A DNA stretch of 64,000 bases from Dendrobates tinctorius (Eukaryota). The notes beneath the pieces were generated by a model. It was not told where the DNA came from and searched no databases. It worked only from the letters and a program-made list of their open reading frames with translations. The stretch spans positions 4,464,001 to 4,528,000 of the forward strand of contig NW_027361959.1 of the NCBI RefSeq assembly GCF_039654945.1. The letters run 5' to 3'. Of this stretch, positions 1 to 64,000 are shown piece after piece; the first letter of the stretch is position 1; every line of letters starts with the position of its first letter. Made by a program: the position numbers and the translations under genes.

Positions 1-1028
1 CCCAAAGAGTGGTCGTAAATGGCTGCACATCCAGTTGGAAGAATGTCTCAAGTGGGGTAACACAGGGCTCTGTCCTGGGCCCTGTATTGTTCAACATCTT
101 TATCAACGATTTAGATGAAGGAATTGAGGGTAAACTGATTAAATTTGCTGATGACACAAAGCTAGGAGGGATAGCTAATACTAGAGAAGAGAGAGAGAGG
201 ATTCAAAAAGATTTAAATAAACTGGAGAAGTGGGCAGCAACTAACAGAATGGTTTTTAACAGGGAGAAATGCAAAGTACTACATCTGGGCAATAAAAATG
301 GAAAAAGCATATATAGAATGGGAGGAATAGGGCTAAGTGACAGCACATGTGAAAAAGACTTGGGTATACTAATAGATCACAGACTGAATATGAGTCAACA
401 GTGTGATGCAGCAGCAAAAAAGGCAAATGCAATTCTAGGATGTATTAACAGAAGCATACAGTCTAGATCACGTGAAGTCATTATTTCCCTCTACTCCTCT
501 TTGGTCAGACCTCATCTGGAATATTGTGTCCAGTTTTGGGCACCACATTTTAAAAAAGACATCAACAAACTGGAGCAAGTTCAGAAAAGAGCGACCAGAA
601 TGGTGACCGGTCTGCAAACCCTGTCTTATGAGGAAAGGTTGCAGGATTTGGGAATGTTTAGTTTGCAAAAGAGAAGACTGAGAGGAGACTTAATAGCTGT
701 CTACAAATATCTAAAGGGCTGTCACATTGTGGAAGGATCAACTTTATTCTCATTTGCACAAGGAGAGACTAGAAGCAATGGGATGAAACTGAATGGGAGG
801 AGACACAGATTAGATATTAGAAAAAACTTTTTGACAGTTAGAGTGATCAATGAGTGGAACAGGCTGCCACGAGAAGTGGTGAGTTCTCCTTCAATGGAAG
901 TCTTCAAACAGAGGCTGGACAGACATCTGACTGGGATGATTTAGCGAATCCTGCTTTGAGCAGGGGGTTGGACCAGATGGCCCAGGAGGTCCCTTCCAAC
1001 TCTACGATTCTATGATTCTATGATTCTA
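1..1028 (+). mobile_element. CR1 LINE, 3' end (RT C-terminus, 3' UTR, terminal ATTCTATG repeats); continues upstream of the window
   Basis: ORF 9..944 has QGSVLGP, FADD and CR1-type C-terminal motifs (LVRPHLEYC, RRLRGDLI, WNRLP). It ends in (ATTCTATG)n at ~1007-1028. Confidence 0.95.
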
Positions 1029-4018
1029 ACTGCTACGGGAACAAGTGGTCTCATATGTACCTCCACAAGAGGAGGGCAGGGGACATTATTCTCGCCTGTT
1101 CCTGATCAAGAAACCCTCAGGAAAGCACAGGCTCATTATAAATCTAAAACCCCAGAACCACTTCATCAAGTACCAAAGGTTCAAGATGGAGTCAGTAAGA
1201 TCAGCGATTCCTCTTATTGGACGAGACTGGCAGATGGCGACAATAGACCTAAGGGATGCGTATTACCACGTACCCATTCATCCGGACCACCGGAAGTTTC
1301 TGAGGTTTGCGGTCACCCACAACCGAGGAATCAGCCACCTTCAGTTCAATGCCCTGCTGTTTGGGGTATCCCCAGCACCAAGGGTGTTCACGAAGATCAT
1401 GAAAGAGGCAGTCATCTTCATTCGGCTTCAGGGGATATGCATTGTACCGTATCTGGACGATCTGCTGATCGTCGCCCCATCAATAGACCGGCTGAACCAG
1501 GACGTATCAAGAACCCTACAGATTCTCGACTCTAGGGTGGATACCAATCTCCAGAAGTCAGCCCTCTGTCCTTCCCCAAGGAAAAAATTCCTAGGGATTC
1601 TCTTGGATTCAGAGAAGAGGACGTCCTTTCTTCCCGAAGATCGTCAAAAAGACCTTCGGCAGAAAATAATCCGGTTCAGAGGCCAAAGGGCGCCGACGCT
1701 GAGGGACGCCATGTCCATCTGACAGCGTGCATTCAGGCTGTATCCTGGGCACAAGCTCACGCGAGTCCTCCAGTCGTATGTCCTGATAAATATGAAGAAA
1801 TATCCAAACAACCTGTCAAAAAGGGTTCTACTTCCAGGACATGTAAAATCGACCCTCTGGTGGTGGCTGAGCTACCGAAACCTGAGGCAAGGAGTAAGCT
1901 GGGACCAGCTTCCTCTAAGAATACTATGCACCGATGCCAGCCTGAGGGGCTGGGGGGGCTGTAGTGAAGATTCATACTTCCAGGGGCAGTGGCCCCAGAA
2001 CGTAAGGGCCGGATCTTCAAACCTAAGGGAGCTGACGGCAGTGGAAAAGTCACTGAAGGCCACAGCAGCCCTTGTCAAGAACCATCATGTTCGGATATAC
2101 CCCGACAACGTGACCACGGTGGCATACCTCAAGCATCAAGGGGGCACAAGGTACGCCAGCCTAAAGAAAGTAGCAGCAAGGATCTTCCTCTGGGCGGAGA
2201 AGCACCTGTTATCCATTTCTGCGGTACACCTGAAGGGGTCGGAAAACATCCAGGCAGACTTCCTGAGCAGGAAGGACGTCCATCCATGAGAATGGTGTCT
2301 GAACCAAGAGGTGTTCCAGGCTCTAGCCTCAAGATGGGGGGATCCAGAAGTCGACCTGTTCGCGATTGCACAAAATACAAAGGCTGCGACCTACTTCTCC
2401 CTCAGTCGCACGTACGGAGCCAGGGGGACGGATGCATTTGCCCATCCATGGGTCTTCAGACTGGGCTACGCCTTTCCACCAATCCCGATGCTGGCAAAAA
2501 CCCTACAAAAGAGGGCAGACGGAGTCAAGACGATTCTGCTGGCTCCGATGTGGCCAGGACGAAGCTGGTACAGCGCTCTGTTGGACATGGCCCAAGAAGG
2601 TCCCTTGCTATTACCCCAGAAGACCGACCTCCTTTTTCAGGCTCCATTGCTGCACCCGGACCCAGCCAAGCTATCCCTAGCAGCCTGGTTATTGAGGCCA
2701 ACATTTTGAAGGCCAAAGGGTTGTCAGATGAGGTAATCCGGACCTTTCAAAAGAGTAGAAAGCCGATAACGAATGCAATTTACTGCAAAATATGGAAAAG
2801 ATTTTCCTCCTGGGGCCTCCCAAGGGTCCCTGACCCCACCCATCCAAATATTGCCCAAATACTAGACTTCCTACAGAAAAGGTTTGATCTAGGGCTTACT
2901 CCGAGTATGTTAAAGATACAGGTATCTGCTCTAAGTGCCTTTTTTTACCAAGACCTATCCAAACACCGCTGGGTCAAGCGGTTCATGATAGCAGCAGGCA
3001 GGATTTGCCCTTCGCTCCCTAGCCAGGTTCCCCCCTGTGATCTTAATTTAGTGCTTAATAGCCTAACACAGGCCTCGTTTGAGCCCCTGTCAGAAGTTCC
3101 ATTAAAAATGCTCACACTCAAAACAGTGTTTCTTGTGGCGATCAAATCTGCTAGACGGGTGGGGAGCTACAGGCCCTTTCAGTATAGGAACCTTATCTCC
3201 TACTCAATTCAGACAGTATAGGACTACGCCTAGACCCCTCCTTTATGCCCAAGGTGGTGTCAGACTTTCATAGAAGCCAGGATATCGCGTTGCCCTCATT
3301 TTGCCCAAATCCTTCTAACCCGAAGGAAGCGAAATTTCATACCCTGGATGTCCGCAGGGTAGTTCTCCGTTACCTCGAAGCAACCAAGGATTGGAGAATC
3401 AATCAGAACCTGTTCCTTCAGTATTCAGGAAGAAGTAAAGGGAAGAAGGCGGCAAAGAACACGATAGCGTGCTGGATCAAGCAGTCCATCTCTCTGGCAT
3501 ATTCTGCAAGACATCTCTCTCCTCCAGAGTCGTTAAAGGCCCACTCCACTCGATCAGTCGGCACGTCCTGGGCAGCAAGGGGAAATATGTCTCCGGAGCA
3601 GATATGCAGAGCAGCCACCTGATCCTCTGTGCACACATTTACGTTCGGCAGACGCGTCTTGAAAGCCGTAGTCCCGCCCTAAAAAATTAACGTTGGCATG
3701 ACTCCAAGGTGGCTGTTGTGGAAGGTGACTAGAGAAAATAGAATTAGACTTACCGGTAATTCGGTTTCTAGGAACCTTCCACGACAGCACTAATTTCCCT
3801 CCCTATATGATATATTTACCTGATGATTCCTGCTCTACTGGCGGTAACTATTCATGCTAGTATGTTCAGAAAAAAAACACTACACTGAGGTAGCAGGAAG
3901 GGGAGGGTTATTTAACCTCTTTGTGTTCCTGTCCCCTATTAGGGCGGGGAGACAACCTCCAAGGTGGCTGTCATGGAAGGTTCCTAGAAACCGAATTACC
4001 GGTAAGTCTAATTCTATT
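1029..4018 (+). mobile_element. DIRS1-like tyrosine-recombinase retrotransposon, 3' part, degenerate (RT, RNase H, MT, YR, ICR, right terminus)
   Basis: RT 1045..1722 (DLRDAYYH, YLDD); RNase H 1792..2289 (TDAS, ELTAV, DNVT, ADFLSR); MT-like 2311..2709 (DLFA, YAFPP); YR in overlapping frames ~2700-3622 (AHSTR). ICR ~3704-3790 is complementary to the terminus at ~3965-4018. Confidence 0.92.
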
Positions 4019-4049
4019 ATCAGCCCTGAAAGGTGATGGCCATAATGTA

Positions 4050-4601
4050 CAGTACAGACCAAAAGTTTGGACACACCTTCTCATTCAAAGAGTTTTCATG
4101 ACTATGAAAATTGTAGATTCACTCTGAAGGCATCAAAACTATGAATTAACACATGTGGTATTATATAATTAACAAAAAATTGTGAAACAACTGAAAATAT
4201 GTCTTATATTCTAGGTTCTTCAAAGTAGCCACCTTTTGCTTTGATTACTGTTTTGCACACTCTTGGCATTCCCTTGATGAGCTTCAAGAGGTAGTCACCG
4301 GAAATGGTTTTCACTTCACAGGTGTGCCCTGTCAGGTTTAATAAGTGGGATTTCTTGCCTTATAAATGGGGTTGGGACCATCAGTTGTGTTGTGCAGAAG
4401 TCTGGTGGATACACAGCTGATAGTCCTACTGAATAAACTGTTAGCTGCTTTTTTCTTGCGATAATACAAATTCTAAGTAAAGAAAAACGAGTGGCCATCA
4501 TTACTTTAAGAAATGAAGGTCAGTCAGTCCGAAAAATTGGGAAACCTTTGAAAGTGTCCCCAAGTGCAGTGGCAAAAACCATCAAGCGCTACAAAGAAAC
4601 T
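4050..4601 (+). mobile_element. Tc1-like DNA transposon, left end with truncated transposase N-terminus
   Basis: TA|CAGTACAGACCAAAAGTTTGGACAC terminus; ~4473-4601 translates LSKEKRVAIITLRNEGQSVRKIGKPLKVSPSAVAKTIKRYKET (paired-like HTH). Confidence 0.85.
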
Positions 4602-5049
4602 TTTGGTCTGTATTGTATATCGGTCAAAACTGATGACAGGTTCCCTCTTAATCATGTGTAAATGATCACAAAATGAAACCACATTTTCAAAACCTCTCAA
4701 TTTATTCAGTATTGAAATGAGTGCCACACGCAGAAATACACACACTTGCACTGATTGGCATGCTATCAATGAGTTTATTAACACCTAAATAAATCATGAT
4801 TTCAAAGTTTTGTCTACTTTTTTCAATCATTTGCATAACCTTAACATGTCTATCCATCTTGTGCTTTCCTTTTTAAGACTTTCCCTTCTTAGTATTGAAA
4901 TTTCAATGTTGAGTGTATACAGTATATCTGTATATGAAGTGTTTGTTCCTCCTTGTGGTCTATACCCTGTCGTCAGACTCTTGGCTACGGAGTTTAGCGC
5001 CAAAAGGTGTATAATAAAAAACCCAAACTGGCAAAACTTTAAAAAACAA

Positions 5050-6800
5050 TCTGGTATTAACATGCCCTGAACCTAGGGCCTAACAGGCCACAGTAAATGA
5101 AATTTGATGATGGAACATGCTTATTTGCTCAGTGAAGAATTCTGTTGTGTATCCTCATGCTGAAGGGTTCCTGGTCCACCACAGAGTGTTAAGGTAGGCG
5201 ACAGCCGTCGAATAGTCTGCACTGAAAGTAGAAGGTCTTTGAGGAGGGAGGACCAGCGGGAGAGAGCTAGGAAGATGGCCCTCAGTTCCAACAAACTGAT
5301 CTGAAGGCTGGATCCCTCCAGAGAACAGAAGCCCTGGATGATGTTTGAACACTGTTTCATAGCCGAGAAACTAGAATTGGTTATAACCACCTGCTATTTA
5401 AGACTGAGGAAGGACTTGCAGGAAATTAGTGCTAGGGCTGTGAACCACAAGAGAATATGTCTGCGAGTTCGAATGGGGAGACAGATGCGTTAACCTGGGT
5501 GCTCAATCACTTGTTCCAAAGAGAATTGTACACTGTAGCTGTGAAACTAGGCAAAGGGGACCACCTTGAAAACTGAGACCATCTTGGCCAGAATTCTCAT
5601 GCAAAACTGGAAGGAACACTAGACCAACATGGGTGTCTACTGTCATGCACAGAAATTCCAGGCAATAAGATGGTGTCACAAGACTTTTGGGCATTGAAAG
5701 TCCAACAAAAGAAGTTCAGGGTGGTCTGGAGGCTGGTCAAGGTTCCCTTCTTAGACGAGGCCTTCACCAAGAGATTGTCTATATAAAGAATGATCGCCAC
5801 TCCTCTGACATGCAGGAGCGCCATTACTGGGGTGAACACTTTGATGAAGACCCTTTTCAGATGTCGCTAGACCAAAGGATGGAGCAACAAACAGAAAATG
5901 AAGAGAATCAATAGTGAAGCAATGGGAATATGAAGATACACATCATCTATGTCCATAGAAAATAGAAATTCTACCAGTTCCAGCGATGTGACAATGGACT
6001 GCAGGAAATCCTTGGACACGCACATATTTGCTGAGTCTCTTCAAATCCAAGATGGGGCTGACAATACCATCCTTTTTAGGGACTGTGAATAGGTTGGAAT
6101 AGTACCCCTAGAACGGTTCCGTGTCTGAAACCTGAACAGTGACTGCTTAACACTGAAACTCATGGGTGGCTCGGAAGAAACATACACACTAGGTTGAGTC
6201 CTTGAAGGTGTTGAAAAGAAAAAAACTTGTTTGGGATCAGGGAGGTGAATTTGATTTTTTTTTTTTTTTTTTTTAACCCGAGGAAACCTCTCCTTGACCC
6301 AGGCATCATTCACTTGAGCTATCCAGTCCTCCCTGAAGGAAAAAAGACACCCCCACTCAAGACGGTGGAGAAAACCGTTCAAGGCATGGAAGACCTGAAA
6401 TTAAAGTGGCCTTGTGACCAGCATGCCAAGTAGCTTAAGGTTTGCACGAGGGCTGAATGGGTCCATAGGATTGGGCTGGCTTCTCGCGTTCACAAGAAGA
6501 GGAGTTGTGAAAGGAATGAAACCTCTGAGAGGTCTAAATATTTGAATGTCTACAATTCTGGGGAAGCAGACCATTCTTTACCCAGTAGTATCCTTGATTA
6601 TTTCATCTAGATGTTTCCTGAAGAGCCTGGCTCCAGAGAATTGGAGAACTATAAGGGCATTTCTGGAGGCTGAGTTGACAGTCCAGAATTTGAGCCAAAT
6701 GGAACGCCTAACTGCTACCAAATTACCTCATGCAAGTGAAGCCTCACAGAGGAACTTTGATGCAAGTAATTTAGAGGCGCAATCAAGAAAGTTCTTTTGA
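5050..6800 (-). mobile_element. Highly decayed DIRS-like fragment (gag end, RT, RNase H)
   Basis: Minus-strand remnants: ISLLELRAIFLAL (RNase H), LLHVRGVAIILYIDNLLVKA (YLDD region), FREDWIAQVNDAWV (pre-RT). Boundaries approximate. Confidence 0.75.
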
Positions 6801-7700
6801 GGGGCCCCTTTAGATCATTTGAGGATGACAGAGACTTTCCCTGCAAAAAACTTTGGGAGCAACCACCACTTTGAGTCTTCATCAGTTGGCTGGGAAGCCC
6901 ACAATAGGTTGTGAAGAGAGAGGATTTCTGCCACAAGCTTGTAGGATATTTGTAAGGGCCTGATATGACGTACCCATAGCACTATGTCCACTGATGAAGT
7001 GAGGCACCCTTGAACCTTCACTGCATAGAAGTAAGAGAATGCAAGATCAACAAATTCTCTCCAGATCTTCCAAATCCTGTTGTTGGGGTGACCGACATTC
7101 AAACAGTGTCCAGAACAAATCCCAGGTATTGGAAATGATGAGCGGGAAGGAGATGGGACTTGATTTTGATCACTAGGAATCTATGATGGCCCAGAGTAAT
7201 CCAGACATGGGGCCTGAATAGAACTTCTGATGTAGCCTTTATCTGTCAATTGTCCAGATGCAGAATGAAATATATTCCTTCCAAACATAGGGCTGCCATC
7301 ATAACCACTGCAAATTTCATTACCACTCTCATAGCTGCAGACCTGTAAATTGAAGGTGCCAGATACAACCTTGGATTTTCACCGCAAATCTGAGAAATTT
7401 CCTGTTGGCAAGAAGGACTGGGATGTGTACATAGGAATCCAATAGATCTATAGTGTCCAGGAACGCTCTCTGTTGGATAATAGATCTGATTGATCTTATG
7501 ATGGGGTTTTTTTTCTCGTGTCTAAGTAAGGTCGATCCATTCTGCCTGCTGGACAGAAGAGACTTGAACAGTTTCCTTGAGAAGAAACACCTTCACTCAA
7601 GAAGATGAGCGTTGTGTATGTAATTCAGATACAACTTGTTTCTGGGAGCAGTTTTGAGTTTCAGAGAATAATCTTTGTAAATTGTGGAACAAACCCAAGT
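6800..7700 (-). mobile_element. Second decayed DIRS-like RT/RNase H fragment
   Basis: Minus strand near 7350-7460 reads LDTIDLLDSYVHIPVLLANRKFLRFAVK...WHLQF, paralleling the DIRS RT at 1045..1722. Confidence 0.65.
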
Positions 7701-7898
7701 CTTTTGAAGTCTGTGCCCAAACTAAAGCGAATGCAGCCAATCTCCCACCCACCTGTTGGACTCAGAGCCTGAAATCACACTTCTGTAGTATTTTAGTGCA
7801 TGCAAAGCCCCAAAGACAGGATCACTCATGCCTGGAGGGCACAATACATAGTCTCTGGGATCCAACTTCACTCAAACCCTCATGTTTTTTCAGTTTAA

Positions 7899-8090
7899 GG
7901 GTGCAGTCAGCTGGCTGTATAAATTGGACTGAGATTGGAAAGCAGTGCACAGACTGGTCGACGGCACTCCTGACCCTGACAGCCTCATATATTTCTATGC
8001 AGCTGTCATGCTCAGATTGGGAGAGCCACCAGCCAGTAAGTGCACTGCTTTGGATTTCGGTTTGATTTATACATCCTTTTGACTGCACCC
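7899..8090. mobile_element. Small palindromic MITE (Harbinger-type termini)
   Basis: GGGTGCAGTCA...TGACTGCACCC with ~60-bp imperfect inverted arms, flanked by TAA/TTA. Confidence 0.6.
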
Positions 8091-8229
8091 TTACAGAAGA
8101 AATAAAACTCATTGTGTCTTGCCTCTCTGATCATCATATAGTGCTTTAAATAGGTATGTAATTTGACATTACTGCTTGTTAATTGTCTGTTCTGTTTTTA
8201 AACAGGGGAAGTAGCTTTAAGCCCTTTAA

Positions 8230-9140
8230 CCCATTGCGTGCCACTGTGGGATGTCAGGAAAGAGATGTGTTGTGCCAACGCAAGGAAACTGCCCTCTGAG
8301 AAGAGGTGGCAGACTCATCCTTAACCCGGAGGATGTTACTAACTGCCTGAATAAGGACTTGCATAGCCAAGGTCTGCTTAGAATCCTGCTCAGACTTAGT
8401 ATAAGTCAGAGTTGTACCCCAGGTATTTGGACTGGACAGGAGGAGGAATGGTGCCATCCGCTGTGGTTCTCTCCCAGGAGAGATCCTGCGAGTCCGAAGA
8501 GGAGCTGTGAGAAGCAAACCTACATCTCTTCTGGGAGCATCAGCAGGGAGGTAAGATAGGCTCCTTAACTTCTGCATCGAAGGAGGGTGCAGGACCCGGA
8601 TGGACAAAAACACACACTAACAGGTGAGCTGGTCCAGTCAATGCTCCAGAGAATCAACCATGGGTTTGGATAGAGTGGACAGCTTACCTGTGGTCTTGGT
8701 CAAAGACCACACCCATTAAGGGGGCGTTCTTCCTGAGATGGGCCAGAGTGGCCTTGGGCAGATGGTGGGTTAAGGAACTGGGCACAGAGAAACTGCGACT
8801 GATCGCATGGAAAGAGTTTGCCTCAGAGCAAGCAAAATGGATGACCAATGCCACAGGAGATTGTCATGACGAGTCTTCCCAGGACGACGACATGGTATAT
8901 GGGGAAAGTGAAAAAATGGGGCGCAGAAGTGTCCCTACCGGTACCCATGAAGGAATTGGAGCAGTAAAATCACACGTGTGTCACCAAGTCCTACTAGCTG
9001 CTGAGAGGAGACTGGAGCTGCTGGAGAAGTGAAGTCAGTCCTGGAAGGAGGGCCAAAACCTGGAAAAAAGGGGCCCTCCTACAGAGAGAATGGTCAGCCG
9101 TGATATACTGAACAGCCATATTGTGGGTTGCAGCCATCTT
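8230..9140 (-). mobile_element. Possible decayed DIRS gag/ORF1 region
   Basis: LIQAVSNILRVKDE resembles DIRS ORF1 sequence, with the same orientation as adjacent DIRS fragments. Weak. Confidence 0.35.
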
Positions 9141-9468
9141 GGACAGACTCTAGTTAACTCACTTTGTTAAAAGAGCTGTGCCTCTCCCCAGGATAGTGGT
9201 AAAAAAATAACCTCGGTGTCATTAGTAAGTATGGATGGAGTCTAGGGAGACTAACTGGAACAGCTGCAGGGTACTGTGATACTAAATAATTGGTATTGTA
9301 TGGTAGTGAATAGTATATAAGTTGAATTAAGATAGAAAATGTCAGTGTATGAAGAGTTATAGCAGCATGCAATAAGCGCAATGTGAATAATGATGTTAGC
9401 TAAGAGGGACATGGAGATAAATGGTTTTTAATGTAGTTTGGGGTATTTACTAACCATAGTGCAATATA

Positions 9469-10957
9469 CAATGCCTTGCGAAAATATTCGGCCCCCAGGA
9501 AATTCAAAAACTGAAAAGTGGGGCGTGCAATATTATTCGGCTCCCTTTAACTTAATACTTTGTTGCGCCACCTTTTGTTGTGATTACAGCTGCAAGTCGC
9601 TTGGGGTATGTCTCTATCAGTTTTGTACATCGAGAGACTGAAATTCTTGCCCATTCTTCCTTGGCAAACAGCTCGAGCTCAGTGAGGTTTGATGGAGATC
9701 GTTTGTGAACAGCAGTTTTCAGCTCTTTCCACAGATTCTCGATGGATTCAGGTCTGGACTTTGACTTGGCCATTCTAACACCTGGATACGTTTATTTGTG
9801 AACCATTTCATTGTAGATTTTGCTTTATGTTTGGGATCATTGTCTTGTTGGAGACAAATCTCCGTTCCAATCTCAGGTCTTTTGCAGACTCCAACAGGTT
9901 TTCTTCAAGAATGTTCCTGTATTTGGCTCAATCCATCTTCCCATCAATTTTAACCATCTTCCCTGTCACTGCTGAAGAAAAGCAGGCCCAAACCATAATG
10001 CTTCCACCACTATGTTTGACAGTGGGGATGGTGTGTTCAGGGTGATGAGCTGTGTTGCCTTTACGCCAAACATATCGTTTGGCATTGTTGCCAAAAAGTT
10101 TGATTTTGGTTTCATCTGACCAGAGCACCTTCTTCCACATGTTTGGTGTGTCTCCCAGGTGGCTTGTTGCAAACTTTAAACAACACTTTTTATGGATATC
10201 TTTGAGAAATGGCTTTCTTCTTGCCACTCTTCCATAAATGCCAGATTTGTGCAGTGTACGACTGATTGTTGTCCTATGGACAGACTGTCACACCTCAGCT
10301 GTAGATCTCTGCAGTTCATCCAGAGTGATCATGGGCCTCTTGGCTGCATCTCTGATCAGTCTTCTCCTTGTTTTAGATGAAAGTTTAGAGGGACGGCCAG
10401 GCCTTGGTAGATTTTCAGTGGTATAATACTCCTTCCATTTCAATATGATCACTTGCACATTGCTCCTTGGGATGTTTAAAGTTTTGGAAATCATTTTGTA
10501 TCCAAATCCGACTTTAAACTTCTCCACAACAGTATCACGGACCTGCCTGTTGTGTTCCTTGGTCTTCATGCTGCTCTCTGCTTCAAACAGAACCCTGAGA
10601 CTATCACAGAGCAGGTGCATTTATACGGAGACTTGATTACACACAGGTGGATTATATTTATCATCATTAGTCATTTAGGACAACATTGGATCATTCAGAG
10701 ATCCACAGAGAACTTCTGGAGTGAGTTTTCCCACTGAAAGTAAAGGGGCTGAATAATATTGCACGCCCCACTTTTCAGTTTTTTGCACTTCCACAAAAAT
10801 GTAAAATAACCAATAAATTTCGTTCAACTTCACAATTGTGTTCCACTTGTTGTTGATTCTTCACCAAAAATTTACATTTGGTATCTTTATGTTTGAAGCA
10901 TGATATGTGGGAAAAGGTTGAAAAGTTCCAGGGGGCCGAATACTTCGCAAGGCACTG
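9469..10957 (-). mobile_element. Tc1-family (Passport-like) transposon, near full length, broken transposase
   Basis: TA-flanked TIRs CA(A/G)TGCCTTGCGAA...TTCGCAAGGCACTG. Fragments MKTKEHNRQVRD...GRPSKL, WSDETK, WACFS and IENLW...KGGATKY lie in different frames. Confidence 0.93.
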
Positions 10958-11499
10958 TATACAGTAAGACATAACAATATGTAATAATGGGACAGCACTT
11001 AACATAACAACAGAGGACGTGCCCCAGTCACCCGCACGCTGATGTTAGCTGCCGGCCTCTGATTGGCCGCCGGCATGTATTGTAGCGCAGGGAGCCAGAG
11101 GGTCCCTGCACCACAATACATTTCAGCTGAATGTGTGTCAGAGGATGCATATCAAGCTGAAATAGTCACTGGTGTCGGCAGGCCCCCTCCACCTCTGGGC
11201 CCCAGTGCAGCTGCACCGGCGATATATCTACCCCTAGTGCAGTGAGTAGCTGGGATCCCTGACATCACAGCTGAGCCTAGAGCACATATGAGGCCGTCCC
11301 TGGTGCGCCATACTACATCAGCAGTGGGGGGAGCAGTCCTTAACTATGTAACAAGTGTTATCACATTATCATTATGATGCAATAAATGATTTTTAATATT
11401 CTATGCACAATACGTTGCTTGGCACAGAATACAAATGAATGATTGTTATATCATAATGACCCATAAGGAGATTGATATTATTGCACTGTATATTCTCAC

Positions 11500-12390
11500 T
11501 ACACATCTAGATAAGTTCCTTAGGGGGTCTAGTTTCCAAAATGGTGTCACTTGTGGGGAGTTTCCTCTGTTTAGGCACATCAGGGACTCAATTCCAGCCA
11601 ATTCTGCATTGAAAAGTCAAACGGCGCTCCTTCCCTTCCGAGCTCTGCCATGCGCCAAAGCAGTGGTTTACCTGCATGTATGGGGTATCAGCGTACTCAG
11701 GACAAATTGCAAAACAACTTTTGAGGTCCAATTTCTCCTGTTACCCTTGGTAAAATAAAAAAAAAATTTGTGTGAAAAAAAGTTAAATGTTCATTTTTTC
11801 CTTTCACATTGCTTCAGTTCCTATGAAGCGCCTGAAGGGTTAATAAAGTTCTTGAATGTGGTTTTGAGCACCTTCAGGGGTGCAGTTTTTAGAATGGTGT
11901 CACTTTTGGGTATTTTCTGTCATATAGACCCCTCAAAGTGACTACAAATGTGATGTGGTCTCTAAAAAAAATTATGTTGTAAAAATGTTAAACTGCTGTT
12001 TAACTTTTAACCTTTACAACTTCCTAACAAAAAAAAAAGCTTGGTTCCAAAATTGTGCTGATGTAAAGTAGACGTGGGAAATGTTAATTAAGTTTTTTGT
12101 GTGATATGACTCTCTGATTTAAGGGCATGAAAATTCAATGTTGGAAAATTGCTAAATTTTCAACATTTTTGCCAAATTTCTGTTGTTTTTTTTTTCACAA
12201 ATAAATGCAAGGCATATCAAAGAAATTTTTACCACTGTCATGAAGTACAATATGTCACCAGAAAACAATGTCAGAATCACCAGGATCCATGGAAGCGTTC
12301 CAGAGTTATTACCTCATAAAGGGACAGTGGTCAGAATTGTAAAAATTGGCCCGATCATTAACATGCAAACCATCCTCGGTGGTAAAGGGG
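11500..12390. mobile_element. Non-autonomous piggyBac-like element fragment (one terminus)
   Basis: Ends ...GGTAAAGGGG|TTAA (12391-12394). The internal motif GTTT(C/T)(C/A)AAATGGTGTCACTT recurs twice. The other terminus was not found. Confidence 0.5.
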
Positions 12391-12993
12391 TTAATCATTT
12401 TTTACTCCAGTTTTTCATTGATACAAAAAAATAAGCACATCAGTGTCGTTATTTTATGCGCAGATCATGTCTGTCGTCGCGGATGGACTGGAGACAGCGC
12501 AGAACTGCATAAAGAAAAACCTCGCAGAACTGGGGTAGGTTTTGTGGTTTCTGCACCGGGGGTCTCGCATGCTGAGTAATTGTGTGTCACCGATGGCTCA
12601 GTCTTCTACAGCACACTCCCCTTCCCCCTTTACAAGTCAGTCAGCTGACCGTGATGTCATTCTTTCAGGCAGCAGCCCCATGCAGCCACATAGGCAGCAT
12701 TGCCATTAGCATGTAACTTCCTGCCCAGCTCAGTGTCTGTATGTGACACCCTCAATATACAGAACACACACAGGCTGATTGCTGCAAAAACCGAAAGCAG
12801 ACAGTGTGGACATGGGACCTGGACGCTCACGGACTGCTGGTAGGATCGTCCATACACTTTCTATTCAACCTCATCTGCGCCAACTCAAGTGGTGACAATA
12901 GTTTCATCCATGAAGACGCGAGCTCCTTGGATTATAAGTAACATGAGATGTCCCGATGTCTTCTGCCCGCTCTCCGTGGGGCCATATAGCCCT

Positions 12994-13830
12994 ATGAGCG
13001 AGCGTTCTTCATGGCGGCCCATCTGGTACTTTGTTGCAGGGAGTATCTTCCTGACTTGTACCTGGGCTGACTCTGAGCAGTGGGACAGTCCTGAATATCT
13101 GGATATCGCAGAAGGAGAAACTATGTGGATGGATTCCGCCATTGATGATACCTTTGCCGACCTTAACGATGGACATCCCATGTATGATGACCAATTTCCC
13201 GAGCAGAGTGTATCCGCAATGCCCGGACAATGGGAACAGTCCTCTTTCCAGCCATCGAGCGTGTTCTCCACTGCTGAACTAGGCACAGTGATGGTGGACT
13301 CCTACCGTGGTCCAGGTAACAGCGACGCCAGGAGCAACAAAGAGTTGCCCATTCTTCTGTGGTGGAGTGAGAACCTGTTCCCCCACTTTCCTGGGGACAC
13401 AGAGCGCATAGACTGTCCCCTAAGTTCCTGCATGGTGACAAAAGATAAGAGAGTAAAACTTCACAAAAGGACCAAATCTATCATTTTCTACGGCACAGAC
13501 TTCAGAGCGTTCGAAGCTCCGCTGCCCAGGATGCCGCACCAGACGTGGGCACTGTTTCACGAGGAGTCGCCAATGAATAACTATGTTCTGTCACATTTGC
13601 CAGGAATCCGTCTCTTTAACTACACTGCAACGTTCAGACGAGAGTCTGATTACCCGCTCACTCTGCAGTGGTTGCCCACGATTGGTTACCTGCAGAACCC
13701 AGCAGTGTCTGTAGCTGAAAAAAACAAGTGGCGCCAAATAGGGTATGCCCCCATACTGTACATGCAGTCCCACTGTGATGTTCCGTCAGACAGGGACCGT
13801 TACGTGAAAGAGTTAATGAAGCACATTCAG
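12994..13830 (+). CDS. fut11: Fucosyltransferase 11 / protein O-fucosyltransferase 4, coding exon 1 (in-frame upstream ATGs at 12910 and 12943 are alternative starts)
   Basis: Hydrophobic N-terminus, then [73 protein letters not shown] donor at 13831, phase 0. Confidence 0.95.
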
Positions 13831-13904
13831 GTGAGCAATGATCCATGTGATCCTTACATCAATAGGTGTCTATCAGATTATTTTCTTGTCTCTTGTTACC
13901 ATCC

Positions 13905-14200
13905 TAGTTGAAAAAAAAAGGACAGTAGGTCCATCACGTTATACCTTCCTTGACCGTCCATATCACTAGATTATTTATACCCCACAATGTAATTTATGGT
14001 GAGAAAATCATCCAGACCCTTATTAAAAGCTGCGCTAGTGTCTGCCATTACTACCCTCTTGTGTTCAGCATTTCACAGTCTCACTGCTCTAACTGTAAAG
14101 AACCCTTCTCTATTTAGAGGCCAGAATGGCCTTTGCCCCCTTGTAATTTGTAAGGTCTTTGAAAAGAATGTCATGTGTTTGTATTGACCGCACATATATT
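13905..14200 (-). mobile_element. CR1 LINE 3' fragment in fut11 intron 1
   Basis: Minus strand reads ~GFFTVRAVRL*NA...VVMADT..AFNKGLD, matching the CR1 ORF2 C-terminus. Confidence 0.65.
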
Positions 14201-15030
14201 TAGTGCCTTGAAAAAGTATTGATGCCCGTGAACTTTTCCGCATCGTCTCACATTACACCCACAAACGTAAATGTATTTTATTGGGATCTTATGTGATATA
14301 TTAACACAAAGGAGCAAGTGTTTGTGAAGTTTAAAGGCAATGAATGATACATGGTTTTCTATATATTGTAGAAATTTAAATCTGAAAATTGTGGCGTGCG
14401 TTTGTATTCAACCCCCTAGTCAATACTTTGTTGGACCATTTTTCACTGCTATTACTGCTGCAATTCTTTTGGAGTATGTCTCTACCAGCTTTGGCATCTA
14501 GAGGTTGACATTTGTGCCTATCCTTTGCAGAGTAGCTCTGCGATTGGATGGTGACGTTTGTGAACAGCAATTTTCAAGTCTTGCCAAAGATTCTCAATGG
14601 GATTTAGGTCTGGACTGTGACTGGGCCGTTCATACACATCAATATGCTTTGATCAAAACCATTCAGTTGTAACTCCGGCGATATGTTTAGGGTCTTTCTC
14701 TTGCTGGAAGGTGACCCTATGCCCCCGACTCAAGTCTTTCGCATCCTCTAGCAGATGTTGCTCTAGGATTGCCCTCTATCTGGCTCCATCTATGTTCCCA
14801 TCAACCCTGACCAGCTTCCCTATCCCTTTTGAAGAAAAGCATCCCTACAACATGAGGCTGCCACCACTATATTTGACAGTGAGGATGGTGTTTTCAGGGT
14901 GAAGTGCAGTGTTAGTTTTTCACCACACACAGTGTTTTACATTTAGCCCAAAATGTTCTACTTTGGTCTCATTTGACCAGAGCACCTTCTTCCACATGCT
15001 AGCTGCAAACAAGACTTCTTATGGCTTGCT
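14201..15030 (-). mobile_element. Decayed Tc1/Passport-like fragment in fut11 intron 1
   Basis: AGTGCCTTGAAAAAGTATT terminus; sequence parallels 9469-10200 (GACCAGAGCACCTTCTTCCACAT etc.). Confidence 0.8.
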
Positions 15031-15640
15031 TTAAAAAATTACCATATTTTTCAGATTATAAGACGCATGCGTCTAACAATCCAAGGTTAGATTACCGGGG
15101 GGTCGGTGGCGGTAGAGTGTGGTCACAAGGAGGGCCGGTCACAACTTCAGAAGGCCAGGGTTAGAACTGGGGTGATGCTACGGTGCCTGGGCACTTATTA
15201 GATGTTGGCGCCGGTGAGCGGAGTCCCCTTTCCCATTCAGTTTCCTGTGGTGGGCTTTGGGAAAATCGCGGCCGGAGAGGGCGCATTCACAGATTGAGCT
15301 CTCGGGAGATCTCAACAGCTGACAGAGCATGCCACAATTTTTTTCCTATTATTTTTGTACAAAATTAGACAAAAAGACCTCCTCAATATGAACTGGGAGC
15401 TTATCGAGGTCCATGCAGTAAAGTGAGAACCTTATTATGGCACCGTACAAGATGGAGCCATAATAAGGCAGTGTGCATAAGGCCTTAGATGGCGATATAC
15501 AGTTACATTTCTATGGGCCCTTGGCTATCGAATGTATGAAGGTGTTCTCCCCTACAGGCATTGAATCTAAATGCCATACATATGCAGCCATACAATACAC
15601 ATCTTTAAACTCTGAATTAATTATTTTTTTTCATATCTAG

Positions 15641-16266
15641 ATTGACTCGTATGGTCAATGTTTAAAGAACCGCCAATTCTCAAGCAAGAGACTTGAGGAC
15701 ACTTCAACGGCCACCACAGAAGATGGAGAGTTCATGGCGTTTACTGCAAGATACAAGTTTCACTTGGCAATGGAAAATGCTATATGTGCTGATTATATGA
15801 CAGAGAAGTTATGGCGGCCCATGCACATAGGGACAATTCCTATTTATAGGGGATCTCCTTCTGTTCAGGACTGGATGCCCAACAACCATTCCATTATATT
15901 AATTGATGACTTTGCAACACCAAAGGAGTTGGCTGAGTTCATCATTTCTTTGGACAGGGATGATGACTTGTACCTCAGATACTTAGAGTACAAGAAGCCT
16001 GGTGGGATAGTAAACAGGCTGCTGCTGGCCAGTATGGAGAGCCGAGAATGGGGAGTGAATGATATGACCGCCCCAAACTACCTCAATGGCTTTGAATGCT
16101 TTGTGTGTGATCAGGAGAATGACAGAGCCAAAGCGGAGAAGAAGCATAAGAAAACCCAGGGGAAAAGTCCGGCTCCAGTGCCACACATTGCTGGGAATCA
16201 TCACATGGGATGTCCCATGCCGGTGCCCGGTCTCGGAAGTGCAGAAGAACTCCCGGAAAATGACAG
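15641..16266 (+). CDS. fut11: fut11 coding exon 2 (626 bp)
   Basis: Acceptor tcatatctag|; [10 protein letters not shown]...[23 protein letters not shown] (GT10 motif)...[11 protein letters not shown]; donor AG|gtaacc, phase 2. Confidence 0.96.
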
Positions 16267-17855
16267 GTAACCAATGAATGCGAATAGCAGTGAAATATAG
16301 AAAGTGGTTACTTCTATGGACTATGTGAGCTGTCTCTAAGGGCAGACGGTCATAGATTCTCTCATCCAAGAGAATCGGGTCGATTATGCAAATGACACTC
16401 TGATCAAACTTGAGTATAAACACAGTGTGTTACAATTCTCTCAGATGAGGACAAGATGGAGAAAAAAATGTCTCCCTCTTCTCCATTCTGTCAGTGCACG
16501 GAAATTGGACTGCACTCAGATATCATCCAAGTGCAGTCTGATGGTTTCCATGAACTCATCGATTTGCATGGCCGAGTGTGATCTGAATATCAGCTCAAAC
16601 TACCAAACATAGGAATGCAGCAATTTACTTTTACTCAGGACATTGTGTCCGAGGGAAAAAAACAGACATGTGCACGGCCCCATAGACTAACATTTGTCTG
16701 AGTGCTATATAATGTGTTGTCTCCCCTAAAAAGCTCTCATTAAATGAAGCTGGAGAAGAAAAATGTCCTCGAAGCAAAATGGCCAGTTGGCTGATCCCAG
16801 ACTAATAACCCCCTTTCCAATGCTCAGCTTTAACCAGCACCAGGAGGGAAAGTGGTGTGGACAATCTCTGTCTAGTCTGCTTTTCATGTAGGCACCCTGT
16901 CATTTAGAGGGGGTACCATGGCAGTTGTGACATTAATGTAACTTGTTATGGAGACAAGGGCAAATAGATAAAAATGAGAAAAACAGTTAATTTTTATTTC
17001 ATAAATCAACAGTACACATAAAAATCATACATTTTGTAATATATCTTATCAGAGAAATTAGCTTTGATCTTCTCCTGGATTGATCTTTCACCCTCAATTC
17101 ATGGATAAAATCTATATTCAGGAGGAGCTGGAGGCAGACAGACATTCTGCTGCTAGGTCTGAGACGACGCTTACACTTCTCCATAGAACTTTATGAGCAC
17201 CAACTGTCATATCCTTTTCCCATTTCATTTAATAGCTAGCAGCTGTAATGTTTGTTTTTACTGAATACAGATTTTACCCATGAATTGTGAGCTTTGGGAA
17301 TGAAAGATCAGCCCAGGAGGAGAAAGAAGCAGATTTCTCTATTAAGATTAACACCTAAAAGAACTGCAGAATTGCGCTTTTTTTTTGCCGCAGTTGGAAT
17401 TTTTTTCTTGCTTTGAAGTAAATCACTTGATAAAATGAATGCTGTCATTCAAAAGCGCAACTCGGCCTGTAAAAAATATTTAAAAAAAACTTATGGCTCT
17501 TGGAAGAATGGGAGGAACAAATTAAAGCACAAAACCAGAGTTTCTCAGTTGGGAAGGAGCTAATGGTAGACATGCATGAAACATGTGCTGCAGCTGGATC
17601 TCTCTGATATTATTTCCTAAAATATATATGGGTATAATCTAGGTAAATGTTTGAAACATTCTGGTGTTTCTGTTTTTGGAGAACAGCACTCCGCTCCTGT
17701 GTGTGTATCCTTGAAAGGTTGTGCAAATATTTGCAGATACACATAAGTGAGAGCACCACGCCTCCCCGTCATAGGAAACACAGCTGGCATTCTCTCATAA
17801 AGCTTGGTCAAGAAAAAATAGTCTTTTTCCTTGAGATGAAATCTCCTATGGTTAA

Positions 17856-18328
17856 AGGGAATCTGTCTGCAGGATTTCACCCCCCAAAACTACTTATATG
17901 AGCATGTAGCTCTTTCAAAGACAAGTCCAGCAATACCTTTACATGGCCAGTCTGTTCCTCCGTTACTGAGAAATCGGCATTTGAAGTGATATTCAAAGAG
18001 GCTGCAGTACTATGGTAGATCTGGAGCTTCTGTCACTCCAGCTCTTTTCCCAGCCCAGCGCCACCTCCTCCTGCTTGAGTGAAAGGCTTTATGATGTGTG
18101 ACTTCAGGTAAATGAGCTGTGAGTCAACTAGGAGGAGGCAGCGCTGGGCGGGATATAGAGCTGGAGTGACAGAGGCTTTAGATCTACTATAGCCATTTGA
18201 ATATCAATTTAAATACTAATTTCCAAGGAACATACTGGCCATTTAAATGTATAGTTGGACTTGTCTTTGAAAGAACTATATACTCATATAAATACTTTTG
18301 GGGGTGAAATTCTGCTGACAGATTCCCT
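17856..18328. mobile_element. Kolobok/T2-type palindromic MITE in fut11 intron 2
   Basis: TTAA|AGGGAATCTGTC...GACAGATTCCCT|TTAA; the two halves are imperfect reverse complements. Confidence 0.85.
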
Positions 18329-19228
18329 TTAAGGATGTATTCACACTGCGTTCAGGCACCGCTCTGAGTATAGAGAGCAGCGGCCCTGACTGACAGCCGG
18401 CCCTAATGCAGAACCAGTATCAGTCAGGGCTGGAGGCGCGGTTACAGCGGCCGCTCTGTTCAGAGAGGTGACTGAACCCGCGCCGGCACCGCTCCTGTCA
18501 CCGAAAATGAATGCTGCTGGGGGAATGAAGTTCATTTTCTTCCTGCGACGTCAGACTTAGAGTGGGAGCTGGCCAGGAGAGTCACGCTATTAACCTGTAG
18601 ATTAACCCCAAATATCTGCAAGTTGATAGCGGTATTTCTGATGACAGGTTCTCTTTAAATAGGCTTTCAAGGGTTAAAGAGGTTGTCCATTTTTAGAAAA
18701 CTTTGTTTCAAAGACTGTAGTAGCTCCAAAAAAAACCTAGAATTACTTACCCTCCCAAGATCTCTGTCAGTGCCCCGTCTCTGTTGATTATCTGCAGTGG
18801 TGACATAATTTTGACAGCACTGCAGCCAATCACTGAGCTCAGTTTCGCTGCCTTTATAGACCACGAAATCTCACTGACTGGCTGCAGTGCTGTCCATGTG
18901 ATGTCAGCGGTGCAGACAAACAACAGAAAACGGGGCAGTAGCAGAGAGCCGGCTGAGATCCGCTGCAGCCTATGAAGCAAAGTTTCCTGAAAAAGGGACA
19001 ACTTTCTTTTTTATTTGTGCAGGGATGCAAGGGACGATATCAGTTTCTCAAATTCATCAACGCACTGATAAAAGGTAAAAGGGAATGTCCACTACTGGAA
19101 AACCCCTCCATAAAATTTCTACTCTTATGAATAAAATAGAAAAACTGCATCTTTTCCTCCAGAACAGGCACTATATCATTGATTTCTGCACTTGGTGATT
19201 GACTGCAGCCTTCACTATTCTATAATGG

Positions 19229-20281
19229 TGACACAATTATGCTCCTACCTGCTAGAAGTGATGTTGTTCAGAACATCAAAATTAATGGGTAACTCCCCAT
19301 AAACATGGAAACCCTCATAGAAAATCGGAGTCAATCAACCCAACAAAAACCACTTTTCAAAATCACATCAGTAAAACATACATTTTTATTAGTGCACATT
19401 TCTTACAAAAATATCAATTTAAACAAAATGAGTCAGTATCAAGGTGGAGACATAATAGAGAGACAAATAAGGTACCAGGTGGAAACACCTATCAATATTG
19501 AACCCCTCAACCAAGAAGGGGAAAACATTGTAACACCCTAATTGGGACATAGGGGAGGGTGAAATGGGAGCAAAAAATTCCTTTATGTAGACATTTTTAT
19601 ATGAACCACCTTCACTGGTGTGGGAACAGCACATGCCATAGTCACCAATAAATTCAAAAAAATATGTAAGGGCAAAATCATAGCCCAAGGTTGTTCACAC
19701 ACACAGAAAGGTGAAAAGGAGTAATAGTCCTATACCTATGCTCCCATTATGACAAACACCTCACCCACCATCCCTAGTCAGGGAACCGCTAAAGTGCTAT
19801 TGATAGTGCAAAAAGTACATCACCTTACCCATGAAGGGTCCTAGAGAGCCTCTCTACTGCCCGACGCGTTTCGCCCTGCTGGGCTTCCTCGGGGGGCTGT
19901 GTGGGCTATGATTTTGCCCTTACATATTTTTTTGAATTTATTGGTGACTATGGCATGTGCTGTTCCCACACCAGTGAAGGTGGTTCATATAAAAATGTCT
20001 ACATAAAGGAATTTTTTGCTCCCATTTCACCCTCCCCTATGTCCCAATTAGGGTGTTACAATGTTTTCCCCTTCTTGGTTGAGGGGTTCAATATTGATAG
20101 GTGTTTCCACCTGGTACCTTATTTGTCTCTCTATTATGTCTCCACCTTGATACTGACTCATTTTGTTTAAATTGATATTTTTGTAAGAAATGTGCACTAA
20201 TAAAAATGTATGTTTTACTGATGTGATTTTGAAAAGTGGTTTTTGTTGGGTTGATTGACTCCGATTTTCTATGAGGGTTTC
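19229..20281 (-). mobile_element. Penelope-like element (PLE) pLTR-only insertion with inverted duplication
   Basis: 16-bp TSD CACTATTCTATAATGG (19213-19228 / 20282-20297); 382-bp inverted arms 19306-19687 / 19902-20283; hammerhead motif in the spacer. Confidence 0.8.
19858..19897 (-). ncRNA. Minimal type I hammerhead ribozyme motif (PLE-type)
   Basis: Minus strand: gcccc-CCGAGGA-a-GCCC agca GGGC-GAA-ACGCGU-C-gggc. Core is CUGANGA with U>C, stem II, GAAA, palindromic stem III ACGCGU, GUC site. Confidence 0.75.
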
Positions 20282-20625
20282 CACTATTCTATAATGGCGG
20301 ACCCCCGCTGTAATGGAATAGTGAAGGCTGCAGACAATCAGTGGTCGGTGATTGGCTGCAATGATCATGTAATAGCTAGGAGACACAGCACAGCGGAACG
20401 GTGCTTCCCTGGGGGGAAATACGCAGTTTTTGTACTTGTTGCATCAGAGTGGAGTTACTTCATTATCCAATGCAACTTTTCCTTCATCAATAATTTTCCC
20501 ACCATTGTTCATATTTTTGTAGGTCTGGATTTTCCCTCTTTCAGTTGTCGGTTCTTACCACTGCTCTTTGTTTTATGCATTTTTAATAAAAATCTTATGT
20601 TTTGTGTGTTTTTTTTTCTTTTTAG

Positions 20626-20773
20626 CTGGAAGCAGATGTGGCTACAAGATTACTGGCAAAGTCTTGATCAAGGGGAAGCACTTGCCGCCATGATTCTACG
20701 AAACGAAACAAGTCAGGATAAATTCTGGGATTTCATGCATGAAATGTACATAAAAAGAAACATGAATCACTGA
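20626..20773 (+). CDS. fut11: fut11 coding exon 3 (last); spliced protein 536 aa from ATG 12994
   Basis: Polypyrimidine tract + ag|; phase fits exon 2; (S)[48 protein letters not shown] matches the FUT11 C-terminus. Confidence 0.96.
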
Positions 20774-21742
20774 TAGAGATTTTATACACTTGATGAAACT
20801 TGATATTTTCTAATACCAAAGGTAAAACAATTCTTGAAGGACCTTCACCACCATGACATGTTTGAGTTCTTCCATTGAAGGATGGACATGCTCCTCATGG
20901 TCATTTTTCTACCAAAGCATTTTTATTGCGAAATCTTGAACTTTATTTTGAGACTTTTTTTAGGTTTCTAATTGTCGTAATCCACATTTAATGGTTTTCA
21001 AGAACTTCATCTCTCCAGAATGTGAACATGTGCATTACCCGAAACAAGTGAAGTCATAATAGGCTAAAATATCTGACGTAAAAAGGGATAAGGGTGAATT
21101 TAAAAAATGATGACAGATTGCTAAGGTGACACTTTCTATAGTTGTAGAAAGTAAAGGAAAATGCACAATGCACACAACTCATGTCAGGTGCAACTCCCGG
21201 GGAGAAGGGAGCTCAGACCCCCACAACCAAGCAAGCCCAACACTAAGGCCTTCAGCTACTAATGGCCGTCATTGGCCGCTCTCAGGCTCTTAGGCTATAA
21301 TTTCCTGACTGACACCCAAGTGACGCAGAGAATGTGTAACGGATGAGTTGTTGTCGCACTCTGGGACTCTGAAGGGGTTTCAGTTTTGCATCCACTTTGA
21401 AGGCCACAGTGGCCTCAGCAGTTAGGTGACTGCATGGATGGGACATCAGCACATCTGGCGCTGGACACATTATTTGAGTAAAAAGAATACGTAGCAGCAT
21501 GTTCCTGCATTTAGATGGATAATTGGCATGGATAAAATATAATAGACAACCAAGACCCTGCTGTCAGGAGAAATGGTAACACTGATCCTGGGCATTTAAC
21601 CCATTATATGTCACAGTTAAGACCAATAATGACATATAGGTCAGAGGAAAATATGCCTCGGTTCTGAGATTTGCTTTTGAGCCCAGCCTTTTCTAGTTAT
21701 GTCCCCTGTGTAAGACTTTCCTTAATTTAGAATATCTAATAA

Positions 21743-23306
21743 AGGGCTTGTCCAGGTATTTGTACTTGTTAACCAGTCTACCAGAAAGGTCATCAGTAGC
21801 AGATCAGCTGATTTTTGCTTCAAAATAAATCCCAAATATTTGGCCTAGAAGAATGGCACTTCCCAATAAGCATAACATCCAAAAAGGTCTAAGGAAGCAT
21901 GTAGACATAAAATTACATAGCTTTATTAGAATCAATACCAAAAGACATAGCCAATAGTTAAAATGAGATACATATCCAATATGATACTGCAAGGTACATA
22001 TATTAATTACGGTAATCATAAAATTCAAATAATATTGTGCTAAGTGCTACAATGTAATCAAAGGGACATTCCCATCGATCAAAATGGTAACATATTTAGT
22101 GCTGCAATATGGTCCAAATACCATTACCAAAAAAATGTTCACAATAGTGTGTTCAAAAAACATATATAGCACCAAAAAGACAAGCTATGCCAAGTAATAC
22201 TAATTCTAAAAGGTACCCCCTGAGATAAAGCTAACGCAAAACGCGCGTCGGGGACCGGGATACTGCAAGGTCGTATGTTTCTTATTACTGGGACTGTTCT
22301 CACATGCACTGGGAGTGGTAGCGGTACAATGTATGGGTCCTATGGGCAATTTACACAGGCACTTATGCTGATTTTAGTTTGCTGACCATTCCAGAATGTG
22401 TGTTCTACCATTATAATAGGAACACCGCTAGTTACTTCTATATGTTTAACTATCGCCATGCTGTAGGCATTATCAGTTTGATACAATAGGAGCCCAGCTA
22501 TGTATTTTTCTCCCACTAGCAACCAGCTATTTTCACTATCTTAATATTTGGGGTTGATATTGTTAATACCAACATGGTCCATCTGTTCCTTAATAGGTAC
22601 TGATCTATTTTATGTGTGATTTATGGAATAACTTATGGAATAATACATTTATACCTTTTAGAATTAGTATTACTTGGCATAGCTTGTCTTTTTGGTGCTA
22701 TATATGTTTTTTTAACACACTATTGTGAAAAAAAAAATTTGGTAATGGTATTTGGACCATATTGCAGCACTAAATATGCTACCATTTTGATCTATGGGAA
22801 TGTCCCTTTGATTACATTGTATTACTTTGCACAATATTGTTTGCATTTTATGATTAATATATGTACCTTGCAGTATCATATTGGATATGTATCTCATTTT
22901 AACTATTGTCTATGTCTTTTGATATTGATTCTAATAAAGCTATGTAATTTTATGGCTACATGCTTCCTTAGACCTTTTTGGATGTTTTGATTTTTGCTTC
23001 AGCAAAGGCCAGGTGTATACTACAGCTCTATTCAAAGTGTAGTGGTCGCTGACAGGTCATTGCCGGCATCTGCAGAGTCACAAATCTGTTCTTTTGCATA
23101 AACTGCAGCAGCCGGTGACGGCCGGTAGCAGTTGTCACACCTTGGATGGAGCTGCGCTCACAAACTCCCTTCAACATTTTTACATCAATCAGCTGTGAGA
23201 GCAAAAATCGGCTGATCAGTGGGGGCGCCAGGTGTCAGACCACCACCGATTTGCTATTGTTGACCTATCCTGTAGACCATCAAATACCTATACATGGACA
23301 ACCACT
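21743..23306. mobile_element. Kolobok/T2-type MITE interrupted by a PLE insertion
   Basis: AGGGCTTGTCCA...TGGACAACCACT|TTAA; arms contain GATCAGCTGATTTTTGCT / AGCAAAAATCGGCTGATC. Confidence 0.65.
21823..22987 (+). mobile_element. Second PLE pLTR-only insertion with inverted duplication (older, different family)
   Basis: 14-bp TSD TGATTTTTGCTTCA (21809-21822 / 22988-23001); diverged inverted arms ~21874-22215 / 22652-22986; degenerate hammerhead at 22216-22253 (CCCCTGAGAT...GCAAAACGCGCGTCGGGG). Confidence 0.75.
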
Positions 23307-23317
23307 TTAAGCTTGCT

Positions 23318-23530
23318 TTTATAGAGCCAATCTGCAGTACTTTATACATATTATCATCACTGTCCCCAAAGGGGCTCACAGTCTAGATTCCCTATCAGTA
23401 TGTCTTTGGAATGTGGGAGGAACCCGGAGGAAACCCACACAGACACGGGGAGAACATACAAACTCTAGAATGTTGTCCTTGATCAGATTTGAGCCCAGGC
23501 GCTGCAAGGCTGCTTTATTCTAACCATTGT
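23318..23530 (-). mobile_element. tRNA-derived V-SINE-like element with L2-type tail
   Basis: GGAGGAAACCCACACAGACACGGGGAGAACATACAAACTC is the reverse complement of the V-domain core. Confidence 0.7.
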
Positions 23531-23664
23531 TTTTATTCTAAAAAGGAATGAAGCAACATTGGAGACAGTCGATTAAAAATCTAACATTTTGTGTCACCAG
23601 CTACCAAGCAGACTCATATGTTCCTTCGGTTACAGGCTAAACCATGTAGTGCACTCATACTCAC

Positions 23665-23862
23665 TTATATAGCGACATTAATTCCACAGCGGTTTACAGA
23701 CAGTGTCATTACTGTCCCATTTGGGGCTCACAATCTAGATTCCTTATCAGTAGGTGTTTAGAAACCGGAGAACCTGGAATAAACCCACACAAACACAGGG
23801 AGAACATACAAACTCCCTGCAAATGTTGTCCCTGGTGGTGCTAACCACTGACCCAGGCTGCT
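23665..23862 (-). mobile_element. Second V-SINE-like copy
   Basis: AAACCCACACAAACACAGGGAGAACATACAAACTCC; similar to the adjacent copy. Confidence 0.7.
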
Positions 23863-24508
23863 GCAAATACTCGCTTCCATCTTTCATGTCTTACTGAATG
23901 CACATTAGCAAGACGTAGGGACAGATAACAAACCAAATATGACCACTCAGACTACACGTGGTTTGCCTGTGGTCAGTAGTCACAGGAACACAACTCTGCA
24001 TTAGAGCTGTAGTCACCTAACTGTAGAAGATTTGTAATCAAGACTATTACACCCTGAATGTACCTGTGATGAGCAGGAATGTGTCTTCTCTATTTATAGT
24101 CACACTAGTGGAGATTTAAAAAGCCAAATGTGTCAGAATTGTTTTGCAAATTGTATAAAAAAAAGTGGAGTACATGTGTAATGCCAAATCGACTGTGTGT
24201 TTCGGACACAAGTAATAACTACTGGACCTTCTGTAAATACATTCAAAAAGTATCGAGAAAAAAAAGAAGACTGCACCGTGGGCCATATTTGTGTAAATTG
24301 CACCAAATTTATCATTCAATATTTTGGGGGCAAAGAGATGAATGCTATAGCAGGATTAATAGAGCTCACCCTATTGTGATGGCGCTTCCAGAGGAGCAGA
24401 GGGGTTCAAACTAGGAGTAAAGGGAAAACTTTTTTAGAAAAAAATATCCAACTAGCTTTACCCAAAAACAAAGAAAACTCACTCCAAAGTGCCACTTATG
24501 CAGTTTAA

Positions 24509-24683
24509 GGCCACGTTCACACGATCAGTGTTTGGTATTTCTCATCAGTATTTGTAAGCCAAAACCAGCAGTGGGTGATAACATCCAGAAGTGGTGACGT
24601 GTTTCTATTATCATTTTCCTCTGATTGTTCCACTCCTGGTTTTGGCTTACAAATACTGATGTAAAATACTGATCAAATACTGA
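24509..24683. mobile_element. Harbinger-type palindromic MITE (partial)
   Basis: TAA|GGCCACGTTCACAC; internal arms CAGTATTTGTAAGCCAAAACCAG / CTGGTTTTGGCTTACAAATACTG. A related half-copy lies at ~58205-58260. Confidence 0.65.
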
Positions 24684-27600
24684 GTCCTTAGCTGATATCT
24701 GACTTGTAACTTCTATGGTAGTAGAAATTATAATACAGGGTTATTACCTATAGAATACTCTAAAGATGTATCGATGGGTTCAATTAAAATTCCTCTTACG
24801 ATTTGGAACATTAGGTTTATTTTCTGTGTTGCTGGGAAATATTTTGTTAGACAACTTGTAAATATTTTAAAATATTTTGTGGATTTATTCCACAAGGAGT
24901 TTACTTTTTAAGGCTTAAACCATTAGTGTTCCTTCAATGTCCACCGATCTGTTGCTGTGAACATCTCCCACTGAACCACATGTCCCATTTATGGCCCGTC
25001 TTAGGTGCTGGTGGAGCCCACAATTCTTTGCGTGATCTTGGAAATGTCCTAATTCACACTGGTGTTAGACACCTTGAGTCCGGGTGGATTTTTCAGCCAG
25101 CTGTGTATCTGATCTAGGGCGACAGAGAATGCCATTTAATCTAACTGTATTATGACAACAAATATGGACCTAATGTTACAGTATATGAATTGTGTTATAA
25201 TGAGGCAACACAACCCATTCTTGGTAATAAAGATAATCTTGCCTATATTCTGCGCTTTTCAGTTCTGTTCTTAGATGCTTGATGTCAACTAGCGTACCTG
25301 ATGGTGGACTAATATACACTATAGTAGCAAAGTATGATGGACTTACTGTGGGAAAAATTACAGAACTATGGAAACTTAACATCAGACAAGTGGAACATCA
25401 ACGAACAGAACAGCACATCAAGTCCATTCTATTCACGTACGCTCCTCAATCCGGCCAGAGAGTCCACTTCGGGTCTCATGGATCATATCCACACACAATA
25501 ACCTCTACCCATATTAAAAGCCTCACTAACAGGCTCTGGGTGCAACAATGTATGATAAAGGTTCAGTTCATAGGAGGCCTACGGTGACCTATGATCTTTG
25601 TACCTACTCTCTTTAGGGATCTTAAACATGGACCCTTTTCTGAGGATTACTCCCAAGATAGTAAGTTATTCCTGACCCTTGGGCTAACTTACTGATCGCT
25701 GGGACCCTTAGCGATCCGGAAAATGAGGCTCTAGTACCCAGTCACCGCTGAGAACTTCTTGAATGGGGCTGAGGTATGCATTCTCAACCTCTACTCTTTT
25801 CATTGTCTATGGGACTGAGCTCAATTATTTCCAGCAGTCCCATAAACAATAAATGAGTCTGTGGTCAAACACGCGTACCTCAGCTCCATTCAAAATGGTG
25901 CTCTGCAGAGCCTGGTTCTTGGATCCTAGACCCCAATTCTCAGATCGCTGAATTGGACCCCCAGCATCAGGTAATTTATTATCGGGAATAACCCTTTAAG
26001 TCACATTGCCAAATAAGGTATATAAAAATGGGTTTTATAAATAACCCTAGAATGTTGCCATACACATCAGCTAACTGACCCCTAAACCTGACAATTTTGT
26101 CAAGGCCAGCCGATTATCTTATGAAGGGTCTCCACTCTCTGCCCTGACAGCAGAAGTCAAGGAGAAGGAAAGAAACATTTGGATTTCAGTCAGAGGAGTC
26201 TGGTGGCAATTATTCTTCTTTTCCTCACTAAAAAAATGCATGCATTTATAGGTGAGCTAGGAGAAACTGCTGACACTTACATAAGGCTTACAGACCCTTG
26301 AGCTCCAATTGCTAACATCATTTACTTTTATTCTGCAGATTTTATTGGTAAACTGGGTTTAGGGGAATAATTAGCAATCTTTAAAAATTATTACATAGAC
26401 CTTGACCACCAATATAGCGGGAAAGCTCGTATCTCCTAATATATTACTACTTCTACTCCTACAGTGTAGTGTTCCAGCAATGAAAAAGAATCATATGACT
26501 ATCAGGAGCAGGGAAGGCACTCAGTTACCACCCGAGCATGCTCAGATAGCATCATATCCAAGCATGTTCGCTCATCACTATAAGTGATACATACCGCACT
26601 ATGACCAATTCATAAACCCTTTAATTGCTTCCAGAACTTCTATCATTCCTTTGTGACACAGTCTGAGGTTTAATTAAAACTCCTTCCCAGCGGTTGACTC
26701 ATGCCCCCAGATATGGATGATGTCAGTGTATGCATGAGACTATGTCTGGGAAGATTTGCCATTAGCTAATGATATTTACAGTCAAAGCAAGATGTCCATC
26801 GCTAGATACATTTTAACCCATCCCCTCATATCGTCCTCTAGATTAAATATACAACCTTAATGGTCAAGAATAGTCAGATCATAGGGCATTTTGCAGAGAA
26901 AATGATTGGAGGCGCACACAGGTATAGTATGGGCTCTATGGCTGCCTTATTATAGATGCATAGATTGGTAATACGGCAGTGTTCACCCAGACCGCCATGC
27001 ACACATCGGTATGCAGCATGTATCATGACACTGTCATTAATCTCTTCTGTCTTTATGACAGATATATGCGCCATGATGATAAGACATAAAGATAACTGCA
27101 GCTCCCATGTTACAGATTGCTAAAGAATTTATCCACCGCTGTCCTATTTTCTTGATCTCATCAGGTCCAAAATTCAGCACTGAGCAATTTCTCTATATAA
27201 CTTCATAGCGATCGATGCTCCATAGTTCTGACACAGTATCATATTGCATATGCAGGTATTGGATCAGCCAAAGAAAATATCAACGGCTTTTAAAATCTAC
27301 AGGAAAATCGGCACCAACTTGTGCAAATATTGCTGCATTTTTCCCTTTTAGTGAATAACAAAGATAAACACCGAAATTTAATTAAGGGTAAATAAACACA
27401 AATAATATATATAGGCACCGGAGGAGGTCAAATGAATAACCAAAGAGTATAGACCCATAAAAAAGTAGATTTTATTAAACATGGTTAATACCAACAAAAA
27501 CTAGAGTGGAGACATGAAGGCTGCTGAACAGACATAAATGGAGACGATATATGGTACCAGCTACATGTGAAACAATTCTAAGGGTAAAACATTCCCAACA

Positions 27601-27929
27601 GTTTAAATAACATAATTTGGTTCTGAAAGCAAGCACTTCATCATGAGGCGTGTAAGCTCAACTGTCCATAATGAGGAATTAGGGAATAATGATACCCAGG
27701 GTGTGCCAAGAAACGATGCAGATAGCCTCTTGAGGGAGGAAAAGGACGGAAACTCTAGTGCCCACCCATTGGTGTGGAAAGCCTAAATGTCAATATCGAC
27801 CCTTAAAACAGGTGTTCCACACAACTAAAAAACTCTCTGGACTCCAAGAAATCATTTTTTAAATCATCCATCCACATCTACTAGCCTTAAATGTGAAAGG
27901 TTCATTAATTTATAGTTCAACAGAAATCT

Positions 27930-28058
27930 GGCTGTATTCACACATCCATGTGTCATGGTCTGATTCATGGATCTAGCGCAGGTCTCACAAGGGCATGAGG
28001 CTGTCCAATTCAGGTATCGCAATCCGTAACCACAACACACGGATGTGTGAATCCGGCC
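27930..28058. mobile_element. Small Harbinger-type MITE
   Basis: GGCTGTATTCACACATCC...GGATGTGTGAATCCGGCC inverted ends. Confidence 0.55.
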
Positions 28059-28779
28059 TTCATATGAAATGTTTTTCCACCGTGCAATGATCCAATTCTT
28101 GTGCTCTTTTGCCCTCTTGTTTTGCCTGTTTCCCTTATAAAGCTAGGACTCTCAAACTGGTTGTGTGCTAGTTATCAGAACGATTCTTGACTAGAGATGA
28201 GCGACTTTGCTAGGGTCGAGTCGGGTTTCATGAAACCTAACTTTCGCAAAATTCGGGTCGAACGAAATCGGCCGACTATGGAAAAGTCAGGGTCCGACTG
28301 AAACACGAAACCCAATGCAAGTCAATGGGGAAGCAAAGTCGGCAGGGAGTGGGGGATAGTAAACACACCTACAGTGCCCATTTCAATGCCAAAAACATCA
28401 ATTCTTATAACTGAAGCTTGTCAACCTTAATTTACTTCATAATAATAGTTACGCATTGAAAACTGGGGCTTATTTGGCTAAAGTTGTGGGGGGGGAGGGC
28501 TGGCTCCAGGTTTTCATGTGCCCCGGGCCAAAGAGTGTCAGTGCACTCCTTTAACACATACCACAACTCATGATGCTCCGATACGGCACAGAAAAAAAGG
28601 TTTAGTACAATGACAAATACTTCACTGCTTACATGACATGACTAATCTATTTTAAATTTTTCAATAGCTCAAAAACAGGACAGTATATTACTCCATACAG
28701 TATTATGGCCACCACATTGTGCGCCATACAGATTAATGAGCCCCATATATTTCTCCATACAGAATAATTGGTCACATAT

Positions 28780-29142
28780 AATGTTCCATACAGTATATGA
28801 TGAGCTCCACATAATGCTACAGTATATGATGGGCCCCATGGATGATGCTCCAGTGTGTTATGGGCCCAAATAATGCTCCATATATAATGGGCCCCATTTC
28901 TAATGCTCCAGTGTATAATGTGCCCCATAGATGCTGCTCCAGTGTCTGATCTGCCCCATTTGGAATGCTCCAGTATATGATGGGCCTCATGGATGATGCT
29001 CCAGTGTATGATGGGCCCTAATAATGCTCCATATATAATGGGCCCTATTTCTAATGCTCCAGTGTATAATGGGCCCCGTAAATGCTGCTCCAGCGTCTGA
29101 TGTCCCCCATTTGGAATGCTCCAGTATATAATGGGCCCCATT
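28780..29142. repeat. Minisatellite inside the hAT element, ~28-30-bp unit ATGCTCCAGTGTATGATGGGCCCC
   Basis: Direct tandem repeats visible in the sequence. Confidence 0.85.
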
Positions 29143-29148
29143 TTTAAT

Positions 29149-29625
29149 TAACCCAGGCATGGTATGTGAAAAGAGCTCCATGGAGTAATCTGAAGTGTGT
29201 GCTGCCGCATCCTTCACTTTTGGTGTGGGTGAAGGACACAAGGAAAGGGGTTGCTCCTGACCAGAAGCCTGCACTTACGACTCAGTGCTTGCATTTTTTT
29301 AAACTTCAGAAGAGGAGGCGATAGAGCTGAAGGCTGTTTCAGCAATGTAAGCCAAAAACAGTTCCTGATGCTCCGGCTTAAAATGCAGTCTACCTACTCC
29401 CAGAAAACGGAGCCTTACAGGCCTTCCAGAGCTACACCATGACGCAGGCTCAACACCTCCTGCCTTAGCTGCTTTGTGTTTTTGGCACTACCAGCAGATG
29501 CACCACCACCACCATCAGTACCAGGTGGCCCCCCACGCCCACATCCTCTTCCACCATACTTCCTCATGTTTTGGAAAAGGACCCAAAATACCAGCAGATA
29601 TATGGTACTGTATCAGAAGCGTAAA
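29149..29625 (-). pseudogene. Diverged internal duplicate of the hAT transposase 5' region
   Basis: Aligns by eye to 46155-46630 (ACCCAGGCATGGTATGTGAAAAGAGCTCCA..., CCACCATACTTCCTCATGTTT); shares the peptide KVKDAAAHTSDYSMELFSHTMPGL. Confidence 0.85.
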
Positions 29626-29902
29626 GCTCTATACAGTCTAGGGATAATCTCCGTATATATTTCATGAGTCATACACAGACGCTCACAGGCTCAGTATGGA
29701 TTACCCTTTAAAATAAAAAGTTGAAAAAGGGTACAGTATCACCAGATACAAGGTATATATATGATGCCGCCTAGGGGGGCACGTGTGCAGGTTAGGCACG
29801 TGTGTCCCTGCAGCATAAGTATCACTGCAGCAAAAGTATCTTGAAGATGCAGTTATTACTACGGCCGATAATTAACATCAAGCTCCTCTCCTCTTTTCAC
29901 AT

Positions 29903-30166
29903 AGGTACAATCTCTGCTCCTGCTACAATCCCTGTTTGCTGCCATCTAGTGCAACCTTTCATTTAATGGTACAATCTCTGCTACTGCTACAATCCCTGTT
30001 TGCTGTCATCTAGTGTAACCTTTCATTTAATGGTACAATCTCTGCTCCTGCTACAATCCCTGTTTGCTGTCATCTAGTGCAACCTTTCATTTAATGGTAC
30101 AATCTCTGCTCCTGCTATTGCTACAATCCCTGTTTGCTGTCATCTAGTGCAACCTTTCATTTAATG
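29903..30166. repeat. ~64-bp tandem repeat (~4 copies) in the L2 5' region
   Basis: Unit GGTACAATCTCTGCTCCTGCTACAATCCCTGTTTGCTGTCATCTAGTGCAACCTTTCATTTAAT. Confidence 0.9.
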
Positions 30167-31259
30167 GTGTATAACAGTGCCTACTGAATGTTTGCTAAAT
30201 TCATTTGTTGCATTTAACTCAATACTTACTGCTGTATAGCCCTGTTGGGGCCAGTAGAGATGTTATCAGGTGTAAGGTGTTGCTAGCAAATGGATGCAGC
30301 CAGGCCCTGAGCCTTTGATTGTCTAACATCCCCTGGTGTGCTAGGCAATTGGTAATTTATTCCAAATCAGTTCCCACAATCCCTCTCACCTGATCCTCTA
30401 CTCAGTCCTATATATTCAGATGCTGCCTAGGAGGGCACGTGTGCGGGTCAGGCACGTGTGTCCCTGCAGCATAAGTATCTTGAAGATGCAGTTATTACTA
30501 CGGCAGTTAGTCTCGGCAGGAGTCAGGACCCCACACTATCTATCTGTCTCTTTTGGGTACGTCTGATGAGTAAGCCCTTCTTATTACTTGGACTTAAGGT
30601 ACTGTCACAATAAACGATCGCACCAGCGATCACGGCAACGACACGACCTGGGAGAGATCGTTAGAACATCGCTATATGATCGTTAGTTAGCTTCCAAACA
30701 GGAAGATCTCATAAACGACACATCTGCGATCAGCGATCTGTATAACGACCTCGGGGGTCGTTGGGACCTGTCACACAGCATGTATTGTTAAAGACCCAGA
30801 CCTAGATAGGCGTGATTGAGCGCATCATTTTCCACTCCCCTCAACCCAGATTGGTCATCACTATATGGCACGGTATGGCATGACTGTTGCTGTCACAGCT
30901 CTCGCTTTGTGATTGGACGACAGAGTAATAAAGGACGACGCAATAGCGCTCCCTTTCATTGTTCTCGAGCGCTGTGGTTACCTTAATGCGTCCTGCCCGC
31001 CTTCTGTGATTCAAGACCTGAGATCCATTGTGTGGCGCTGCTGCGTTCGCCCTCGATTCATTGATTCCATCAGGATCTCCATACAGTCTTGTAAGGTAGG
31101 CACTTATTTTTATAATTTTTTTATTTTAACATTTTTTCGTGTCATTAACATTTTTGAATTACATGTTTGTTTAGCAGCCTTGGTAGTTTTCCTTCCACCG
31201 CCCTCCGCTATCACATATCTATCTCGGACCTTTTTTTTTTCCTGCCGCGCCCACCATTA

Positions 31260-32206
31260 GGCTAAGTGCACACGTACCGGAACTCTCGCGGAAATTACCG
31301 CGAGAATTCCGGAATTCCAGTCCGCGGGAAAATCGCATTTTAAATTCCCGCGATTTTCCAGCGGAAAAACTAGCATTGTGCAAGCGTATTTAGCTTGCAA
31401 AATGCTAGCGTTCTCCAAGCGATCTGTAGCATCGCTTGGAGAACTGATTGACAGGTTGGTCACACTCGTCAAACATAGTGTTTGACGAGTGTGACCAACT
31501 TTTTACTACTGAGGCCGCCTATGCGGCATCAGTAGTAAAAGATAGAATGTAAAAAAAAAATAAAAAATGGTGTTTTTATTCTTACCTTCCGACGTCCCGC
31601 GCAGGCGTTCCCAGTAGTCCTTTGCGAAAATGCCCGCGATGACGTCAGTTCTCGCGGGAACGCGACGTCTCGCGGGAATTCGCGATGACGTCGCGCGAAT
31701 TACCGCGAGACGTCGCGATCCCGCGAGATCGGACGCCATCGCGGGCATTTTCGCAAAGGACTACTGGGAACGGGAGCGTGGAGAGAGGCGGGAAGGCTGC
31801 GCGGGACGTCGGAGGGTAAGAATAACAATATTTTTTATTTTAAATTCTATTTTTTACAGGGATATGGTACCCAAAGCCCGGAGGACAGTCTCCTCTCCTC
31901 CGGACCGTGGGTACCATCCGCAATTGTTCTGCTTACTTTCCGCATGGTGTGCACAGCCACATGCGGGAAGTAAGCGGAACAATGCATTCCTATGGGTGCG
32001 GGATCGCCGCGATTCCGCAAAATAATGAGCATGCTGCGGTTTTTACCGCGAAGCGATTCCGCCGCGGTAAAAACCGCAGCATTAGCACAGCATTGCGGAA
32101 TCCCATAGGAATGCATGTGATGCTTATTTTTCGCGTTTTCGCGGCAAAATCGCACGGTTAAAACTGCCACGGAAACGCGAAAAAAACGCCACGTGTGAAC
32201 TCAGCC
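31260..32206. mobile_element. Harbinger-type MITE (CpG-rich, internally palindromic) nested in the Harbinger
   Basis: TTA|GGCTAAGTGCACACGT ... ACGTGTGAACTCAGCC|TTA; central inverted repeat ~31550-31840. The same terminus recurs at ~52422. Confidence 0.88.
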
Positions 32207-32579
32207 TTACTGTGTTGTTGGCTATCACTGTAATTTTTTTTTGGGGGCCAGCCATGTTATTTCTGCCGCGTCAATTTCTTGTCAGCTTTTTTACTTGTCG
32301 TCTATCTCTGTGATTTTTTGGTGCAGCAAATTTTTTTTCTGCTGCGCCCACCACTGCCTTTTTCTGCAGCTGTGTAAACTGTTGTTGTCCATCTAATTTT
32401 TTTTTTGGGTGGCAGGCAGCCATTTTAGTTTCAGCCGTGCCCATCTCCGCCATTTTATGATCCTAGGTGTGTTATAAGTTGTTGGTAATGTACGCATTTT
32501 AATTTATCCTATTTTTTTAATAAAACAAATGTTTCTATTAGTATTGTGCCATTTTAACATTATCCTTTCATTATTACAG

Positions 32580-33784
32580 ATGGCTGATAAGCACGAATTC
32601 CTGCGGGACTTCATAGAGCTTTACCGCACGATGCCTTGCTTATGGAGAATAAAGTCGGCTGATTATAGTAACCGACCTAAAAAGAAGGAGGCCTACCAAA
32701 AACTTGTCGAGCTTACAAAACAACATTACCCCAGTGAGCCAGCGGATGAAGCATCGGTTAAAAAAAGGATTCAGGCCATACGCACAGTGTACCGAAAAGA
32801 AGTGAACAAAGTCGAGAATTCAACCAAGTCGGGAGCGGGGTCGGAGGATGTTTATGTGCCGAAACTTTGGTACTTCGAACTTCTCTCTTTCACAAGGGAC
32901 CAAGAAGTTCCGAGAAAAATGGCATCTATCTTGGCCCCAGACCCATTGATCCAGCATGACTCCCCTGTCGGTGATGTAAGTACCTTGATTTTACAACTCA
33001 TAGTAATGTACGTGGCCATTAGGAATAGAATTTATGAATAATTAAGGAAACATTGACACAATAGCAGACGTTATCCCGTAACGTAATGATAATTGATCTA
33101 GCTTTACGCTAGATGCCTACCTATTTGACATACCGTTGAAGGACAAATTAAAAACCATTGATACAACCCCCTTTATTCATCTTGTAGCTGTATTTGGCTG
33201 TTGTGAAGGTATATTTCTTTTGCTTGTGATGTAACATGTATTTTCTGTTCCCATAGGACACAGAAGAGGCTGGCATTTCTACACCCATAATCACGCCAGA
33301 GCAACACAGCTTCGCATCTACGACACAAGAGGAGGAAACAGAGACACCATCCCCATCTGCACCATCCGCCTCTGTGCCGAGGCAATTGACATTTTCCGGG
33401 CGCAAAAGGAAGGCCCCCACCTCGGAGACACCACAATTTATTGAACTGGCAAAAAAAGTTTTAACTACACCTCAGAACCTGACCGGCTTTGCGTTCTATG
33501 CAAATGAAAAGCTGCCAACACTAGACCCAGTTCAGCGTCTCCATGCAGAAAGGCTTATGCTACAAGTTTTGAGTGAAGCCTCAATGGGGAAACTTACAGA
33601 CACAATAGCTTTCATGGACAGACGTCAGTACCCCCAAAACGCTTGGCCACAGAATCCTGAGACTCCAGAGCCTACAATGTGGAGGGAGCATCCGCCAAAC
33701 CAAGGCCATGTTCCTGCACCTTATTATTTAACTCCGCCTAGGCACCGTGTAAATGAAAAAGATCCATATTTTTTACAATTGTAG
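32580..33784 (+). CDS. Harbinger MADF (Myb/SANT-like) protein with BESS-like C-terminal motif; exons 32580-32975 + 33257-33784, 307 aa
   Basis: FIELYRTMPCLWRIKSADYSNRPKKKEAY...KKRIQAIRTVYRKE...YVPKLWYFELLSF. Canonical GT/AG, phase 0, open frame. Confidence 0.85.
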
Positions 33785-34139
33785 TTGTGCCAATTTGTTT
33801 TTTTAGAAAATTTTGTTTTGTATATAGTTTTACATATTTTTAATTTTTCAAATTGTTTAATTTTTTTTAAAAATAAAAATGTAATATTTTACATGAATTG
33901 TGGTGTCGTTTACTTGCCTTTGTTTCGTATTAGAACATTGATGTTAACAACACTTAAAAGATGGCTGTGCACATGAACATCTTTTACTAAAAGTAATATC
34001 CAGCCACGTATATAATCAGAAAATATTTAAATTTTTATTTCTGATATATTTAGAAACTCTTTTTTTTAACATCTTTTACAACATCAGAAACAAGGGGGTT
34101 TAACAAAAAAACATAAATAAACCTAAAAAAAAAAATAAA

Positions 34140-35373
34140 TTACTGGCTACTGCCACCCTCTTGTACACCCGCCAAGAACCTCTCCAGCATCACTCCGTGA
34201 ACGTCCATGGCTGCCAGAGTGACAGCCATAGCTGCTCTCATCCGCCGGTGAGAAGCCAGCAGTGCCTGTGCTGTGGGTATTTCTGTGGATGAAAAGAATG
34301 TAAAATGTAAACCTGGCAACTATAGAGACAGTAGAAACAAAAGGTACATGGCTTTTGTTTTTATCCTTACGGTATTGGGTCGGAACAGTTCTTTCTGGGG
34401 AGGGGCTAATATCCCACCCTAAAGCACTGGCACCAACGGCTATGAGAAAAAAAAACGGAAATTTTACACGGCAACACTTCCTCCTTTCCAGAGACAAAAG
34501 TTTAAGAACCCCTTTTTTTGTTATTTCATTTTTAAAAATAAATGTCTTTACTTACCGGATGGAGAGGCCACATCTATATCCTGGAGTGATGCTGGAGATG
34601 GGCTTGAAGCGGGCAAAGGGGTAGGTGGTGACCCTGTTTGATCCATCGTTGATGCTGGGGCTGTTGGATCATCCTGCGATGGCGGGCTTGATGGTAATGG
34701 TGGTTCTACAGATATGGAAAACAATCCATGGATATCTGCATGTTAAATGCTGTTTTTAATTGAAACCAAAAAAAAAAAAAAGGATATTGTTCTGCGAGAT
34801 GCTACTTCGTCACCGTTATTTGAATAAGAACACTTGAATAATAACAATAATTTATGTTATTCTCCACAGTGCAAGCTCATGTTTATTTTGTAAAAATAAA
34901 GGAAAATATTATTCAAAATTCATTTCACTTTCACTTCAACACATTGCTATGTCCCAGCATAACCACATGGCATTTTGCAAACTGTTAACAACTGAACAGT
35001 TAGCGAATGCTGAACGTGCAATCTGAGATATGAAGCGTTAACGCACACGTTAATAGACAACATACAACTTAAAAGAAATTTTTCTCATATTCTGTCAAAA
35101 ACACTCACCCTCTTCAATTTGGTTGTCAGACCTGATATTTGCTATGCGCTGGCTGGAGCGGTAGCGCAGATCTGCGAGTTTTTTTCGTATCTGCGTCGTA
35201 CTGCGCTCGACCCCAAACCTGCGCATGAGGCCTCTTTTAATTTTTTTCAACACCCTCTTCTTATGAAGCATGGGCCGGACATGTGTGGTGCAATCATAGT
35301 CCCTTGCGTCGATTTCCTGGATCAAGAATCGAACCTCAGGCTGTCCCCAGGGTACAGAACGCCTGGAAGCCAT
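34140..35373 (-). CDS. Additional Myb/SANT(trihelix)-like gene; exons 35373-35109, 34705-34556, 34439-34371, 34282-34140; 208 aa
   Basis: Exon 1 WGQPEVRFLIQEI...KKIKRGLMRRFGVERSTTQIRKKLADLRYR. All three introns are GT-AG and phase 1; total 627 nt, open to TAA. Confidence 0.78.
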
Positions 35374-35792
35374 ATTGTTTAGAATAATTTTTTCTAGGCC
35401 GCTGTAACGCCGCCCACGCATGCGTCATGACGTCACGGCGAACGGGAACGCAGATGCGTCATAGTCCCACAGCCTCTTTGAGATCGCACCTGAGATGCAT
35501 ATGTGTGGGCTTAACCTCATTTTTCCTTCTGCCCATTGCTCACTCCGCTACAATCACACCACCTGTTTTGCCCTCCCCCACATAACTCCCCCCTCACCAT
35601 CACCTCCACCTCATTCGGAGTTATGTCCCCAGTACTGTCCCTCCCCATCTCAACCCTCTTGTTTTTTGCCTTCTCGATATTAATACCCCCTCCCCATCAC
35701 ACCTCTGAATAAACACAACACAAAATTGAAATTTTTTTTTTTTTTTATTAGCACAAACTTTTAAACAGGATAACCAAGCAATCTTTACATAA

Positions 35793-37038
35793 CTATATTT
35801 GATGCTGCCAACTCACAGCACCAGGCCCGTTGAAGTATTGGCAGTACTTATCTCGGCTGGCCTTTGCATCGTCCTTGGTCCTGCCTTGATTGACAGGTCG
35901 AAGTCCTGCAATAGCGGGATCATTCTCACGCCATTCTCCGAGCACCACGTCACCATTGCTGTCTGAGTCCATGAAGCCTGGCGGACTGTAGGCTGCAGCA
36001 TCGCGTTGTCGTAAAAAATTGTGCAGCACGCAACAGGCCAACACCACGGAGTCTATGGATTCCAGCTTCATGTTTATTGGAGTGTGGAAAACCCTGAAGC
36101 GGTTGGCCATGATGCCGAACGCATTCTCAACAACGCGGCGTGCCCTTGACAGCCTGTAATTAAAAATACGCCTTTCCTCCGTCAGAGTCTTTAGTGGGTA
36201 CGGCTTCACAAGATGCGCATGAAGGGGGAAGGCTTCATCGCCCACAAACACAAAGTTAAGATTGGCGGTGGTGTCCATGTTGGTTGGCAAGTGCAGTTCA
36301 GAGTTCTTCAAGCGTTCACCAAAAATAGTGTGCTCCAAAACGCCTCCGTCCGAAACCCTCCCGTTCATGCCAACATCAACGTTTATAAATTCATAATTTG
36401 CGTTCACAAGGGCCATGAGGATCACACTGAAGTAGCCCTTGTAGTTGTAGAAATAACTTCCGCTGTTGGCTGGTTGTGTGATGCGCACATGTTTGCCATC
36501 CAAGGCACCACCACAGTTAGGGAACTGCCAAATACGTTCAAAATCAGATGCAATTTTTTTTCCATTCCGCCGCGGATTTAGGAAAAGGCATGTAGCTCCG
36601 TATACTGTGGACGATGGCGTTGCATGTCTCTGGGATTAACACGCTGAGGAGTGATCGGGAAACAGCTGCTGAAAATTGCAAGTCTTTCATTGAACGTCCG
36701 GTTGCCAGAAATCGCAGTGTGACAGCCAAACGTTCCTCTGCCGAAACAGCTGCACGCATCCGTGTATCCTGCCGTTCAATGAGTGGCCTCACACATTCCA
36801 GTAGGAGCTTAAATGAATCCTCCGACATCCGTAGATAATTGCGGAAATCCTGCGGATTCTTCTCCTGTAACTCCCTCACTAGATGCATGTGGGTGAATTT
36901 GGACCGCTGCTCAAGCCATTCTCTGGTCCACATGCGACGCTTTCGTTTGGAGTGCCTCTCTTCCACCCGCGCCTCTTCTTGTCGATCGCCCTCCATCAGT
37001 AAAGCTGCTGCCACAATCACACGTTCCGCGGTGGACAT
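35793..37038 (-). CDS. Harbinger DDE transposase (HARBI1-like family), one +1 frameshift in a T8 run at 36554-36561
   Basis: FRNYLRMS, RLAVTLRFLATG, (FPNCGGAL)DGKH, YFYNYKGYFS, GDEAFPL, FNYRLSRARRVVENAFG, CCVLHNF. Confidence 0.92.
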
Positions 37039-37968
37039 GTACATTATGTGCAACCAGCCCGGTAAAAGGAATAGAAAAGTTATTTAGAAAGTTTAAAAAA
37101 AAAAATTAATAGAGGATCAAATATTACAAAAAGATTTACTCACAAAGCAACAAAAATCAAACAATAGATGCGGTTTGCACTGCTAAAAGAAAAAACATTA
37201 GATATAACAAATTGTAATAAGATTAAAATAGTTTAAAAATGTGAACAAAACAAACAAAATATATGTACCTTGCTAAGGAAATCCAGAAAACCAGATGGTA
37301 GAAATGCCAAAGATGAATCGCAGTTGTGACTCCGACAGAATCCAAAACCAGCCTCACACGATACTATACTCAGCACGCACAAAGGACCAGAATGAGGTGT
37401 AATCCAAGCGCAATGGAACAATAGATGGGGACGCACTGTGACGTTTTAATTTATTGCTGGGGTGATGTAGTGGCCACCAATCGGTGCTGAGGGGCGTTAT
37501 TACAAATGAAACCTAGTCCCGCCTGCACCGCTGACATATGAGTCGCCAACGAGATCACTCGTCGTTCATAAAAGGGGTCAAACACAACGATTCAGGCACA
37601 CCAGCGGGACGCCAACGATCAAAATACGGTCCTGAACGTTCGTGCACGATCAGCGACATCGCAGCGGGGGCCACGTCGCCACAACATGTCACACGCAGCG
37701 ACATCGTCAGCGATGTCGCTGCTGCGTCAAAAAATCGAGGTCGCTTAAGCGATATCGCGAGCGATCTCGCTTAGTGTGACATACCCTTTAGCTTTTCTTA
37801 ACCTATCTTATTTCTTCACCATGTTTACATATGCCCTCACAGTGTTTACACCTTTAATCCTCACTCTCCTTCCCAGCACCCTCTAACCAAATAATCATCT
37901 CCCCTTCCCTCTTTCCTCCTCACCTGGGCTCCTCTGCTGAACTGCTCCTCAATCTCAAATCTGTCCAA

Positions 37969-40900
37969 ATGAAACACAAAACAAGCTGCCCACTCTCCTT
38001 CTCCCATCTGCTCTCCCTTTCTCTGCTTCTCCTCACTGCTGGCGACATATCTCCCAATCCTGGACCCCCACAGCTCATACCCCCCATTACTTCCCCTTCC
38101 TACCGCTCCCTATCTAATAAGAACTACCACAATCTTTCCAACTTAAAACCTGTGCCATTGACACCCAACCCCCTGCTCCCTCTCTCGGGAGCACTTTGGA
38201 ATGCCCGCTCCATCTGCAATAAGCTCCATGTGATTCATAACTTCTTTCTCTCTTGCAATCTTGCCTTCCGCTGCCTCACAGAAACATGGCTGACATCCTC
38301 TGACACCGCCTCCCCTGCTGCGCTGTGCTACGGCGGCCTCCACTTCACCAACACTCCTCGCCCTGGCAACAGACACGGTGGAGGAGTGGGTCTTCTCCTT
38401 TCTTCCAACTGCACCTTCAACCCAATCCCACCTCTTCCCTCAATTATCCTCCCCTCTTTTGAAGTCCACTCTGTCCGCATCTACTCTCCCTCCAACCTCC
38501 AAGTGGCCGTCATATACCGACCTCCAGGCCCGACCACTGCCTTCATTGACCAATTCTCTACCTGGCTTCTTCATTTTCTTTCAACTGACACCCCCACTAT
38601 CATCATGGGTGACTTCAACATCCCCACTGATACCCTTCAGTCAGCAGCCTCCAAACTCCTGTCTCTTACTTCATCCTTTGGACTTACTCAGTGGTCCTCC
38701 TCAGCCACCCACACAGACGGACACACATTAGACCTGGTCTTCACCCGTCTCTGCTCTCTTTCTAACTTCACCACCTCCCCTCTCCCTCTATCTGACCACC
38801 ATCTACTCACTTTCTCATCCCTGTCCTCCTCACCAGGCACCCAGGTCCAGCTACATGTGCACCCCCGCTAAAACCTTGCGCACCTAGACACCCACGCGCT
38901 CTCTGACTCTATTCTACCACTGGCATCCAAATCCTCACTCCATGACACAGACAGTGCCACTGCTTTCTACAATGCCACTCTCGCATCAGCTATTGACGCG
39001 GTTACCTCTCTTGTTCATGGCAGAATGCGACGTATCAACAGACAACCCTGGCACAACAACCCCACTAAAAAGCTCCGGCAAGTGTCCAGGATTGCAGAGC
39101 GGCGCTGGAAGAAAACAAATTCGCAAGATGACTTCACCACATTCAAACAGGCAACACTCGATTTCAAATCTGCCCTCACCTCTGCTAAACAGGCCTACTT
39201 CACAACCCTCGTATCTTCTCTATCTTACAACCACAAACAGTTATTCAAAACTTTTAACTCCCTCCTCCGCCCACCACTGCCTCCTCCAACCTCGCTCATC
39301 TCTGCCGAGGACTTTGCCACACACTTCAAAAACAAGATTGACCAAACGAGGCAAGTCTTCATCACTCAACCACCACAACCCCTTTGTATACCAAACCAAT
39401 GCCCAAACCCCATAACCTCACTCTCCAACATCACTGAAGGGGAGCTTAATCGTCTCTTCTCCAAATCGCACCTCACAACCTGTGCACTCGACCCCATCCC
39501 ATCCCACCTCCTCTCCAACCTCACCACCACACTTATCCCATCCCTAACCCACCTCTTCAACCTATCACTAATGTCCGGTACCTTCCCTTCTGCTTTCAAA
39601 CATGCAACAATCACGCCTATCCTTAAAAAGCCAACCCTCGACCCAACCGCTATGTCCAGCTATCGCCCAATATCGTTGCTCCCATTCGCTTCCAAACTCC
39701 TGGAACAGCACGTCCATGCTGAACTTTCCTCCCACCTATCGTCTCACTTGCTCTTTGACAATCTACAATCTGGTTTCCGCCCCCATCACTCCACTGAGAC
39801 AGCCCTGACCAAAATTACTAACGACCTACTTACAGCCAAATCAAATGGACAATACTCTATACTCCTGCTTCTAGACCTGTCCTCTGCATTCGACACAGTT
39901 GACCACTGCCTCCTACTACAGATCCTCTCCTCCTTCGGCATCAAAGGCCTTTCCCTATCCTGGATCTCCTCATACCTTTCCAATCGCACATTCAGCATCT
40001 CCCACTCCCACACCACCTCCTCATCCCATCCTCTCTCTGTTGGAGTCCCCCAAGGCTCTGTTTTAGAACCCCTACTTTTCTCAATCTATACACTTGGTCT
40101 GGGGCAACTCATAAAGTCCCACGGATTCCACTACCACCTTTATGCTGATGACACCCAGATCTACCTCTCTGGCCCAGACGTCACCTCTCTGCTGTCCAGA
40201 ATCCCAGAGTGTCTATCAGCCATATCCTCCTTCTCTCGCTTTCTCAAGCTCAATGTGGACAAATCTGAACTCATCATCTTTCCTCCATCTCTCAGATCTT
40301 CCTTACCCGACCTAGCTATAAAAATTAATGACATCACACTTTCCCCAGTACCGGAAGTCCGCTGCATCGGAGTAACCTTTGACTCTGCCCTGTCCTTCAA
40401 ACCGCACATCCAAGCACTTTCTACCTCCTGTCGCCTCCAGCTCAAAAATATTTCCAGAATCCGTCCTTTCCTCAACCCTCAGTCTACTAAAATGCTTGTG
40501 CATGCCCTCATCATCTCCCGCCTCGACTACTGCAACATCCTTTTCTGTGGTCTCTCTGCTAACACCCTCGCACCTCTCCAGTCCATCCTTAACTCTGCCG
40601 CCCGACTAATTCATCTCTCTCCTCGCTACTCTTCCGCTTCTCCCCTCTGCAAATCTCTTCACTGGCTCCCATTCCCTCAGCATATCCAGTTCAAATTACT
40701 AATACTGACCTTCAAGGCCATCTATAACCTGTCTCCCCCATATGTCTCTGAACTAATCTCCAGATACCTTCCCTCACGTAATCTCCGGTCCTCCCAAGAC
40801 CTCCTTCTCTCCTCTACACTTATTCGCTCCTCATCCAACCGCCTCCAAGACTTCTCCCGAATAGCCCCTATTCTCTGGAATTCTTTGCCCCAACAAGTCC

Positions 40901-40977
40901 GACTATCAACCACATTTGGATCCTTCAGACGGAACCTGAAAACCCACCTCTTCAAGAAAGCCTACAGCCTGCAATGA
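37969..40977 (+). pseudogene. L2 ORF2 (2A-like peptide, APE endonuclease, RT), one in-frame stop at 38869-38871
   Basis: LLLTAGDISPNPGP; WNARS, LTETWL, IYRPP, GDFN, TLDL, SDH; [27 protein letters not shown]. ORFs 37969..38871 and 39025..40977 are in the same frame. Confidence 0.93.
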
Positions 40978-42089
40978 CCCCGCTACCTCCTTCTCTCTCA
41001 CCACTACGGGTGATATCACCTCAACCAACACCGGAACTGCTGCAACTCACCAACCTACTGTCTCCTTCCCCACCATCCTGTAGCATGTAAGCCCGAAACG
41101 GCAGGGTCCTCTCTCCCCTCTGTATCAGTCTGTCATTGTTAGTTTGTTTACTGTAAGTGATATCTGTAATTTGTATGTAACCCCTTCTCATGTACAGCAC
41201 CATGGAATCAATGGTGCTATATAAATAAATAATAATAATAATATAGTATAGTGTAAACATTCTGCATTTCCGTATACATTTCAGGAGGCAGACACAAACG
41301 CTCTCAGGCCCAGTATGGATTACACAAGAATATGAAAAGCTGTAAATGGGTAATGTAACACAAGCGTACAACTGTATACAGTGTTGGGGTAATATTAAAG
41401 CTCCTAATATATTGCCGGAGTAACAGACAGACGTTCTCAGGCTCATTATGGATTACACCAGAATCTAAATAGCTAAAAAGGTTACTGTATCAGAAGCGTA
41501 CAGCTGTATACAGTGTTGGCCAAATTTGAAATATCGGTATATATTTCCAGAGTCACCCTCAGACGCTCACTCAGTCTGGGTTTGACCACAATAAAAAATG
41601 TTGTAAAAAAGGTACTGGATAACAAGATAGCAAGTATATATATATTATAGGGTACAATTGAAATCTCCGTTTACATAGTCCCGTAGTCACTCTCAGATGC
41701 TTACTCAGTATGGATTTGACCGTAATACTAAATGTCGAACAAAGGTACTGTATAAAAAGATACAAGCTGTATCGAGTATAGGGTAAAAACTGGTATCTTC
41801 GATTCACCATATATATAGAAGGCGTAAACCACACTCGCTCACTCACTATGGATGATACCGTAATACAAAATTTTGAACAAAGGTACTGTATCAGCACATA
41901 CCAGGTGTATCCAGTCTAGGGGTAATTGTAAATTTCCGTATATACTTCCGTAGTCAGACACAGACACTCACAGGCTCAATATGTATTACACCAGAATTTA
42001 AAAAGTAGAAAAAGGAAAAGGTAGTCGAAGCGTACAACAGTATACAGTGTTGTGGTACTTTTTAAATCTTTGTATATATTTCAATCTCA

Positions 42090-42695
42090 GTAAGCCAGTC
42101 CAGACTCTCCACTACTGGAAACTACATGGATACAAGTACAGACGGAAAGTCGAGTGTTAGCAGAAATTTGGGAATTACTCACCGCGGGAAAACCTCCCGG
42201 TAGATGTAGCAGAGACGATGCAGACCCTCAATTACTGTGTCTGTGAAGACAGCGAAAACGGTTCTTTGTGAAGAAAGGATTGCTTTATCGCAGTAGCGTG
42301 GATCACATCACCGTTACTCGTCTCCATCAAATTGTGATCACAGGGAGAGATGTAGACATGATCCTCACTGCCTATCATGATGTGTCTGGTAATTTTGGAG
42401 TGCAAAAGACAGAAGCCACAGGCTGTAGGCAATTCTATTGGATTGGCAGGAGAGGAGACATTGAAAAATGGTGGCAGGAATGTCACAAGTCTGTGACTAT
42501 CACAACTGTGAAAGGTGATCATAAAGCACCACTGCATCCGCTTGTAAGTTGACGACCATTACAAATGGTAGCCATTGATCATCTGAAGGTAGAGGCCAGC
42601 AGGACAGGCCATAGCTACATCTTAACCATCATCGATCAATACACAAAATTTCTAGTGGCCGTCCCTGAGAAGGATTTATCTGCCCAGACTACACA
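42090..42695 (+). pseudogene. Gypsy pol fragment (integrase zinc-binding region and start of core), no LTRs, inside the hAT
   Basis: LTAYHDVSGNFGVQKT...FYWIGRRGDIEKWWQEC...APLHPLVS*RPLQMVAIDHLKVE...YILTIIDQYTKFLVAVP. Confidence 0.8.
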
Positions 42696-43109
42696 GCGGT
42701 GGAGCAGGGAGAGGTAAGTATTCCAACTTGCAAGTGCTGTGGCCATGACCAAGCAGGGGGGGGCACACTCGTGGTTGACGGTACTGGCACAGGGCCCCTC
42801 ATAGTACGCTGGTGTGTCTGACGGCGAGTGGGCCCCCCCACCGACAGAGACACTGTATTGTACTATGAGGGGCCCTGTGCCAGTGCCGTCGGCCATCAGT
42901 GGGCCCATCCACCTGTTCAGAGCAACGGCACTTGCCCGGGTGCGCCAGGTGTTGACCCCAGCCATTGGGGGGTGGGTGGGCAGCCCATTTAGGGAGGTTT
43001 AAAAAATGGCATATGTTGATGTGTTGGCTGGATATTCAGCTGCTGCAAAGGACGGAATTGGGCAAGTCCGAGGAAGAGGAGGACAAAAGCGAGGCAATTT
43101 TCTGGCAAC

Positions 43110-46100
43110 CTATGTGTCATCAGGGGAAGGTGGGACAACATTCTCTGAAACCCATGCATGGTTCATTTTAATGAAGGTTAGATCAACAACATTTTGGGTC
43201 GACAGACATGTCCTTTTTTTCTGTCAGGATTGATCCAGCAGCACTGAAGACTCTTTCAGATAACACACTAGTAGCAGGGCAAGCGAGCTCCTGTAAGGCA
43301 TATTGTGCCAATTCAGGCCAGGTGTCCAGTTTAGAGGCCCAATAGTCAAAGGGGAATGACCTGTGAGGGAGAACATCGATATGGGAGGAGAAGTAGTTTG
43401 TAACCATAGTTGACAACTGCTGTCTCCTGTCACTTTTAATCGATGCAGTATTAGCAGTCGTGTGAGCGGTACTTGAGAAATCATTCCACAACATGGTCAT
43501 TAAACCCCTGTCTCCATCGCCACTTCGGCTGTGTGCACCACAAACACCTCTTCCATTGTGCCCATTACGGCTCGTGGGAGAACCAACACCGCTGCTGTGT
43601 GCTGGAAAAGCCTCAAACAAACGGTTTACCAGAGTTGCTTGTTTGTTAGCCAATATTATCTCTAGGTTCTCCTGTGGCATGATGTTGTGTAATTTGCCTT
43701 TGCAGCATGGATCGAGGATGCTGGCCAGCAAGCAGTCGTCATCCCACATCATTTTGGCAATGCGGGGGTCCCTTTTTAGGATCCGCAAGGCATAATCGCA
43801 CATGTGGGCCAATATTCCAGGTGTAAATGCTGCACTGCCACTGCTGGGCAGAGGAGCACTTTCTGGCAAATCCACATCCCTACAGTCACGCACAAACACT
43901 GTACCTGACCTTGGAACACCAACATTTTCTCTAGCCCCCTGAGAAGCATCCTCCTGCCCAAAATAATCATCCCCCTCATCCTCCTCTTCTTCCTCCACCT
44001 CGTCAAGGACAGTTCCTTGACCAGACAATGGCTGACTGTCATCAAGGCTTCCCTCCTCCTCCTCCTCCGCTGCAGATGCCTGATCCTTAATGTGCGTCAA
44101 ACTTTGCATGAGCAGACGCATAAGTGGGATGTCATGCTTATGATGGCGTCTGCGCTTACCAGCCGTGTGCATTCCTCAATACACTGAAGGACTTTACAGA
44201 GGTCTTTCAGCTTTGACCACTGCACGCATGACAATTCCATGTCTTCCCTCAAACTGCCTGCCCGTGTATCCTCCCACATATGCATTACAGCCTGCCTCTG
44301 TTCGGACAGCCTGTCAACCATGTGCAGGGTGGAGTTCCACCTTGTTGCAACGTCTATGATTAGGCGGTGCTTGGGGAGGTGGAGCAATCGCTGCAGCTTC
44401 TGCACTCGAGTGGAGTGGACGTTTGAGCGATGGATGTGCAAGCACAGTCTTCGCACCTTATGTAGCAGGGATATTATCTCCGGATAATTATTAAGGAAGC
44501 ACTGCACCACCAGGTTCAAAGTGTGAGCCAGGCAAGGTATGTGTGTGAGTTTTGCACGGGCTATGGCTGCCACAAAATTACGGCCGTTATCACTGACTAC
44601 CTTGCCTGCCTCAAGATGTAGACTGCCCAGCCATGACTCAGTTTGTCGCTGCAAGTAGTCGGCCAGTACCTCCGCGGTGTGTCTGTTGTTGCCCAAAGAC
44701 ATCATCTTTAGCACAGCCTACTGACACTTACCAGTAGCTGTTCGATAGTGGGACACCTTGTGTGCAAAACTGCCAGCTGCAGATGGAGTGCTTGTGCGAC
44801 TGCGGTCTGTGGACGAGTTTTCGCTGATAGAGGAAGAGCGAAAGCCTACAGCCAACTGTTTCCTATACCGTGGGCTAGGCAGCACTGTTCCACCGCCGCT
44901 GTCCCCAGTGGAGCCTGCATCCACCACATTAACCCAGTGCGCAGTGATGGACACGTAACAGCCCTGGCCATGCCTACTGGTCCATGCATCTGTTGTGAGG
45001 TGCACCTTTCCACTCACTGACTGTTTTAGTGCATGGACAATGCGGTCTTTCACAAGCCGGTGGAGGGCAGGGAAAAGAAGTGCCGACTGGGTAGGTCATA
45101 GCGTGGGACAGCGTAGGCCATGAGCTCGCGGAAAGCTTCGCTTTCAACCAAACGGTAGTGCATCATCTCTAATGAGATTAGTTTGGCAATGTTGGCGTTC
45201 AAACACAGTGTACGCGGATGAGAGGATGAGTACTTTCTTGTCCTACTCAGAGTGTCTGGTAGGGTGAGCTGGACTGGAGAGCTGCATATAGGGGAAGTAG
45301 CGGTGGATGGTATTGGTGGTGATGGCCTAGATTCAGTGTTGTGTTGCAAAACCATTGTGATTCCCTGAGTGCTTTGGCCTTGCGACGACACCTCCACATT
45401 TAGTGCTGGTGGTGTGCTTAACGGTGGCGGTGGTCTTACAGTGGGGGAAGCGGAGCGTTGCTGGCTACCTTCAGTCGGAGCAGGTGCACATATGCTACCT
45501 GAGGTTTTGTAGTCCGTCGACACTTGCAATTGCATGTTGATTAAATGTCTAAGCATGCAACTGGTATTCAAATTTCTGAGTTGTTTACCTCGGCTAAAGG
45601 TCCTTCCGCACTTCTTACAGGTAACCTTTGCCTCATCAGTAGGATTTTGGACAAAGAAGTGCCACACTGCACTCTTCCTACTATGGTATACATTTTCTGG
45701 CCTTGCACGCTGTGATGAGTTGACCGTCTGGCCAAGCTGTCCTGCAACTTTTATTTTTTGGTCCACGTTTTTGGACAGCTACGGGCCTGCCAGATAACCG
45801 CTGCTGTGATGTCAATGCCTGCTGTGGATCCTTCTCCTTATCTGAACTATTGCCAGTGCCACTCTCCTCCCCCAATGGATGCCAATCCGGGTCAAGAACT
45901 GGGTCATCCATCACCTCTTCTTCAAAGTCATCTGCACCTTCCTCTTTACCTTCCTCTGTGTCACCGTGTAAGGTGGTATAGTATGCGGGAAGGGGCACCT
46001 GAGTTTCATCAGGGTCAGATTCTGGGTCAATAGACTGCGAGGGCAATGTAGTGCTCTGGGTCAATGTACCAGCAGAATCATCTAGCAGTGGCTGTGCATC

Positions 46101-46577
46101 AGTGCACTCCATGTCAGATTCATCTTGGACTGGGGAATTCGGGATTTGACTGGATAACCCAGGCATGGTATGTGAAAAGAGCTCCATAGAGTAATCTGAA
46201 GTGTGGGCTGCCGCATCCTTAACTTTTGGTGGGGGTGAAGGACACAAGGAAAGGTGTTTTTCCTGACCAGAACCCTGCACTGACGACTCCGTGCTTGCAG
46301 GTTTCGAACGTTCAGAAGAGGAGGCAATAGAGCTGGTGGCTGTTTCGGCAATGTACGCCAAAACCTGTTCCTGATACTCCAGCTTTAAAAGCGGTTTTCC
46401 TACTCCAAGAAAAGGGAGCCTTACAGGCCTTCTTTGGCCAGACAATGATGCAGGCTCAACACCTCCTGCCTTAACTGATATTGTGCTTTTGCCAGAACCA
46501 GCCGATGCACCACCACCATCAGTACCAGCTGCGCCCCCCTGCCCACGTACGTGGCCTCTTCCACCATACTTCCTCAT
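43110..46577 (-). pseudogene. hAT transposase (BED zinc finger, DDE core, dimerisation domain), multiple frameshifts and stops
   Basis: SAVWHFF..CKKC..MLRHL (BED); LTTDAWTS; VSDNGRN; CLAHTLNL; TRWNST; ASILDP; YWASK..WPELA...SERVFSAAG. Confidence 0.95.
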
Positions 46578-48239
46578 GTTTGGGAAAATGTACCAAAAAT
46601 ACCAGCAGAGAGATGGTACTGTATGAGGAGCGTCCACCTGTGTAATGTGTATTAAAAAAATTAAATCAATGTATATATTTTGTTAGTCACAGATGCTCTC
46701 ACAGTATGTATTTGACCGTAATTGTTAGGAGTGGCGGAAGACACTAAATAAAAAATAAATATAGGGCCTTCGCCACCCGGGGTCCACCGTGCGGTGGATG
46801 GAAAAACCGCTGCTAGAGAGGCAGAGCACAAGGCGGTAATGTGCACAAGGGTTAGTGCACAAAAGCAAGCTCTGTTATACTCACAGAGCTGCAGGCTAAT
46901 AAACTTAAATTAGCCGCTGAGTCTGTTCAGAGTCAGACACACAGCGATATAGTCGCGGTATTTGCGGTCACAGGAGTAGCCTTAAACAGCAGGACTACTC
47001 CGTCTAGACCTACCGTCAACCAAGGTGCGAAGCGTCGCAACCGTGGACGCAAAGTAAAGCTGCAACTGCAGCGTGGCAACCACTGAGCCGCTGGCAAGGC
47101 GCTGCAATAACGCTGGCACAATGCAGAAGCTAAGCTGCTGAGCAAGATGGAGCATATGCGCGCTGGCGCTAGCGCTGCTACTGGCAGGAACCCAAACACT
47201 CACACAAACGTATTATCAGAGGGAAGGGGTTTCTTAATAAGTCAGTCACCAGTCCAAGCATCCATAACCATACATACAGCAGCAAGTATGAAATACTAGC
47301 GCATGGCGGAACAGCCATGCGTGCTTTTTATACCAAACGGGACCTTCCGGAAATCTCCAAGACTCCAGGAGGAGCCAATAGGATTAGACACAGGACCTGA
47401 GCATGTGACTCCCGAACTCCAAAGGGAGCTCGTCCCATGAGCATGCTCAGTGGAGGGAACAGAGGACTTAGCCTCTGGAGAGAGTTGCTGCAAGGCACTC
47501 TCCTCTGCAATCTCCTCTACTGCAGATGAAACGCAGGAGACTGCAGCATGTAAGGGTCTAGATCTCACCATAAGGAAGGGAGAAATCAGACTCCTAACAT
47601 TACCCCCCCTCCTAGGGCCCCCTCCTCCCTGAGCCTTCCGAACCATCAACCTGGGCTCAAACTCACCCAAAGGTGAGCTTGATGTCCTGGTAGTTGTTAC
47701 AGCAAACCGGGACACCTGGAAGGCATCAGTGGAAGCAAGGTCATCAGGTTTCAAAAGAGACACCTGGGAGATGGCAGGAGCTGGCGAAGCAACTGAACGC
47801 CGCCGTGAATCAGCGACTGTCACCACTCTCCGCTTAGGAAGGTTAACCTGGGCACATGAAGTGCAAGCCTGGATAAATTTTTTAATATCCCGAGCTCTAT
47901 GAGGCCACCAATACGCTCCGGCCAAGAGCTTCGAGATTTACATATAACCTCGATGTTGAGGTGCATGGGAGGCATGCGCCCATGCAAGAACTTGAGCCCT
48001 AAGATGAGGAGGGACAAAAGTCTCAGTGACCGGTTCAGAGTCTGACCATTGCGGGGAGTTGGCTTCCGGAGAAACCGCACATACATGGGGACAACCGCAA
48101 ATAGATTCCTGATCAGAGTCTGTGTTGAGATCGGTACGAGACACCTCCATGGGCTCAGGAGGTATAACCTCTGGTTCAAACAGCTCAGGAGGTACAAAAA
48201 ATTTAGGAGCTGAGAGAGCTCTTCGCTTGGAGTGAGCCC

Positions 48240-48816
48240 TGTCATGATCCAGGACGGGGTTTCGCTTTGGCCCATCCTGATCAGACTGGGGGTTAATTGT
48301 TCCACCTCTCTCTGGCAGAGGGCGGCTATTTAATGCTCACTGGACCAAGGTCCGGTGTCAGTTATACTCCTGCCCTCGGCTGAGTTAGTTGACCTTGTGC
48401 GTACGTGTGCCTTGTGCCTGATATCTTGCTTGCTTGTTTGGTTTTGATCCGGTTCAGTCCCTGTTACGAGTTCTGCCTGGCCCTCTTGTACTGCGCTACC
48501 TCTCGTGTATGACTCTCTGCTTGTGACCCGACTTCTCTCTGCTTGTCCCCTTGGTACCACATCGCCCTCTTGTGTATGACCTTTGGCTTTGTCTGACTAC
48601 CCATCTGTTTGTCCCTCCTGTGCCTCGTTTGCCCGTACTGTTGTGACCTCCGTTTTGCCTGACTCTTGTTGTATGGTGTCCTGTCATATCTGAAAGCAGG
48701 ACGCTAAGCCCCACCCCCTTGCAGTCACCTGACCATAGGTCCTGTACCAGCTTGCTAATTTCAGTGTCCACAGGTCCTGTGCCTCTTTACTTTCCGGCGC
48801 TGACTGGACCCTGACA
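48240..48816 (+). mobile_element. Probable solo LTR of another Gypsy family, in opposite orientation
   Basis: TGTCA...TGACA ends, TATTTAA box and pyrimidine-rich TGACC/TGACT repeats. No TSD found. Confidence 0.5.
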
Positions 48817-49102
48817 CTAATAGTTTGAAGCATGCATTGTCACCTCTGCTGCCCTGCTCCACAGGTATCTTTTAGCACTGTTTCTGTACTCAGGACACGC
48901 GCACTGGCTCTGTGAGTGAGTGTAGTGCGGTGTCTCTGACAGCCCGCTCCATACCGCGCCCCAAAAAACGGAGGTCGATACGTGAGGAGACAGAGATTAG
49001 CTCCTCCAAACTGGTGGGGATCTCTCTAGTGGAGAGAGCATCCTTCACGTGCTCTGCTAGACCTCCCCAAAAAATGGGGATAAGCGCTCTGTCGGACCAT
49101 TC

Positions 49103-49618
49103 CTACTCGGACGCCAGTGTCCGAAAACGGACGGCATACTGGATAACCGAGAGTGACCCATGAGTAAGAGCGAGCAGCTGCAGAGACGTATCGTGCGTGA
49201 CCCGAGGACCGAGAAATACTTGCTTGATGGCTGTTAGCAAGTTGGCCGCAGTCCGGATCTCGAGGTCACCACGTTCCCATAGAGGCGTAGCCCATTCCAG
49301 AGCCTTGCCCGACAGTAGGGAGATAACGAAGGCCACCTTAGCCCGCTCTGTAGGGAATTGTGCAGCCAGCAGCTCCAGGTGTATAGAGCATTGGCTGATG
49401 AAACCCCTGCAAGAGGCGCCATCCCCAGAGAATTTTTCGGGCAACGGGAAGCGGGTAACTGTCGGCACAAGGGAGGACATGGACATATGCCCTACGGCAT
49501 CTGTGAGTGCCTGAACAGCAGCATCTGTGGCCTGCGCAGCTGCGAGAGACCTCTCAAGGGTGGCCAAGCGAGCCTCGATCTGTCGCACACACTGCACCAG
49601 TTGCTGCTGTTCTGCCAT
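49103..49618 (-). pseudogene. Sushi-type gag (RTL/PEG10-like capsid), prematurely stopped
   Basis: PLPEKFSGD...CRGFISQC...FPTERAKVAFVISLLSGKALEWATPLWE; homology continues past the stop. Confidence 0.88.
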
Positions 49619-50519
49619 CTCTAGCCAGACCCTGGCGCTAGTATTATGTTAGAATTGGAAGACACTAAATAATAAATAAATCAAGTGCCTTCGCCACCCG
49701 GGGTCCACCGTGCGGTGGATGGAAAAACCGCTGCTAGAGGCAGAGCACAAGGCGGTAATGTGCACAAGGGTTAGACAGCACCCAGTGCACAAAAGCAAGC
49801 TCTATTATACTCACAGAGCTGCAGGCTAATAAACTTAAATTAGCCGCTGAGTCTGTTCAGAGTCACAGACACACAGCGATATAGTCGCGGTATTCGCGGT
49901 CACAGGAGTAGCCTTAAACAGCAGGACTACTTCGTCTAGACCTACCGTCAACCAAGGTGCGAAGCATCGCAACCGCGGACGCAAAGTAAAGCTGCAACTG
50001 CAGCGCTGCAGCCACTGGCAAGGCGCTGCAATAACGCTGGCGCAATGCAGACGCTTAGCTGCTGAGCAAGATGGAGCATATGCACGCTGGCGCTGCTACT
50101 GGCAGGAACCCAAACACTCACACAAACGTATTATCAGAGGGAAGGGGTTTCTTAATAAGTCAGTCACCAGTCCAAGCATCCATCACCATACATACAGCAG
50201 CAAGTATGAAATACTAGCACATGGCGGAACAGCCATGCGCGCTTTTTATACCTAATGGGACCTTCCGGAAATCTCCAAGACTCCAGGAAGAGCCAATAGG
50301 ATTAGACACAGGACCTGAGCATGTGACTCCCGAACTCCAATGGGAGCTCGTCCCATGAGCATGCTCAGTGGAGGGAACAGAGGACTTAGCCTCTGGAGAG
50401 AGTTGCCGCAAGGCACTCTCCTCTGCAATCTCCTCTACAGCAGATGAAACGCAGGAGACTGCAGCATGTAAGGGTCTAGATCTCACCATAGGGGAGAAAT
50501 CAGACTCCTAACAGTAATC

Positions 50520-51470
50520 CAACAAGCAGATGTACGGAACTGTATCAGAAGTGTACAGCTGTATGTTTTTTGTGTAACTAACAATCTCCGTATATGTATT
50601 TACGGAGTTTCACACACACACGCTGACTCTGTATAGATGTGACTTGTAATGCCAACGGCAGATATACAATTCTGTTTGAGAATCGGACAGCTCTATACGG
50701 TGTGTGTATGGAAAATTGTCAATCTCCGTCTATTTTTATACGGACTGACACACGCTGTCTCTGTCTAGTTTTACCGTAATCAAACAGCAGATATACCAAA
50801 CTGTTTGAAAAGCGGACAGTTGTCTAAGGTGTAGGTCTGGAAAAATGGAAAATCCCCTTGGCTTGTTTTTCCAGAGTCACACACAGATAGCTTCTACTTG
50901 TCCGTGATACCAGCCGGCACACGGTAGTGTGTGAGGAGCGTACACCGCTATACGGTGTGTGTATGGAAAATTGTCAGTCTCCGTCTATTTGTATATGGAC
51001 TGACACACGCTGTCTCTGTCTAGTTTTGACCGTCATCAAACAGCAGATATACCAAACTGTTTGAAAAGCGGACAGCCCTATAAGGTGTAGGTCTGGAAAA
51101 ATGGAAAATCTCCTCGGCTTGTTTTTTCAGAGTCACACCCAGATAGCTTCTACTTGTCCGTGATACCAGCCAGTACACGGTAGTGTGAGGAGCGTACACC
51201 GCTATACGGTGTATGAAAAATTGTCAATCTCCGTCTATTTGTATACGGACTGACACACGCTGTCTCTGTCTAGTTTTGACCGTTTTTAAACAGCAGATAT
51301 ACGAAACGGTTTGAAAAACGGACAGCTCTATAAGGTGTAGGTCTGGAAAAATGGAAAATCTCCTCTGCTTGTTTTTCCAGAGTCACACCCAGATTGCTTC
51401 TATTTGTCCGTGATACCATCCAGTACACGGTAGTGTGTGAGGAGCGTACACCGCTATACGGTGTGTGAAA
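50520..51470. repeat. ~250-bp tandem repeat (3-4 copies) inside the hAT; related units at 41245-42080
   Basis: CACACGCTGTCTCTGTCTAGTTTT recurs at ~50749, 51004 and 51254. Confidence 0.85.
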
Positions 51471-53248
51471 AAATGAACGCTCAGTACTCACCAGAACAAA
51501 ATAATAAAAGTTGGAGTGCTTTGAAAAAAGCAGTTTGATCAGCAGTGTGCACACACCAATGCAGCTATCAGGTAGACTTAAAAGGCAGCCTAATCACCAC
51601 CAGCGCTGCTGCGCACAACAAAAATCCTCCCCTTTCACTGCACACTAAATGTACAGTGAAAAGCGCTATCAGCAGAAGCAATTTTTTTTTCTTCATTCCT
51701 GCCTAACGCTTTCCCTATTCAGAATCAGCAGCAGCAGCACCTCTCCCTATTCTAAGATCGGCAGAAGATGGCGGTCGGTGGTCACGGCCTTTTATACCCA
51801 CTGTGACGCCACACAAAGCCAGCCAATCACTTCAATGCCCTTCTCTAAGATGGTGGTGGCCGCTGTGCATGTCATCGCGTTGCCCACAGTGTGCGTCCTC
51901 CATCACTGGCTGAGAAAAGGCGCTGGAAGCATTTTTTGAAACGCGACTTTGGCGCTCGGCGACCTCATGGCCGACCTCATGCTATGGTCGGGTTTTGATC
52001 GGCGACACCCGACTTTAGCGAAAGTTGGCTATTTTTGAATTTGACCGACCTGTTTCGCTCAACTCTATTCTTGACCCCTTTGGTTGATGCCTGGTTTACA
52101 TCCACAAGATCTCCTTTCACTGGAAGTCATTTCTTGATCACATCATTCTCAGTATACACCGATCCAAGAGAACACCCCACAAAGTTGGCTCCCCAGCCAC
52201 CCGGCTTCCTGCTTGATTGACAGGGACTGTGCACTCCTGACAGTTCAGATCAAACCAGCCGCATCATTGCACCACCGGCCAACACTGTGTGCTTTACTAT
52301 GAAACCAGCAGCGGAGGAGAGCAAAGGCACTGAAACGTTCCGGAACTAGGTCGGCCACTGCTAGTCGATTACAAAGGTGGCCAGTAACATAGGCAATGAG
52401 TAGAAAAGGAGGTCTTGTTATGGCTAAGTGCACACGTTACAGAAAATTTCTGCTCAAAAACCTGAATCCCTTTCCAGAAACCGCACCTATTTTTCCGCGG
52501 CGTTTTTTGCGCGGTTTTGATGCGTTTTTTTCTGCAGCGGTTTCAAACCGCATGGAAGAAGCCAAAACCGCGGAAAAATCCGCAAAATTATGAGTTACCC
52601 GGAGTGCGCTGGGCGGTCTCTGTTCCATCACAGAGATGCTGAGGCGATAAATACAACGACTGAACCTGTTGACGTCACAGGACTCAGCGGAGTGTACACA
52701 TGGTATATGGTCACAGGACTTGGGGCTAAGACACACGGTCCGCGTCCCTCTAGACCTACCGTGCATGCTGTGTCGCAACCGCCAAGAAACACTGCTGACA
52801 GCAGCGCGGCGACAGACCCTGCCGCTATACGATAGTGCCCGGTAGCAGGCACACTGTCCGACGCTAGCACTGTGGAGGATGTGTTTAGTGGCCTGTAGCT
52901 TACCACTGACTGGTGCAGACTCTAAGGCTGGAGTCACACTAACCTGCGCAAAATACGCTCCGTATTTTACATGCGTAATACGGATCAATGACCACTAAAT
53001 AGTGGTCCGTAGGTCATCCGTAAGCAAGGTGAGGTCGCGTATTTTGCGCATGTGTGTCTCCGTATGCAATCCGTATGGCGAGATTTTCTCGCAGCCTTGC
53101 AAAATGGACATTTAACGGTTTTGAGGCCTGCAAACAATTTAAATCATTAGCCTGCACCCTATTTAGACACTCAGAAACAGGTGGCTGCCTACATTCTGTA
53201 CATTTCTCACCTTGCTTTCACGAGGTGTGTTGGTGTTCTTTGTGCAGC

Positions 53249-54765
53249 ATGTCAGAGGGTCTGACATTCAATACAACCGAGCAGGTTCTCTTTACCTGGC
53301 TTTTGTCACGGCGCTTTGGCCAACCATATCCTGTGATAGTGGATCCGCGGAGGAGGAGACGCATGTGGGTACATCCACTTTTGAGGCAACGACTCACAAG
53401 AGGGCATTTTCACCGCCTCTATTCGTCTCTGCGGGAGCATCCGGAAAAATTTTACCAGTACTGTCGAATGAGCATTTCCACATTTGATCGCCTCTTGGAG
53501 ACAGTGCGCCCTGGGATCACATTTCAGGACACTAGGATGCGCCAAGCCATATCTGCAGAGGAGCGACTTCTACTCACAATACGGTATGTACTCCACAACC
53601 ACATTCTATATGTTCATAATGTGTGTGTTAATTTATGTTTTTTGGCCTTCTTGGACAATGTTTAATACCCTCATCTTACTCAAAATATGTTTCACCTGAC
53701 ACAGCACAATGTTACATCTAATATGTACTGCATATCACTTAGTCATTGTGCCACCAAATATGTGTGTGTTGTTCTCTCTCATTTCCTACCAAGTTTGGTC
53801 GGCATGTAACTGATTTTTTTTTACTTTAGCCATTCTAACCTGGACTATTTCTGTTGTTCTACAGCTTCCTGTCCACTGGCCTGTCTTATGCCGCCCTCCA
53901 CCATGAGTTTCTCATTGGAAAGTCCACCATTTCAGGCATAGTGAGGTCTACATGTGCACAAATCTGGACAAGACTCCATCAGGTGGTCCTACCCGAGCCC
54001 AGGATGGAAGACTGGTTAAGGATTTCAAGGGACTTTGAGGAGGACTGCCAGTTTCCAAATTGTATTGGGGCCCTGGATGGCAAACATATCAGGGTGCGTA
54101 AGCCGCCGAACTCAGGGTCCCAATTCTTCAATTATAAGCAATACTTTTCTGTTGTATTGTTGGCTCTGGTAGACCCTCAATACAAGTTTATAATTGTGGA
54201 CATTGGGGCCTATGGAAGGACGGGAGACTCTAGAGTCTTCAATACTTCCATAATGGGTCGGCGGCTACGCACCAACCAGTTGGATCTACCACCACCATGC
54301 CAGCTACCAGGCTCCCCCGAACAATCAGTCCCTTATGTCCTTGTGGCAGATGAGGCCTTTCAGTTATCACGTAATGTCATGAGGCCATATCCCCGGCGCA
54401 ACCTTGACCACAGGCGCAGAATTTTTAACTTGCGCCTATCACGTGCTAGGCGACTGGTGGAGTGTTCCTTTGGGATTCTTTGTGCCAAATGGCGGGTACT
54501 CCAGTCTGCCATTCAGTTGAGTGAGCAAAATGTGAATGAAGTTGTCAAAGCCTGTGTTGTTCTGCATAACTTCACCAGGATATATGATTGTTCCTCCTCT
54601 GCTGGTGTTGTGCGTAGGCCGGACAATGTGCGCAGGGTGAGACCACCTATCATCCCTCAACGTAGACCGCTCTCTGGCCTCAAAGTGCGTGATATATTCA
54701 CTAATTACTTTATCTCACCTGAGGGGGCTACTTCTTGGCAAGAGAATGCTGTGTCTATGTTCTAA
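53249..54765 (+). CDS. Harbinger transposase, intact; exons 53249-53583 + 53865-54765, 411 aa
   Basis: Splice restores LTIRFLSTG; FPNCIGALDGKH, VADEAF, RARRLVECSFG, CVVLHNF; no stops. Confidence 0.92.
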
Positions 54766-55688
54766 TTTTTTTGGGTTCAAAGTGTGTCTAAATATATATT
54801 ACTCAAGCCTTTTTATGATTCTATGAGTGTTTCTTTGCATTGGTTGGTGTCTGTTAGTATGTTGTGAGGGATCGTGAGAAATCACACAGAGACGTTAACT
54901 AGAGTAGACAAATTTTTAGTTTTGCCTTGTTTTTTTGGTTTTGATTAAAGGCAAACATAATTTTGCCATAACATAAATTTGGCAATGGCCAAAATGACCC
55001 TTTGGGCCTTCGTTAACTTGATGTAACATTAACATAACAGAAAAAAACTGCAACAAACATTATGCAATAACAACATTGCTGCATGCCTACATTAACCTGG
55101 ATTAGGCAACAAAGGGTGAGCTCCATCACCAAAATAAAGTCAATAAGATAACACTCACATTTCCTCATAATGTTTTCCAAACATAGAAAGATTCCACCAT
55201 GACAGGCAAGGCTACCTCACATCTTTCACACAGATATTACCTGTCTGTAGAACAGACAATATTTAAGCATGCTATACTGGAAAGGATGAAAATACAAAAC
55301 TCACTTGTTAAGACATAGAGAGAGCGTGATATTGTGAATGCTGTTCGCCTCAAATTGGTTTACTAGAGAATGCTAATAACAAAGTTGACTACTTAACTAA
55401 AGGCAAGCACACCTTTCCTATGCATTAACAAGTGATTAGTGTATTTTCATCCTTTCAGGTAACAGTATAGCGCATTTAAATATTCTCTTTTATACACACA
55501 TGTAATATGTGTGAAAGGCGTGAGGTAGCGTTGCCTGTCATGATGGATTGTTTCATATGTTTGGAAAACATTGTTTACAAATGTGAGTGTTAAATTATGT
55601 TCTAAATGTTGGTGAAGGAGAACACCTGTTTTTTTCTCTAGATTAGAAGCACCAGTTACATGTCACTGGACATCTCCAAAGTTTGGAT

Positions 55689-57453
55689 TCATAAATCCTC
55701 ATATGTAGGGGAAGGGGAACGGGGAGGAACAGCCTGTGGGTGCTGCTGGACATTGTGGCCAACATCGCCCTGTGTGGGGCCATACTGTTGCCCATGATGC
55801 TGTTGTTGTCCAGCCTCCTGGGCCTGTTGGTGATACTGCCCAGAGTAATAATGATGATGGTGAGGGGCTTCTTGTTGGCTATGGTAGGCCCGTGGCTCAT
55901 ACCCACCAAGATAGCCAGATCGTCCCCAACCAGGTTGGGACCAGCCTCCAACACTGGGTGGGTACAAGTGGCCATATTGGTGGGGTTGGCTTGATGAAGA
56001 CATTTGGGGCTGCGGAATAGAAGGATGGGTAGGGGGAGGAAGGGGTTGAGGTGTTGGCCCACGTATTAGGGGCTGTTCAGACCCTGCTTGAGCAAGCATC
56101 TGTGTGGATGGTCTCATGCGCATTAAATTTCTTGGTGAGAGCTGCCACCTCTCCAGAAATTCAAACACCTCATATGGGGTATTGGGGGGGGTGCTTGCAT
56201 CAAGCAGGATCTGAATACACCCCCTAATACGGAGCCTGACCTCACGGGTAAGGGCACGGAGATAAAGGGTGAGGCTACGTGCATAGGCCTCCTCACCATC
56301 ATCTGTAGTGACTCTGGACAAGTAAGTCAGCACCCCAGTGTCCACATTGGTCCTGCTCTCTTGAATGGCGACCTGGCGCCTTCTTCTTATTCGCCGTGTT
56401 GCTAGAGCAGCCTGTGGGGAGGGCCTGATCTGGGCAGTTGGGCTGCTGCTCAAGTTGCCCATCTCTTCCAGGATGGGTGAGGTTGCAGCTGCAGACCGTC
56501 CTGGTGGTGTGTTGTGTCGGGCAGCCATTGTGTGCTCTTGTGATGCCTCCTCTTCAGACATCCTTCTTGTAGGGGGAGAAGATGGGCCAGCCACCTCATC
56601 CCCTACAGGATCAATAACGGGCTCTGCCTCTGAGGCCGTTCCTCGATCCGTAAGGTTGGATTGAGTTCTGTTATGAAATAGAACAGAGGCAAAAATACAT
56701 CAATATTTTTGTCCCTGTAAAGTATTTGTGTAATGTTTTTGTGTCATGTGGTGTGAGGTATGTACTTACGGTCTCAGAGCCAGAATTGGGGCGAGGAAGT
56801 TCAGCCGGTCATAATATATATATTTCCGCTTGACATGGCCAGCATCCCCACTCCTGGACCGCTGCTGGCGTTCCCGGCGGTATTGGTCCCGGATGCTTCT
56901 CCACCGTTTCATCACATCTTCCACTGCAATGTGACAGGAAAGATTGTCAAAATCACATATTGGAGAGGTCACATTTTCAAACAGTAGTCTAGGCATGGGG
57001 CCTTATGGGGTGTGCGTTCTACCCATGGTGGAATATGTAATTGGGCCGATACCCAGGGTCTCATTAGCTCCCCTGAAACTAATTTTTGTGGCTAGGAGGA
57101 TGAGGAGCTTGTGGCCTAACCCCTAATTATGGCTGTGTGAAGCCACGTGTCACATCCTAATGTAACGGCCTCATAAGGCTAAAATTACATGCCCAGGAAG
57201 GGGGGGCTGATTGTAGAGTCATTTTATAGCGCGCGCTAACGTTAATAATATTTTTATGGTTGCACTTACGAATTTTCTGCTGCTCCTCACGTGGTCTGTC
57301 ACCGAAGTCATGGTACATCTGGCGACAGATGCGCCTCCATGACGCCTCCTTTCTTGTGCGGTTCGCATAGTTTGCGTCGCGTGGGCCCCATATTTCTGGA
57401 CGCTCCTGCACCAGCACAATTAGCATCTCCACATTTATGTAAGTGGATGCCAT
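55689..57453 (-). CDS. Harbinger MADF protein, intact; exons 57453-57270, 56923-56770, 56667-55689, 438 aa
   Basis: LIVLVQERPEIW...KEASWRRIC; KRWRSIRDQYRRE...YIYYDRLNFL; BESS-like YARSLTLYLRAL; P/Q/H-rich tail; GT-AG phases 1 and 2 consistent. Confidence 0.88.
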
Positions 57454-58554
57454 GCTGCTGCTGTACTCCGTGGAGGCGTACTTCCTGGATGTCTGGAGCG
57501 CTTTTTGAGCTCATTTGCATGTCTACGCTTCCTGATGATGGATTGGCCCATTTCCTGTTCACCAGCCAAAAGACCTGCGTATTGCTCGCAGGTCACACGT
57601 GTGTTCAGTGTGTAATCTGTATTTTTTGCGCACCCATTGACTTGCATTGGCGTGCTACGGGTGTAGTACGCTGACAATCGCAGCATGCTGCGAGTGGCAC
57701 GGAGCGGAGGATACGGAGGAGAAATATACGCCTGGTGCGAGTGACCCCATAGAGAATCATTGGTCCGTGTCTAATGCGTGCTTTTTGCGCCTCTCACGCA
57801 CCCGTATTCCTCGCCAGTGTGACTCCGGCCTAACTCTAGTTCCCTATCCACACACGTAATATCAGAGGGAGGGGAATCTTAATGAGTCATTTGCAAGTCC
57901 ATACATCCATCATCATTCACACGCAACTAGAGTCTATACTAGCGCATGGCCGTGGTTCTGGCAGCACCAGTCTCCTGTTAGGAAATTCACGCGGTTGGGT
58001 TCCCTTTAATGGTAGAAGTTTGGAAATTGAGTATTTTATGCATATGAGAAAAATCCGCATTCATCACTGAAGATAAAAGCTGAAAATGGACCAAATCTCT
58101 GATGTGTCCTGTGCTCCAGATATCTGCTCCAGAACAGGATGCGGCACATTGTCAGCACCTGCAGACGTCTCTGAGGACACGGCGCTCCACGGGCTTCAGG
58201 TATTAGGCCGCGTTCACACAGTCAGTATTTTACCTCAGTATTTGTAAGACAAAACCAGGAAAGAAACAGAGGAAAAGCAGTCGCGCAGTCTTTTTCCTGA
58301 GTTTTTGGAGCAGACACTGAGCAGGAACACCAACTCAGTGGTTCTGCCTGAGGCGGAATAGGGGTTTCTGCCCCTCAGATGCCCTGCCCACAGAGACAGC
58401 ACAGGCTGATCATGTATTGTACTCTTATGGCAGATTCCCGCTCATTTCCGACTTTCAGTACAGGGATTATGTCGCGGATTTTTAACGCAGATTTCACTGT
58501 GCTCAGGACGCGAAAGAATGACGACTACCGACCACGTGCACCTACAGCTGAGAA

Positions 58555-58620
58555 GACGCCGCGTGACGTCACGCTAGTGGGCGGAGACAAGGTGCAGCAC
58601 TGACGCCACTTCCCCTCCCA
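58555..58620 (+). promoter_or_regulatory. Putative chchd1 proximal promoter (CRE, GC box, CRE half-site, ETS)
   Basis: GCGTGACGTCACGC (58561-58574), GGGCGG (58579-58584), TGACGCCA (58601-58608), CACTTCC (58607-58613), all within 90 bp of the ATG. Confidence 0.6.
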
Positions 58621-58647
58621 GAGTGCCTTGCGCTGCCCTTGATGGTC

Positions 58648-58783
58648 ATGGCGTCTCAAGGCAACTTGCTGAATGAGAAGGTGGCCAGGCTGGTGAGCCG
58701 GCGGTATGGGAAGCCTGTGCTGGAGCCTCGGCTGCCTCTGGCGCTGGCTGACAGAGTGGCCAACCGGAGGTATAAGCTTGGAG
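58648..58783 (+). CDS. chchd1: CHCHD1 (mitoribosomal mS37) coding exon 1
   Basis: MASQGNLLNEKVARLVSRRYGKPVLEPRLPLALADRVANRRYKLG resembles human KPVLKPNKPLILANRV; donor G|gtaggt; synteny with FUT11. Confidence 0.92.
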
Positions 58784-58947
58784 GTAGGTGGAGAAGGGTC
58801 TTTTCCGCCTCCTTCCATCACAGAAACACTGCACATTGCCAATTACCACTGTGTGGCCACAGCGCCCCTGCAGGGGGAACTCCACTTTCCCAGAACAGCC
58901 AATTACTTGAGATGGTGCAAATCGACTCGCTGGAGCTGAACCTGTGG

Positions 58948-60095
58948 CCCCTGAGCCACCTCTTACCTGACCACATATGTGATGAGTCAGTGGTCGCAGA
59001 CGAGACCCCCTGAGCCACCTCTTACCTGACCACATATGTGATGAGTCAGTGGTCGCAGACGAGACCCCTGAGCCACCTCTTACCCGACCACATATGTGAT
59101 GAGTCAGTGGTCGCAGACGAGACCCCCTGAGCCACCTCTTACCTGACCACATATGTGATGAGTCAGTGGTCGCAGACGAGACCCCCTGAGCCACCTCTTA
59201 CCCGACCACATATGTGATGAGTCAGTGGTCGCAGAGGAGACCCCTGAGCCACCTCTTACCCGACCACATATGTGATGAGTCAGTGGTCGCAGACGAGACC
59301 CCCTGAGCCACCTCTTACCCGACCACATATGTGATGAGTCAGTGGTCGCAGACGAGACCCCCTGAGCCACCTCTTTCCCGACCACATATGTGATGAGTCA
59401 GTGGTCGCAGAGGAGACCCCTGAGCCACCTCTTACCCGACCACATATGTGATGAGTCAGTGGTCGCAGACGAGACCCCCTGAGCCACCTCTTACCCGACC
59501 ACATATGTGATGAGTCAGTGGTCGCAGACGAGACCCCCTGAGCCACCTCTTACCCGACCACATATGTGATGAGTCAGTGGTCGCAGAGGAGACCCCTGAG
59601 CCACCTCTTACCCGACCACATATGTGATGAGTCAGTGGTCGCAGACGAGACCCCCTGAGCCACCTCTTACCCGACCACATATGTGATGAGTCAGTGGTCG
59701 CAGAGGAGACCCCTGAGCCACCTCTTACCCGACCACATATGTGATGAGTCAGTGGTCGCAGAGGAGACCCCTGAGCCACCTCTTACCCGACCACATATGT
59801 GATGAGTCAGTGGTCGCAGACGAGACCCCCCTGAGCCACCTCTTACCCGACCACATATGTGATGAGTCAGTGGTCGCAGACGAGACCCCCTGAGCCACCT
59901 CTTACCCGACCACATATGTGATGAGTCAGTGGTCGCAGAGGAGACCCCTGAGCCACCTCTTACCCGACCACATATGTGATGAGTCAGTGGTCGCAGACGA
60001 GACCCCCTGAGCCACCTCTTACCCGACCACATATGTGATGAGTCAGTGGTCGCAGAGGAGACCCCTGAGCCACCTCTTACCCGACCACATATGTG
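58948..60095. repeat. 58-60-bp minisatellite, 19 full copies plus one partial, in chchd1 intron 1
   Basis: Unit CCCCTGAGCCACCTCTTACCCGACCACATATGTGATGAGTCAGTGGTCGCAGA(C/G)GAGA(C). Confidence 0.97.
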
Positions 60096-61315
60096 CCGAG
60101 CTGGCCAGACATGAAGCCACATGTACATTGAGCCGTAACGATGACACCGGGCTGAACAAGTCGGTGGTGCAGTCAGGGAAAGTTTTTGGAGCCCCCATTC
60201 AATGAGCCCAGCTGGTCCGGTGACTCCATTCCCACCATGTATACTAATCCGTCTAGTACAGCAAGGATCACGCAAAGTGTCCAGTCAGGAATCTGATGTC
60301 TGGGAGACGGTCCTGTGTGGCGCCATTCAGGCCATGTGCACACAGTGCGTATCTGCCATGATTTACCGCCGTGGTTCTTTAGTATCATCCGCAGCCATTA
60401 CAGGTGCAGCACGGGGGATGTGATCTCTCTCACAGACTGGAAGAGGAATCTGCTACCGAAATTGTCGGGTGGTGCAGATTCGTATCCCCGTATGTCAGTG
60501 TATGTAGCAGAGTTCACTCTTTGCAATGTACAGTGTGAAAGGTCTGACAACGCCAGATATCCACCACAGAGTCTGTGCGATTGTGGATCACTCACTGCTG
60601 ACTCCTGTGTGTAGTTGTCATCTCCTCAAAGTGAACAAATTGCCCAGAAAGAAAAATTCACCTCAAACCTGTGGCAAAATCTGCAATGAATCCACTGTAA
60701 AATTCTCCTGTGATGTTGTTTCATGTGAATGTCCTGTGCATAAGGCCTGGGATGTAATTAATGTGGAATTTCAAATTTAAATGAAAAAAAAACCCTCTTG
60801 AACGTGGACCTTCTCTTTTAAAGGGTTAAAGCCATTATAATAAAAACCACGGTCTGATGTGTTTGTAATCTTATTCTTTTCATTTCTAGTTATAAATGGG
60901 GTTTCCACACAGCTGCTACTCAGCCTCCTCCGATCCAGTGCCTGCTTTCCACTGCTACACCGCTGTGCTTACTGGCTGCAGTGGTCATAAGCACAGTGCA
61001 CGCCGGCACCGCTGCAGCCTGTCACTGAGCTTCTGGTTTCAGTAATTGGCTGCAGTGATTACATGCCCTAAATTCACAATGTCACTGCTGCCACCAGGGA
61101 ACAGACTGGCATAGCAGTGAAGAGCCAGTGCTGGAGCAGGGGAGGGCGAGTATCGGCTCCGGTTGTGATCTTAGAGGTAACAAGCCTTTGCCGGGATGAA
61201 AGTTTGTTGTGGAAAACTTCTTTAATACACTATTGACATTATAATTTTCTGTCTCTTATTCTTCACTATTCATAATATTGTTTACAGCATCATAGTTTAT
61301 CGTCCTCTTTTCCAG

Positions 61316-61434
61316 AGGCAACGTGCATCACTGAAATGTCTGTACTAATGGCCTGCTGGAAAGAAAATGCCTTCAGTGACTCCGCATGTTCCACGGCAAT
61401 CAAGGTTTTCTATGATTGTGTCGCACGAGAACAG
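61316..61434 (+). CDS. chchd1: CHCHD1 coding exon 2 (twin CX9C)
   Basis: (E)[39 protein letters not shown]; ttccag| and |gtatgt; phase matches exon 1. Confidence 0.96.
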
Positions 61435-62550
61435 GTATGTTTGTGTGTGTTTTGAAGTGCTGAGAAGCAGTGAGTTTCTGTACATGTGGAATAAGTTTAA
61501 TACATGCACTGACCACTCTATGGCTTCAGCTGTCCAGAGCACCACTGCAAATAAACCCTGCAGTGGCAGTGGGGGTCCATGGCCACTGCCTGTGCAGTGT
61601 ACAAGGCACTCTTAGTGCTCATTCAGACTAGCAAATGAAACGTCTGGGTGCTGTCCATGTGAAAAACATACACCAAGCTCTGCATGTCAGTGGTAGTTCA
61701 TATTAATCGTTCACATGTTAAAAATCGCAGACTCCACTACTTTTAGGTGTTCAAAAAACAGGTCGGTTATCATTAGCATGTATGCAAATTGATTCTTCAG
61801 AGAGGACGATGACTTAAACTCTAGTGCCACCTTTTGGAAGTTGAGTTCTACTCTGAAGAGTCAATTTGCATATTTAATGTCCTAGAGGAGCATGCAAGGC
61901 CGCCCTCCCCTTGTTGCTGCAGCCAAAAAAAAATTACACTACAACAAAATGGCGCCGGAGGCAGCGCATGCGCAGTATCATTTATTGGTACGCGATAGAT
62001 TCTAATGCGCAGGTGCAACCGATGTTGCCATTTTGGCTACAGCAACTAGGAGCTGGCAGAGGCTCTTGCGCAGTAGCATCTAGCAGAACAAGATGGATGC
62101 TAATGCACAGGTGCAGCCAACAGCGCCATATCGATGGTGACTTTTTTTTCTTTTCAACAGAGCAATAAGGCTGTAGCGCCCACTAGCGTCAGTAAAGGGG
62201 AAGCTGAGACCCTGGAGAACATGATCAGGGCCAGTTTTTACAGCATCCTGTCACGTGATCGCCGTTATTCGCTGAATAACGGCAATCACAAAAAAAAGTC
62301 TGATTTACATTTAATTTCTCTCTCCTCTGATATGTTGTAGCATATCAGAGGAGAGACAAATGGGGTCCCCCAAGCTCCCCAATATCTTTGCTATCACTGG
62401 ATCCTCCTGCTCCATCCCCCGGGATCATCTTCTTGGAAAAAAATGGCGGGTACATGCACAGTGCGGCTGCCGAGATCTGCACCGCCGGTACACAACAATA
62501 ATAGGAAATTTTTCCTATAGATTCATTTTGATCACTGTGATAGACCCTAT

Positions 62551-64000
62551 AATAATAATAATCTTTATTTATATAGCGCCAACATATTCCGCAGCGCTTT
62601 ACAGTTTAACAGTTTCAAAACACAAGTCATAAGTAACAACGTTAACAATACAATAATTAAAGCAAAATAAGACGACCCTGCTCGTGAGAGCGTACAATCT
62701 ACAATGAGGTGAGGGAGATACAGAGTACAGGTGTGTATTTACAATGGTGTATTTACAATGAAGGTCCAGCCATCTTGCGAAAGTGAAGGATGGATGGAGA
62801 TAGTGAATGGGCTACACACGCACACTTACACAGAGAATGACTTTGATTAGTGAATGTGATAGGCCGCTCTGAACAGGTGTGTTTTGAGGGAGCGCCTAAA
62901 ACTATGCAAATTGTGGATAGTCCTGATTTCTTGGGGTAGAGCATTCCAGAGGATAGGAGCAGCACGGGAGAAGTCTTGGAGTCGGGAGTGGGAGGTACGG
63001 ATTAGTGCAGAGGTTAGTCGAAAGTTGTTTGCAGAGCGCAGCGATCGGCTAGGCCGATAGACAGAAATGAGAGAAGAGATGTAAGGGGGTGCCGCACTGT
63101 GGAGAGCTTTGTGGGTGAGAACAAGTACTTTGAATTGGATCCTATAATGAATGGGCAGCCAATGTAAGGACTGGCGAAGAGCGGACGCGTCCGAGTACCG
63201 ATTACCCAGATGGACGATCCTGGCCGCTGCATTAAGTATGGACTGGAGAGGGGATAGTCGAGTGACGGGGAGGCCAATTAATAGAGCGTTGCAGTAATCC
63301 AGGCGAGAGTGGATCAATGCAACAGTGAGGGTTTTTGTTGTTTCCATAGTGAGAAAAGGGCGGATTCTAGAGATGTTCTTTAGGTGTAAGCGGCAAGAGC
63401 GGGCAAGGAATTGTATATGGGATGTGAAGGAGAGATTGGTGTCAAACATAACACCCAGACAGCGCGCCTGCTGCTGGGGTGTTATTGTGGTACCACCCAC
63501 GGAGAGGGAAATGTCAGATTTAGGGAGGTTAGTAGACGGCGGGAGCAGAAGAAGTTCAGTTTTGGAGAGGTTGAGTTTCAGATAGAGAGCGGACATATTG
63601 GAGACTGCGGACAGACAGTCACTGGCGTTCTGTAGTACAGCGGGGGTAAGGTCGGGGGAAGACGTGTATAGTTGTGTGTCATCAGCATAAAGATGGTACT
63701 GAAAGGCAAATCTGCTGATGGTCTGTCCAATTGGGGCCGTGTAGAGAGAGAAAAGAAGGGGGCCAAGGACTGAGCCCTGAGGTACCCCGACAGCAAGAGG
63801 AAGAGATGACGTGGAGCCAGAGAACAAAACACTGAAGGAGCGGTCAGAGAGATAGGAAGAGAACCAGGAGAGTGCAGTGTCCTTAATGCCTAGTGACTGG
63901 AGCCTAGAGAGTAGGAGATGGTGGTCAACTGTATCGAAAGCTGCAGATAGGTCAAGAAGAATGAGCAGAGAGTGGTCACCGTTACGTTTTAACAGTGATC
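62551..64000 (-). mobile_element. L2 LINE 3' portion (RT) antisense in chchd1 intron 2, running off the window
   Basis: [33 protein letters not shown]; 3' tail AGCGCTGCGGAATATGTTGGCGCTATATAAATAAAG(ATT)n. Confidence 0.95.

What the first reader, a model, noticed from the sequence alone, without database searches (positions are those of the whole stretch)
30597..37787. Three-gene Harbinger transposon with a second, intact, intron-containing Myb/SANT-like gene
Established: autonomous PIF/Harbinger elements normally encode two proteins, a DDE nuclease and one Myb/SANT/MADF partner. Seen: within one TIR/TSD-bounded unit lie the transposase (-), a 2-exon MADF/BESS-like gene (+), and a third gene between them (35373-34140, -). 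Its four exons (265/150/69/143 nt) splice via three phase-1 GT-AG introns into an uninterrupted 208-aa protein: N-terminal trihelix/Myb-SANT-like domain, Pro/Ser linker, amphipathic C-terminal helix (AQALLASHRRMRAAMAVTLAAMDVHGVMLERFL). The ORF track misses most of it. Inference: this could be a three-component transposition system in which the second DNA-binding protein acts as regulator, targeting factor or anti-silencing factor, and a possible source of domesticated MSANTD/NAIF1-like genes. I cannot confirm novelty without a search.
Basis: partly seen in the sequence, partly recalled or inferred. Interest (0 to 1): 0.85.

Follow-up and report, generated by a model that had tools for sequence, protein, structure and literature searches.

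The report
Frog Harbinger transposon with third gene
This poison-frog jumping gene carries, besides its cutting enzyme and the usual DNA-binding helper, a second and unrelated DNA-binding helper gene that has been kept intact in related elements of at least four frog families, so it probably has a working role that no one has yet tested.

Summary
Window 30597-37787 is one PIF/Harbinger element: TTA target-site duplication, 13-nt terminal inverted repeats, a DDE_Tnp_4 transposase (frameshifted in this copy), and a 2-exon MADF gene.

Gene 3 is not a nested insert. The same three genes lie together at nine further loci in Dendrobates, Ranitomeya, Anomaloglossus, Xenopus laevis and Hyperolius. In two of these loci (L001, L009) all three lie inside mapped TIRs.

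All named relatives are anuran. Between the two D. tinctorius copies, dN/dS of gene 3 is 0.11-0.13, like the transposase (0.11-0.22) and MADF (0.12).

The protein has an N-terminal Myb/SANT trihelix domain (nearest Zeste, Z 8.1, and GT-1, Z 7.0), a disordered linker and a confident C-terminal helix. It shows no profile similarity to the element's own MADF protein.

Public contigs carry joints at exactly introns 2 and 3, and a RefSeq paralogue has the same exon plan.

Function is inferred, most likely a second DNA-binding accessory subunit. The papers searched describe Harbingers as two-gene, with SET or TET third genes known in oomycetes and fungi. Repbase and Dfam could not be checked. First readers of this scan noted a third gene in Harbingers elsewhere in this genome.

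The parts
30594..30596 (.). left target-site duplication, TTA
   Evidence: the same TTA stands at 37788-37790
30597..30609 (+). left terminal inverted repeat, AGGTACTGTCACA, followed by subterminal AGCGAT / AACGAY repeats
   Evidence: homologous end in L003
31260..32206 (.). nested palindromic Tourist-like MITE with its own TTA duplication (31257-31259 and 32207-32209); not part of the family
   Evidence: the L003 alignment skips this stretch
32580..32975 (+). gene 2 (MADF) exon 1
   Evidence: Pfam MADF_DNA_bdg E 2.5e-17; orthologues at all related loci
33257..33784 (+). gene 2 (MADF) exon 2 with stop; a conserved BESS-like stretch by eye, Pfam negative
34140..34282 (-). gene 3 exon 4: conserved C-terminal amphipathic helix and stop
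   Evidence: pLDDT above 90 in the model of the paralogue; contig joint 34282->34371
34371..34439 (-). gene 3 exon 3 (linker)
   Evidence: contig joints on both sides
34556..34705 (-). gene 3 exon 2 (Pro/Ser-rich disordered linker)
   Evidence: contig joint 34439->34556
35109..35373 (-). gene 3 exon 1: Myb/SANT-like trihelix DNA-binding domain
   Evidence: Pfam Myb_DNA-bind_4 E 3e-5, below cut-off; family HMM E 3.7e-38 and the only hit in the window; fold match to Zeste and GT-1
35374..35792 (-). spacer between the transposase stop and the gene 3 start; has TGACGTCA, CGCATGCG and GGGCGG within 65 nt of the ATG; presumed own promoter (inferred)
   Evidence: the motifs are only partly shared by other copies
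35793..37053 (-). transposase, DDE_Tnp_4; two reading frames in this copy, break at the T8 run 36554-36561
   Evidence: other copies lack one base at 36554; intact 415-418-aa gene models in L002 and L004
37775..37787 (-). right terminal inverted repeat
   Evidence: subterminal inverted repeat I4
37788..37790 (.). right target-site duplication, TTA

Best explanation
Shown:
- The stretch is one copy of an anuran lineage of PIF/Harbinger DNA transposons.
- Members carry three genes: a DDE transposase, a MADF protein and a second, unrelated Myb/SANT-like protein (gene 3).
- Gene 3 has an N-terminal trihelix domain, a disordered linker and a C-terminal amphipathic helix.
- Gene 3 is spliced, intact in this copy, and under purifying selection as strong as that on the transposase.

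Inferred:
- Gene 3 works in the element's own transposition as a second sequence-specific accessory subunit.
- Its trihelix domain would bind one of the two repeated subterminal motifs (AGCGAT-type and AACGAY-type).
- Its C-terminal helix would tie it to the MADF protein and/or the transposase, so that the two DNA-binding adaptors together bring the transposase to the ends.

This particular copy cannot move by itself because its transposase frame is broken.
For: The gene trio recurs:
- Order Tnp> gene3> <MADF in L001, L003, L004, L005, L006 and L007; L002 has Tnp> gene3> without a MADF gene in that place.
- Order Tnp> <MADF gene3> in Xenopus L009 and Hyperolius L010.
- L001 (21-nt TIRs, GGA on both flanks) and L009 (18-nt TIRs, TAA on both flanks) enclose all three genes.

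Selection and co-divergence:
- dN/dS between the window and L003 is 0.11 for gene 3 exon 1, 0.13 for its last exon, 0.12 for MADF and 0.11-0.22 for the transposase.
- Gene 3 identity falls in step with transposase identity across 8 loci (Spearman 0.76).

Protein:
- Three-helix domain plus a helix at 167-203 with pLDDT above 90.
- Zeste DNA-binding domain Z 8.1, GT-1 Z 7.0.
- No profile similarity to the element's own MADF family (hhalign probability 0.5%).

Expression and splicing:
- Contig joints lie exactly at introns 2 and 3, and one loose end matches the L003 paralogue's exon 3.
- RefSeq model XP_073431730.1 has the same exon plan.

DNA sites: two repeated motif classes occur in both ends.

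Gene content is kept although gene order changed. This favours a needed function over a passenger.
Against: - No binding, interaction or transposition data exist.
- Other Harbingers manage with MADF alone, including the one at 52926-57830 of this window, so a second adaptor is not generally required.
- The two-motif reading of the ends is by eye and k-mer count only, and Xenopus ends are dominated by one motif.
- The kind of run X3 (RNA or DNA) is unknown.
- Synonymous sites are saturated for most between-species pairs.
- Only loci found through an annotated gene-3 protein were examined, so relatives that lack gene 3 would have been missed.
Confidence: 0.45

Rival explanations
1. Gene 3 is an element-encoded regulator rather than a needed subunit. 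As a DNA-binding protein it would compete for the subterminal sites or for the promoters and damp transposition or transcription, in the manner of truncated-transposase repressors in other families. This would limit damage to the host and help the lineage persist.
For: - It has a DNA-binding domain plus an interaction helix and no catalytic part.
- AGCGAT-like motifs also lie just upstream of gene 3 in L004 and L007.
- Two-gene Harbingers show that MADF alone can suffice.
Against: - Self-restraint is weakly selected at the level of the element. Yet gene 3 shows dN/dS of about 0.1, equal to the transposase.
- It is retained in four frog families despite a rearranged gene order.
Confidence: 0.22
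2. Gene 3 acts on the host rather than on the ends. It could be a targeting, transcription-activating or anti-silencing factor that tethers the element or its transposase to chromatin or keeps the element expressed, as the domesticated plant Harbinger pair HDP1/HDP2 does.
For: - Myb/SANT trihelix proteins are often chromatin or transcription factors; matches include Zeste, GT-1 and a SANT-like chain of the TIP60 complex.
- Harbinger-derived pairs with anti-silencing roles exist (PMC5339849, listed).
- Third genes acting on chromatin marks are known in HarbingerS (SET) and PHISTA (TET/JBP) (PMC12730594).
Against: - The DNA-binding exon changes fast between subfamilies (dN 0.3-0.5) and tracks transposase divergence. 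This fits recognition of element-specific sites better than recognition of a fixed host target.
- There is no catalytic or known chromatin-reader domain.
Confidence: 0.2
3. Gene 3 is a passenger: a captured or nested sequence, or a gene-prediction artefact, with no role for the element.
For: - The Pfam score is below the curated cut-off.
- This copy's transposase is dead.
Against: - The same gene stands in the same unit at nine other loci in five species.
- It has no TIR or TSD of its own; only A/T runs flank it.
- Strong purifying selection, a conserved C-terminal helix out to Xenopus, and spliced forms in public contigs plus a RefSeq model.
Confidence: 0.04

Closest known systems
Canonical two-component Harbinger (Harbinger3_DR of zebrafish: transposase + Myb-like protein; Sinzelle et al. 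2008, as cited in PMC13668399 and PMC9179366)
   Same: DDE_Tnp_4 transposase, 3-bp TWA target duplication, short TIRs, subterminal repeats, and a separately encoded Myb/SANT-type DNA-binding protein.
   Different: Here there are two separately encoded Myb/SANT-type proteins of unrelated sequence families (MADF and a trihelix/Myb_DNA-bind_4/5-like one), both conserved and both under selection.
MADF-partner Harbingers of insects and nematodes (PMC9710019; PMC13668399), and the two-gene element at 52926-57830 of this window
   Same: The MADF partner gene and the transposase.
   Different: Those elements have no gene-3-like domain. The family HMM hits only 35424-35098 in the whole window.
Three-gene members of the Harbinger superfamily: HarbingerS with a SET methyltransferase gene, and PHISTA of rust fungi with TET/JBP plus a further protein (PMC12730594)
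   Same: A precedent that Harbinger-type elements can carry a conserved third gene.
   Different: Those third genes are chromatin- or DNA-modifying enzymes, or proteins without a Myb/SANT domain, in oomycetes and fungi. Here the third gene is a second DNA-binding adaptor, in vertebrates.
Domesticated Harbinger pairs and Myb-like derivatives: HARBI1/NAIF1, MSANTD1-4 (PMC9392472), Drosophila DPLG/DPM (PMC9710019), Arabidopsis HDP1/HDP2 (PMC5339849)
   Same: A Myb/SANT-like domain of Harbinger origin. 7 of 17 family members give weak Myb_DNA-bind_5 hits, the NAIF1-type Pfam family.
   Different: Gene 3 still sits inside mobile elements. No relative outside frogs reached E 0.001. No link to MSANTD or NAIF1 was shown.
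Multi-protein plant DNA transposons (En/Spm TnpA + TnpD; MuDR mudrA + mudrB), from my own knowledge
   Same: Accessory DNA-binding or helper proteins encoded beside the transposase.
   Different: They belong to other superfamilies and their proteins are unrelated.

Membership tests
PIF/Harbinger superfamily (the element) | DDE transposase of the DDE_Tnp_4 / Plant_tran type | tested here: met
   PF13359 E 2.4e-33 and PF04827 E 1.7e-9
PIF/Harbinger superfamily (the element) | 3-bp target-site duplication, usually TWA | tested here: met
   TTA on both sides; TAA/TAA in Xenopus L009; GGA/GGA in L001
PIF/Harbinger superfamily (the element) | short terminal inverted repeats | tested here: met
   13 nt with 10 of 13 matching; 21 nt in L001; 18 nt in L009
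PIF/Harbinger superfamily (the element) | separately encoded Myb/SANT/MADF DNA-binding partner | tested here: met
   MADF E 2.5e-17
PIF/Harbinger superfamily (the element) | mobility: same-family copies at different sites, or an empty site | tested here: inconclusive
   Public contigs hold many stretches at least 90% alike, and L003 is a related copy at 77-87% identity. No empty site or near-identical second copy could be fetched.
Myb/SANT-like trihelix DNA-binding domain (gene 3) | match to Pfam Myb_DNA-bind_4 or Myb_DNA-bind_5 above the curated cut-off | tested here: not met
   24.7 bits against a cut-off of 27 (E 3e-5). In the family, 7 of 17 members hit each model, all below cut-off.
Myb/SANT-like trihelix DNA-binding domain (gene 3) | three-helix Myb/SANT fold | tested here: met
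   AlphaFold2 model of paralogue P0028 has helices 11-24, 34-53 and 59-72 with pLDDT about 80-94. Zeste DNA-binding domain Z 8.1, 2.7 A over 71 residues; GT-1 Z 7.0. Z values of this size are moderate.
Myb/SANT-like trihelix DNA-binding domain (gene 3) | sequence-specific DNA binding | not testable with these tools
   needs EMSA or DAP-seq
Harbinger Myb-like partner in the functional sense (Harbinger3_DR / NAIF1 type) | binds the transposase, imports it into the nucleus and recruits it to subterminal repeats | not testable with these tools
   Only indirect evidence: co-inheritance with the transposase, and selection.
MADF-BESS proteins (gene 2) | MADF domain | tested here: met
MADF-BESS proteins (gene 2) | BESS motif | tested here: not met
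   No PF02944 hit at E up to 10 in exon 2 of the window, L001 or L009. A BESS-like pattern is visible by eye only.
Duplicate of the element's own MADF gene (considered for gene 3) | detectable profile similarity to the MADF family of these elements | tested here: not met
   hhalign probability 0.5%, E 0.13

The most novel reading that the evidence does not exclude
Frogs harbour an old, distinct branch of Harbinger transposons whose transposition machine has three parts. Two unrelated Myb/SANT-type adaptors (MADF and the gene 3 protein) would each read their own class of subterminal repeat, pair through their C-terminal helices, and both be required to deliver the transposase. This would make it the first tripartite cut-and-paste system of this superfamily in animals and a ready source of co-domesticated protein pairs.
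Probability: 0.3. Interest if true: 0.75.

Novelty: new variant of a known kind. Interest (0 to 1): 0.6.

Why it matters
Every paper I could read describes Harbinger as a two-protein system: a transposase plus one Myb/MADF partner.

A second, unrelated DNA-binding partner has been kept under selection in elements of Pipidae, Hyperoliidae, Aromobatidae and Dendrobatidae. That suggests the recruitment step can use two adaptors, or that these elements carry their own regulator.

Either answer bears on three questions:
- how ends are recognised;
- how DNA-binding modules and binding sites co-evolve;
- how pairs such as HARBI1/NAIF1 or the MSANTD genes arose.

It is directly testable with the established two-plasmid Harbinger assay.

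It also matters for annotation. RefSeq lists these genes as 'uncharacterized protein' host genes in several frogs.

Tried and rejected
Readings rejected:
1. Nested insert. No TIR or TSD of its own surrounds gene 3; only A/T runs at the two poly(A)-signal regions pair up (I10 and I15). The position is also conserved across species.
2. Gene 3 as a recent duplicate of MADF. Rejected by hhalign.
3. Transposase-gene 3 fusion. The long Hyperolius proteins P0023 and P0036 carry no transposase domain.
4. A conserved gene 3 promoter. The CRE, NRF1-like and GC-box motifs of the window copy are only partly shared.

Searches that gave little or nothing:
5. BESS in gene 2: Pfam negative.
6. Sequence search of solved structures with the family profile: nothing. 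Foldseek against PDB gave no E below 0.001, although Zeste and GT-1 ranked near the top.
7. Profile search of the 5.8-billion protein set. Only the 8,000 candidates sharing most words were scored. It added just more Ranitomeya and Dendrobates copies.
8. The look-up of encoding contigs returned nothing for P0008 and P0010.
9. Literature searches for a three-ORF or two-Myb Harbinger found none.
10. One empty helper script and one script that stopped on a division by zero (redone).

Limits:
11. RNA proof. No run on record as RNA holds the stretch, and the kind of run X3 is unknown.
12. A joint at 37053->37183 in a diverged copy has non-canonical ends and was left unexplained.
Full report
**1. What is in the window**

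The stretch 30597-37787 is bounded by TTA at 30594-30596 and 37788-37790. Its 13-nt inverted ends are AGGTACTGTCACA and AGGGTATGTCACA.

It holds three genes:
- On the minus strand, a transposase with a full DDE_Tnp_4 match (E 2.4e-33).
- On the plus strand, a two-exon gene with a MADF domain (E 2.5e-17; exons 32580-32975 and 33257-33784, 307 aa).

The transposase of this copy reads in two frames, 37053-36544 and 36503-35793. The break lies at a run of eight T (36554-36561). Contigs of other copies lack one base at 36554. Related loci have uninterrupted 415-418-aa gene models. This copy is therefore non-autonomous, unless the extra base is an assembly error.

A 947-bp palindromic Tourist-like MITE with its own TTA duplication is nested at 31260-32206. 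It is absent from the other D. tinctorius copy.

**2. The gene 3 model**

- Exons are 35373-35109, 34705-34556, 34439-34371 and 34282-34140, i.e. 265/150/69/143 nt.
- There are three GT-AG phase-1 introns with good splice signals, and the frame is open for 208 aa.

Three independent lines support the splicing.
- Contigs of public run X3 (same species label) carry joints 34282->34371 and 34439->34556 with CT..AC ends. These are precisely introns 3 and 2.
- A diverged copy gives a joint from 35109, the exact intron 1 donor, to a point 6 nt from the predicted acceptor.
- One loose end at 34282 matches exon 3 of the paralogue in L003 perfectly.

Further support:
- The RefSeq protein XP_073431730.1 of Dendrobates tinctorius (P0028, 209 aa) aligns collinearly over all four exons.
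- The first and last intron positions are shared by the Ranitomeya and Anomaloglossus genes.

Caveat: the kind of run X3 is not on record, so the joined form could in principle be DNA. Even then it would derive from a spliced RNA.

**3. Is gene 3 part of the element?**

An exhaustive HMMER search with exon 1 found only 25 relatives at E up to 0.001 among 1.84 billion representatives. Every named one is from a frog: Dendrobates, Ranitomeya, Anomaloglossus, Xenopus laevis, Hyla, Lithobates, Engystomops or Hyperolius.

I fetched ten loci. Nine of them carry the three genes together.

| Order | Loci |
|---|---|
| Tnp> gene3> <MADF, as in the window | L001, L006, L007 (Ranitomeya); L003 (second D. 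tinctorius copy); L004, L005 (Anomaloglossus) |
| Tnp> <MADF gene3> | L009 (Xenopus laevis); L010 (Hyperolius riggenbachi) |

L002 (Anomaloglossus) has Tnp> gene3> with no MADF gene found in the expected place. Further along it carries a gene 3 exon 1 head-to-head with a MADF gene, as in the Xenopus order.

Two of these elements could be delimited, and each encloses all three genes:
- L001 7459-14070, with 21-nt TIRs and GGA on both flanks.
- L009 6425-12188, with 18-nt TIRs and TAA on both flanks.

Gene 3 has no inverted repeats or duplication of its own.

Identity of gene 3 to the window copy falls in step with transposase identity across the eight loci compared (rho 0.76, n = 8, not phylogenetically independent).

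The Xenopus transposase core is closer to this one (62%) than is the transposase of the two-gene Harbinger in the same window (41%). That two-gene element (52926-57830) has transposase and MADF genes but no gene-3-like domain.

**4. Selection**

Between the window and L003, dN/dS values are:

| Region | dN/dS | Detail |
|---|---|---|
| Gene 3 exon 1 | 0.11 | dN 0.122, dS 1.16 |
| Gene 3 last exon | 0.13 | |
| MADF exon 1 | 0.12 | |
| Transposase | 0.11-0.22 | |

Where synonymous sites are not saturated, other pairs give 0.1-0.3 for exon 1. Gene 3 and MADF change faster at the protein level than the transposase (dN about 0.3-0.4 against 0.1 between species-level subfamilies). This is the usual pattern for Harbinger DNA-binding partners (PMC9179366).

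**5. The protein**

AlphaFold2 on paralogue P0028 with a 17-sequence family alignment gives:
- helices 11-24, 34-53, 59-72 and 74-86;
- a disordered stretch at 88-159;
- a long helix at 167-203 with pLDDT above 90.

The N-terminal domain is closest to the Zeste DNA-binding domain (Z 8.1, 2.7 A, 71 of 75 residues) and to the Arabidopsis GT-1 trihelix (Z 7.0) (also near the top in Foldseek). These Z values are moderate.

Pfam gives Myb_DNA-bind_4 at E 3e-5, below the curated cut-off. Across the family, 7 of 17 members hit Myb_DNA-bind_4 and 7 of 17 hit Myb_DNA-bind_5, all weakly. A language-model search agrees on Myb/SANT-like.

The C-terminal helix is conserved out to Xenopus.

A profile-profile comparison with the elements' own MADF domains finds nothing (probability 0.5%). 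Gene 3 is therefore not a recent MADF duplicate.

**6. Mechanism (inferred)**

- A gene kept intact with the transposase in several frog families, through a change of gene order, and under transposase-like constraint most likely serves the element's own propagation.
- Its build, a DNA-binding head, a flexible linker and an interaction helix, is that of an adaptor.
- Both ends of the dendrobatid elements are packed with two short repeat types, AGCGAT-like and AACGAY-like. Xenopus ends are dominated by AACGAT.

My preferred reading (0.45) is a second DNA-binding accessory subunit that works with the MADF protein to bring the transposase to the ends. The rivals are:
- a self-regulator (0.22);
- a host-directed targeting or anti-silencing factor (0.20);
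- a passenger (0.04).

None can be settled without experiments.

**7. Known or new?**

The papers I could search describe Harbingers as two-protein systems (PMC13668399, PMC9179366, PMC9392472, PMC9710019, PMC2836001).

Third genes are known in the superfamily, but they are of other kinds and in other hosts. Examples are a SET methyltransferase in HarbingerS, and TET/JBP plus a non-Myb protein in PHISTA of rust fungi (PMC12730594).

I found no report of a second Myb/SANT-type gene. Repbase and Dfam, where Xenopus Harbingers are catalogued, could not be consulted, so prior cataloguing is not excluded.

First readers of this scan noted a third gene in Harbingers on other pieces of this genome (s1-389108, s1-376931, s1-381499). 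I could not read those pieces. L003 is an independent D. tinctorius copy that I did check.

**8. Verdict**

The structural interpretation is supported and extended to an anuran-wide lineage. The function remains open. I rate it a new variant of a known kind, with interest 0.6.

Noticed in passing
window 31260-32206: A 947-bp strongly palindromic Tourist-like MITE (88-nt arms at 90% complementarity, plus further hairpins) with TTA duplication, nested in the left arm of the Harbinger. It is absent from the related copy L003.
   Followed up: partly
window 52926-57830: A second Harbinger of another family in the same window. It has an intron-containing transposase (41% identical in the core) and a MADF gene but no gene-3-like domain, so it is a two-gene element beside the three-gene one.
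   Followed up: partly
window 37969-38871 (+): A 300-aa ORF directly after the element with an APE-type endonuclease domain of a non-LTR retrotransposon (Exo_endo_phos, E 1.8e-10). Near its N-terminus stands GDISPNPGP, which resembles a 2A-type ribosome-skipping motif.
   Followed up: partly
L009 6425-12188 (Xenopus laevis): The MADF and transposase genes are interleaved on opposite strands. MADF exon 1 lies beyond the transposase stop, and MADF exon 2 (7924-7460) lies inside the transposase intron (7193-8061).
   Followed up: partly
L001 7701-8104 and 13433-13819 (Ranitomeya imitator): About 400 bp upstream of the transposase and upstream of the MADF gene are inverted repeats of each other (81-94%). 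These long subterminal inverted repeats may carry both promoters. The window copy has nothing comparable.
   Followed up: no
window 30597-37787 against L003: Mosaic divergence between the two D. tinctorius copies. The transposase region is 87% identical and the rest 76-79%. The synonymous difference is 0.59 in gene 3 exon 1 but 0.20 in its last exon. This suggests recombination between subfamilies or uneven constraint.
   Followed up: partly
L008 (Hyla sarda LOC130291530): A gene-3-like gene with several RefSeq isoforms, spread over about 100 kb of introns, with no MADF gene and only one weak, remote transposase-like hit (27% identity, about 55 kb from the Myb exon) in the 119-kb locus. It may be a domesticated or stranded copy.
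   Followed up: no
L007 9506-15294 (Ranitomeya imitator): Three gene-3-like first exons (one inverted) and a linker built of repeated units of about 29 aa, between the transposase and the MADF gene. This is local duplication within a distant subfamily.
   Followed up: no
window 37053-37183: A contig of run X3 skips 129 nt just upstream of the transposase start, with non-canonical ends (CC..TG). It could be a deletion variant or an unusual 5' intron.
   Followed up: no
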